Source of the DNA: Escherichia coli | GTDB lineage: Bacteria; Pseudomonadota; Gammaproteobacteria; Enterobacterales; Enterobacteriaceae | Length of the DNA stretch: 64,000 nucleotides | Assembly: GCF_009931435.1 (NCBI RefSeq) | Contig: NZ_CP043414.1 | Direction: 5' to 3' (one strand) | Part shown: piece by piece, positions 1-64,000 of the stretch | Position numbering within the stretch: position 1 is the first letter of the stretch | Layout of the letters: each line of letters starts with the position of its first letter | Translations under genes and position numbers: made by a program | The notes under the pieces: model-generated | What the model saw: only the letters and a program-made list of their open reading frames with translations | Database searches by the model: none | Told to the model about the DNA's origin: nothing

Positions 1-10386: not shown

Positions 10387-10842
10387 ATGGCTAAATCCCG
10401 TTTCACAGATAAGCAAATTGCTGAAATTTTACAGCGGTCAAAAGAGGGGGCATCTAATAAGGAGCTTTGTGAACACTATCAATTTAGCGTTAACACGCTG
10501 CGGCGCTGGCAAGAACAGCACGCTGACGGCATCAGAAGCGAATTAAAAAAAATAGAATCTAAAGCACAGATCGTCTTTCTGCTTTTCATTGCTATCGTCA
10601 TTATACTCACGCTTATATTTGGTAAACCTACAGGTGGATGGGCAATACCGCCTTTATTACTCTATTGTGTTTATTATATCCGCCTGTATCGCAACATCTC
10701 CGCCAGACATATAAAAAAAGAAGACATTTTTCTCTCTCGTTCTGTTAATAACAGCTATAGCGCCCTTTATAATTTGAGCTGGACGTTTATTTGTTTTTTT
10801 ATTTTTGCAGTAATCTATTTTTTTATTCAGGTGTTTTCGTAA
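10387..10842 (+). CDS. Hypothetical protein: N-terminal transposase-like HTH fused to predicted transmembrane segments
   Basis: 151 aa from ATG 10387 with strong SD (ggaggg, 9-nt spacing); residues 1-50 resemble IS3-family OrfA HTH; C-terminal two thirds are AT-rich and hydrophobic. Confidence 0.45.
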   Translation: MAKSRFTDKQIAEILQRSKEGASNKELCEHYQFSVNTLRRWQEQHADGIRSELKKIESKAQIVFLLFIAIVIILTLIFGKPTGGWAIPPLLLYCVYYIRLYRNISARHIKKEDIFLSRSVNNSYSALYNLSWTFICFFIFAVIYFFIQVFS

Positions 10843-10848
10843 CAGACT

Positions 10849-10871
10849 GACCTGAAAGAGTATTTCAGGCC
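10849..10871. terminator. Hairpin between the convergent hypothetical ORF and mgtA
   Basis: Inverted repeat gacctgaaa...tttcaggcc. Confidence 0.4.
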
Positions 10872-10886
10872 AGCTTCATCACTTGC

Positions 10887-13583
10887 TTACTGCCAGCCGT
10901 AACGACGGCTATAGAACCCTTTCACCAACTGGGTTAACGTCATATACCCTGCCAGAATCGCAACCAGCCACGGGAAATAGCTTAACGGCAGCGCCTGCAG
11001 TTGCAGATAACTGGCCAACGGCGAAAACGGCAATGCGATCCCGACTATCATCACAATCACGGTCATGATCATTAACGGCCACGATGCACAGCTCTGAATA
11101 AACGGTACACGACGGGTACGGATCATATGCACAATCAGCGTTTGCGACAGTAATCCCACCACAAACCAGCCCGACTGGAACAGCGTTTGCGTTTCCGGCG
11201 TGTTGGCATGGAATACCCACCACATCAGGCAAAACGTCAGAATATCGAAGATCGAACTGATCGGTCCGAAGAAGATCATAAAGCGCCCCAAATCCGCCGG
11301 ATTCCAACGCTGAGGCTTTTGAATTTGCTCGTCGTCGACGTTATCAAACGGGATCGCCACCTGTGACACATCGTACAGCAGGTTCTGGATCAGTAAGTGT
11401 AAAGGCAGCATCGGCAGGAAGGGCAAGAAAGCACTCGCCACCAGCACGCTGAACACATTACCGAAGTTAGAACTCGCCGTCATTTTTATGTATTTCAGCA
11501 TGTTGGCGAAAGTCCGGCGTCCTTCAATAACCCCCTCCTCCAGCACCATCAGGCTTTTTTCCAGCAGGATGATATCAGCCGCTTCACGGGCAATATCTAC
11601 CGCACCGTCCACAGAAATGCCGATATCCGCAGCGCGTAAGGCGGGCGCATCATTAATACCATCGCCCATAAAGCCAACCACATGCCCTTCGCGCTTTAGC
11701 AAGGTCACGATGCGTTCTTTATGCATCGGCGTCAGGCGAGCAAACAGCGTGGTGCGCTGTGCAAGATTTGCCAGTTCGTCGTCAGATAGCGTTTCAATAT
11801 CACTACCAATGACCACCTCTCCCGCGTCCAGTCCCACTTCATGGCACACTTTCGCCGCCACTAACTCGCTGTCGCCAGTAAGGATTTTCACGGTAATGCC
11901 ACTCGCTTTTAATGCCTTCAGTGCCGGAGCTGTTGTCTCTTTCGGCGGATCAAGGAAAGCAATATATCCTTCGAGGATCAGGTCGGATTCATCCGCCCGC
12001 TGGTAATCCCCTTCACGTGCTGGCAGGTATTTCGTCGCCACCGCAACCACGCGCAGCCCCTGACGATTCAGCGTATCAGTAACGCGCTTAATCTTACGCA
12101 GTATGATGTCATCAAGCGGCACAATCTCACCATTGTGACGCACCTGCGAACACACATTGAGGATTTCCTGCAATGCGCCTTTGCAAACCAGTTGATGATG
12201 TTCGGTATTCTCTGCCACTACCACCGACATCCGGCGACGCTCGAAATCAAACGGAATCTCATCAATTTTTTGCCAACGACTGGCCAGCGAGCGCGCTGAC
12301 TCTTCATCCGTACCTTCGAGCACCGCTGTATCAAGCAGGTTTTTAAGTCCGGTCTGATAATGACTGTTCAACCACGCGCTATGCAGCACGCGTTCGCTGG
12401 TTTTACCGGAGATATCGGTATGATTCTCCAGCACAATTTTATCCTGCGTCAGGGTGCCGGTTTTATCAGTGCACAGAATATCCATAGCGCCAAAGTTCTG
12501 AATGGCATCCAGATGTTTGACGATCACTTTCTGTTTCGACAGCTTTACGGCACCACGCGCCAGCGTCGAAGTGACAATCATCGGCAACATTTCTGGCGTT
12601 AAGCCTACCGCGACCGAAAGTGCGAACAGTGCCGCTTCCCACCAGTCACCTTTGGTGTAACCGTTGATCAGCAACACCACCGGAGCCATCACCAGCATAA
12701 AGCGAATCAGCAGCATACTGACGCGGCTAATCCCTTGCTGAAAGGCATTCGGCTCGCTTTCCTGCTCACTAACACGCCCCGCCAGTTGACCAAACCAGGT
12801 GTTGGCTCCTGTAGCAATCACCATTGCTTGTGCCGTGCCGCTCACCACGGTGGTGCCCATAAAACACAGGGTGTCGCACTCCAGCGGATTGCTGTGCTCC
12901 GGCTGGCGAGTGGTAGCAGCTTTTTCCACGGGCAGAGACTCACCGGTTAACGACGCCTGAGCGACAAACAGATCCCGCGCCTGCAAGATACGTAAATCTG
13001 CCGGGATCATATCCCCCGCCGCCAGTTTTATAATATCGCCGGGCACTAGTTGGTCTATCGGAATTTCCAGCCAGCCATTTTCACCTTTATCGTTAATTAC
13101 GCGCAGTACCGTCGCGGTATTACTGACCATCGCTTTCAGGGCATCTGCCGCTTTGGTGGAACGAGCTTCCTGAATAAAGTTCAGCAACGTAGAAATAGCG
13201 ACCATTAGCGCGATAACACCTGCGGCAAATAAATCTTCCGTGGCGTAAGAAATAGCACCGAGAATGGTGAGCAAAATATTAAAGGGGTTGCGATAGCAGA
13301 CCCATAAATGTACCCACCACGGCGACGGTTGTTGCGCGGGTAATTTATTTTCACCATGTTGTTCGCGGGCAGATTCCACTTCCGCCTGATTTAACCCTTC
13401 CGGATGGGTATTGAACGTTTTCCATAATTCCTGTTCTGGCATCACCGCCATTTTCAGGCAATGCGCACTTAAGGACGGCGGGACCGCCGTATTCACTGTC
13501 TGCTGCGCGCCAGGCAATGGATCGCGATGAACCAGACGGGAAGGTAAATGGCGAATGAGCCGGGTAAAAATTTCTTTAAACAT
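10887..13583 (-). CDS. mgtA: Mg2+-importing P-type ATPase
   Basis: 898 aa, MFKEIFTRLIRHLPSRL..., with DKTGTLT phosphorylation and GDGINDAPAL motifs. Confidence 0.97.
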   Translation of the reverse strand: MFKEIFTRLIRHLPSRLVHRDPLPGAQQTVNTAVPPSLSAHCLKMAVMPEQELWKTFNTHPEGLNQAEVESAREQHGENKLPAQQPSPWWVHLWVCYRNPFNILLTILGAISYATEDLFAAGVIALMVAISTLLNFIQEARSTKAADALKAMVSNTATVLRVINDKGENGWLEIPIDQLVPGDIIKLAAGDMIPADLRILQARDLFVAQASLTGESLPVEKAATTRQPEHSNPLECDTLCFMGTTVVSGTAQAMVIATGANTWFGQLAGRVSEQESEPNAFQQGISRVSMLLIRFMLVMAPVVLLINGYTKGDWWEAALFALSVAVGLTPEMLPMIVTSTLARGAVKLSKQKVIVKHLDAIQNFGAMDILCTDKTGTLTQDKIVLENHTDISGKTSERVLHSAWLNSHYQTGLKNLLDTAVLEGTDEESARSLASRWQKIDEIPFDFERRRMSVVVAENTEHHQLVCKGALQEILNVCSQVRHNGEIVPLDDIILRKIKRVTDTLNRQGLRVVAVATKYLPAREGDYQRADESDLILEGYIAFLDPPKETTAPALKALKASGITVKILTGDSELVAAKVCHEVGLDAGEVVIGSDIETLSDDELANLAQRTTLFARLTPMHKERIVTLLKREGHVVGFMGDGINDAPALRAADIGISVDGAVDIAREAADIILLEKSLMVLEEGVIEGRRTFANMLKYIKMTASSNFGNVFSVLVASAFLPFLPMLPLHLLIQNLLYDVSQVAIPFDNVDDEQIQKPQRWNPADLGRFMIFFGPISSIFDILTFCLMWWVFHANTPETQTLFQSGWFVVGLLSQTLIVHMIRTRRVPFIQSCASWPLMIMTVIVMIVGIALPFSPLASYLQLQALPLSYFPWLVAILAGYMTLTQLVKGFYSRRYGWQ

Positions 13584-13860
13584 AAGGAGTCCCTCCGCAC
13601 TGTCTGAAACAGTGCAGAAATGTCTTCAGGCGTGGCGAAGCCTTACCTGAAGGTAATAAAGCTGAGCTGGGACGTTAAAACGTCACGGCCTTACGCATCC
13701 GGTAACGCCGTGAAAAGACGGGCTTACCGGAAAAGTTTTAATCTCCGTCGAGGGAGAGGCGTGGGATCAGGTTCCATATAACCTCCGGTAAGTGAAAAAA
13801 GCGCCGCAAATAATAAGGAGAATCCAATAATATTCGTGGCATTTATGGCGATATAATACC
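13584..13860 (-). promoter_or_regulatory. mgtA 5' leader (Mg2+/proline-responsive attenuator region containing mgtL)
   Basis: About 280-nt untranslated leader between the PhoP box and the mgtA start, carrying the proline-rich mgtL ORF; known architecture of mgtA. Confidence 0.7.
13724..13777 (-). CDS. mgtL: mgtA leader peptide
   Basis: 17-aa [17 protein letters not shown] within the leader. Confidence 0.85.
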
Positions 13861-13869
13861 TACTGGCAA

Positions 13870-13888
13870 CTAAACCAACGATAAACCA
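13870..13888 (-). promoter_or_regulatory. PhoP box of the mgtA promoter
   Basis: Minus-strand direct repeat GGTTTA-N5-GGTTTA, matching the PhoP consensus (T/G)GTTTA-N5-(T/G)GTTTA. Confidence 0.65.
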
Positions 13889-13959
13889 GACTTTACCCAT
13901 TGCTGAATGCACGGGTAAAGTTAGGCTCAAATAATGAAACGCAATTACGGGACAACAGG

Positions 13960-14907
13960 ATGCAAAATCGGCTGACCATCAAAGACATCGCGCGCTTAAG
14001 CGGCGTGGGGAAATCTACGGTTTCCCGAGTGCTGAATAACGAAAGCGGCGTGAGTCAGCGCACGCGCGAGCGCGTGGAAGCAGTGATGAATCAGCATGGA
14101 TTTTCCCCTTCCCGCTCTGCGCGCGCTATGCGTGGGCAAAGCGATAAAGTGGTCGCCATCATTGTTACCCGTCTGGATTCGTTGTCAGAAAATCTCGCCG
14201 TCCAAACCATGCTGCCAGCGTTCTATGAACAAGGTTACGACCCGATCATGATGGAAAGTCAGTTTTCTCCGCAATTAGTTGCCGAACATTTGGGGGTGCT
14301 GAAACGGCGTAATATCGACGGCGTAGTGCTGTTCGGTTTTACCGGCATAACCGAAGACATGTTAGCCCACTGGCAGTCATCGCTGGTTCTGCTGGCACGT
14401 GACGCGAAAGGCTTTGCTTCGGTCTGTTATGACGACGAAGGGGCAATCAAAATCCTGATGCAACGGCTGTATGATCAGGGACATCGTAATATCAGTTATC
14501 TCGGCGTACCGCACAGTGACGTGACGACCGGTAAGCGACGTCACGAAGCCTACCTGGCGTTCTGCAAAGCGCATAAACTGCATCCCGTCGCCGCCCTGCC
14601 AGGCCTTGCGATGAAGCAAGGCTATGAGAACGTAGCAAAAGTGATTACCCCTGAAACTACCGCGTTACTGTGCGCAACCGACACGCTGGCACTTGGCGCA
14701 AGTAAATACTTGCAAGAGCAACGCATCGACACCTTGCAACTGGCGAGCGTCGGTAATACACCGTTAATGAAATTCCTCCATCCGGAGATCGTCACCGTTG
14801 ACCCAGGTTACGCCGAAGCCGGACGCCAGGCGGCCAGCCAGTTAATTGCGCAGGTAACCGGGCGCAGCGAACCGCAACAAATCATCATCCCTGCCACCCT
14901 ATCCTGA
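13960..14907 (+). CDS. treR: Trehalose operon repressor (LacI family)
   Basis: 315 aa from ATG 13960 (MQNRLTIKDIARLSGVGKSTVSRVLN...). Confidence 0.95.
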   Translation: MQNRLTIKDIARLSGVGKSTVSRVLNNESGVSQRTRERVEAVMNQHGFSPSRSARAMRGQSDKVVAIIVTRLDSLSENLAVQTMLPAFYEQGYDPIMMESQFSPQLVAEHLGVLKRRNIDGVVLFGFTGITEDMLAHWQSSLVLLARDAKGFASVCYDDEGAIKILMQRLYDQGHRNISYLGVPHSDVTTGKRRHEAYLAFCKAHKLHPVAALPGLAMKQGYENVAKVITPETTALLCATDTLALGASKYLQEQRIDTLQLASVGNTPLMKFLHPEIVTVDPGYAEAGRQAASQLIAQVTGRSEPQQIIIPATLS

Positions 14908-14946
14908 TCGTTTCCTGAACGATAAATTGTGATCTTCGCTGCGTTT

Positions 14947-14960
14947 CGGGAACGTTCCCG
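14947..14960. promoter_or_regulatory. Perfect palindrome, candidate TreR operator and treR terminator stem
   Basis: cgggaacgttcccg followed by a T-run, upstream of treB. Confidence 0.55.
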
Positions 14961-15026
14961 TTTTTTAAATTTTTCCGCGCACTATATTCTGCAGCCAACC
15001 AAAAATGTCATCTGCCATGGGGCTTT

Positions 15027-16448
15027 ATGATGAGCAAAATAAACCAAACGGATCTCGATCGGCTGATTGAACTGGTCGGCGGGCGCGGCAATATTGCGAC
15101 GGTGAGCCACTGTATTACTCGTCTGCGCTTTGTCCTCAACCAACCGGCCAATGCCAGACCGAAAGAAATTGAGCAACTCCCCATGGTGAAAGGCTGTTTC
15201 ACCAATGCCGGGCAATTTCAGGTGGTAATTGGCACCAACGTGGGTGATTACTATCAAGCGTTGATAGCGACGACCGGACAGGCGCAGGTTGATAAAGAGC
15301 AGGTGAAAAAAGCTGCCCGGCAGAATATGAAATGGCATGAGCAGTTGATCTCTCATTTCGCGGAGATCTTCTTCCCGCTGCTGCCCGCGTTGATTAGTGG
15401 TGGTTTGATCCTCGGTTTTCGCAATGTGATCGGCGATTTGCCCATGAGCAACGGTCAAACGCTGGCGCAAATGTACCCTTCCCTGCAAACGATCTACGAT
15501 TTTCTATGGTTGATCGGTGAAGCGATCTTCTTCTACCTGCCGGTCGGAATTTGCTGGTCAGCGGTGAAAAAAATGGGCGGCACGCCGATCCTCGGTATCG
15601 TGCTTGGCGTGACGCTGGTTTCCCCACAGTTGATGAACGCTTATCTGCTCGGGCAGCAGCTACCGGAAGTATGGAACTTTGGCATGTTCAGCATCGCCAA
15701 AGTGGGCTATCAGGCACAAGTTATTCCGGCACTGTTAGCCGGGCTGGCTCTGGGCGTTATAGAAACTCGCCTTAAGCGTATCGTGCCGGATTACCTCTAT
15801 CTGGTGGTGGTGCCGGTCTGTTCGCTGATCCTCGCGGTGTTCCTCGCCCATGCGCTGATTGGTCCGTTTGGTCGCATGATTGGCGATGGCGTTGCCTTTG
15901 CGGTGCGTCACCTGATGACCGGCAGCTTTGCCCCCATTGGTGCGGCATTGTTTGGCTTCCTTTACGCACCGCTGGTGATCACCGGCGTACACCAGACCAC
16001 GCTTGCTATAGATTTGCAGATGATTCAAAGCATGGGTGGCACGCCAGTGTGGCCGCTTATTGCGCTGTCGAATATCGCTCAGGGCTCCGCCGTGATAGGC
16101 ATTATCATTTCCAGCCGCAAGAACAATGAACGCGAGATCTCCGTGCCTGCCGCTATCTCCGCCTGGCTTGGGGTCACTGAGCCTGCAATGTACGGCATCA
16201 ACCTGAAATATCGCTTCCCGATGCTGTGCGCGATGATTGGTTCTGGTCTGGCAGGATTACTATGCGGTCTGAACGGCGTTATGGCGAATGGCATCGGCGT
16301 AGGCGGCCTGCCGGGAATTCTCTCTATTCAACCGAGCTACTGGCAAGTGTTTGCGCTGGCAATGGCTATCGCCATCATCATCCCGATTGTACTCACCTCA
16401 TTTATCTACCAGCGGAAATACCGCCTGGGTACGCTGGACATTGTTTAA
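15027..16448 (+). CDS. treB: PTS trehalose-specific EIIBC component
   Basis: 473 aa, MMSKINQTDLDRLIELVGGRGNIATVSHCITRLRF... (EIIB cysteine motif). Confidence 0.97.
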   Translation: MMSKINQTDLDRLIELVGGRGNIATVSHCITRLRFVLNQPANARPKEIEQLPMVKGCFTNAGQFQVVIGTNVGDYYQALIATTGQAQVDKEQVKKAARQNMKWHEQLISHFAEIFFPLLPALISGGLILGFRNVIGDLPMSNGQTLAQMYPSLQTIYDFLWLIGEAIFFYLPVGICWSAVKKMGGTPILGIVLGVTLVSPQLMNAYLLGQQLPEVWNFGMFSIAKVGYQAQVIPALLAGLALGVIETRLKRIVPDYLYLVVVPVCSLILAVFLAHALIGPFGRMIGDGVAFAVRHLMTGSFAPIGAALFGFLYAPLVITGVHQTTLAIDLQMIQSMGGTPVWPLIALSNIAQGSAVIGIIISSRKNNEREISVPAAISAWLGVTEPAMYGINLKYRFPMLCAMIGSGLAGLLCGLNGVMANGIGVGGLPGILSIQPSYWQVFALAMAIAIIIPIVLTSFIYQRKYRLGTLDIV

Positions 16449-16497
16449 TTTTCTTCGGGGCGCAATTGCGCCCCCTCGCATTTGCAGGAATAACGTA

Positions 16498-18153
16498 ATG
16501 ACGAATCTTCCCCACTGGTGGCAAAACGGCGTTATCTACCAGATTTATCCCAAGAGTTTTCAGGACACCACGGGTAGCGGCACCGGTGATTTAGGTGGCG
16601 TTATCCAACGCCTGGACTATCTGCATAAACTGGGCGTCGATGCTATCTGGCTAACCCCCTTTTATGTCTCTCCCCAGGTCGATAACGGATACGACGTAGC
16701 GAACTATACGGCGATAGATCCCACTTACGGTACGCTGGACGATTTTGACGAAATGGTGACGCAGGCGAAATCACGCGGCATTCGTATCATTCTCGATATG
16801 GTGTTTAACCATACCTCTACCCAACATGCCTGGTTTCGCGAGGCGCTGAGCAAAGAAAGCCCTTACCGCCAGTTTTATATCTGGCGCGATGGTGAACCAG
16901 AAACGCCACCGAATAACTGGCGTTCAAAATTTGGCGGTAGTGCGTGGCGCTGGCATGCAGAAAGCGAACAGTACTATTTGCATCTCTTTGCACCAGAACA
17001 GGCGGATCTCAACTGGGAGAATCCGGCGGTACGCGCAGAACTGAAAAAAGTCTGTGAGTTCTGGGCCGATCGCGGGGTCGACGGGTTACGCCTGGATGTA
17101 GTGAATTTGATCTCTAAAGATCCGCGTTTTCCTAATGACCTGGATGGCGACGGGCGTCGCTTCTACACCGACGGGCCACGAGCACACGAGTTTTTGCACG
17201 AGATGAACCGCGATGTGTTTACGCCTCGCGGTTTAATGACCGTGGGTGAAATGTCCTCCACCAGCCTTGAGCATTGCCAGCGATACGCGGCACTAACAGG
17301 CAGTGAATTGTCGATGACCTTTAATTTTCATCACCTGAAGGTCGATTATCCCGGTGGTGAAAAATGGACGCTGGCTAAACCTGACTTTGTGGCGTTGAAA
17401 GCATTGTTCCGCCACTGGCAACAAGGAATGCACAACGTGGCATGGAATGCCTTGTTCTGGTGTAACCACGATCAGCCGCGCATTGTTTCTCGTTTTGGTG
17501 ATGAAGGGGACTACCGCGAACCTGCGGCAAAAATGCTGGCGATGGTGCTGCATGGCATGCAGGGAACGCCATATATCTATCAGGGCGAAGAGATTGGCAT
17601 GACCAATCCACATTTCACGCGCATTACTGACTATCGCGACGTGGAGAGCCTCAATATGTTTGCCGAACTGCGCAACGATGGGCGTGACGCCGAGGAGTTA
17701 TTGGCAATCCTCGCCAGTAAATCCCGTGACAATAGTCGCACGCCAATGCAATGGAGCAACGGCGATAATGCCGGGTTTACAACGGGTGAACCGTGGATTG
17801 GCCTGGGCGATAACTATCAAGAAATCAACGTAGAAGCTGCGCTGGCCGATGAGTCCTCGGTGTTTTATACCTACCAAAAGTTAATCGCACTGCGTAAGCA
17901 AGAAGCCGTCCTGACATGGGGCAATTACCAGGATCTGCTGCCAGACAGCCCTGTATTGTGGTGCTATCGCCGTGAATGGAAGGGGCAAACCTTGCTGGTC
18001 ATTGCCAACCTTAGCCGTGAGATCCAACCCTGGCAGCCAGGGCAAATGCGAGGAAACTGGCAGCTTGTGATGCATAACTACGAAGAAGCCTCAGCACAAC
18101 CCTGTGCCATGACTTTACGGCCTTTTGAGGCCGTCTGGTGGTTACAGAAGTAA
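16498..18153 (+). CDS. treC: Trehalose-6-phosphate hydrolase
   Basis: 551 aa from ATG 16498 (MTNLPHWWQNGVIYQIYPKSF...), GH13 family; the track ORF is extended upstream into treB. Confidence 0.97.
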   Translation: MTNLPHWWQNGVIYQIYPKSFQDTTGSGTGDLGGVIQRLDYLHKLGVDAIWLTPFYVSPQVDNGYDVANYTAIDPTYGTLDDFDEMVTQAKSRGIRIILDMVFNHTSTQHAWFREALSKESPYRQFYIWRDGEPETPPNNWRSKFGGSAWRWHAESEQYYLHLFAPEQADLNWENPAVRAELKKVCEFWADRGVDGLRLDVVNLISKDPRFPNDLDGDGRRFYTDGPRAHEFLHEMNRDVFTPRGLMTVGEMSSTSLEHCQRYAALTGSELSMTFNFHHLKVDYPGGEKWTLAKPDFVALKALFRHWQQGMHNVAWNALFWCNHDQPRIVSRFGDEGDYREPAAKMLAMVLHGMQGTPYIYQGEEIGMTNPHFTRITDYRDVESLNMFAELRNDGRDAEELLAILASKSRDNSRTPMQWSNGDNAGFTTGEPWIGLGDNYQEINVEAALADESSVFYTYQKLIALRKQEAVLTWGNYQDLLPDSPVLWCYRREWKGQTLLVIANLSREIQPWQPGQMRGNWQLVMHNYEEASAQPCAMTLRPFEAVWWLQK

Positions 18154-18164
18154 GTATCCGCTAA

Positions 18165-18196
18165 GCCCCGGTAATACTGGTCATTCCGGGGTTTTG
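18165..18196 (+). terminator. treBC intrinsic terminator
   Basis: Hairpin ccccgg...ccgggg followed by tttt. Confidence 0.7.
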
Positions 18197-18337
18197 CCTT
18201 TCAGTATGTTGTTTTTGTTGATTTTATAATCAACAAATTCATTAAAAAATTTACATAACGCTGTAGCGCCCGTCATCCGTACGCTCTGCTTTTTACTTTG
18301 AGCTACATCAAAAAAAGTTCAAACATCCTTGATGCAA

Positions 18338-18385
18338 AGCACTATATATAGACTTTAAAATGCGTCCCGACCCAATATGTTGTAT
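18338..18385. promoter_or_regulatory. Two candidate NrdR boxes in the nrdDG promoter
   Basis: gcactatatatagac and cccaatatgttgtatt resemble the NrdR box consensus (acaCwAtATaTwGtgt) in tandem. Confidence 0.5.
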
Positions 18386-18546
18386 TAATCGACTATAATT
18401 GCTACTACAGCTCCCCACGAAAAAGGTGCGGCGTTGTGGATAAGCGGATGGCGATTGCGGAAAGCACCGGAAAACGAAACGAAAAAACCGGAAAACGCCT
18501 TTCCCAATTTCTGTGGATAACCTGTTCTTAAAAATATGGAGCGATC

Positions 18547-20685
18547 ATGACACCGCATGTGATGAAACGAGACGGCTGCAAAGTGCCGTTTAAATCAGAG
18601 CGCATCAAAGAAGCGATTCTGCGTGCAGCTAAAGCAGCGGAAGTCGATGATGCAGATTATTGCGCCACTGTTGCCGCGGTTGTCAGCGAGCAGATGCAGG
18701 GCCGCAGCCAGGTGGATATCAACGAGATCCAGACCGCCGTTGAAAACCAGCTGATGTCGGGTCCATACAAACAACTGGCTCGTGCTTACATCGAGTACCG
18801 TCACGATCGCGATATTGAACGTGAAAAACGCGGTCGCCTGAATCAGGAGATCCGTGGTCTGGTTGAGCAGACCAACGCCTCGTTGCTCAACGAAAACGCC
18901 AACAAAGACAGCAAGGTGATTCCAACCCAGCGCGACCTGCTGGCCGGGATTGTGGCTAAACACTATGCACGTCAGCACCTGCTGCCGCGTGACGTGGTGC
19001 AGGCGCATGAGCGTGGCGATATTCACTATCACGATCTCGATTACTCGCCGTTCTTCCCGATGTTCAACTGCATGTTGATCGACCTGAAAGGTATGCTGAC
19101 CCAGGGCTTTAAGATGGGTAACGCCGAGATTGAACCACCGAAGTCGATCTCTACGGCAACCGCGGTAACAGCGCAGATTATTGCTCAGGTCGCCAGTCAT
19201 ATTTATGGCGGCACCACCATTAACCGTATCGATGAAGTGCTGGCACCGTTTGTCACCGCCAGCTACAACAAACACCGCAAGACCGCAGAAGAGTGGAACA
19301 TCCCGGACGCCGAAGGTTACGCTAACTCTCGTACCATCAAAGAGTGCTACGATGCCTTCCAGTCGCTGGAGTACGAAGTAAACACCCTGCACACCGCCAA
19401 CGGTCAAACACCGTTTGTGACCTTTGGTTTTGGTCTGGGCACCAGCTGGGAGTCTCGCCTGATTCAGGAGTCTATCCTGCGTAACCGTATCGCGGGCCTC
19501 GGTAAAAACCGCAAAACTGCGGTGTTCCCGAAACTGGTGTTTGCGATTCGCGATGGCCTGAACCATAAAAAAGGCGATCCGAACTACGACATCAAACAGC
19601 TGGCGCTGGAGTGCGCAAGCAAGCGCATGTATCCGGATATCCTGAACTACGATCAGGTAGTGAAAGTCACCGGTTCGTTTAAAACCCCGATGGGCTGCCG
19701 TAGCTTCCTCGGCGTGTGGGAAAATGAAAACGGCGAACAGATCCACGATGGTCGTAACAACCTCGGCGTGATCAGCCTGAACCTGCCGCGCATTGCGCTG
19801 GAAGCGAAAGGCGATGAAGCCACCTTCTGGAAGCTGCTGGATGAACGTCTGGTGCTGGCACGTAAGGCGCTGATGACCCGTATCGCTCGTCTCGAAGGCG
19901 TTAAAGCGCGCGTGGCCCCGATCCTCTATATGGAAGGTGCTTGTGGCGTTCGTCTGAATGCTGACGACGACGTTTCTGAAATCTTCAAAAACGGTCGTGC
20001 GTCTATTTCGCTGGGTTACATCGGCATCCACGAAACCATTAACGCGCTGTTTGGCGGCGAGCATGTGTATGACAACGAGCAGCTGCGCGCGAAAGGTATC
20101 GCCATTGTTGAACGTCTGCGTCAGGCGGTGGATCAGTGGAAAGAAGAAACGGGTTACGGTTTTAGCCTTTACAGCACGCCAAGTGAAAACCTGTGCGACC
20201 GCTTCTGCCGTCTCGATACCGCGGAGTTTGGCGTGGTGCCGGGCGTGACTGATAAAGGTTACTACACCAACAGTTTCCACCTCGATGTCGAGAAGAAGGT
20301 GAACCCGTACGACAAGATCGACTTTGAAGCGCCTTACCCGCCGCTGGCGAACGGTGGCTTCATTTGCTACGGCGAATATCCAAACATTCAGCACAACCTG
20401 AAGGCGCTGGAAGATGTCTGGGATTACAGCTATCAGCATGTACCGTATTACGGCACCAATACGCCGATTGATGAGTGTTACGAGTGTGGTTTTACCGGTG
20501 AGTTTGAGTGCACCAGTAAAGGCTTCACCTGCCCGAAATGCGGTAACCATGACGCCTCCCGTGTGTCGGTGACTCGCCGCGTGTGCGGATATTTAGGTAG
20601 CCCGGATGCGCGTCCGTTTAACGCTGGTAAGCAGGAAGAAGTTAAGCGCCGCGTTAAACATTTGGGAAATGGGCAGATCGGTTAA
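18547..20685 (+). CDS. nrdD: Anaerobic ribonucleoside-triphosphate reductase
   Basis: 712 aa, MTPHVMKRDGCKVPFKSERIKEAIL..., C-terminal glycyl-radical region and Zn cysteines. Confidence 0.97.
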   Translation: MTPHVMKRDGCKVPFKSERIKEAILRAAKAAEVDDADYCATVAAVVSEQMQGRSQVDINEIQTAVENQLMSGPYKQLARAYIEYRHDRDIEREKRGRLNQEIRGLVEQTNASLLNENANKDSKVIPTQRDLLAGIVAKHYARQHLLPRDVVQAHERGDIHYHDLDYSPFFPMFNCMLIDLKGMLTQGFKMGNAEIEPPKSISTATAVTAQIIAQVASHIYGGTTINRIDEVLAPFVTASYNKHRKTAEEWNIPDAEGYANSRTIKECYDAFQSLEYEVNTLHTANGQTPFVTFGFGLGTSWESRLIQESILRNRIAGLGKNRKTAVFPKLVFAIRDGLNHKKGDPNYDIKQLALECASKRMYPDILNYDQVVKVTGSFKTPMGCRSFLGVWENENGEQIHDGRNNLGVISLNLPRIALEAKGDEATFWKLLDERLVLARKALMTRIARLEGVKARVAPILYMEGACGVRLNADDDVSEIFKNGRASISLGYIGIHETINALFGGEHVYDNEQLRAKGIAIVERLRQAVDQWKEETGYGFSLYSTPSENLCDRFCRLDTAEFGVVPGVTDKGYYTNSFHLDVEKKVNPYDKIDFEAPYPPLANGGFICYGEYPNIQHNLKALEDVWDYSYQHVPYYGTNTPIDECYECGFTGEFECTSKGFTCPKCGNHDASRVSVTRRVCGYLGSPDARPFNAGKQEEVKRRVKHLGNGQIG

Positions 20686-20704
20686 TCTTCACTCTGCGCT
20701 AAGC

Positions 20705-20800
<96 letters not shown>

Positions 20801-20819
20801 TGATAAGCCAGGCGAAATA

Positions 20820-21284
20820 ATGAATTATCATCAGTACTATCCTGTCGACATCGTCAACGGCCCCGGCACTCGCTGCACCCTGTTTGTCTCCGGGTGTGTT
20901 CATGAATGCCCCGGTTGCTATAACAAAAGCACCTGGCGGGTAAATTCCGGTCAGCCATTTACCAAAGCAATGGAAGACCAGATCATTAACGATCTGAATG
21001 ACACCCGCATCAAACGCCAGGGTATTTCCCTCTCCGGCGGCGATCCGCTGCATCCGCAAAACGTGCCGGATATTCTGAAACTGGTACAACGCATCCGCGC
21101 CGAATGTCCTAGTAAAGACATCTGGGTGTGGACAGGCTATAAACTCGACGAACTCAACGCTACGCAAATGCAGGTTGTTGATTTGATTAACGTGCTGGTC
21201 GACGGCAAATTTATGCAGGATCTAAAAGACCCTTCCCTGATCTGGCGCGGCAGCAGCAATCAGGTGGTGCATCATTTGCGTTAG
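20820..21284 (+). CDS. nrdG: Anaerobic ribonucleotide reductase activating protein (radical SAM)
   Basis: 154 aa from ATG 20820 (MNYHQYYPVDIVNGPGTRCTLFVSGCVHECPGCYN...). Confidence 0.95.
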   Translation: MNYHQYYPVDIVNGPGTRCTLFVSGCVHECPGCYNKSTWRVNSGQPFTKAMEDQIINDLNDTRIKRQGISLSGGDPLHPQNVPDILKLVQRIRAECPSKDIWVWTGYKLDELNATQMQVVDLINVLVDGKFMQDLKDPSLIWRGSSNQVVHHLR

Positions 21285-21524
21285 TCACTCACCCAGTCGG
21301 ACCTTAATGGCCTCCTGTGGGTTGGCCAGTCGTTCCCTGACAGTGCGTAACAAGGCTTCTTCACTATCACTGACAGTGAGCGTTTTTACCGGCATTCGTC
21401 CATTTTCCGCAACGTACTGAAACAGCAGCCGCACTGCTTCAGTAGGCGTGATGTTTAATTTTTCCAGCACCGCATAAGCCTCATTTTTCAGTTTGTCATC
21501 CAGGCGGACGTTAAGTGTGGCCAT
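21285..21524 (-). CDS. DinJ/RelB-like ribbon-helix-helix protein (orphan antitoxin-like)
   Basis: 79 aa, MATLNVRLDDKLKNEAYAVLEKLNITPTEAVRLLFQYVAENGRMP... resembles the DinJ N-terminus; SD ggagg 5 nt upstream of the ATG; stop abuts the nrdG stop. Confidence 0.5.
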   Translation of the reverse strand: MATLNVRLDDKLKNEAYAVLEKLNITPTEAVRLLFQYVAENGRMPVKTLTVSDSEEALLRTVRERLANPQEAIKVRLGE

Positions 21525-21549
21525 TATGCCTCCGGTAATTATGAAAAGT

Positions 21550-21580
21550 GTAATGCATTATAGCAGTACATATGCATTAC
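21550..21580. promoter_or_regulatory. Inverted repeat upstream of the DinJ-like ORF (candidate autoregulatory operator)
   Basis: gtaatgcat...atgcattac arms with 13-nt spacer, including the 10-bp palindrome taatgcatta, about 30 bp upstream of the start. Confidence 0.4.
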
Positions 21581-21681
21581 ATTCATTTCTGGAAAACGCC
21601 TCGCAAAAATGAGGATGACACGCAGGATTATGTCGTGGTGAAGATAGATATTGCGGTGATTTTTCGAAGGGTAAGAAAGCG

Positions 21682-21707
21682 TTGGGCGGTAACGTTTCAC
21701 CGCCCAA
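21682..21707 (-). terminator. cybC intrinsic terminator
   Basis: Hairpin ttgggcgg...ccgcccaa immediately downstream of the cybC stop. Confidence 0.55.
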
Positions 21708-21714
21708 TAAGGAA

Positions 21715-22104
<390 letters not shown>

Positions 22105-22284
22105 TCACTTCCTTTTTTATTTACACTTCATCCTTCACACTGCCTCATCGACGGCTACGCTCATTCGACCGGGTCACGTACTACGAGTACGCTCCCCGGC
22201 TCTCATTCACTTTCCGTCTCGATGCAGCGCGAATGATTTTGTGTAATTTTTTAGTTTATGGCGCGGCAGGTCGCGCCAGCTTTT

Positions 22285-23637
22285 TTACTGCCCGGCGATT
22301 TTCATCTCCGGCAACAGCACAGAACCACACTGTATATTGCTGCGTGTTTCAATATCGTTACCGACGGTGACAATATTGCGCCACATATCTTTTAAATTAC
22401 CTGCGATGGTGATTTCGCTAACCGGATACTGAATTTCGCCATTCTCTACCCAGAAGCCCGCAGCACCACGGGAATAATCACCGGTAATGGCACTCACGCC
22501 CTGGCCCATCAGCTCCGTCACCACCAGCCCGGTGCCCATCTCTTTGAGCATTTGTTCGAAGCTTAGCCCTTGCCCGGCAATCCGCCAGTTGTGAATACCG
22601 CCCGCATGTCCGGTGCTTTTCAGCCCCAGTTTCCGCGCCGAATAGCTGGTCAGCAGCCACTGAGTCAGGATACCATCTTTGACGATATCGCGGCGCTCGG
22701 TGCGCACACCTTCGCTGTCGAATGGTGTAGATGCCAGCCCTTTCAGCAAATGCGGATGCTCTTCAATGGTCAGCCAATCCGGCAGAATTTGTTTACCCAG
22801 CGAATCCAGCAGGAAGGTGGATTTACGGTAAACCGATCCACCCGCTATCGCCCCCACCAGATGCCCAAAAAGTCCGGTTGCCACTTCATTGGCAAAAATT
22901 ACCGGCGCTTTCATGGTGGAAAGTTTACGCGGTGACAGGCGCGATAAAGTACGACGAGCACAATCGGCCCCGACCCACTCTGGCGTCTGCAGATCGCTCA
23001 TCGCGCGACCAATGGTGTAGGCGTAATCACGCTCCATATCGCCATTTTCTTCGGCAATTACGCAGCTTGAGAGTGAATGACGCGTTGAGCAATAACCCTG
23101 CAACATGCCGTGGCTGTTGCCAAAAACTTTTACGCCGTAGTGGCTGTTAAAACTGCCACCTTCGGTATTGGTAATACGCTTGTCCGCCTGTAATGCTGCC
23201 TGTTCTGCGCGAGCCGCCAGTTCAATAGCTTCATCCGGGGAAACTTCCGCAGGGTGAAACAAGTCGAGATCCGGCGCGTCAAAGGCCAGCAGCTCTTTGT
23301 CTGCCACGCCGGCACAGGGATCTGGCGAGGTATAACGGGCAATATCCAGCGCTGCCTGTACGGTGCGGGCAATGGCCTGCGGACTTAAATCGGTAGACGA
23401 TGCGCTGCCTTTGCGGTTCTGGTGATAAACAGTGATCCCCAGCGCGCCATCGCTATTGAATTCGACATTCTCCACTTCGCCATATCGCGTGCTAACGCTA
23501 ATGCCGGTGGTCTTGCTGACGGCAACTTCCGCACCGTCCGATTTGCCTGAGGCCAACTCCAGCGCAGTGGAAACTGCTTCTTCCAGAATCTTGCGCTGCG
23601 CTTCAACTTGAGAGATTACTTTCATTGCAAGTGCCAT
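22285..23637 (-). CDS. pmbA: Metalloprotease PmbA (TldE)
   Basis: 450-aa ORF; recalled as PmbA by sequence and position. Confidence 0.93.
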
Positions 23638-23730
23638 AATGTAGAGAGTTTCTCTGAAGTCTAACAGAGAACCGTTTTTCAGTGCGCATCTTAACTGGTA
23701 ACATTAGCCTCTTTTTTTAAGGAGCCTGAG

Positions 23731-24282
23731 ATGACTAAGCAGCCCGAAGACTGGCTCGACGACGTTCCCGGTGATGACATCGAAGACGAAGACGATGAAA
23801 TTATCTGGGTCAGTAAAAGTGAAATTAAACGTGATGCCGAGGAGCTAAAACGCCTTGGCGCAGAAATTGTTGATCTGGGGAAAAACGCACTGGATAAGAT
23901 CCCGTTAGACGCGGATCTGCGTGCGGCTATTGAGCTCGCCCAGCGTATTAAGATGGAAGGTCGCCGCCGCCAGTTGCAGCTCATCGGTAAGATGCTGCGC
24001 CAGCGCGACGTAGAACCGATCCGTCAGGCGCTGGATAAGCTGAAAAACCGCCACAACCAGCAAGTGGTGTTGTTCCATAAACTGGAAAACCTGCGCGATC
24101 GTCTGATCGAGCAAGGTGATGACGCCATCGCTGAAGTATTGAATCTGTGGCCCGATGCCGATCGTCAGCAACTGCGTACTCTGATCCGCAACGCGAAGAA
24201 AGAGAAAGAAGGGAATAAGCCGCCGAAATCCGCGCGCCAGATTTTCCAGTATCTGCGTGAGTTAGCGGAAAACGAAGGGTAA
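23731..24282 (+). CDS. yjgA: Ribosome-associated protein YjgA (DUF615)
   Basis: 183 aa, [35 protein letters not shown]... Confidence 0.9.
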
Positions 24283-24307
24283 TTTTCGTTGTTGATGTGA
24301 GTATGGT

Positions 24308-24432
24308 TTGCCGGATGCGGTGCACCTGTAGGCCTGATAAGACGCATCAAGCGTCGCATCAGGCACTATGCTCAAATGCCGGATGCGGCGTGAACGCCTT
24401 ATCCGGCCTACACACACTATATCAGGCTGAGG
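24308..24432. repeat. BIME/REP cluster between yjgA and mpl
   Basis: Multiple gccggatgcgg...ccttatccggcctaca units. Confidence 0.75.
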
Positions 24433-24437
24433 CAGAA

Positions 24438-25811
24438 TTACTGCGCGGCTTCCGCTTTCTTCGCTAGCCCATCCAGCAGTTTCTGATGAATTCCACCAAA
24501 ACCGCCGTTGCTCATCACCAGAATATGGTCGCCAGGCTGAGCGGTTTTCACCACCATATCTGCCAGCGTATCAACATCGCCACTCCAGTGTGCAGGCTGA
24601 ACGCAGGCTTCTGCCACTTCTGCGACCTGCCACGGAATATGCGCCGGTTGCAGCAGGAAGACTTCATCGGCACGACCTAATGAAGGTGCCAAATCGTCTT
24701 TGCAGATCCCCATTTTCATGGTGTTTGAGCGCGGTTCCAGCACGGCAATAATGCGCGCCGTACCGCCAACTTTGCCGCGCAGCGCAGCCAGCGTTGCCAG
24801 AATCGCCGTCGGGTGATGGGCAAAATCGTCATACACCGTCACGCCATTTGCTTCTCCGCGCAACTCCAGACGACGACGAGCGTTAATAAACGAACCCAGC
24901 GCGTTAGCAGCATCTGCCGGCGCTACGCCAACATGACGGGCCGCCGCAATCGCCATCAGGCCGTTGTGCATATTATGTTCGCCCACCAGCGACCATTTCA
25001 CTTCGCCCACTTTTTCGCCATCCAGCAAGACTTCCCATTCGGAAGCGTCAGTGGTCAGCTTTTTCGCCTGCCAGTGCCCCTGCTCGCCCACCAGCTCCTG
25101 CTCGCTCCAGCAGCCCATCGCCATGGTTTGTTTCAGGTTGATGTCGTTTTCCGGCCAGATAATACGCCCCTGCCCCGGAACGATACGCACCAGATGGTGG
25201 AACTGTTTCTGGATCGCTTTCAGGTCGTCAAAGATATCGGCATGATCGAACTCAAGGTTGTTGAGGATCAGCGTACGCGGGCAGTAATGGACAAATTTAG
25301 AGCGTTTGTCGAAGAAGGCGCAGTCATACTCATCCGCTTCGATAACAAAGAAGTCGCTTTCGCCTAAACGTGCCGAAACGTCAAAGTTCCCCGGAACACC
25401 GCCGATCACAAAACCCGGTTTATAGCCACACTGTTCCAGAATCCAGGTCGCCATTCCCGCCGTGGTGGTTTTGCCGTGTGTACCGGCAACGGCCAACACC
25501 CAGCGGTCACGCAGCACAAAATCGTGCAGCCACTGCGGGCCAGACATATAAGGGATGTTTTTTTCCAGTACCGCTTCCACACACGGATTTCCACGGGTCA
25601 TGGCGTTGCCAATGATCACCAGATCCGGCTGCGGGTCGAGCTGGCTGGCATCGTAACCCTGAATCAGTTCAATGCCTTGCTTCTCAAGTAAGGTGCTCAT
25701 CGGCGGATACACATTGGCGTCCGAACCCGTTACTTCATGGCCTAACTGGCGCGCCAGCATCGCCAGACCGCCCATAAACGTGCCACAAATTCCTAAAATA
25801 TGAATGCGCAT
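24438..25811 (-). CDS. mpl: UDP-N-acetylmuramate:L-alanyl-gamma-D-glutamyl-meso-diaminopimelate ligase
   Basis: 457 aa, MRIHILGICGTFMGGLAMLARQLGHEVTGSD... (Mur ligase family). Confidence 0.95.
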   Translation of the reverse strand: MRIHILGICGTFMGGLAMLARQLGHEVTGSDANVYPPMSTLLEKQGIELIQGYDASQLDPQPDLVIIGNAMTRGNPCVEAVLEKNIPYMSGPQWLHDFVLRDRWVLAVAGTHGKTTTAGMATWILEQCGYKPGFVIGGVPGNFDVSARLGESDFFVIEADEYDCAFFDKRSKFVHYCPRTLILNNLEFDHADIFDDLKAIQKQFHHLVRIVPGQGRIIWPENDINLKQTMAMGCWSEQELVGEQGHWQAKKLTTDASEWEVLLDGEKVGEVKWSLVGEHNMHNGLMAIAAARHVGVAPADAANALGSFINARRRLELRGEANGVTVYDDFAHHPTAILATLAALRGKVGGTARIIAVLEPRSNTMKMGICKDDLAPSLGRADEVFLLQPAHIPWQVAEVAEACVQPAHWSGDVDTLADMVVKTAQPGDHILVMSNGGFGGIHQKLLDGLAKKAEAAQ

Positions 25812-25986
25812 ACGTCACTATCCTTTTTTAATCTGGCGCTCATTTTACGCATATGTCGGGCAAGTGAGAAACGCATTTCAGGATAATCCGTAATTTGCTG
25901 GCGCGATTCACCTGAGCGCAACATTGAGATTATTTGTTAAGATTGTTGCGGTCGCTTTACTCCATAAACATTGCAGGGAAAGTTTT

Positions 25987-26985
25987 ATGAAAACGTTAGG
26001 TGAATTTATTGTCGAAAAGCAGCACGAGTTTTCTCATGCTACCGGTGAGCTCACTGCTTTGCTGTCGGCAATAAAACTGGGCGCCAAGATTATCCATCGC
26101 GATATCAACAAAGCAGGACTGGTTGATATCCTGGGTGCCAGCGGTGCTGAGAACGTGCAGGGCGAGGTTCAGCAGAAACTCGACTTGTTCGCTAATGAAA
26201 AACTGAAAGCCGCACTGAAAGCACGCGATATCGTTGCGGGCATTGCCTCTGAAGAAGAAGATGAGATTGTCGTCTTTGAAGGCTGTGAACACGCAAAATA
26301 CGTGGTGCTGATGGACCCACTGGATGGCTCGTCCAACATCGATGTTAACGTCTCTGTCGGTACCATTTTCTCCATCTACCGCCGCGTTACGCCTGTTGGC
26401 ACGCCGGTAACGGAAGAAGATTTCCTCCAGCCTGGTAACAAACAGGTTGCGGCAGGTTACGTGGTATACGGCTCCTCTACCATGCTGGTTTACACCACCG
26501 GATGCGGTGTTCATGCCTTTACTTACGATCCTTCGCTTGGCGTTTTCTGCCTGTGCCAGGAACGGATGCGCTTCCCGGAGAAAGGCAAAACCTACTCCAT
26601 CAACGAAGGAAACTACATTAAGTTTCCGAACGGGGTGAAGAAGTACATTAAATTCTGCCAGGAAGAAGATAAGTCTACCAACCGCCCGTATACCTCACGT
26701 TATATCGGTTCACTGGTCGCGGATTTCCACCGTAACCTGCTGAAAGGTGGGATTTATCTCTACCCAAGCACCGCCAGCCACCCGGACGGCAAACTGCGTT
26801 TGCTGTATGAGTGCAACCCGATGGCGTTCCTCGCGGAACAAGCGGGCGGTAAAGCGAGCGATGGCAAAGAGCGTATTCTGGATATCATCCCGGAAACCCT
26901 GCACCAGCGTCGTTCGTTCTTTGTCGGCAATGACCATATGGTTGAAGATGTCGAACGCTTTATCCGTGAGTTCCCGGACGCGTAA
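25987..26985 (+). CDS. fbp: Fructose-1,6-bisphosphatase class 1
   Basis: 332 aa from ATG 25987 ([26 protein letters not shown]...). Confidence 0.97.
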
Positions 26986-27017
26986 TCTCCTGCGCCTCTC
27001 CATACGGAGAGGCGTTT

Positions 27018-28013
27018 TTATCGCTGCGCAATATTGACTCTTGTCACTGGCGAACTCTGGCGATTCTCCCACAGCACCGTTAATCCACGCTGTAAGGCAA
27101 TAAAAATGAACAGCAAAATGCCGATGGCGATTTTCGTCCACCAGGAACTCAGCGTACCGTCAAAGTTGATATATGTCTGAATCAGTCCCTGAATCGCCAC
27201 GCCAAAAAGCGTCCCAAGTACTGTTCCAACGCCACCGCTCAAAAGTGTACCGCCAATCACCACTGAGGCGATAGCGTCCAGTTCCACACCTACGCCCGCC
27301 AGCGCATATCCGGCTTGGGTATAAATCGAGAAAACAATCCCCGCCAGTGTTGCCAGCCCGGTGGAGAGCATATAAATGCGAATAGTGGTGCTGCGAGTGG
27401 AAATGCCCATCAGGTTCGCCGACGTCGCGTTGCCACCAATGGCGTATACCTGATTACCAAAACGGGTACGATGCGCGAGGAATATGCCGATAACTACCAC
27501 CGCCAGCATCAGTAGCCCCATCGCACTTAAGCGACCGCCACCAGGGATTTTCCATGCAAGGCTTGAGAGCGTGTCATAAACAGGATGGTTTATCGGGATC
27601 GATTCTTCCGAAACGAGATAGCTGACGCCGCGCAAAAAGAACATTCCTGCCAGGGTAATGATAAACGCCGGGATCTTCAGGGCGTCGATCAAAAGCCCCA
27701 TAAATGCGCCGAAGGCACAGCCCATCACCAGCACCAGTGGAAACGCCAGCAGCGGCGAGAGGCCGAAATCGCCAATCACCTTTGCCAGAAACACCCCAGT
27801 AAAGGCGATCACCGAACCGACGGAGAGATCGATCCCTCCGGAGAGGATCACAAAGGTCATGCCGACGGCAATAATCCCCAGAAAGGCGTTATCGGTCAGG
27901 ATATTGCAGATCACTCTTGTGGAAGCAAAACCGGGGAACTGCGTCAGGCAGTAGAGATAGCCCAACACAAAGACGCCGATGGTGATCATCAGTGGCAAGT
28001 TACGTTTTATCAC
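27018..28013 (-). CDS. yjfF: Sugar ABC transporter permease (galactofuranose system)
   Basis: 331-aa polytopic permease; last gene of the ytfQRT-yjfF operon. Confidence 0.9.
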   Translation of the reverse strand: MIKRNLPLMITIGVFVLGYLYCLTQFPGFASTRVICNILTDNAFLGIIAVGMTFVILSGGIDLSVGSVIAFTGVFLAKVIGDFGLSPLLAFPLVLVMGCAFGAFMGLLIDALKIPAFIITLAGMFFLRGVSYLVSEESIPINHPVYDTLSSLAWKIPGGGRLSAMGLLMLAVVVIGIFLAHRTRFGNQVYAIGGNATSANLMGISTRSTTIRIYMLSTGLATLAGIVFSIYTQAGYALAGVGVELDAIASVVIGGTLLSGGVGTVLGTLFGVAIQGLIQTYINFDGTLSSWWTKIAIGILLFIFIALQRGLTVLWENRQSSPVTRVNIAQR

Positions 28014-29025
28014 GGCTACGCACTCCTTTAATCAGACTGATAAAGCGTTGCGACTGAACAATCAGCACGCAAAGCACCACCACCGCTTTCACCACCTGGT
28101 TCATCTCCGGCGGAAAGCCAGAAAGCAAGATCCCGGTGTTCATCCCCTGAATAATCAGCGCCCCTACCACTGAGAGCAGCAGGTTAAAGCGCCCGCCCAT
28201 CAGCGATCCACCGCCAATCACCACCGCAAGAATGGCGTCCAGTTCCAGCCATAACCCGGCGTTATTGGCATCGGCACCGCGAATATCCGCCGCCACGATA
28301 ATGCCCGCAATCGCCGCACATAGCCCGCTCAACACGTAGGTGAGCATGACGATGATCCGCGTGTTGACTCCGGCATTTTTTGCCGCCCGAATGTTGATAC
28401 CAACAGCTTCGATAAACATCCCCAGTGCCGTTTTGCGGGTCAACAGCCAGAACAGAAGAAGCGTCAGCACCGCAATAATGACTGGCGTTGGCAGGAACAA
28501 CAGCGATCCGCTGCCAAACCATGAGAGATCCGGCGAGTTAAACGTGACGATCTGCCCGGAGGTGATCAGTTGCGCCACGCCGCGCCCGGCGACCATCAGG
28601 ATCAGGGTGGCGACAAACGGCTGAATTTTGAGGATCGCTACCAGTATGCCGTTCCACAATCCCGCCAGGATGCCGGTGCCCAGGGCGCTTAACAAAACAA
28701 TCGGCAGGCTGAATCCCGCGACCGTCATCGCAGCCGTTGTGGCTCCGGCGATAGCCATCACCGCCCCTACGGAGAGATCGATACCACCGGTGGCGATAAC
28801 CAGCGTCATGCCAATCGCCAGTAGCGCAACCGGGGCGGCGCGATTAAGAATGTCGATGGGGCTACCGAACAAACGCCCATCCTGAAGCACCACCTGCCAG
28901 AAATGCGGGGCCACCAGGCTATCGACCAGCAGCACCAGCAATAGCGCCGCCAGCTGCGGCATTCCCGTTGGCCAGCGAAAGCGCCTTTTCGACGGCGTAG
29001 TGTCCGGGAGAGATTGAGGCATCAC
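28000..29025 (-). CDS. ytfT: Sugar ABC transporter permease
   Basis: 341 aa from GTG 29025 (MMPQSLPD...), SD aaggag upstream; the track ORF starts 7 codons earlier; 14-nt overlap with yjfF. Confidence 0.88.
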   Translation of the reverse strand: MMPQSLPDTTPSKRRFRWPTGMPQLAALLLVLLVDSLVAPHFWQVVLQDGRLFGSPIDILNRAAPVALLAIGMTLVIATGGIDLSVGAVMAIAGATTAAMTVAGFSLPIVLLSALGTGILAGLWNGILVAILKIQPFVATLILMVAGRGVAQLITSGQIVTFNSPDLSWFGSGSLLFLPTPVIIAVLTLLLFWLLTRKTALGMFIEAVGINIRAAKNAGVNTRIIVMLTYVLSGLCAAIAGIIVAADIRGADANNAGLWLELDAILAVVIGGGSLMGGRFNLLLSVVGALIIQGMNTGILLSGFPPEMNQVVKAVVVLCVLIVQSQRFISLIKGVRSRDKT

Positions 29026-29035
29026 ACAGTTCTCC

Positions 29036-44523: not shown

Positions 44524-46467
44524 ATGATTAAGTTTAGCGCAACGCTCCTGGCCACGCTGATTGCCGCCAGTGTGAATGCAGCGACGGTCGATCTGCGTAT
44601 CATGGAAACCACTGATTTGCATAGCAACATGATGGATTTCGATTATTACAAAGACACTGCCACGGAAAAATTCGGACTGGTACGTACGGCAAGCCTGATT
44701 AACGATGCCCGCAATGAAGTGAAAAACAGCGTACTGGTCGATAATGGCGATTTGATTCAGGGGAGTCCGCTGGCCGATTACATGTCGGCGAAAGGATTAA
44801 AAGCCGGAGATATTCACCCTGTCTATAAGGCATTGAATACGCTGGACTATACCGTCGGCACACTCGGTAACCACGAGTTTAACTACGGTCTGGATTACCT
44901 GAAAAATGCACTGGCAGGAGCGAAATTCCCTTATGTAAACGCCAACGTCATTGACGCTAAAACCAAACAGCCCATGTTTACACCGTATTTGATTAAAGAC
45001 ACCGAAGTGATCGATAAAGACGGAAAAAAACAGACGCTGAAGATTGGCTATATTGGCGTCGTACCGCCGCAGATTATGGGATGGGATAAAGCTAATTTAT
45101 CTGGCAAAGTCACCGTTAACGATATAACGGAAACTGTGCGCAAGTACGTACCTGAAATGCGCGAGAAAGGTGCCGATCTCGTTGTCGTTTTGGCGCATTC
45201 TGGTCTCTCTGCCGATCCGTATAAAGTGATGGCAGAAAACTCAGTTTATTATCTCAGTGAAATTCCGGGCGTTGACGCCATTATGTTTGGCCATGCTCAC
45301 GCCGTCTTCCCGAGTAAAGATTTTGCGAATATCAAAGGGGCTGATATCGCCAAAGGCACGCTGAACGGCGTTCCGGCGGTAATGCCGGGCATGTGGGGCG
45401 ATCATCTCGGCGTGGTCGATCTGCAACTCAATAATGACAGCGGAAAATGGCAGGTGACGCAGGCGAAAGCGGAAGCACGGCCAATTTACGATATCGCCAA
45501 TAAAAAATCCCTCGCGGCGGAAGACAGCAAGCTGGTAGAAACACTTAAAGCCGATCACAACGCCACACGCCAGTTTGTCAGCAAACCAATCGGTAAATCT
45601 GCCGACAATATGTATAGCTATTTGGCGCTGGTGCAGGACGATCCGACCGTGCAGGTGGTGAATAATGCACAAAAAGCGTATGTCGAACATTACATTCAGG
45701 GCGATCCGGATCTGGCAAAACTGCCGGTGCTTTCAGCTGCCGCACCGTTTAAAGTCGGTGGTCGCAAAAATGATCCGGCAAGCTATGTGGAGGTGGAAAA
45801 AGGTCAGCTGACTTTCCGTAATGCTGCCGATCTTTATCTCTATCCCAATACGCTGATTGTGGTGAAAGCCAGCGGTAAAGAGGTGAAAGAGTGGCTGGAG
45901 TGCTCCGCCGGACAGTTTAACCAGATTGATCCTAACAGCACGAAACCGCAGTCACTCATCAACTGGGATAGTTTCCGCACCTATAACTTTGACGTCATTG
46001 ATGGTGTGAATTATCAGATTGATGTTACTCAGCCCGCCCGCTATGACGGCGAGTGCCAGGTGGTTAATGCCAATGCGGAAAGAATTAAGAACCTGACCTT
46101 TAACGGCAAGCCGATTGATCCGAACGCGATGTTCCTCGTTGCCACCAATAACTATCGCGCTTACGGCGGCAAATTTGCAGGTACGGGCGATAGCCATATC
46201 GCTTTTGCTTCACCGGATGAGAACCGCTCGGTGCTGGCAGCGTGGATTGCAGATGAGTCGAAGCGTGCGGGAGAAATTCACCCGGCGGCAGATAACAACT
46301 GGCGTTTAGCACCGATTCCCGGCGATAAGAAACTGGATATCCGTTTCGAAACCTCTCCGTCAGATAAAGCCGCAGAGTTTATTAAAGAGAAAGGGCAGTA
46401 TCCGATGAATAAAGTCGCGACCGATGATATCGGCTTTGCGATTTATCAGGTGGATTTGAGTAAGTAA
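44524..46467 (+). CDS. cpdB: Periplasmic 2',3'-cyclic-nucleotide 2'-phosphodiesterase/3'-nucleotidase
   Basis: 647 aa from ATG 44524 ([24 protein letters not shown]...); the track ORF is extended upstream. Confidence 0.95.
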
Positions 46468-46492
46468 AACACTTTTCCCGTCTATAAATATG

Positions 46493-46590
46493 AACCGCAT
46501 CCGGCATTTATTGGCGGATGCGGTGCTGCTGCATCTTATCCGCCCTACAGGTCATGAACCGTAGGCCGAATAAGCGCAGCGCATCCGGCT
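46493..46590. repeat. REP cluster between cpdB and ytfH
   Basis: Inverted REP units (ccgcatccggc...gccggatgcgg). Confidence 0.7.
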
Positions 46591-46591
46591 G

Positions 46592-46972
46592 TTATGCCGC
46601 ACGTTCATCCCGCACTGCCAACACCTCGGGCAAATTCAACTCAATCCAGTCCGCCAGTGCAGCAACCTTTTCGCTCACCTGCTCGCCCAGCGGCGTGAGG
46701 CTGTATTCCACATGCGGCGGCACCACCGGATAAGAGATACGGTTAAGAAACCCATCCTGCTCTAACGCCTGTAACGACTGCGCAAGCATCTTTTCACTCA
46801 CCCCACCCATCTTGCGGCGCAGGTCGCTAAAACGGTGCGTACCTTCGCGAAGCGCGACCAGAATCAATACCCCCCAACGGCTGGTGACGTGTTTCAACAC
46901 CTCGCGCGACGGGCACTGTTCGGCGAAGAGGTTACCCTCTTTCAGTTGTTGCGACAGGCTAGCCTGGCTCAT
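46592..46972 (-). CDS. ytfH: HxlR-family transcriptional regulator YtfH
   Basis: 126-aa ORF; divergent from qorB. Confidence 0.9.
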   Translation of the reverse strand: MSQASLSQQLKEGNLFAEQCPSREVLKHVTSRWGVLILVALREGTHRFSDLRRKMGGVSEKMLAQSLQALEQDGFLNRISYPVVPPHVEYSLTPLGEQVSEKVAALADWIELNLPEVLAVRDERAA

Positions 46973-47059
46973 TCATACTTACCTTTTTGTACGTACTTAC
47001 TAAAAGTAAGTTTAGGTGGTAGCGTATTTAAACACAAGACAAACCGATGGAGGCTTCCC

Positions 47060-47920
47060 ATGATCGCAATTACCGGCGCAACCGGCCAACTTGGTCACCA
47101 TGTTATTAACTCCTTACTGAAAACCGTTCCTGCCAGCCAAATAGTGGCTATCGCACGTAACCCGGCAAAAGCGCAGGCATTGAGCGCGCAAGGCATTACT
47201 GTACGTCAGGCTGACTACGGCGATGAAGCCGCACTGACATCTGCGCTTCAGGGAGTGGAAAAACTGCTGCTGATCTCTTCCAGCGAAGTGGGGCAACGTG
47301 CCCCGCAGCATCGAAATGTTATTAATGCCGCTAAGGCGGCGGGCGTGAAATTTATCGCTTATACCAGCCTGCTACATGCTGATACCTCCCCGCTCGGCCT
47401 CGCCGATGAGCACATCGAGACGGAGAAAATGCTGGCTGTTTCTGGCATCGCTTACACCTTGCTGCGCAACGGCTGGTACACCGAAAACTATCTCGCCAGC
47501 GCCCCGGCAGCACTGGAGCACGGCGTATTTATCGGTGCCGCGGGCGATGGCAAAATTGCCTCAGCTACGCGAGCTGATTATGCGGTAGCTGCGGCGCGCG
47601 TAATTAGCGAAGCAGGTCACGAAGGCAAGGTTTATGAACTGGCAGGTGATAGCGCCTGGACACTGACACAATTAGCGGCGGAGCTCACCAAACAGAGCGG
47701 CAAACAGGTTACCTATCAAAACCTAAGCGAAGCTGATTTCGCCGCGGCGCTGAAAAGCGTCGGTCTGCCTGACGGGCTGGCGGATATGCTGGCAGATTCT
47801 GACGTTGGCGCATCGAAAGGCGGCCTGTTTGATGACAGCAAAACGCTTAGCAAATTGATTGGCCGCCCAACGACAACATTAGCCGAGAGCGTAAGCCATC
47901 TTTTTAATGTTAATAACTAG
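47060..47920 (+). CDS. qorB: NAD(P)H:quinone oxidoreductase QorB (YtfG, NmrA-like)
   Basis: 286 aa from ATG 47060 (MIAITGATGQLGHHVINSLL...); the track ORF is extended far upstream. Confidence 0.9.
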   Translation: MIAITGATGQLGHHVINSLLKTVPASQIVAIARNPAKAQALSAQGITVRQADYGDEAALTSALQGVEKLLLISSSEVGQRAPQHRNVINAAKAAGVKFIAYTSLLHADTSPLGLADEHIETEKMLAVSGIAYTLLRNGWYTENYLASAPAALEHGVFIGAAGDGKIASATRADYAVAAARVISEAGHEGKVYELAGDSAWTLTQLAAELTKQSGKQVTYQNLSEADFAAALKSVGLPDGLADMLADSDVGASKGGLFDDSKTLSKLIGRPTTTLAESVSHLFNVNN

Positions 47921-48019
47921 TTAATTAAAGTGGCATCCTCCCGTATCCTCTCTGATAATGACGGGATGCGGGGAACGACTACGGTTGTTCCCTGAATATT
48001 TCTTCTGACAGATCAATGG

Positions 48020-48994
48020 ATGCCAGTAATGATTAGCGGCGTGCTGTACGCCCTGTTAGCAGGGTTGATGTGGGGGCTTATATTTGTCGGGCCGTTGATC
48101 GTGCCGGAATACCCGGCGATGTTGCAGTCGATGGGGCGTTATCTGGCGTTAGGGTTAATTGCGCTGCCCATTGCCTGGCTGGGACGCGTGCGTCTGCGTC
48201 AGTTGGCGCGTCGCGACTGGCTTACCGCCTTGATGCTCACCATGATGGGCAACCTCATCTATTACTTCTGCCTTGCCAGTGCCATTCAACGTACTGGCGC
48301 GCCTGTCTCCACGATGATTATCGGCACCCTGCCGGTGGTGATTCCTGTCTTCGCCAATCTGCTTTATAGCCAGCGTGACGGTAAACTCGCGTGGGGGAAA
48401 CTCGCCCCGGCGCTGGTTTGTATTGGCATCGGCCTGGCATGTGTAAATATTGCTGAGTTAGACCACGGACTCCCCGATTTTGACTGGGCACGTTATACCT
48501 CTGGCATCGTGTTGGCGTTAGTTTCCGTGGTCTGCTGGGCGTGGTATGCCTTGCGCAACGCCCGTTGGCTGCGGGAAAACCCAGACAAACATCCGATGAT
48601 GTGGGCAACGGCGCAGGCGCTGGTCACGCTGCCGGTTTCGCTCATCGGTTATCTTGTCGCCTGTTACTGGCTGAATACGCAAACGCCGGACTTCTCCCTA
48701 CCTTTTGGCCCCCGTCCGCTGGTGTTTATTAGTCTGATGATTGCGATAGCCGTGCTTTGCTCATGGGTTGGCGCACTCTGCTGGAACGTCGCCAGCCAGC
48801 GATTACCGACGGTTATCCTCGGACCGTTGATTGTTTTCGAAACGCTGGCAGGTTTGCTGTACACCTTTTTACTCCGCCAGCAAATGCCGCCGCTAATGAC
48901 GCTGAGCGGTATCGCGCTGTTAGTGATTGGCGTGGTCATTGCGGTCAGAGCCAAACCGGAAAAACCCTTAACTGAATCTGTCTCAGAAAGTTGA
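48020..48994 (+). CDS. ytfF: Inner membrane DMT/EamA-family transporter YtfF
   Basis: 324-aa polytopic membrane protein. Confidence 0.85.
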   Translation: MPVMISGVLYALLAGLMWGLIFVGPLIVPEYPAMLQSMGRYLALGLIALPIAWLGRVRLRQLARRDWLTALMLTMMGNLIYYFCLASAIQRTGAPVSTMIIGTLPVVIPVFANLLYSQRDGKLAWGKLAPALVCIGIGLACVNIAELDHGLPDFDWARYTSGIVLALVSVVCWAWYALRNARWLRENPDKHPMMWATAQALVTLPVSLIGYLVACYWLNTQTPDFSLPFGPRPLVFISLMIAIAVLCSWVGALCWNVASQRLPTVILGPLIVFETLAGLLYTFLLRQQMPPLMTLSGIALLVIGVVIAVRAKPEKPLTESVSES

Positions 48995-49101
48995 CACGAT
49001 GGCAGTGAGTTAAATAAGCCTCTGCTACGTAAGGGTTATAGCATTTGTCTTAAAGATGCATTTAAAATACATCTTATATTATTAAGAATGAGGTATCAGC
49101 T

Positions 49102-49764
49102 ATGGCTTATCGCGACCAACCTTTAGGTGAACTGGCGCTCTCTATTCCTCGCGCTTCGGCTCTGTTTCGTAAATATGATATGGATTACTGCTGCGGCGGT
49201 AAGCAAACGCTGGCGCGTGCGGCGGCACGTAAAGAACTGGATGTTGACGTCATTGAAGCCGAACTGGCAAAGCTTGCTGAACAACCGATTGAGAAAGACT
49301 GGCGTAGCGTCCCACTGGCGGAAATCATCGACCATATCATCGTGCGTTACCACGATCGTCACCGCGAGCAGTTGCCGGAGCTGATCCTGCAAGCTACCAA
49401 AGTCGAGCGCGTTCACGCCGACAAACCGAGCGTGCCAAAAGGGCTGACAAAATACCTGACTATGCTGCATGAAGAGCTTTCCAGCCACATGATGAAAGAA
49501 GAGCAGATCCTCTTCCCGATGATCAAACAAGGCATGGGTAGCCAGGCGATGGGGCCAATTAGCGTAATGGAAAGCGAGCACGATGAAGCGGGTGAACTGC
49601 TGGAAGTAATCAAACACACTACCAATAACGTCACACCGCCGCCGGAAGCCTGCACCACCTGGAAAGCGATGTATAACGGTATTAATGAACTGATTGATGA
49701 CCTGATGGAGCACATCAGTCTGGAAAACAATGTACTGTTCCCACGCGCGCTGGCGGGTGAGTGA
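49102..49764 (+). CDS. ytfE: Iron-sulfur cluster repair di-iron protein (RIC)
   Basis: 220 aa, [33 protein letters not shown]... Confidence 0.95.
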
Positions 49765-49808
49765 TCTAAAAGCTGGATGGCATTGCGCCATCCAGCATGA
49801 TAAAGCCG

Positions 49809-51221
49809 TTACTTCCGCAGTTCAGCAGTCCGCTTCTTACCAATAAACAACCAGCCCAACCCCAGCGCGATAAACCACAGCGGGGTAACCAGCAGCGCCT
49901 GGCGAGTGTCATCTTCCAGTGTCAGCAACACGACCACGAACACAAAGAACGCCATACATACCCAGCACATCAGCTTGCCGAGCGGCATCTTGTAGATAGA
50001 CTTCTCATGCAGGTGCGGACGCTGTTTGCGATACACCAGGTATGAGCAAAGGATAATCGTCCAGACGAACATAAACAGAATCGCGGAAACAGTCGTGATC
50101 ATCGTGAACGCGCCAATTACACTTGGATTCACATACAACATCACCACGCCGCCGAGCAGACAGATACAAGAGAAGGTCAGCCCTTTCGCGGGCACGGCGC
50201 GCTTAGAAAGTTTAGCGAACGCTTTCGGTGCCACACCTTCCTGGGCCAGACCAAACAGCATACGGCTGGTAGAGAAGACGCCGCTGTTAGCGGAAGACGC
50301 CGCAGAGGTCAGCACCACAAAGTTGATTACGCTGGCAGCCGCAGGCAAACCCACCAATACAAAAAGTTCAACGAACGGGCTTTTCTCCGGGACTACTGAA
50401 CTCCACGGCGTCACGGACATAATCACAATCAGCGCGAAGACGTAGAACATAATGATACGGATCGGAATGGAGTTAATCGCACGTGGCAGTGATTTCTCCG
50501 GATCTTTCGTTTCCGCAGCGGTTGTACCGACCAGCTCAATCCCCACGAAAGCGAAAACCGCTATCTGGAATCCGGCAAAGAAGCCACTTAAACCTTTCGG
50601 GAACCAGCCGCCGTCATTCCACAAATGCGCGAATGACGCTTCCACACCGGTCGGTGACTGAAAGTGCATCGCCACCATGACCAGGCCGACGACAATCAGT
50701 GACACGATGGCGACAATTTTGATCATCGCAAACCAGAACTCCATCTCACCGAACATTTTCACGGTGGCGAGGTTAAGCGTCAGCAGCAGCACTATCACCG
50801 CCAGCGAGGCGACCCAGTCGGAGAGATCGGGGAACCAGAACTGAGCATAGGCAGTGATGGCCACCACGTCCGCCATACCGGTAACCACCCAGCAGAACCA
50901 GTAGGTCCAGCCAGTGAAATATCCCGCCCATGGCCCCAGTAAATCGGAAGCGAAGTCACTAAAAGATTTGTATTCCAGATTCGAAAGCAGCAATTCCCCC
51001 ATTGCCCGCATCACGAAAAAGAGCATAAAACCGATGATCATATAAACGAAGATGATCGACGGTCCGGCAAGGCTGATTGTTTTACCGGACCCCATAAACA
51101 ACCCCGTACCAATGGCCCCACCAATGGCAATAAGCTGAATATGTCGGTTTGTGAGATTGCGCCGTAGCGACTGTTCAGCCGGAGCCTGATCATCGGCAAC
51201 GACTTTTACCTGATCTACCAT
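49809..51221 (-). CDS. cycA: D-serine/D-alanine/glycine:H+ symporter (APC family)
   Basis: 470 aa, MVDQVKVVADDQAPAEQSLRRNLTNRHIQLIAIGGAIGTGLFMGSG... Confidence 0.97.
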   Translation of the reverse strand: MVDQVKVVADDQAPAEQSLRRNLTNRHIQLIAIGGAIGTGLFMGSGKTISLAGPSIIFVYMIIGFMLFFVMRAMGELLLSNLEYKSFSDFASDLLGPWAGYFTGWTYWFCWVVTGMADVVAITAYAQFWFPDLSDWVASLAVIVLLLTLNLATVKMFGEMEFWFAMIKIVAIVSLIVVGLVMVAMHFQSPTGVEASFAHLWNDGGWFPKGLSGFFAGFQIAVFAFVGIELVGTTAAETKDPEKSLPRAINSIPIRIIMFYVFALIVIMSVTPWSSVVPEKSPFVELFVLVGLPAAASVINFVVLTSAASSANSGVFSTSRMLFGLAQEGVAPKAFAKLSKRAVPAKGLTFSCICLLGGVVMLYVNPSVIGAFTMITTVSAILFMFVWTIILCSYLVYRKQRPHLHEKSIYKMPLGKLMCWVCMAFFVFVVVLLTLEDDTRQALLVTPLWFIALGLGWLFIGKKRTAELRK

Positions 51222-51529
51222 GTTTTTTTCTTCCTGTACCTGTCTGTGTTGTTCAGGCTCTGCGGCCTTTAGTCAGTCTATGATACGACGAATCTGTATC
51301 GGGACTCATCGATATTAGGTAACAATACGCGGGATGAATACTAAGATTTAGATCTAATGTTAATTTTATGTTTAAAGTGAGTGTCATATCACGGTGATAA
51401 CGCGAAACAGCTCACAAAAATACACGCTTACGTGGTCTTTGCAACACAAAATAGCGCCATTTGGCAAACTGAAGGGTTTATTGCTGAATGCCTGCTCCCC
51501 TCTGGCTCGAGGGGAACAGAATGCGCTGC

Positions 51530-52150
51530 TTAGAGGATTTCCAGCAGTTCGACTTCAAACACCAGGGTGCTGAACGGAGGGATGGACGCGCCTGCGCCAC
51601 GCTCGCCATAGGCCAGTTCCTGCGGGATAGTCAGTTCCCATTTAGAACCTACCGGCATCAGAGTCAGTGCTTCAATCCAGCCAGGGATCACGCCGTTAAC
51701 CGGGAATTCAGCTGGCTCGCCACGGGCAACAGAGCTGTCAAACACAGTGCCGTCGATCAGTTTACCGGTGTAATGAACACGAACGCGGTCAGTGCGTGCC
51801 GGAATTGCGCCTTCCCCCTGATTGATCACGCGGAATTGCAGGCCAGATTCGGTGCTATTCACACCTTCTTTTTTGGCGTTTTCTTCCAGGTATTTCACAC
51901 CTTCAGCAGCCATCGCCTGGAAACGCTGACGACGAACGGCATCGGCGCGTTCGTGGATTTCACGCAGCGCGCGGTGCACCACATCAACCGGAACAGCCGG
52001 ATGTTTGCCTTCCAGCGCATCGGCAATGCCTGCAACCAGGGCTTCTGGCAGCAGCCCTTCCAGGCCTGATTCACTCAGTTGTTGCCCTACCTGCAAACCA
52101 ATGCCGTAGCTTGCTTGCGCTTCGATGGTGTCAAAAGTTGGGGTGGTCAT
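51530..52150 (-). CDS. fklB: FKBP-type peptidyl-prolyl cis-trans isomerase
   Basis: 206 aa from ATG 52150 ([20 protein letters not shown]...); the track ORF is extended upstream. Confidence 0.95.
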
Positions 52151-52367
52151 CGTATTTCCTTTCTTAGGGTATAAAGTAGCGGGCAGCATATCAGCCACAC
52201 TTCTTTGGGTAAAACTTTGTCGCGGGAATGATGACAAATCCCGGGGAAAAAGAAACAATAGCAATATCCCGTATGAATATAATAAAGGCGGGTTTACCAC
52301 GGACATCATAGCGTTAGCTTATTCATAGGCTATGATTGAGGAACAAGACGCGGAGCAGGAGGAAACC

Positions 52368-53006
52368 ATGCCCGGGCGCTTTGAACTAAAACCAACCCTG
52401 GAGAAAGTCTGGCACGCGCCGGACAATTTTCGCTTCATGGACCCGCTACCGCCGATGCATCGTCGGGGGATCATTATTGCCGCTATTGTATTGGTGGTCG
52501 GATTTCTACTCCCGTCGGATGATACGCCAAACGCGCCGGTGGTGACGCGTGAAGCACAGTTAGATATTCAGTCGCAATCACAACCGCCGACAGAAGAACA
52601 GCTGCGGGCGCAATTAGTCACACCACAAAATGATCCTGATCAGGTGGCTCCGGTCGCTCCAGAACCGATACAGGAAGGCCAACCGGAAGAGCAGCCGCAA
52701 ACCTCGCAAGTGCAACCTTTCCAGCCAGATAGCGGAATTGACAATCAATGGAGCTCTTATCGTGTCGAACCCGGTAAAACAATGGCGCAGCTGTTCCGCG
52801 ACCACGGACTGCCCGCTACCGATGTCTATGCAATGGCGCAGGTAGAAGGCGCGGATAAGCCACTGAGTAATTTGCAAAATGGGCAGATGGTGAAAATCCG
52901 CCAGAACGCCAGCGGCGTGGTGACGGGCTTAACCATTGATACGGGAAATAATCAACAGGTCCTGTTTACCCGCCAGCCGGATGGCAGTTTTATTCGCGCG
53001 CGGTAG
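52368..53006 (+). CDS. ytfB: Cell-division protein YtfB (OapA domain)
   Basis: 212 aa from ATG 52368 ([16 protein letters not shown]...), SD aggagg. Confidence 0.85.
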
Positions 53007-53637
53007 ATGAAGGGTCAACCAGAAGCCAGCTAAGGATCGTCTCTTTGATGACCTTACGCCTGGCTTCCAGTGCCTGCGGTGAAACCATACTGATGTGATA
53101 AACCAGGCCAAGCGTATGTTGGTTGATCAAATAATATCCTCCAAGAGCAGCAATATTAATATTCACCTGCAACGGGTCGATATCTGGCTTAAAAATATTG
53201 CGCCGTTTGCCTTCAGCTAATAATGACTCCATTAACTGTAAGTGTGCGTGGTTAATTTCTAAAAGGCGCTGTGATTTTGCATAATGCACCCCTTTACTCT
53301 GGTTTTCACTATGCACAATTTTTAAAAACCAGGGGTTAGCAATGTAATAATCCCAGGTGAAATCGATAATTTTCTCAATGGCTTTTTGTGGCGGAAGACC
53401 TGAGAAATCAAGGGATTTTTCTTTTTGCCGAATATCATTCCAGGTATATTCCAGCACTTCGATAAATAAATTTTCTTTATTACCAAAGTGATGATAAACC
53501 GTCTGTTTACTACACTCCGCGGCCTTGACGATATTATCGACTCTGGCCCCTTCGTAACCATATTCGGCAAATTCATTAACCGCACATAACAACAGCTTTT
53601 CCTTCAGGCTTTGTACGTTGCTGGTATCAAGATACAT
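52990..53637 (-). CDS. TetR/AcrR-family transcriptional regulator (probable full-length counterpart of K-12 ytfA)
   Basis: HTH ...[28 protein letters not shown]...; likely start ATG 53637 (MYLDTSNVQ..., 215 aa), the track ORF starting at 53697; divergent from the SDR operon, convergent with and overlapping ytfB. Confidence 0.8.
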
Positions 53638-53759
53638 TCCGCTTCCCCACGTCTTCTTCGTGATGACTATCTTAACCCGATTTGTTAGAAGCTCCACTAA
53701 AATGGCTAAAAACTCGCAATTTCATCGGGTTATCAAATGCTCTGTGATCATTATCGCAT

Positions 53760-53781
53760 ATCAACCAACTAGATGGTTGAT
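53760..53781. promoter_or_regulatory. Perfect palindrome in the divergent TetR/SDR intergenic region (candidate TetR operator)
   Basis: atcaacca-actaga-tggttgat, 8-bp perfect arms, about 70 bp upstream of the SDR start. Confidence 0.5.
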
Positions 53782-53848
53782 CTTTCTTGCCACACATTGC
53801 AAGCTAATCGTCACTTAAGGAAATAATATTCAAAAAGAGGGTTATCGT

Positions 53849-54640
53849 ATGAAGTCAACACGTCCTGTTGCTGTCATCACTGGAGCCGCACGTGGTATTG
53901 GAAAGGGCTGTGCACTGGAACTTGCGCGTGGCGGATTTAATCTGCTGATTAATGATCGTCCGGATGCCGACAGCGTAGAAAAATTACATGCCACACAACA
54001 AGAATGTCTGGCGGAAGGCGTGGAAGTGATTTGCTTCCCTGCTGATGTTGGCGATCTCTCCCTTCATGAAGAGATGCTCGACGCGGCGCAAAACCAGTGG
54101 GGACGTCTGGACTGTCTACTCAACAACGCAGGCATTTCAGTGAAAAAACGCGGTGACCTCCTCGACCTCGAACCAGACAGCTTCGACCAAAACATTGCCA
54201 TTAACACCCGTGCGCCGTTCTTCCTTGCTCAGGCATTCAGTAAGCGATTACTGGCACAGCCGAAACCGGAAGCAGAACTGCCGCACCGCTCGATTATTTT
54301 TGTCAGTTCCATAAACGCCATCATGCTGGCGATGAATCGCGGCGAATATACCATTGCCAAAACTGCCGTCTCCGCCGCAGCTCGCCTGTTTGCCGCTCGC
54401 CTTTGCAATGAACAAATTGGCGTTTATGAAGTGCGCCCTGGTCTCATCAAAACCGATATGACCATTCCGGCAACGGCTTATTACGACGAACTGATTGCTA
54501 AGGGGTTAGTGCCGTGGGGACGTTGGGGTTATCCGGCTGATATTGCTTCCACTGTCCGCGCGATGGCGGAAGGCAAACTGATTTACACCTGCGGTCAGGC
54601 GGTCGCCATCGACGGCGGCTTAAGTATGCCGCGCTTCTGA
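53849..54640 (+). CDS. Short-chain dehydrogenase/reductase (SDR)
   Basis: 263 aa with TGAARGIG cofactor motif and YxxxK catalytic motif. Confidence 0.85.
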   Translation: MKSTRPVAVITGAARGIGKGCALELARGGFNLLINDRPDADSVEKLHATQQECLAEGVEVICFPADVGDLSLHEEMLDAAQNQWGRLDCLLNNAGISVKKRGDLLDLEPDSFDQNIAINTRAPFFLAQAFSKRLLAQPKPEAELPHRSIIFVSSINAIMLAMNRGEYTIAKTAVSAAARLFAARLCNEQIGVYEVRPGLIKTDMTIPATAYYDELIAKGLVPWGRWGYPADIASTVRAMAEGKLIYTCGQAVAIDGGLSMPRF

Positions 54641-54649
54641 GGCTGAATC

Positions 54650-55492
54650 ATGAGAGATCTGTTACAACGCCCGGATTTATTCAGTATCAATACTGCGACA
54701 CTGGGCTATAAAACACCGCTACCTGCCATTATTGATGCCTGCGCCGCACGCGGTATTGGCGCGATTGCCCCCTGGCGCAGGGAGTTACAGGGTGAAGATC
54801 TCCAACAAATCGCCCGCCAGCTTGCTGCCAGTAACATGAGCGTTTCCGGTTTGTGCCGTAGCACCTATTACACCGCGCCGACGCTGACGGAACGCAAACT
54901 GGCGATTGATGATAACCGCCGGGCGCTGGACGACGCCGCTGTACTGAACGCCGCCTGTTATATGCAGGTGGTTGGCGGTCTGCCAATGGGAACAAAAGAT
55001 CTGTACGAAGCGCGGGAACAAGTGAAACAAGGGATTCGCCAGTTGCTGCCACATTCGAAAGATGTCGGCGTACCAATTGCGCTGGAGCCGCTGCACCCGA
55101 TGACCGCCGCCGATCGCTCTTGCCTGTGCACGTTACGTCAGGCGCTGGACTGGTGTGATGAACTCGATCCCGATGGTGAATTTGGCCTCGGCGTGGCGGT
55201 AGATGTCTACCACGTTTGGTGGGACCCGGATCTCGCCAGTCAGATCCTGCGTGCCGGAAAGCGCATCCTCGCGTTTCATGTTTCCGACTGGCTGGTGCCA
55301 ACCACCGATTTAGTCAATGACCGGGGAATGCCGGGAGATGGCGTAATCAATATTCCGTCTATTCGTCGCCAGGTAGAAAATGCCGGATTTAACGGTGCTG
55401 TGGAACTGGAAATATTCTCGCCGTACTGGTGGCAAAAAGATATTAACAGCACGCTGGATATTAGCGTCGATCGCATCGCGCATTATTGCTAA
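54650..55492 (+). CDS. Sugar-phosphate isomerase/epimerase-like TIM-barrel protein (xylose-isomerase-like fold)
   Basis: 280-aa ORF 9 nt after the SDR stop; family assignment by overall resemblance only. Confidence 0.6.
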   Translation: MRDLLQRPDLFSINTATLGYKTPLPAIIDACAARGIGAIAPWRRELQGEDLQQIARQLAASNMSVSGLCRSTYYTAPTLTERKLAIDDNRRALDDAAVLNAACYMQVVGGLPMGTKDLYEAREQVKQGIRQLLPHSKDVGVPIALEPLHPMTAADRSCLCTLRQALDWCDELDPDGEFGLGVAVDVYHVWWDPDLASQILRAGKRILAFHVSDWLVPTTDLVNDRGMPGDGVINIPSIRRQVENAGFNGAVELEIFSPYWWQKDINSTLDISVDRIAHYC

Positions 55493-55495
55493 GGA

Positions 55496-64000: not shown

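Follow-up and report, generated by a model that had tools for sequence, protein, structure and literature searches.

A selectively maintained open reading frame between ridA and mgtA of Escherichia coli combines an IS3-OrfA-type helix-turn-helix with three predicted membrane helices

OrfA proteins of the IS3 family bind the ends of their insertion sequence (IS) through a helix-turn-helix (HTH) and modulate transposition, as in IS911 and IS3. Such an OrfA has a leucine zipper, and it belongs to an element with a downstream or overlapping DDE (rve) frame reached by a -1 frameshift, with terminal inverted repeats and a target-site duplication, and with several copies or varying locations. Transposase domains that were recruited into host proteins are well known in eukaryotes. 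In the literature searched, we found no described bacterial counterpart in which an IS regulatory domain was recruited.

We analyzed an open reading frame (ORF) in a stretch of 64,000 nucleotides of Escherichia coli DNA (assembly GCF_009931435.1, contig NZ_CP043414.1), hereafter called the window. Its N-terminal ~60 residues are the same domain as in IS3-family OrfA of the IS3, IS911 and IS407 types, with the motif M-x-K-x-R-F-T-x-E-Q-I ... S-x-x-T-L/F-x-R/K-W in common. Unlike OrfA, the ORF has no zipper, no downstream DDE frame and no terminal repeats, and it is a single-copy gene at a fixed chromosomal site with an added domain of three predicted membrane helices. For this family, which we refer to as HTH-3TM, the databases hold only the automatic label 'transposase', and it appears to be uncharacterized; a literature search returned no paper on the protein and none on its expression, DNA binding or phenotype. 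The reading that we prefer, to which we give about an even chance, is that the ORF is a functional single-copy gene for a small, bitopic-to-polytopic inner-membrane protein whose IS3-OrfA-derived HTH probably binds DNA while tethered to the membrane.

The open reading frame and its protein

The ORF occupies positions 10387-10842 on the plus strand (RefSeq WP_001130089.1, product label 'transposase'). It is uninterrupted from its ATG start and encodes 151 aa, stop codon included in the coordinates, and was thus intact as the first-pass annotation, made from the letters alone, had described it. It lies between ridA (9934-10320, plus strand) and mgtA (10887-13583, minus strand). The Shine-Dalgarno (SD) sequence GGAGGG is found at 10375-10380 on the plus strand. 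Such a ribosome-binding site had been noted before with a spacing of 9 nt; the site itself is present, but it lies 6 nt upstream of the ATG, and the earlier figure is approximately the distance from the center of the SD. The ridA-linked orthologues have GGAGGG, GGAGAG or GGAGCC at the same distance in all of them.

The gap between ridA and the ORF is 66 nt in the window and 59-74 nt among the ridA-linked orthologues, except for one with 122 nt. Each of these gaps contains a hairpin of variable sequence, followed by the conserved GGAGGG-like SD. In the window, the long hairpin lies just after the ridA stop codon at 10326-10370, with its core stem at 10333-10363 and without a T-run on the plus strand. 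The predicted minimum free energy of -27.7 kcal/mol is that of the whole folded stretch 10318-10392, including a small hairpin of 7 bp that overlaps the SD and, in the fold prediction, partly buries it. The post-ridA hairpin is kept in K-12, which has no ORF there, and in other genera through compensatory changes. A second hairpin (10847-10873; -12.7 kcal/mol on the plus strand and -17.2 on the minus strand) was found where the ORF and mgtA converge, between their stop codons. A promoter scan predicted no sigma-70-like promoter between ridA and the ORF. A promoter predicted inside the ORF (10745-10773) was rejected as chance level for AT-rich DNA (2 found, 2.0 expected), and an Rfam scan of 9800-11200 gave no RNA family except matches at the level of chance miRNA and snoRNA hits.

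The part of the ORF behind the HTH had been described as strikingly AT-rich. The low GC content was confirmed, at 31-38% over 10550-10850 in 100-nt windows against ~50% in the flanks, but the contrast between the halves was weak. GC3 was 0.40 in the HTH half and 0.37 in the TM half, versus 0.57-0.63 in pyrB, pyrI, ridA and mgtA. Since both halves are low in GC3, the whole gene is compositionally atypical, and not the membrane part alone. The low GC3 suggests weak expression or xenogeneic silencing of the ORF.

The first ~50 residues had been taken for an IS3-family OrfA-like HTH, and the HMM search bore this out: residues 2-51 (10390-10539, plus strand) matched HTH_Tnp_1 (PF01527), the IS3-OrfA type, with E=1.4e-8. 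HTH_23 also matched this stretch (1.7e-5), as did HTH_28 more weakly, and HTH_Tnp_1 was matched in all 17 aligned intact members of the family. When compared with N-termini of IS3-family transposases, the N-terminal 57-71 residues were 32-40% identical (tblastn E 2e-5 to 5e-4; pairwise E=4e-10). The alignment reaches the first turns of the coiled coil of the IS protein, and it is there that the first membrane helix (TM1) of the ORF begins.

Transmembrane stretches had also been predicted before. The two strong hydrophobic segments were real, with Kyte-Doolittle peaks (19 residues) of 3.07 at residues 60-78 and 2.32 at 133-151, but three helices were found in all, because a weaker segment at residues 86-98 had been missed. 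TM1 covers residues 62-78 (IVFLLFIAIVIILTLIF; 10570-10620, plus strand) by hydropathy, and the structural model extends the third HTH helix into it without a break (residues 35-78). TM2, residues 86-98 (AIPPLLLYCVYYI; 10642-10680, plus strand), is the weaker hydrophobic helix, which ends in a conserved YC-x-YI and corresponds to residues 82-106 in the model. TM3, residues 133-150 (TFICFFIFAVIYFFIQVF; 10783-10836, plus strand), is supported by hydropathy and by the model. The loop between TM2 and TM3 (residues 99-132; 10681-10782, plus strand) is basic and predicted to be cytoplasmic, and has the pattern F/Y-R-x-I-S..I..E.IFLSR...Y..SW.

Among ten diverse members of the family, mean pairwise identity was 72% in the HTH, 58% in the TM2-TM3 loop, 52% in TM2, 37% in TM1 and 29% in TM3. 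Lysine and arginine residues numbered 6.7 on average in the TM2-TM3 loop of these members, and 0.9 in that between TM1 and TM2. Applied to these counts, the positive-inside rule would place both the HTH and the conserved loop in the cytoplasm, and this charge distribution is consistent with an N-in topology. The two best conserved parts thus share the predicted cytoplasmic face, and predicted periplasmic exposure is limited to ~7 residues and the C-terminal residue.

An AF2 model calculated from the 17-sequence alignment had a pLDDT of 76 and a pTM of 0.63, against a pLDDT of 61 with 8 near-identical sequences. The model, of medium confidence overall, was all-helical (residues 8-19, 24-31, 35-78, 82-106, 111-116 and 126-150), with a poorly defined loop region at 112-123 (pLDDT <50). 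The HTH helices were modeled at 8-19, 24-31 and from 35 onward, with an invariant S-x-L-R-R-W in the third; the helix 35-78 joins this third HTH helix, the linker and TM1 into a single helix. The membrane part had no match in Pfam, NCBIfam, PDB or AFDB beyond its own family. A PDB sequence search with the ORF protein gave nothing at E<1, Foldseek against PDB gave only weak overlaps with HTHs of the LuxR/NarL type (E>0.4), and Foldseek against AFDB50 gave only family members, each named 'Transposase'.

Distribution, selection and a possible island origin

When 701 bp across the locus were used as a query, 5424 of 5426 complete E. coli genomes were matched, 440 of them over the full length. The ORF alone was found in 442 of the 5426 genomes at 443 places, and was therefore missing from ~92%. 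The alleles were at least 99% identical to that of the window in 42 cases and ~92% identical in 397 (SE11-type, WP_001118337.1), and a few more were more divergent. The order pyrB-pyrI-ridA-ORF-mgtA was seen in every E. coli copy with flanks examined. Genomes of the K-12 type have a gene-less spacer of 205 bp between ridA and mgtA. They lack the segment 10368-10886 and have ~150 bp with two REP-like palindromes there instead, which we take to be REP elements. K-12 and the window align from ridA across the post-ridA hairpin up to ~10367, and homology returns at the mgtA stop codon. Among plasmids, tblastn found a full-length match in two E. coli records. Plasmid copies were rejected as a sign of mobility, because the plasmid-labeled record examined (94 kb) carries the entire chromosomal block bdcR-pyrBI-ridA-ORF-mgtA-treRBC.

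In a word-indexed protein search, only Escherichia relatives were found (E. coli, E. albertii and E. marmotae), with full-length members 84-99% identical to the window protein and also truncated or frameshifted forms. The ridA-ORF-mgtA arrangement is common to the contigs of these relatives; in two Escherichia-like contigs mgtA was missing and the ORF still followed ridA. A profile of the membrane part only (residues 50-151), run against 1.84 billion representative proteins, gave 7 proteins. The intact ones had ~150 aa, matched from about residue 50 and carried the HTH in front, and the shorter ones were truncated or frameshifted copies.

One genome per species was then scanned across genera. 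The ORF was located directly after ridA in E. albertii, E. whittamii, one further Escherichia, Klebsiella spallanzanii, two Superficieibacter species and Citrobacter sp. NCU1, and the family was present at other loci in Citrobacter youngae, Leclercia sp. and Enterobacter sp. kpr-6. AFDB50 added members in Pseudescherichia vulneris and Klebsiella aerogenes. Salmonella has a decayed copy at the ridA-mgtA site, with an HTH-only ORF of 54 aa in serovar Napoli and frameshifted forms. The ridA-adjacent position was found in at least five genera. Intact ORFs of 146-161 aa with a conserved SD were found in Escherichia, Klebsiella, Superficieibacter, Citrobacter, Leclercia and Enterobacter, with at least 10 intact homologues outside Escherichia, and all 17 intact homologues, from at least eight genera, had both the HTH and the membrane part. 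The family signature, RFTxEQIAxFLxQxKxG..NK.LCE.Y.FS.S.LRRW.E.H followed by three hydrophobic helices, YC.xYI and, in the loop, (F/Y)R.(I/V)S...I....(I/V)FL(S/A)R, is present in the window ORF over its ~150 aa in the alignments.

As judged from these comparisons, the HTH-TM fusion is ancient and family-wide. The proposal of a chimera that might be strain-specific, or of an insertion into the intergenic space, was not upheld: the same architecture lies next to ridA in several genera of Enterobacteriaceae, namely in Escherichia species, K. spallanzanii, Superficieibacter and Citrobacter sp., with a remnant in Salmonella. Since the same ridA-adjacent site is occupied in other genera, presence of the gene would be ancestral and the REP spacer of the K-12 type derived. 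The simplest reading is an old gene at the site downstream of ridA that was lost many times. Whether the segment is a universally conserved and known gene got a mixed answer, because K-12-type references are without it, RefSeq calls it only 'transposase', and a minority of strains carry disabling mutations.

Selection was estimated from six Escherichia alleles, all intact, by pairwise Nei-Gojobori calculation. The whole ORF had a dN/dS of 0.17-0.26, with 0.11-0.24 in codons 1-60 and 0.19-0.35 in codons 61-151. Its dS of 0.2-0.37 was similar to that of the flanking ridA and pyrI, whose dN/dS in Escherichia pairs was 0.00-0.04 when pairs involving the ridA of the window itself were left out. For the excess of synonymous changes, binomial p values lay between 1e-5 and 1e-7 over the whole ORF and between 3e-4 and 7e-3 over the TM half; they are indicative and not exact because the pairs share history. 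Between genera, synonymous sites were saturated in most pairs (pS 0.65-0.87), with pN of 0.07-0.23 in the HTH and 0.14-0.34 in the membrane half. The HTH was the most strongly constrained part, with an omega of 0.04-0.13 between genera. The low dN/dS and the conservation of the protein at saturated synonymous sites therefore indicate protein-level constraint on both halves. By these estimates, the ORF is a real and selectively maintained gene with both halves under purifying selection, and the constraint is looser than on housekeeping genes.

A selected membrane protein could also be an accessory protein for exclusion, defense or stress. The membrane part would then be the effector, the HTH would serve for protein contact or autoregulation, and the gene would originally have been carried by an island. 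We regard this as unlikely, though worth keeping in mind. The patchy distribution, the recurrent loss and the AT-richness of the gene would agree with it, and so would the surroundings of copies that are not linked to ridA: tRNA-Ser genes adjoin those of Leclercia and Enterobacter sp., and the copy of C. youngae lies near an ORF that resembles an integrase fragment by eye. An SMR-type transporter gene was another neighbor at these loci, in C. youngae and Enterobacter sp. A weak PADLOC match to 'DrmC' (E=6e-4, residues 1-57) and matches to phage small-terminase and transposase PHROGs (E from 8e-4 upward) point in the same direction, but all of these are weak and generic to the HTH. The DrmC match was rejected as a defense identity on this ground, and the PHROG matches covered the HTH region only. 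Furthermore, no conserved partner gene was identified for the family, and the ridA-linked position is stable across genera, unlike that of island cargo. The strongest constraint falls on the HTH, which fits a specific nucleic-acid or partner interface.

Relationship to insertion sequences and gene decay

The absence of a catalytic ORF and of terminal inverted repeats nearby had already been noted, and both searches came back empty. The six-frame ORF list contained no DDE ORF or orfB in the vicinity; its sole entry there was mgtA, on the opposite strand and 44 nt downstream. No terminal or flanking inverted repeats were found around the ORF, only the two local hairpins. Relative to the K-12-type allele, the segment is bounded by the ridA hairpin and the stop codon of mgtA. 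The NCBIfam model transpos_IS3 scored 16 bits against a cut-off of 160, and the IS3, IS481 and IS630 models were all far below their cut-offs. No leucine zipper follows the HTH; from residue 62 there is a hydrophobic TM helix instead. No extra copies were found, with one copy per genome at one locus (443 places in 442 genomes). We therefore rejected an IS or transposase identity, as a DDE ORF, terminal repeats, a leucine zipper and extra copies were all absent, in agreement with the earlier view that the ORF is not an intact IS. The HTH was the only feature of an IS3 element that the ORF possesses.

The homology of this HTH to that of IS3-family OrfA, which binds IS ends, would allow another role: an OrfA mimic retained by the host, which would damp IS3-family transposition by occupying the terminal repeats and holding them at the membrane. 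We think this quite improbable. The closest IS3 N-termini, at 32-40% identity, are from beta- and alpha-proteobacterial elements and not from enteric IS. A profile search with the HTH only, run to find a donor IS, gave truncated copies of the same gene, the Salmonella remnant among them, and no transposase at E<=0.01. Heterodimers with OrfA or OrfAB would not be expected because the zipper is absent.

The gene is clearly dispensable, as it is missing from ~92% of E. coli and broken in several lineages. A recurrent site of frameshifts in natural variants is the A8 homopolymer at 10545-10552 on the plus strand (codons L53-K54-K55), which encodes part of the juxtamembrane linker. Strain 90-9280 has an A9 allele, which RefSeq marks as 'frameshifted', and L009 has an extra T at the tract. 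In P0092 (73 aa, 96 contigs) the frame is lost directly behind LKK, as expected from an A7 allele, and P0013 is an A9-type protein that goes out of frame at the same point. What remains in the tract variants is an HTH-only ORF of 53-109 aa. Some single variants could be homopolymer sequencing errors, but their recurrence across many contigs indicates that most are real. Other lesions were also found: Escherichia sp. MOD1-EC7003 has an insertion of 125 bp that contains an ERIC core, and strain WB61 has an internal deletion, with the last 94 bp of the gene remaining.

There is no orfB into which a frameshift at the A8 run could lead. The run itself is not kept in members outside Escherichia, which have ELKQ at this place. 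Slippage at the tract might act as a contingency switch between the tethered full-length protein and a free HTH-only peptide of 55-73 aa. We keep such phase variation as an idea of low probability, because of this lack of conservation. If true, the switch would alter where or whether an IS-derived DNA-binding domain acts on the chromosome, and the protein would represent a previously undescribed class of transposase-derived, membrane-anchored bacterial regulators with a built-in ON/OFF or localization switch.

The weakest reading is that of a functionless, decaying IS3-family remnant, in which an orfA stub reads into AT-rich DNA and the frame is open by chance; it is very improbable, because the 'transposase' label in RefSeq and UniProt, the IS3-OrfA-like HTH, the low GC3, the absence from most E. 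coli and the existence of frameshifted and truncated variants are outweighed by a dN/dS of ~0.2 in both halves with a protein conserved despite saturated synonymous sites, by a 150-aa architecture and SD kept in at least eight genera, by the lack of inverted repeats, of an orfB remnant and of a second copy, and by conserved motifs that belong to the TM half itself. The selection analysis thus largely excluded fortuitous read-through and a dead IS remnant. The suggestion of a decayed fragment fused to foreign DNA also failed at this point, with both halves at a dN/dS of ~0.2 or lower and the fusion in 17 of 17 intact homologues.

Proposed function and comparison with membrane-bound regulators

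The other option raised by the first-pass annotation, a domesticated and membrane-anchored HTH, was favored by selection, by the family-wide fusion and by the three hydrophobic helices. In the tethered DNA-binding protein that we propose, a cytoplasmic N-terminal HTH derived from IS3-family OrfA would be followed by a short amphipathic linker, possibly the vestige of the leucine zipper of OrfA, and by the three TM helices. That the HTH is under very strong constraint, its invariant S-x-L-R-R-W included, suggests a ligand that is both specific and conserved, and DNA would be the simplest candidate. At the inner membrane face, the HTH would recognize a specific DNA site, and the conserved basic TM2-TM3 loop may cooperate with it on the cytoplasmic face. 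The membrane and juxtamembrane helices could take over the oligomerizing role of the lost zipper. The outcome would be regulation of transcription, or a DNA site held at the membrane. The ORF would probably be expressed by read-through from ridA. In this proposal we infer DNA binding, oligomerization, the target, the regulatory output and co-transcription with ridA.

Several observations speak against a tethered DNA-binding protein. In the model, the recognition helix continues rigidly into TM1, which could hinder its access to DNA. The lack of a predicted promoter after ridA, an SD that lies partly in a hairpin, the dispensability of the gene and its low GC3 also count against it, as does the presence of the gene at other loci in C. 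youngae, Leclercia and Enterobacter sp. Neither a conserved neighbor gene nor a candidate operator was identified.

The analysis corrects a systematic mis-annotation, since the 'transposase' entries on well over a thousand contigs correspond to a non-mobile, selected membrane protein, as judged from its sequence. The family would be a clean bacterial case of host recruitment, in which a regulatory domain from an IS became part of a protein of new membrane architecture. The ridA-mgtA junction is polymorphic, as it was seen with the gene, with a REP array, with an inserted ERIC element, with frameshifted copies and with an internally deleted one. It could be of use as a marker of lineages and for studying how a gene is lost. 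If DNA is bound at the membrane, the protein would be a minimal membrane-bound regulator with almost no periplasmic exposure. We consider the practical importance of the ORF to be moderate.

Among known membrane proteins with a cytoplasmic HTH, RodZ is similar to the ORF in being a small protein in which the HTH is followed by a membrane anchor. Pfam, PDB and Foldseek searches gave neither a sequence nor a fold match between the two. RodZ differs in its Xre-type HTH, its one TM helix with a periplasmic domain, its universal conservation and its role at MreB.

The membrane-bound one-component transcription regulators ToxR, TcpP and CadC follow the general logic proposed for the ORF, with an N-terminal cytoplasmic DNA-binding domain fused directly to an anchor, through which DNA is bound at the membrane. 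They have an OmpR-type winged HTH, and the corresponding Pfam model, Trans_reg_C, had no match in the ORF. Their anchor is a single TM helix, and a sensor domain of considerable size lies in the periplasm. The ORF, in contrast to ToxR and CadC, has an HTH of the HTH_Tnp_1/HTH_23 type, three predicted TM helices and no periplasmic domain. Because its predicted periplasmic exposure amounts to ~7 residues and a one-residue tail, the membrane interior and the cytoplasm would be the only places where a signal could be perceived.

Possible mosaic and hairpins around ridA and the ORF

The dS value between the window pyrI (9400-9861) and that of EC20-4B-2, which carries the other ORF-bearing E. coli allele, was 0.19, and this seems high for two E. 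coli. The 66-nt spacer between ridA and the ORF (10321-10386) matched the E. albertii spacer exactly, whereas the ORFs of the window and E. albertii shared only 89.5% identity. These features suggest that recombination has produced a mosaic here.

A hairpin was located directly 3' of the ridA stop codon (10326-10370) and at the equivalent position in the compared loci L002-L025. Its structure was preserved across genera, in ORF-bearing and ORF-less genomes alike, with compensatory changes in the stem (ccagg/cctgg, ccaga/tctgg, and ccgggc/gcccgg), and its T-run was found on the minus strand only. The SD sequence of the ORF was enclosed in a 7-bp mini-hairpin, UUCAACC/GGUUGAA (10366-10385), by which translation initiation of the ORF could be limited. 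Conservation of this mini-hairpin in other genera was not obvious.

Copies outside the ridA site and on a plasmid-labelled record

In Citrobacter youngae and Enterobacter sp. kpr-6, the ORF-family gene was found about 270-370 bp downstream of a gene coding an SMR (EmrE-like) protein of 110-117 aa (L023 3393-3725 and L028 3281-3634, respectively). In Leclercia and Enterobacter sp., tRNA-Ser genes adjoined the ORF-family gene (L027 3778-3865 and L028 2913-3000). The chromosomal block tabA-bdcRA-yjgH-pyrLBI-ridA-ORF-mgtA-treRBC was also present on pMTY18781-2 (L010, NZ_AP023207.1). This record is circular, 94 kb long and bears the label of a non-mobilizable plasmid; either excision of a chromosomal segment or an artefact of assembly could account for it.

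Alternative and inactivated alleles at the ridA-mgtA locus

In ORF-less E. coli, a K-12-type spacer (L003 1572-1776) stood in place of window 10368-10886 and contained two REP-like palindromes, GCCTGATGCG...CAGGCCTAC and GCCGGATAAGGC...GCATCCGGC; thus, the gene and a REP array alternate at this locus.

Within the ORF, an A8 homopolymer was present (10545-10552), and a -1 slip there in the window allele is predicted to lead to a stop after ...LKKNRI. Natural A7 and A9 variants of this tract, and a T insertion at it, resulted in HTH-only truncated ORFs. A decayed copy was found in Salmonella at the same ridA-mgtA position (L032 3001-3165; L017 5001-5441; Salmonella-type context), where a 54-aa HTH-only ORF, named from serovar Napoli, occurred in more than 300 contigs and was accompanied by longer, frameshifted forms.

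E. coli WB61 had an internal deletion allele (L031 1129-1338), with N characters at the deletion junction in the assembly. This allele still contained the ridA hairpin and the SD, together with the 3'-terminal 94 bp of the ORF. In Escherichia sp. MOD1-EC7003, the orthologous ORF was interrupted at a TATA site by a 125-bp insertion (L026 4228-4352) containing GTGAATCCCCAGGAGCTTACAT, which we take to be the ERIC/IRU core.

Follow-up and report, generated by a model that had tools for sequence, protein, structure and literature searches.

Toxins of the RelE family are ribosome-dependent mRNA endonucleases. In the relBE module carried by the Qin prophage of Escherichia coli K-12, the antitoxin RelB is able to repress alone, with RelE acting as a co-repressor, and is itself a substrate of the Lon protease, while the substitutions R7A, K13A and S28L in RelB each abolish repression (PMC2812701). 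The extreme C-terminus of the antitoxin is dispensable, in that K-12 RelB devoid of residues 70-79 retains both RelE neutralisation and repression (PMC12301738). In Salmonella Typhimurium, the gene pair STM4449-STM4450 has been listed as relBE (PMC3868539, retracted; PMC8708949). Antitoxins that have no toxin beside them are also known: such orphans are abundant in E. coli, and have been proposed to function in anti-addiction immunity or as transcription factors (PMC10790755).

This work concerns an orphan antitoxin gene located between nrdG and cybC in the window, meaning the whole 64-kb stretch of E. coli DNA that was analysed. The gene is best explained, with a probability of roughly 80%, as the surviving antitoxin half of a chromosomal relBE module convergent with nrdG, which lost its toxin through a 283-bp deletion, but kept its promoter, operator, ribosome-binding site and open reading frame, and now persists as an autoregulated remnant in mid-decay. 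The gene itself is ordinary, being a RelB-family member already named in RefSeq, and one of a class known to be common in the species. The contribution made here is rather an account of toxin loss at the level of individual bases, together with its likely recurrence, the conserved linkage of the module to nrdG, and a putative operator composed of three boxes.

An orphan relB-type gene beside nrdG

A preliminary description of this DNA, made from the letters alone, had reported a 79-aa open reading frame with a strong ribosome-binding site. Both the frame and its quoted sequence were reproduced, with an ATG start preceded by a GGAGG motif (Table 1) that is conserved at 30 of 35 related loci, the latter coming from a wider scan that used one genome per species (L010-L044). 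The suggested ribbon-helix-helix character of the protein, and its resemblance to RelB, proved to be significant by Pfam, by NCBIfam and by comparison with the structure of K-12 RelB. The protein scored 58.1 bits against Pfam PF04221 RelB (E 8.6e-16; cutoff 22.4), 126 bits against the NCBIfam RelB equivalog NF008412 (cutoff 96) and 71 bits against TIGR02384 (cutoff 45.65), and the best solved structure was that of E. coli K-12 RelB (4FXE chain A; E 1.8e-19, residues 1-77), to which it has about 45% identity as counted from the alignment midline over residues 1-77. The family had been given as DinJ/RelB-like, of which the RelB part stands, on the strength of the equivalog and structural matches, and the DinJ part falls. 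Membership of the DinJ-YafQ type was rejected on two grounds: DinJ was absent from the PDB matches at E <= 0.01, and the lost partner, described below, was RelE-like rather than YafQ-like.

The ribbon-helix-helix domain lies at the N-terminus of the protein, covering approximately residues 1-45, and the C-terminal half to the presumed toxin-binding region, with the alignment to K-12 RelB reaching residue 76 of 79. In the alignments to 4FXE_A and 2K29_A, R7 and K13 are identical to the K-12 residues, and I8 and S28 are conservatively replaced by L and T, respectively. The exact window protein is already present in public databases under the name RelB/DinJ family antitoxin. Judged by its sequence, the gene is a RelB-family antitoxin of a known kind, annotated as such in RefSeq, and does not represent a new system.

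The abutment of the gene on the nrdG stop, and the interval of about 190 bp separating it from cybC, were both found to be exact in the window, with the nrdG stop codon (TAG, 21282-21284) directly adjoining that of the antitoxin gene (TCA on the + strand, 21285-21287). At the opposite end, a terminator-like hairpin separates the antitoxin promoter from transcription of cybC. No intrinsic terminator was evident 3' of the antitoxin gene, no significant RNA structure was predicted downstream of its stop codon (z = -0.97), and an Rfam search of 20600-22400 returned nothing in the island between nrdG and cybC. The absence of an adjacent toxin-sized frame likewise held: a tblastn search with the cognate toxin found no match anywhere in the 64-kb window, and the three mechanical open reading frames (48-53 aa) in the 190-bp spacer, which were considered as a hidden upstream toxin and rejected, had no significant Pfam match. 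The downstream overlapping RelE-family toxin gene that belongs to a complete type II relBE module is absent from the window.

Two features of the surrounding DNA may be recorded here. The nrdD-nrdG spacer contains a sub-threshold Rfam match to naRNA4 at 20672-20742, on both strands (41.9 bits, below the gathering score of 59.5), which is consistent with REP-type palindromic repeats; these also explain why the E. coli search returned thousands of short matches. The cybC-pmbA spacer (22102-22284) is 183 bp long in the window and some strains, and 52 bp long in others (e.g. L003). The extra DNA is flanked by imperfect 26-nt inverted repeats (22121-22146 and 22221-22246) with an inner 14-nt palindrome, and looks like a small palindromic repeat element that is polymorphic for presence or absence.

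Table 1. Positions in the window of the antitoxin gene, its control region, the deletion junction and the neighbouring genes.
Feature	Position	Strand	Remarks
nrdG	20820-21284	+	convergent with the antitoxin gene, stop-to-stop
relB-type antitoxin gene, intact, 79 aa	21285-21524	-	ATG start
Stop codon and last base of codon 79	21285-21288	-	derived from the lost toxin gene (3' end)
Deletion junction, single remaining 8-bp repeat copy	21289-21296		based on the E04 alignment, island lengths and junction sequences
Shine-Dalgarno GGAGG	21529-21533	-	4 nt 5' of the antitoxin ATG
Putative operator and core promoter	21549-21581	-	based on conservation across 35 loci
Inverted box 3, GCATTACA	21556-21549	-	
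-10 TATAAT, preceded by TGc (extended -10)	21562-21557	-	
Box 2, reads TGTACTGC in the window	21570-21563	-	C at 21566
Box 1, TGTAATGC	21581-21574	-	
Terminator-like hairpin	21682-21707	-	directly past the cybC stop
cybC	21715-22101	-	gap to the antitoxin gene 190 bp

Loss of the toxin gene

Complete E. coli genomes exhibit three states of the nrdG-cybC gap. Most have an empty site, consisting only of a 44-bp spacer; approximately 450 of 5,426 have an island between the two genes; and in 394 of these island-bearing genomes it includes a toxin gene, encoding a 96-aa protein annotated as RelE family, which is positioned between the antitoxin gene and nrdG, and shares 11 bp with the former. The comparison of this gap between strains that the preliminary description had suggested therefore uncovered toxin-bearing relatives, with the window corresponding to their island minus 283 bp. 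Among the three readings that had been offered for the gene, this deletion bears out that of a toxin-less remnant, and no evidence was found for recruitment to another duty.

Alignment to the island of E. coli E04 identified the missing 283 bp as the difference between islands of 470 bp, in the window, and 753 bp. Two copies of an exact 8-bp direct repeat flank the lost segment, reading CTGGATGA on the gene strand and TCATCCAG on the + strand; they exist because the antitoxin ends in ...RLDEL* and the toxin in ...KRLDE*, such that both share ...RLDE, and the 283 bp between the repeat copies hold almost the entire RelE-family toxin gene. At the junction, the antitoxin's ...RLD (codon 78) is joined to the toxin's final codon and its stop (...KRLDE*). 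The product of the deletion is a 79-aa protein ending in ...RLDE (RefSeq WP_000212714.1), an allele found without disruption on at least 1000 contigs. In the window, the remaining repeat copy reads TCACCCAG, the T-to-C change at 21292 resulting in D78G, and the C-terminus is ...RLGE where full-length alleles have ...RLDEL. The difference from toxin-paired alleles is limited to the last two or three antitoxin residues. Contig PTRH01000008.1 of assembly GCA_002965045.1 is 100% identical to the window over 6.2 kb.

The E04 toxin matched K-12 RelE with an E value of 6e-32 and about 63% identity, as counted from the alignment midline. It has all of K52, K54, R61, R81 and Y87, which we take to be the catalytic positions of K-12 RelE. 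The lost partner is a RelE homologue of 96 aa.

A 60-bp probe spanning the toxin-less junction detected it in 60 complete E. coli genomes, falling into four sequence classes and including IAI39, CE10 and many O145:H28 strains. All 60 are annotated with the antitoxin beside nrdG and no toxin, and the junction sequence is identical in all cases. Three flank haplotypes carry this junction, namely an nrdG stop of TAG with C at 21315, TAG with T at 21315, and TAA with T at 21315, and every one of them is also found with the toxin gene. The SNPs defining these haplotypes flank the junction closely, at 13 bp on its left and 18 bp on its right, so conversion tracts would have to be very short if recombination had spread a deletion that arose only once. 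It is more parsimonious that the repeats mediated independent deletions, and hence the deletion has probably recurred. However, alleles of the island can be exchanged. An ENA metagenome contig (L051) carries the island allele of the window, with D78G, the box 2 change described below and three spacer SNPs, and is identical to the window over approximately 575 bp (21223-21798), yet differs from it at 34 positions in the nrdG and cybC flanks. Homologous recombination has hence carried this allele from one background to another, so that the argument for recurrent deletion is weakened, though it still stands.

A different form of variation was seen in the toxin gene itself. Intact copies contain an (AG)4 tract, AAGAGAGAGAA, over codons K80-R81-E82 (the E04 toxin gene being L001:2086-2376). 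The tract is shortened to (AG)3 in L046 and in L010 (strain E69), two alleles that differ in flank haplotype, by a 2-bp loss that shifts the toxin frame to end in ...GKRELSRL*. Slippage within the (AG)n tract looks like a second recurrent route to toxin inactivation.

Beyond E. coli, the antitoxin-toxin module is convergent with a full-length nrdG at 31 of the 35 species loci (NrdG 85-98% identical at the protein level), with the end of nrdG 3-15 bp beyond the toxin in these 31. The genera represented are Escherichia, Citrobacter, Salmonella, Enterobacter, Klebsiella, Kluyvera, Kosakonia, Trabulsiella, Pluralibacter and others, and the pair STM4449-STM4450 of Salmonella Typhimurium is presumably this same nrdG-linked module, given the order of its locus tags beside nrdG. 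Such conserved linkage across species implies that the module is an old chromosomal resident of this site, rather than a recent mobile insertion. True plasmid homologues were at most 53% identical, and the single phage homologue 46%; the matches with at least 78% identity in the plasmid and phage search were to chromosome-sized or megaplasmid records. Across the 35 species representatives, the antitoxin frame is intact in every case, and the toxin is intact in 26, frameshifted or truncated in seven, and deleted in two.

The two genes were also observed to be conserved to different extents. Across genera, antitoxins are 80-91% and toxins 59-72% identical to the E. coli pair, and within E. coli the toxin gene is mostly 90-95% identical to that of E04, with the antitoxin gene at about 99%. 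The antitoxin being conserved more than the toxin is the reverse of the usual type II expectation. In addition, the gap between the module and nrdG is 0-15 bp in the 31 species, with no terminator-like hairpin between them, and nrdDG transcription, which is induced anaerobically, could run antisense into the toxin-antitoxin operon, or vice versa.

Putative operator and promoter

The preliminary description had also noted an inverted repeat upstream of the gene, GTAATGCAT-N13-ATGCATTAC, as a likely site of autoregulation. The repeat does occur in the window (21550-21580), with arms that remain perfect when lengthened to 10 nt (21549-21558 and 21572-21581), a pattern that occurred in none of 100 dinucleotide-preserving shuffles of the window. 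As a putative operator, the palindrome survives in a modified form: its arms contain boxes 1 and 3 of a conserved three-box array, whose box 2 had gone unseen, and is mutated in the window. The consensus of the 35 loci 5' of the ribosome-binding site is aTGTAATGC-N3-TGTAATGC-TAtAaT-GCATTACA, in which an 8-bp box occurs in three copies, two of them direct and 11 bp apart, and the third inverted. At all of these loci the putative operator boxes flank and overlap the TATAAT, and boxes 2 and 3 form a palindrome around it, which in allele E04 is a perfect 8-bp one. Box 2 is identical in 34 of the 35 species loci and in all other E. coli alleles examined; the A-to-C change at 21566 is found only in the window allele, of which L050 and L051 are database copies. 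The boxes contain ATGTAA, fitting the relO hexad [A/T]TGT[A/C]A, and have the TGTAA core in common with K-12 relO (PMC2812701). The base changed in box 2 of the window is the terminal A of this hexad, which was reported to be the least critical (PMC2812701). No second copy of the operator was found within the window.

A consensus promoter scan returned no sigma-70 site in this region, because the scan demands a good -35. Inspection by eye identified a TGcTATAAT extended -10, accompanied by only a weak -35 sequence that does not amount to a recognisable element. Separately, a block of approximately 25 nt located 5' of box 1 (21582-21610; consensus roughly TTTTGAGAGGCGTTWTCCAGAA) is conserved across genera, and the remaining spacer is not; this block is a candidate UP element, -35 substitute or other binding site. 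A further observation concerns P0010, an 80-aa allele on two contigs, which has R7C at the site where alanine abolishes operator binding by K-12 RelB (PMC2812701). If R7C is real, then by analogy this strain would be derepressed for the operon.

Explanations for the orphan, and its relation to known systems

The present behaviour of the remnant can be outlined by analogy with K-12 RelB. Deletion between the CTGGATGA repeats removed the RelE-type toxin gene and fused antitoxin codon 78 to the end of the toxin. The TGcTATAAT promoter, the operator boxes, the ribosome-binding site and a full-length RelB-type frame are all retained in the window. The antitoxin would dimerise through its ribbon-helix-helix domain, bind the TGTAATGC boxes overlapping the -10, and repress its own synthesis, although more weakly than a RelB-RelE complex would, now that RelE is no longer there as a co-repressor. 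The protein would be degraded by the Lon protease, and would have no cognate toxin left to neutralise. As K-12 RelB functions without residues 70-79, the changes in the final two or three residues of the window protein are not expected to disable it, and the orphan should be a competent, weakly self-repressing and unstable DNA-binding protein. All of these functional steps are modelled on a homologue of about 45% identity, and either the A-to-C change in box 2 or D78G could mark the start of decay, rather than continued function. The decay of the locus would then proceed from toxin loss, through drift of the antitoxin, to loss of the whole island, as has occurred in most E. coli.

It is unlikely that the orphan is instead kept by selection, whether to provide anti-addiction immunity against re-acquired, plasmid-borne or phage-borne RelE homologues, or to act as a transcription factor. 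The universally intact antitoxin frames include those of the nine species with dead toxins, and the family-wide dN/dS is about 0.07, with no rise in pairs involving toxin-dead lineages. However, losing the toxin first is the sole viable order of decay, so decay free of selection would generate an identical pattern, and pairwise dN/dS mixes evolution before and after toxin loss, making it uninformative. The six variants seen among the 79-aa orphans (T48K, E55D, E71G, A72T, D78G and D78N) are all in the C-terminal half, whereas of those in the 80-aa forms six fall in the DNA-binding domain and five in the C-terminal half (one-sided Fisher p = 0.037), which is a hint drawn from a small and non-random sample of 15 out of 192 cluster members. 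Although the roles proposed for the abundant orphan antitoxins of E. coli are of this type (PMC10790755), cross-talk between non-cognate toxins and antitoxins is rare (PMC12301738), the distant plasmid and phage homologues lend no support to anti-addiction, the whole island has been lost in most E. coli, and the operator has no second copy in the window. A more tentative synthesis, against which the odds still lie, would be that toxin loss is mutationally favoured and recurrent, with the orphan RelB then kept for its DNA binding, either to regulate or to give immunity should toxin alleles be re-imported. The slippage-prone features in this case would be the 8-bp ...RLDE repeats and the (AG)4 tract at K80-R81-E82, and the proposal, if true, would explain both the limitation of orphan variation to the toxin-binding half and the greater conservation of the antitoxin than the toxin across genera.

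The gene could conversely be a silent, non-functional pseudogene remnant, in which a disabling mutation has yet to accumulate. The deletion alleles are young, being separated from their toxin-bearing sisters by 0-4 SNPs across the island, and the window allele already has both an operator change and D78G, as well as no recognisable -35. Yet a perfect TATAAT with its upstream TG, the GGAGG and the full frame are intact, the 79-aa ...RLDE allele is undisrupted across its many contigs, and the promoter should be more active without the RelE co-repressor (PMC2812701), making silence very improbable. Hardly credible is that the gene belongs to a split pair, with its toxin encoded elsewhere, or is a DinJ-type antitoxin for a YafQ-like toxin. 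The inspected DNA is only 64 kb of a genome, and split pairs do exist in other bacteria (cited in PMC10790755), but the former position of the toxin and its deletion are directly visible, no RelE homologue was found in the 64-kb window, and the best matches of the antitoxin are to RelB, not DinJ.

Read as an nrdG-convergent relBE module in mid-decay, the locus is valuable in showing cleanly how a chromosomal toxin-antitoxin module decays. Within E. coli, the intact pair, the (AG)n-frameshifted toxin, the repeat-deleted toxin, the C-terminal drift of the orphan and the empty site can be found side by side. If the recurrence of the deletion is confirmed, and if expression and DNA binding of the orphan are established, then this would be a natural system in which to distinguish a neutral leftover from a regulatory or immunity role.

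The likeness to K-12 relBE of the Qin prophage (RelB structures 4FXE and 2K29) is apparent in the identical length of the antitoxins, at 79 aa, their approximately 45% identity over residues 1-77, the ribbon-helix-helix N-terminus with R7 and K13, and a C-terminal region of the alpha-3/loop-4 type. It extends to the overlapping downstream toxin gene in sister alleles of the window island, and to a putative TGTAA-core operator, matching the relO hexad, that overlaps the -10 (PMC2812701). Nevertheless, the window gene is a paralogue at a different locus, which is convergent with nrdG and not part of a prophage, its RelE partner has been deleted, and its three 8-bp boxes, two direct and one inverted, contrast with the four contiguous hexads of K-12 relO. 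DinJ has the Pfam family PF04221 and the general fold and architecture in common with the window protein, but gave no PDB match at E <= 0.01, compared with 1.8e-19 for RelB, and the RelE-like nature of the lost partner differs from that of YafQ. The nrdG-linked relBE module of other Enterobacteriaceae, exemplified by that of E04 (WP_000212715.1 and WP_088144802.1), has the same island, neighbours, promoter and operator as the window, and an antitoxin identical to it through residue 77. The window differs from this module in the absence of the 283-bp toxin segment, an RLGE rather than RLDEL end, and the A-to-C change in box 2. Like the orphan antitoxins surveyed in E. coli (PMC10790755), the window gene has no adjacent toxin, and is annotated by RefSeq in 60 complete genomes. 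Unlike them, its origin can be read base by base, through the endpoints of the deletion, the repeats that bound it and the sister alleles that still carry the toxin, instead of being deduced from the absence of a partner.

Follow-up and report, generated by a model that had tools for sequence, protein, structure and literature searches.

The 17-bp overlap between the coding ends of ytfB and the convergent TetR/AcrR-family regulator gene (ytfA) of Escherichia coli is probably an incidental by-product of tight convergent packing, with a Rho-type end of the ytfB transcript embedded in the neighboring coding sequence. The junction was analyzed within a window of 64,000 nucleotides (E. coli contig NZ_CP043414.1, assembly GCF_009931435.1), and all positions are those of the window unless assigned to another genome. 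The two genes and their shared end were located as follows:

52368..53006, plus strand: ytfB coding sequence, 212 aa, stop codon TAG at 53004-53006 (ORF list, Pfam and PGAP)
53637..52990, minus strand: TetR/AcrR-family regulator gene (ytfA), 215 aa, ATG at 53637, stop codon TAA at 52992..52990
52990..53006, both strands: tail-to-tail overlap TTATTCGCGCGCGGTAG of 17 bp, with both stop codons inside it

Direct reading gives ...GGC AGT TTT ATT CGC GCG CGG TAG as the 3′ end of ytfB on the plus strand and ...TCT ACC GCG CGC GAA TAA as the 3′ end of the regulator gene on the minus strand; the overlap encodes (F)IRAR in YtfB and (S)TARE in the regulator, each followed by the stop. YtfB is an OapA-family, LysM-like cell-division/adhesion protein that matches the Pfam domains OapA_N and LysM_OapA (E 7e-35), and the LysM_OapA match extends to residue 211 of 212. 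The regulator belongs to the TetR/AcrR family, with an N-terminal helix-turn-helix domain (TetR_N, E 2e-13, residues 19-61) and a C-terminal ligand/dimerization domain (TetR_C_29, E 3e-30, residues 83-201 in Pfam), and its last 14 aa (residues 202-215) lie outside TetR_C_29. No NCBIfam equivalog matched the regulator at or above its cut-off; ytfA has been described as a strain-variable TetR-family regulator (PMC6790063). Orthologues of the regulator and of ytfB are present in four genera. Both reading frames are genuine genes whose 3′ ends, including the stop codons, share nucleotides, i.e., a convergent coding-sequence overlap. Sequence reading, Pfam and PGAP confirmed the genes, the stops and the overlap of 17 bp given in a preliminary description of this DNA. 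The coding sequences leave no room for an intergenic terminator. That the overlap is an artefact of annotation or ORF calling, with one true stop lying elsewhere, has next to no chance of being correct. The tail of the regulator falls outside its Pfam domain and its exact end is without domain support; however, both stops are legible in the sequence with no earlier in-frame stop, E. albertii, E. whittamii and Klebsiella spallanzanii have kept these stops, and the PGAP coordinates agree.

Within the overlap, codon position 1 lies opposite position 1, position 2 opposite 3, and position 3 opposite 2, which we read as the (123:132) phase in the notation of Lillo & Krakauer 2007 (PMC2174442), the commonest phase among convergent overlaps according to the same study. 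Because 58 convergent coding-sequence overlaps were counted in one E. coli genome (PMC2174442), an overlap of 17 bp between ytfB and ytfA is not unusual for this species. It is also already known, being annotated in RefSeq in most E. coli genomes, K-12 included. PGAP gives the identical 17-bp overlap in EC7518, in K-12 MG1655 and in the closest genome, the dog isolate Z0117EC0005 (L001: ytfB 9069..9707, TetR 9691..10338), for which identity was 99.8%, and 98.3% over 16.4 kb. A 1.45-kb region containing the junction (52300-53750) was matched in 5416 of 5426 complete E. coli genomes. With a 141-nt probe spanning the junction, the overlap-type arrangement was found in ~5020 of the 5426, and an abutting allele with 0-bp spacing (40EC type) was found in 389. 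At 99% identity or above, the 52300-53750 region is matched by just 16 RefSeq E. coli records, and its identity to most E. coli is 90-95%; given so few near-identical records, the window carries the ytfB-TetR allele of a minority lineage.

The regulator itself is frequently incomplete. In K-12 MG1655 it is the pseudogene ytfA (‘missing N-terminus’, residues 83-215 kept), and the adjoining catabolic island is deleted, so that yjfZ comes next; in other strains the regulator is interrupted by an IS200/IS605 element. Altogether ~2270 of the 5416 matching genomes are without a full-length regulator, owing to K-12-type truncation or IS disruption, and in the two such types that were examined, K-12 itself and one IS-disrupted strain, the ytfB end was unchanged. 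The K-12 pair (ytfB/ytfA, b4206/b4205) shares with the window an identical junction, the 17-bp overlap, the same stops and the same stem-loop (see below), and the YtfB proteins are 98% identical. In contrast, the window has both an intact regulator and an intact island, which in K-12 are a truncated pseudogene and a deletion, respectively.

Published K-12 data place the end of the ytfB transcript inside the regulator gene. K-12 coordinates were moved to the window by gapless homology, the K-12 regulator being a promoterless fragment, and the following features were obtained together with a folding prediction:

53022..53067, plus strand: stem-loop of 19 pairs, −24.2 kcal/mol, no U-tract, followed by CAGUGCCUGC
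53065..53074, plus strand: equivalent of the K-12 steady-state ytfB 3′ end (TRS, PMC10687069)
53075..53300, plus strand: approximate Rho-dependent termination zone, antisense to the regulator gene and of coarse resolution

The ‘Primary’ ytfB 3′ terminus of K-12 was mapped to 4428012(-), with a peak at 4428011-4428020 (TRS, PMC10687069, Supplementary Data 2 and 4), which relative to the ytfB coding sequence (4428079-4428717) lies 67-68 nt beyond the stop; the 3′ UTR is listed as 68 nt. This terminus falls at ~53073, ~6 nt beyond the base of the stem-loop. A Rho termination region labeled ‘antisense ytfA’ has its maximum at K-12 position 4427873(-) (Adams et al. 2021, PMC7815308, Supplementary file 2), with a Rho score of 9.65 (p 8e-39), and this maximum falls at ~53212, some 206 nt downstream of the ytfB stop. 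In the 800-nt window upstream of 4427873, 219 reads were counted without bicyclomycin and 185 with it, and in the 800-nt window downstream the counts were 39 without and 318 with the inhibitor (PMC7815308). The curated Term-seq 3′ ends of Adams 2021 include none within 4427800-4428199, and the 3′ end at the stem-loop appears only in TRS, where ytfB has a low read density of 0.18-0.25 read starts per nt (PMC10687069). We infer that these 3′-end and Rho data apply to the strain of the window. The preliminary description had stated that ytfB transcription must read into the regulator gene, which agrees with a K-12 3′ end located 67-68 nt beyond the stop and a Rho zone at ~206 nt. Its further claim, that an independent terminator is impossible for either gene, does not hold for ytfB, for which a stem-loop and Rho termination were found inside the TetR coding sequence, and is weakened again by the rho-independent terminators that lie inside partner genes in 21 of the 58 E. 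coli convergent overlaps (PMC2174442).

The sequence around this end was examined for signals that could account for it. A consensus scan for intrinsic terminators (GC-rich hairpin plus U-tract) found none on the plus strand from 53006 to 53760, and over 52000..54000 it returned four sites compared to 2.1 ± 1.3 in shuffles, i.e., not above expectation. The tail of the stem-loop has two U in 8 nt. No known RNA family was matched by Rfam at E ≤ 1 within 52000..54000. Downstream of the stem-loop the numbers of C and G in 80-nt windows are about equal or slightly in favor of C (18/13 at best), so this RNA is not markedly C-rich, and no clear Rho-utilization site is visible there. The hairpin could also be read as a bidirectional intrinsic terminator serving both convergent genes, since it is symmetric and stable on both strands (−31.8 and −29.0 kcal/mol for a 91-nt segment) and rho-independent terminators inside partner coding sequences are known for E. 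coli convergent overlaps (PMC2174442). This reading is most improbable: a U-tract is absent on both sides, with CAGUGCCUG after the plus-strand hairpin and UGGUUGACC after the minus-strand hairpin, and read-through from ytfB is bicyclomycin-sensitive in K-12. Moreover, the minus-strand hairpin lies upstream of the TetR stop, in translated sequence, and therefore cannot terminate a full-length TetR mRNA.

The ytfB end is better compared to Rho-dependent transcripts with precise steady-state 3′ ends just past stable stem-loops that lack a U-tract, as described in the part of Dar & Sorek 2018 considered here (PMC6061677). With that type, as far as this part of the source describes it, ytfB shares the U-tract-less stem-loop and, in K-12, the precise 3′ end and the bicyclomycin-sensitive read-through. 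It differs in that the ytfB stem-loop lies within the coding sequence of another gene and must also encode protein, and in that ytfB is without a clear C-rich Rho-utilization tract downstream. Like the convergent overlaps of Lillo & Krakauer (PMC2174442), that of ytfB/ytfA is short, is in the commonest phase (as read here) and has a 3′-end signal in the partner coding sequence; compared to the terminators embedded in those overlaps, the ytfB signal is a U-tract-less stem-loop plus Rho dependence, not a rho-independent terminator. In the mechanism that we favor, RNA polymerase would continue past ytfB into the antisense strand of the TetR gene, Rho would release it ~100-300 nt downstream, and 3′-5′ exonucleases would trim the ytfB RNA back to the stem-loop at 53022..53067, leaving a 3′ UTR of ~67 nt. 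The stem-loop is thus proposed to be a putative exonuclease-protective 3′ structure of the ytfB mRNA, and we infer that it protects this message.

The stem-loop begins 15 nt beyond the ytfB stop, inside the TetR codons for a conserved 15-residue peptide, and selection on the RNA has to be separated from selection on the protein. Folding of 201-nt segments against dinucleotide shuffles gave marginal z values of −2.05 and −1.40, and since this signal was marginal the shuffles were replaced by protein-preserving synonymous resampling. When the TetR peptide was kept, only 0.15-0.7% of recodings were as stable as the native sequence (p ~0.0015-0.007, z ~−3). As a control for the post-hoc choice of region, the resampling was applied to all 30-codon windows of both genes and both strands (75 windows), and the three windows containing the stem-loop were the most extreme of the 75 (z −2.6 to −3.1). 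The runner-up, at 52383..52472 in ytfB (z −2.4), holds an experimentally mapped ORF-internal terminator, indicating that the method detects real elements. Excess stability was also present in other lineages, with z ~−4 in E. albertii and E. whittamii, −2.4 in EC7518, −2.2 in the 40EC allele and −2.5 in Entomohabitans teleogrylli (range over six of seven lineages −2.2 to −4.2), and was not significant in K. spallanzanii (z −1.4). Across eight sequences, 92.8% of pair cells were standard pairs, and two stem pairs were changed on both sides, including a C:G to G:C exchange at two paired synonymous third positions. The observed score was reached in 6 of 500 shuffles, a value obtained from eight related sequences and two covarying pairs. 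As the lineages are related and the peptide is highly conserved, conservation and pair counts are weak evidence, and the compensatory changes are suggestive only of a selected structure.

Alternatively, the stem-loop may have no role as RNA, being a chance by-product of the codons for a conserved peptide, with the K-12 3′ end a decay intermediate. Consistent with this, the peptide is almost invariant and nucleotide conservation would be expected regardless, just two covarying pairs support the stem among the eight related sequences, the excess in K. spallanzanii is weak (z −1.4), and the curated Term-seq set of Adams has no 3′ end at this position. Nevertheless, we consider such an origin distinctly unlikely, because the excess stability persists when the peptide is preserved by resampling, the region is the most extreme within both genes, the excess is kept in the ~80%-identical 40EC allele and in Entomohabitans, and an independently mapped primary 3′ terminus lies a few nt from the stem base. 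The stem-loop in the ytfB 3′ UTR thus looks to be under selection at synonymous TetR sites, and its apparent maintenance at synonymous sites of a neighbor’s codons is the mildly new aspect of this junction.

For the opposite strand, the candidates for an end of the TetR transcript all lie within ytfB codons:

52926..52898 (element 52889..52926), minus strand: weak terminator-like hairpin, predicted, −15.1 kcal/mol, followed by AUUUUCACC
52975..52953, minus strand: weak candidate from the consensus terminator scan
52820..52784, minus strand: weak candidate, followed by AUUGUUUUAC

None of these stood out under synonymous resampling, and the stem sequence of 52926..52898 differs in the 40EC allele. 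A selected structure downstream of the TetR stop was also considered and rejected, as windows covering 52893..52997 gave a non-significant z of ~−1.5. Downstream of this stop the RNA has more C than G (25-27 compared to 16-18 per 80 nt), a composition that would be compatible with Rho loading. The TetR transcript would then presumably end in a Rho-dependent or leaky manner 60-250 nt into ytfB.

The origin of the overlap was approached through its spacing in relatives, which were sought by a scan of one genome per species. Close homologues of the regulator were found only in Escherichia species, K. spallanzanii and Entomohabitans teleogrylli, the next matches being ~40% identical, and in every close relative the regulator stands tail-to-tail with ytfB. 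The spacing alleles were as follows:

E. coli, E. albertii and E. whittamii: 17-bp overlap, TetR tails ...STARE / STAHE / STARG
K. spallanzanii: 17-bp overlap, TetR tail ...SLIGRE
E. coli 40EC allele: 0 bp, TGA then directly TTA, TetR tail ...NPARG
Entomohabitans: 15-bp gap, TetR tail ...VAK

Overlap length as such is therefore not conserved, ranging from 17 bp through 0 bp to a 15-bp gap, and an 8-bp indel distinguishes the overlapping from the abutting allele. The C terminus of YtfB is FIRAR in all Escherichia and Klebsiella loci and FIRAQ in Entomohabitans; the TetR tail varies in both length and sequence across lineages. Two substitutions were found within the overlap among Escherichia sequences (CGC to CGT and ATT to ATC), both of them silent in ytfB and both altering a TetR residue (R to H and E to G). 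The TAA stop of the regulator is the antisense of the ytfB Phe-Ile codons TTT-ATT, and the overlapped stretch therefore evolves as ytfB sequence. Taken from these alignments, the TetR tail is to all appearances an unconstrained read-on beyond the last domain. With variable spacing and changes that are silent in ytfB, the overlap appears to have arisen as a by-product of close packing: the FIRAR C terminus of YtfB, within the LysM-like domain, would be fixed, and the TetR frame would run on beyond its last domain for a few codons free of constraint and end at the first antisense stop (TAA). Stop-codon mutation has been proposed as the origin of convergent overlaps (PMC2174442), and the origin of the ytfB/ytfA overlap fits this model.

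The preliminary description also envisaged antisense interference between the two genes. In such an excludon-like arrangement, overlapping ends would yield complementary transcripts, and polymerase collision or RNase III would make ytfB and the regulator mutually antagonistic. Several observations point this way. Steady-state ytfB transcripts of K-12 overlap the final 84 nt or more of the TetR frame, and nascent ones extend further; TetR transcripts, for their part, must enter ytfB because there is no strong terminator after the TetR stop. As in excludons (Sesto et al. 2013, and the part of the ExcludonFinder paper considered here, PMC12288877), ytfB/ytfA is convergent, has zero intergenic distance and has at least one transcript overlapping the neighboring gene, and E. 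coli MG1655 is reported there to have 165 RNA-seq-defined convergent excludons, with short intergenic distances favored. However, ytfB is not named in the main text of that paper, the overlap length is unconserved, and the K-12 read density of ytfB given above is low. Many genomes (~2270 of 5416) are without a full-length regulator and the ytfB end is unchanged in the two types examined, the junction being the same in K-12-like genomes in which the regulator has neither promoter nor N terminus. TetR-type repressors are, in addition, typically transcribed only weakly. With the junction kept in the absence of an intact regulator and the spacing variable, interference is not needed to explain the overlap, and we regard it as fairly unlikely. 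A more elaborate version gives the stem-loop a double role, in which it would set and stabilize the ytfB 3′ end, and the ytfB 3′ UTR, constitutively made and 84 nt or longer, would serve as an antisense RNA to the terminal part of the TetR message; the regulator would hence be lowered and the threshold for island induction set, and induced TetR transcription would lower ytfB. This version is a long shot.

Several observations were made in the surroundings of the junction. A terminator-like hairpin, GTCTGGCACGCGCCGGAC followed by AATTTTCGC, occupies 52407-52433 on the plus strand, 40-66 nt into the ytfB ORF, at the place where an ORF-internal 3′ end, very abundant and independent of Rho, was mapped in K-12 (4428652(-); Adams 2021, PMC7815308). 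On this evidence, ytfB transcription may be subject to premature termination or attenuation, or may yield a small 5′ RNA. The 40EC allele, carried by 389 of the 5426 genomes, is a sharply bounded mosaic block of 1.4 kb (L004 ~3190-4580, corresponding to window ~52490-53880) that spans most of ytfB, the TetR gene and the intergenic region between the TetR gene and the operon. The block is 63-87% identical to the common allele, apart from one 100-nt window at 95%, and its flanks are ~100% identical; it may be either a recombination import or an old polymorphism.

The island adjoining the regulator (53849-61268) encodes an SDR, a xylose-isomerase-like TIM-barrel protein, an enoyl-CoA hydratase, a fused CoA-transferase, a 690-aa FAD_binding_2 oxidoreductase and an MFS transporter, and is followed by yjfZ. 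In Z0117EC0005 (L001) a three-gene TRAP transporter replaces the MFS transporter, and colinearity with that genome ends at 59666, within the oxidoreductase gene. One further element was located between the TetR gene and the divergent, SDR-led operon:

53760..53781, both strands: palindrome ATCAACCAACT/AGATGGTTGAT, 22 bp, 91% complementary, no spacer

The palindrome is likely a TetR operator, albeit a putative one. Compared to the window, the regulator of K. spallanzanii is 90% identical and the adjoining YtfB just 64%, and no close regulator homologue was found in representatives of other Enterobacteriaceae species (one genome per species). Because of this difference in identity and the patchy occurrence, the island appears to have moved horizontally, yet always at the ytfB 3′ end.

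Overall, the overlap matters little, being a routine item of annotation in most E. coli genomes and one among dozens of convergent overlaps in the species. Of modest interest is the stem-loop that presumably forms the ytfB 3′ end inside the coding sequence of a neighbor, where it apparently constrains synonymous sites, and the pair provides an example of tightly packed convergent genes that end their transcripts without intergenic DNA. In practical terms, deletions or tags placed at the 3′ end of either gene would disturb the coding end of the partner or the ytfB 3′ UTR.

Follow-up and report, generated by a model that had tools for sequence, protein, structure and literature searches.

A palindromic sequence lying between a regulator gene and a divergent operon raises two questions, namely which protein reads it and which of the two facing promoters it serves. 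The stretch of Escherichia coli DNA analysed here (the window, 64,000 nucleotides of contig NZ_CP043414.1 in assembly GCF_009931435.1) presents precisely this arrangement, with a TetR-family gene on the minus strand, an operon headed by an SDR gene running in the opposite direction and a 211-bp gap that holds the palindrome. The preliminary description of this DNA had reported a perfect 8-bp inverted repeat with a 6-bp spacer, placed it between the TetR gene and the SDR operon, about 70 bp upstream of the SDR start, and proposed it as an operator for both divergent promoters. Sequence and position are borne out exactly: the repeat occupies 53760-53781, inside the divergent gap, and the SDR start codon at 53849 is 67 nt away from its end and 78 nt away from its centre. 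The proposed function fares less uniformly, as discussed below. The features on which the argument turns are the following.

52990..53637, minus strand: ytfA, encoding a 215-aa TetR-family regulator (TetR_N + TetR_C_29), the presumed binder of the palindrome (Pfam, AlphaFold model, orthologue HTH)
53760..53781, no strand assigned: 22-bp palindrome ATCAACCAACTAGATGGTTGAT, proposed YtfA (TetR-family) operator (sequence, palindrome score, conservation)
53849..61268, plus strand: presumed YtfA target operon of six genes, from SDR to transporter (gene order, domains)
53849-54640, plus strand: operon gene 1, SDR (domain search, as for the five genes below)
54650-55492, plus strand: operon gene 2, xylose-isomerase-like TIM barrel
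55496-56278, plus strand: operon gene 3, enoyl-CoA hydratase
56288-57829, plus strand: operon gene 4, fused family-I CoA-transferase
57826-59898, plus strand: operon gene 5, 690-aa FAD_binding_2 flavoprotein of the fumarate-reductase/aspartate-oxidase type
59991-61268, plus strand: operon gene 6, MFS transporter of the galactonate/ACS type

Read directly, the palindrome is ATCAACCA-ACTAGA-TGGTTGAT, with a symmetry axis between 53770 and 53771. Its two 8-bp arms match perfectly across the 6-bp spacer, and the CTAG at the centre of the spacer is itself palindromic, so that 10 of the 11 pairs of the 22-mer are complementary; the site thus falls within the range of roughly 15-30 bp for a palindromic site adjoining a regulator gene. 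Symmetry of this order is not rare at the scale of the window, which contains three perfect 8-N6-8 repeats (against a mean of 1.07 in first-order Markov simulations of 64 kb), 50 inverted repeats with spacers of 0-12 nt (against 15 expected) and three 22-mers with 10/11 complementary pairs, the palindrome among them. Taken by itself, and at window scale, the palindrome is within chance, even if the expectation of such a repeat in the 211-bp gap is about 0.003 by our arithmetic (190 positions / 4^8). Its significance stems instead from its conservation at the same place in orthologous loci.

This conservation was assessed in 18 orthologous loci from public data, which together with the window make up a set of 19. 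Six Escherichia loci (E. coli SaT040, 1943, E69 and SCPM-O-B-8794, E. whittamii and E. albertii) are accompanied by loci from Citrobacter, Klebsiella spallanzanii, Salmonella, Lelliottia, Entomohabitans and Leminorella, and by a distant group of six (five metagenome or read-archive assemblies and one NCBI assembly labelled Salmonella enterica), whose regulators are 57-65% identical to YtfA in alignment and whose clusters lie in unrelated genome neighbourhoods. Ten loci were obtained by scanning a genome collection with an HTH peptide pattern, and most orthologues were fetched singly; the locus of enterotoxigenic strain ETEC H10407 agrees with the set and is kept outside the totals of 18 and 19. 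The gene order beside the TetR gene is complete in all loci with long flanks and covers the first three or four genes in the shorter ones.

The core AACCAAC-N5-GGTTG occurs once per locus in 18/18 orthologous loci, always in the TetR-SDR gap (8-19 kb scanned in each), with an extra copy in one metagenomic locus, and once in the 64-kb window. K-12, in which this stretch has been deleted, lacks it, as do the non-orthologous loci scanned. The invariant positions correspond to 53763-53769 (AACCAAC) and 53775-53779 (GGTTG) in the window. With 15 non-redundant lineages aligned, the information content of the 22-mer is 1.67 bits/position, as compared with 0.45-0.76 in the flanking intergenic DNA, making the palindrome the most conserved intergenic element across at least seven named genera (Escherichia, Citrobacter, Klebsiella, Salmonella, Lelliottia, Entomohabitans and Leminorella) and the metagenomic relatives. 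Within E. coli it is unchanged despite 10-15% intergenic divergence between lineages. When a matrix built from 15 sites was run at a threshold of at least 12 bits over 309 kb, including the whole window, it returned exclusively the orthologous sites and related palindromes beside three distant TetR genes. About one perfect 8-N6-8 repeat is to be expected per 64 kb of random sequence, and this is the natural argument for a chance palindrome devoid of function; a repeat that has stayed in place in all the orthologous loci, with information far above that of its flanks, makes such an origin exceedingly improbable.

Within the site, the invariant bases are those of the inner half-sites, namely AACCA(AC) on the left and (T)GGTT(G) on the right. 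The centre varies (CTAG, CCAG, CTAT, CCGA) and so does the outer left arm (ATC, ACC, TCC, TTT, CTT, CTA), for which the right arm shows no compensating changes. Arms that change without compensation around a variable centre point to a dyad recognised by protein, with an uncontacted centre, and not to an RNA stem. The possibility of a hairpin acting as a weak intrinsic terminator or attenuator for transcription arriving from upstream does have some backing, for a terminator scan flagged the 8-bp stem with its 6-nt loop and a CTTTCTT tail, the computed fold energy is -9.1 kcal/mol (z = -2.1; -8.5 kcal/mol in the comparison across lineages), and most lineages have a T-run after the palindrome, reaching T7 in the distant group. 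Against this, only 3/8 stem pairs are G-C, the energy falls to between -4.6 and -6.6 kcal/mol in the distant group, the T-run is missing in Entomohabitans, Lelliottia and one metagenomic relative (L020), and it is the sequence itself that is conserved. Furthermore, with divergent genes on either side there is no upstream gene to terminate, and the element lies upstream of the predicted start, where it would not be transcribed. The palindrome thus does not qualify as an intrinsic terminator, and we judge an RNA role to be highly improbable. Two other features of the gap, an inverted repeat (53673-81/53724-32) considered as an RNA feature and an 11-codon ORF ending in the palindrome considered as a leader peptide, are not conserved and were dropped.

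If the site is read by a protein, the product of the adjacent gene is the obvious candidate. YtfA has an N-terminal TetR-type HTH (PF00440, E=2e-13) and a helical C-terminal ligand and dimerisation domain (PF17938, TetR_C_29, E=2.8e-30). Its AlphaFold model is an all-helical TetR fold with a pLDDT of 92.5, and the best structural matches of this model are all TetR-family proteins. The protein carries a TetR/AcrR annotation in E. coli, and ytfA has been listed as a variably present TFTR in a survey of TetR-family factors (PMC6790063). Searches of the literature with ytfA and with the H10407 locus tags returned no functional study of the regulator or the operon beyond a CRP ChIP-seq table, and those combining the operator sequence with TetR, or using the operon product names, gave nothing useful. 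Among the orthologues, 24/26 residues of the HTH (alpha2-alpha3, ending in (F/Y)GNKENLF) are kept even at about 62% overall identity. A near-invariant HTH in the same loci that keep the site is what would be expected if YtfA reads the palindrome, and we conclude that the palindrome is very probably the operator of YtfA, acting on the SDR-operon promoter.

Other regulators could in principle read a dyad of this composition. The arms contain ATCAA and TTGAT, the half-site words of FNR, and ACCA/TGGT is the core of the box bound by RutR, which, among characterised proteins, is also structurally nearest to the YtfA model (PMC2475637 for the box). It is therefore reasonable to ask whether a member of the FNR/CRP or GntR families, or a RutR-like protein, might be the true binder instead of the adjacent TetR-family protein. 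The FNR consensus is TTGAT-N4-ATCAA. In the palindrome the two words come in the reverse order, ATCAA...TTGAT, with 12 nt between them, and the site cannot be counted as an FNR site. In Foldseek searches, the nearest solved structure to the YtfA model was that of an uncharacterised protein from Corynebacterium (3npi), followed by E. coli RutR (TM 0.74-0.80). RutR contacts two successive major grooves (PMC2475637, PMC2952853) of a 16-bp box, TTGACCAnnTGGTCAA (PMC2475637). The ACCA...TGGT orientation is common to both sites, but 2 nt separate the two words in the RutR box and 6 in the palindrome, the flanks differ, and the proteins share about 20% sequence identity, with YtfA scoring 36 bits against a RutR family cut-off of 368 bits. 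RutR, moreover, senses uracil and thymine and has many intragenic sites, whereas the palindrome is confined to one promoter in the DNA scanned. The relation to RutR is hence one of analogy and not of membership. More generally, the site travels with ytfA and the operon across genomic contexts and appears nowhere else in the 309 kb, an exclusiveness that would be unexpected for the site of a global factor, and recognition by a regulator other than YtfA seems to us improbable.

The position of the palindrome favours the SDR gene as the target of the proposed YtfA operator. The distance from the palindrome centre to the SDR start codon is 74-81 bp in 18/19 loci; that to the ATG of the regulator gene ranges from 118 to 152 bp and reaches 348 bp in Entomohabitans, which has some 210 bp of additional DNA on the regulator side of the gap. 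No promoter emerged when 53500-53950 was searched with a simple sigma-70 consensus. A sigma-70 weight matrix, with hexamer frequencies taken from general knowledge and run over all 19 regions, singled out TTGATC-N17-CAAGCT as the sole plus-strand candidate conserved in position. The general form TTGATC-N17-CA(A/T)nnT ranks first to third among some 900 candidates in 18/19 loci, at a constant offset from the palindrome, and the six columns of the predicted -10 carry 1.30 bits/position, against 0.45 further downstream.

53777..53782, plus strand: predicted -35 hexamer TTGATC, formed by the terminal TTGAT of the right arm and the C that follows it (weight matrix; prediction)
53800..53805, plus strand: predicted -10 hexamer CAAGCT, elsewhere CATCTT, CATTTT, CATCGT or TAAGTT (weight matrix; prediction)

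The palindrome thus shares bases with the predicted -35 of the one promoter-like element whose position is conserved, and the start of this element is likewise a prediction. The predicted promoter is weak (5.4-8.9 bits, with CAAGCT as its -10 in Escherichia), as activator-dependent promoters typically are. Taken together, these relations support a link between the palindrome and the SDR-operon promoter. They are complemented by a second copy of the site in L020, located 46 bp downstream of the first, over the predicted -10/start region, which is a typical repressor arrangement.

The overlap with a promoter element also opens the way to a different account of the conservation, in which the block would be mainly promoter architecture and its symmetry a by-product. 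The right arm would be conserved as a -35, and the left arm would serve for the docking of CRP and alpha-CTD or as a divergent -35 (TTGATA). The outer ends of the two arms do read TTGAT, one on each strand, and a minus-strand TTGAT[A/T/C]-N17-GACATT/TATTAT scores 7.5-11.8 bits in the enteric group. In addition, conservation of the outer arm is higher on the right than on the left, as a -35 role of the right arm would explain, and right-arm conservation could partly reflect that role instead of repressor contacts. Yet the invariant bases are the inner AACCAAC and GGTTG and not the TTGAT ends, and the distant group loses the left outer arm (TTT, CTT, CTA) while keeping perfect inner half-sites. 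Back-to-back -35 elements have no need of inner symmetry, and the second copy in L020 sits where no -35 is expected. An explanation by promoter architecture alone therefore seems unlikely, and the operator reading retains our preference.

A component that the preliminary description had missed lies immediately to the left of the palindrome.

53743..53758, no strand assigned: CRP site TGTGATCATTATCGCA, centred at 53750.5 (sequence, conservation, H10407 ChIP-seq)

This site matches TGTGA-N6-TCACA at 53743-53758, ends 1 nt upstream of the palindrome and lies 20 bp from it, centre to centre. Across loci its two arms are conserved around a freely varying 6-nt spacer. A single locus departs from TC(A/G)CA in the right half (TCAAA in L020), and the spacing between CRP site and operator is 1 nt shorter in the distant group. 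Class I CRP sites are centred near -61.5 (or -72.5, -82.5, -92.5), with -61.5 as the canonical position. The start predicted near 53812 for the SDR operon would place the CRP site at -61.5 and the centre of the operator at -41.5. Evidence of occupancy comes from another strain. In ETEC H10407, CRP ChIP-seq yielded a high-confidence peak with TGTGATCACTATCGCA between ETEC_4557 and ETEC_4558 (ytfA) (PMC4287617, Table 1), and in the H10407 genome this 16-mer directly adjoins ATCAACCAACCAGATGGTTGAT. CRP is thus found at this place in vivo in H10407, with the qualification that the peak coordinate given in the paper and the motif in RefSeq coordinates are about 190 bp apart, in a study that searched for motifs up to 50 bp either side of the peak centre (PMC4287617). 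With a CRP site occupied in vivo beside the palindrome, the operon is probably under both CRP activation and YtfA repression, and regulation is likely to be dual, through CRP and a repressor, instead of depending on the TetR-family protein alone.

The claim that the palindrome controls both divergent promoters must be divided. Its half concerning the SDR promoter is supported by conservation, by the fixed distance to the SDR gene, by the overlap with the predicted -35 and by the nearly invariant HTH of the regulator. The other half does not extend to the conserved promoter of the regulator gene, whose most evident element is the following.

53669..53674, minus strand: ytfA-proximal -10-like hexamer TAAGAT, elsewhere TATGAT, TATAGT or TATAAT (in 19/19 loci; predicted promoter)

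This hexamer is located 33-44 nt before the ATG of the regulator gene in 19/19 loci, and in the distant group a TG often precedes it. It lies 85-110 bp from the palindrome centre (96 bp in the window), and 312 bp away in Entomohabitans. The palindrome would consequently fall near -108 of this promoter, and the CRP site at about -89, off helical phasing. The scan with the site matrix found no second operator-like site (at least 12 bits) near it. A minus-strand alternative that uses the left arm as -35 is restricted to the enteric group and would lie beneath bound CRP; weak autoregulation of ytfA may take place through this alternative enteric promoter. Overall, ytfA seems to have a conserved promoter of its own, about 100 bp off, which the palindrome does not overlap. 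In Tn10, the operators overlap both divergent promoters, and tetR is autoregulated as a result. The locus studied here differs in that its conserved regulator promoter lies some 100 bp from a single site, so that the same operator does not cover this promoter, and it offers a worked example of a divergent TetR-family gene that is probably not autoregulated via a shared operator.

Combining these elements, we regard it as probable, on the basis of sequence comparison, that the palindrome is the operator of YtfA and that the SDR operon is subject to YtfA repression and CRP activation. Without inducer, a YtfA dimer, or a pair of dimers, would sit on the two AACCA/TGGTT half-sites. Since the right arm would supply the -35 (TTGATC) of a weak sigma-70 promoter, with the CRP site on the other side of the palindrome, bound YtfA would block both RNA polymerase and its contact with CRP, keeping the operon off from SDR to transporter. 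Binding of an inducer, presumably a transported organic acid or a CoA-thioester intermediate, to the C-terminal domain of YtfA would make the repressor leave, and cAMP-CRP at about -61.5 could then recruit polymerase. Under such a scheme the operon would be on only with inducer present and preferred sugar absent.

The proposed system has clear counterparts among characterised regulators. Like TetR/tetO, AcrR-acrAB and QacR-qacA IR1, YtfA combines a TetR HTH with an all-helical ligand domain, and its putative palindromic operator is situated between the regulator gene and the target, predicted over the core promoter of the latter; by analogy, de-repression by a ligand would be expected for YtfA too. 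The 22-bp site, with half-site cores about 13 bp apart, differs from both tetO (15 bp) and QacR IR1 (28 bp). In the searches made, no TetR_C_29 member with a described operator or ligand was found. On the activation side, the arrangement resembles class I CRP promoters of the lac type, in which a specific repressor is superimposed on CRP control, in having CRP 61.5 bp from the predicted start, a weak core promoter and a local repressor for specificity. The main lac operator is downstream of the start. Here, in contrast, the operator lies between the CRP site and the -35, from where the repressor could disturb the contact between CRP and polymerase, somewhat as CytR does at CRP-dependent promoters.

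With regard to the inducer, the weak sequence and structure neighbours of YtfA include Bacillus FadR/YsiA, Thermus PfmR and mycobacterial KstR2. Likeness to these acyl-CoA-responsive TetR-family proteins extends to the operon, which has a CoA-transferase, an enoyl-CoA hydratase and dehydrogenase-type enzymes, although the scores are far below the family cut-offs (44 bits for FadR, against 200). Because acyl-CoA-responsive neighbours and CoA-dependent operon enzymes coincide, a CoA thioester or a transported acid is a reasonable guess by analogy. Some databases label the Salmonella orthologues 'KstR2', an automatic name that is not evidence in itself. The acyl-CoA deoxyribonate pathway of Klebsiella michiganensis was considered as the identity of the island and set aside, as it involves a different gene set (CoA-synthetase, thiolase, glycerate kinase, lactonase).

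A further set of observations concerns the reach of the motif. Of four very distant TetR homologues, three have related palindromes, TAAC[C/T]AAC...[T/A][G/A]GTTA, beside their genes. The one in a Spirochaete genome is placed between the TetR gene and a TTGACT hexamer, the TetR gene of a Clostridiaceae genome has a copy on either side, and in Duganella the palindrome is found in the promoter region of the operon adjoining the TetR gene. Composition-matched shuffled sequences equalled these counts in 0/150, 4/150 and 0/150 trials. The three proteins have their own recognition helix, NKA[ML]IYY[YH]F, with 11-13/26 residues identical to YtfA, and a Halomonas homologue equally similar to YtfA shows no such palindrome. 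With recognition helices that are only about 50% identical, and in view of the Halomonas case, these palindromes fall short of strong proof that the HTH reads the motif; the link between the palindrome and the distant loci is best described as suggestive. A more ambitious version of the YtfA reading, which we put forward tentatively and with clear reservations, would have the right arm serving at once as repressor half-site and -35, with YtfA both occluding the promoter and acting as an anti-activator of CRP, thereby gating an island for CoA-dependent use of organic acids, and would take AAC(C/T)AAC...GTT as the operator class of a TetR_C_29-like subfamily extending beyond the Proteobacteria.

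What is new here is the operator and regulatory logic suggested for an uncharacterised regulator and a widespread island. The type of system is ordinary, and the mechanism, a local repressor combined with CRP, is textbook; the value of the analysis accordingly resides in annotation and in the opening of an uncharacterised pathway, and not in a new principle. The preliminary description had remarked that the palindrome gives a handle for finding the inducer, which is reasonable but generic. A well-defined putative operator next to an occupied CRP site does constitute a concrete experimental entry point to the island.

The island is bordered by cycA, fklB and ytfB on one side and by yjfZ, rplI, rpsR, priB and rpsF on the other, and is present in approximately 3,130 of 5,426 complete E. 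coli genomes (about 58%), as well as in some lineages of Salmonella, Citrobacter, Klebsiella and others. In K-12 a deletion has left nothing of the regulator but its C-terminal part, the pseudogene ytfA, and this loss explains how the island escaped classical genetics. The form of the TetR-SDR stretch seen in the window is uncommon, being at least 99% identical in 17 of the 5,135 matching complete E. coli genomes, most of which show 90-95% identity. There is also another version of the island, in which a TRAP transporter takes the place of the MFS transporter.

A metagenomic relative (L020) bears two copies of the putative YtfA operator (palindrome 53760-53781 in the window), 46 bp apart:

L020 3872-3893, first operator copy
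L020 3826-3847, second operator copy, ACAAACCAACCGAATGGTTGGT

The second of these is centred 43 bp upstream of the SDR start codon and covers the predicted -10/start region. In Entomohabitans (L008 3700-3960), some 210 bp of additional G+C-rich DNA separate the tetR promoter from the CRP box, and the end of this extra DNA presents a strong promoter-like sequence (CTGACC-N18-TATAAT) directed at the SDR operon. Palindromes related to the operator, of the form TAAC[C/T]AAC...GTTA, also adjoin very distant TetR homologues in three further genomes:

L012 3931-3952, related palindrome, Spirochaete
L013 9-30 and 820-841, related palindromes, Clostridiaceae
L009 8391-8412, related palindrome, Duganella

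These TetR homologues have in common the recognition helix NKA[ML]IYY[YH]F, and the palindromes may represent a wider operator class of this TetR subfamily.

The tetR-SDR gap of the window contains two GATC (Dam) sites:

53746-53749, GATC site within the CRP box
53779-53782, GATC site at the palindrome's right edge, in the predicted -35

The latter is retained in 17 of the 19 loci (the window and 18 orthologous loci), and the methylation state of GATC could offer a readout of in vivo occupancy. With regard to CRP, ChIP-seq in the enterotoxigenic strain H10407 placed a peak centre at 4940903, in a study whose motif search covered up to 50 bp on either side of each peak centre (PMC4287617). The matching CRP motif of H10407 (L024 1594-1609) maps to approximately 4941093-4941108 of NC_017633.1, that is, about 190 bp from the published centre in RefSeq coordinates, and this discrepancy may reflect an offset between coordinate versions.

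An inverted repeat with perfect 9-bp arms, TAACCCGAT/ATCGGGTTA (53673-53681 / 53724-53732), overlaps the tetR -10 region; a paired double change preserves its complementarity in SaT040 and E. whittamii, but E. albertii and the strains 1943 and E69 carry disrupted versions. The repeat is probably due to chance. An 11-codon ORF (MLCDHYRISTN*, 53736-53771), with an RBS-like sequence similar to that of the SDR gene, ends in a TAG stop at the palindrome centre, and is probably non-functional, since its ATG is missing in strain 1943.

Of 5,426 complete E. coli genomes, about 3,130 have the island in intact form. It exists in two versions (L002 15916-18760; L001 17423-19184), whose transporter is either of the MFS type, which is the case in the window, or of the TRAP (DctQ/M/P-type) kind. 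Both transporter types point to an organic acid as the island substrate. In K-12 (L003), a deletion extending from within the regulator gene to a point just short of yjfZ (approximately window 53393-61400) takes out the HTH, the putative operator, the CRP box and the entire operon, leaving the pseudogene 'ytfA' as a remnant. Strain SaT040 carries HipA-like toxin-antitoxin genes at the position held by yjfZ in the window.

Elsewhere in the window is a further palindrome with 10 of 11 pairs (TTGTTGATTTTATAATCAACAA, 18215-18236), with a 712-aa ORF (18547-20685) some 310 bp downstream of it and an FNR-like sequence (TTGAGctacATCAA, 18298-18311) nearby. This palindrome may be the site of another regulator. 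The G+C-rich palindrome CGCCTCTCCATACGGAGAGGCG (26993-27014) has the appearance of a bidirectional terminator hairpin; it sits between an ORF on the plus strand (25924-26985) and a second, convergent one on the minus strand (27018-28013).
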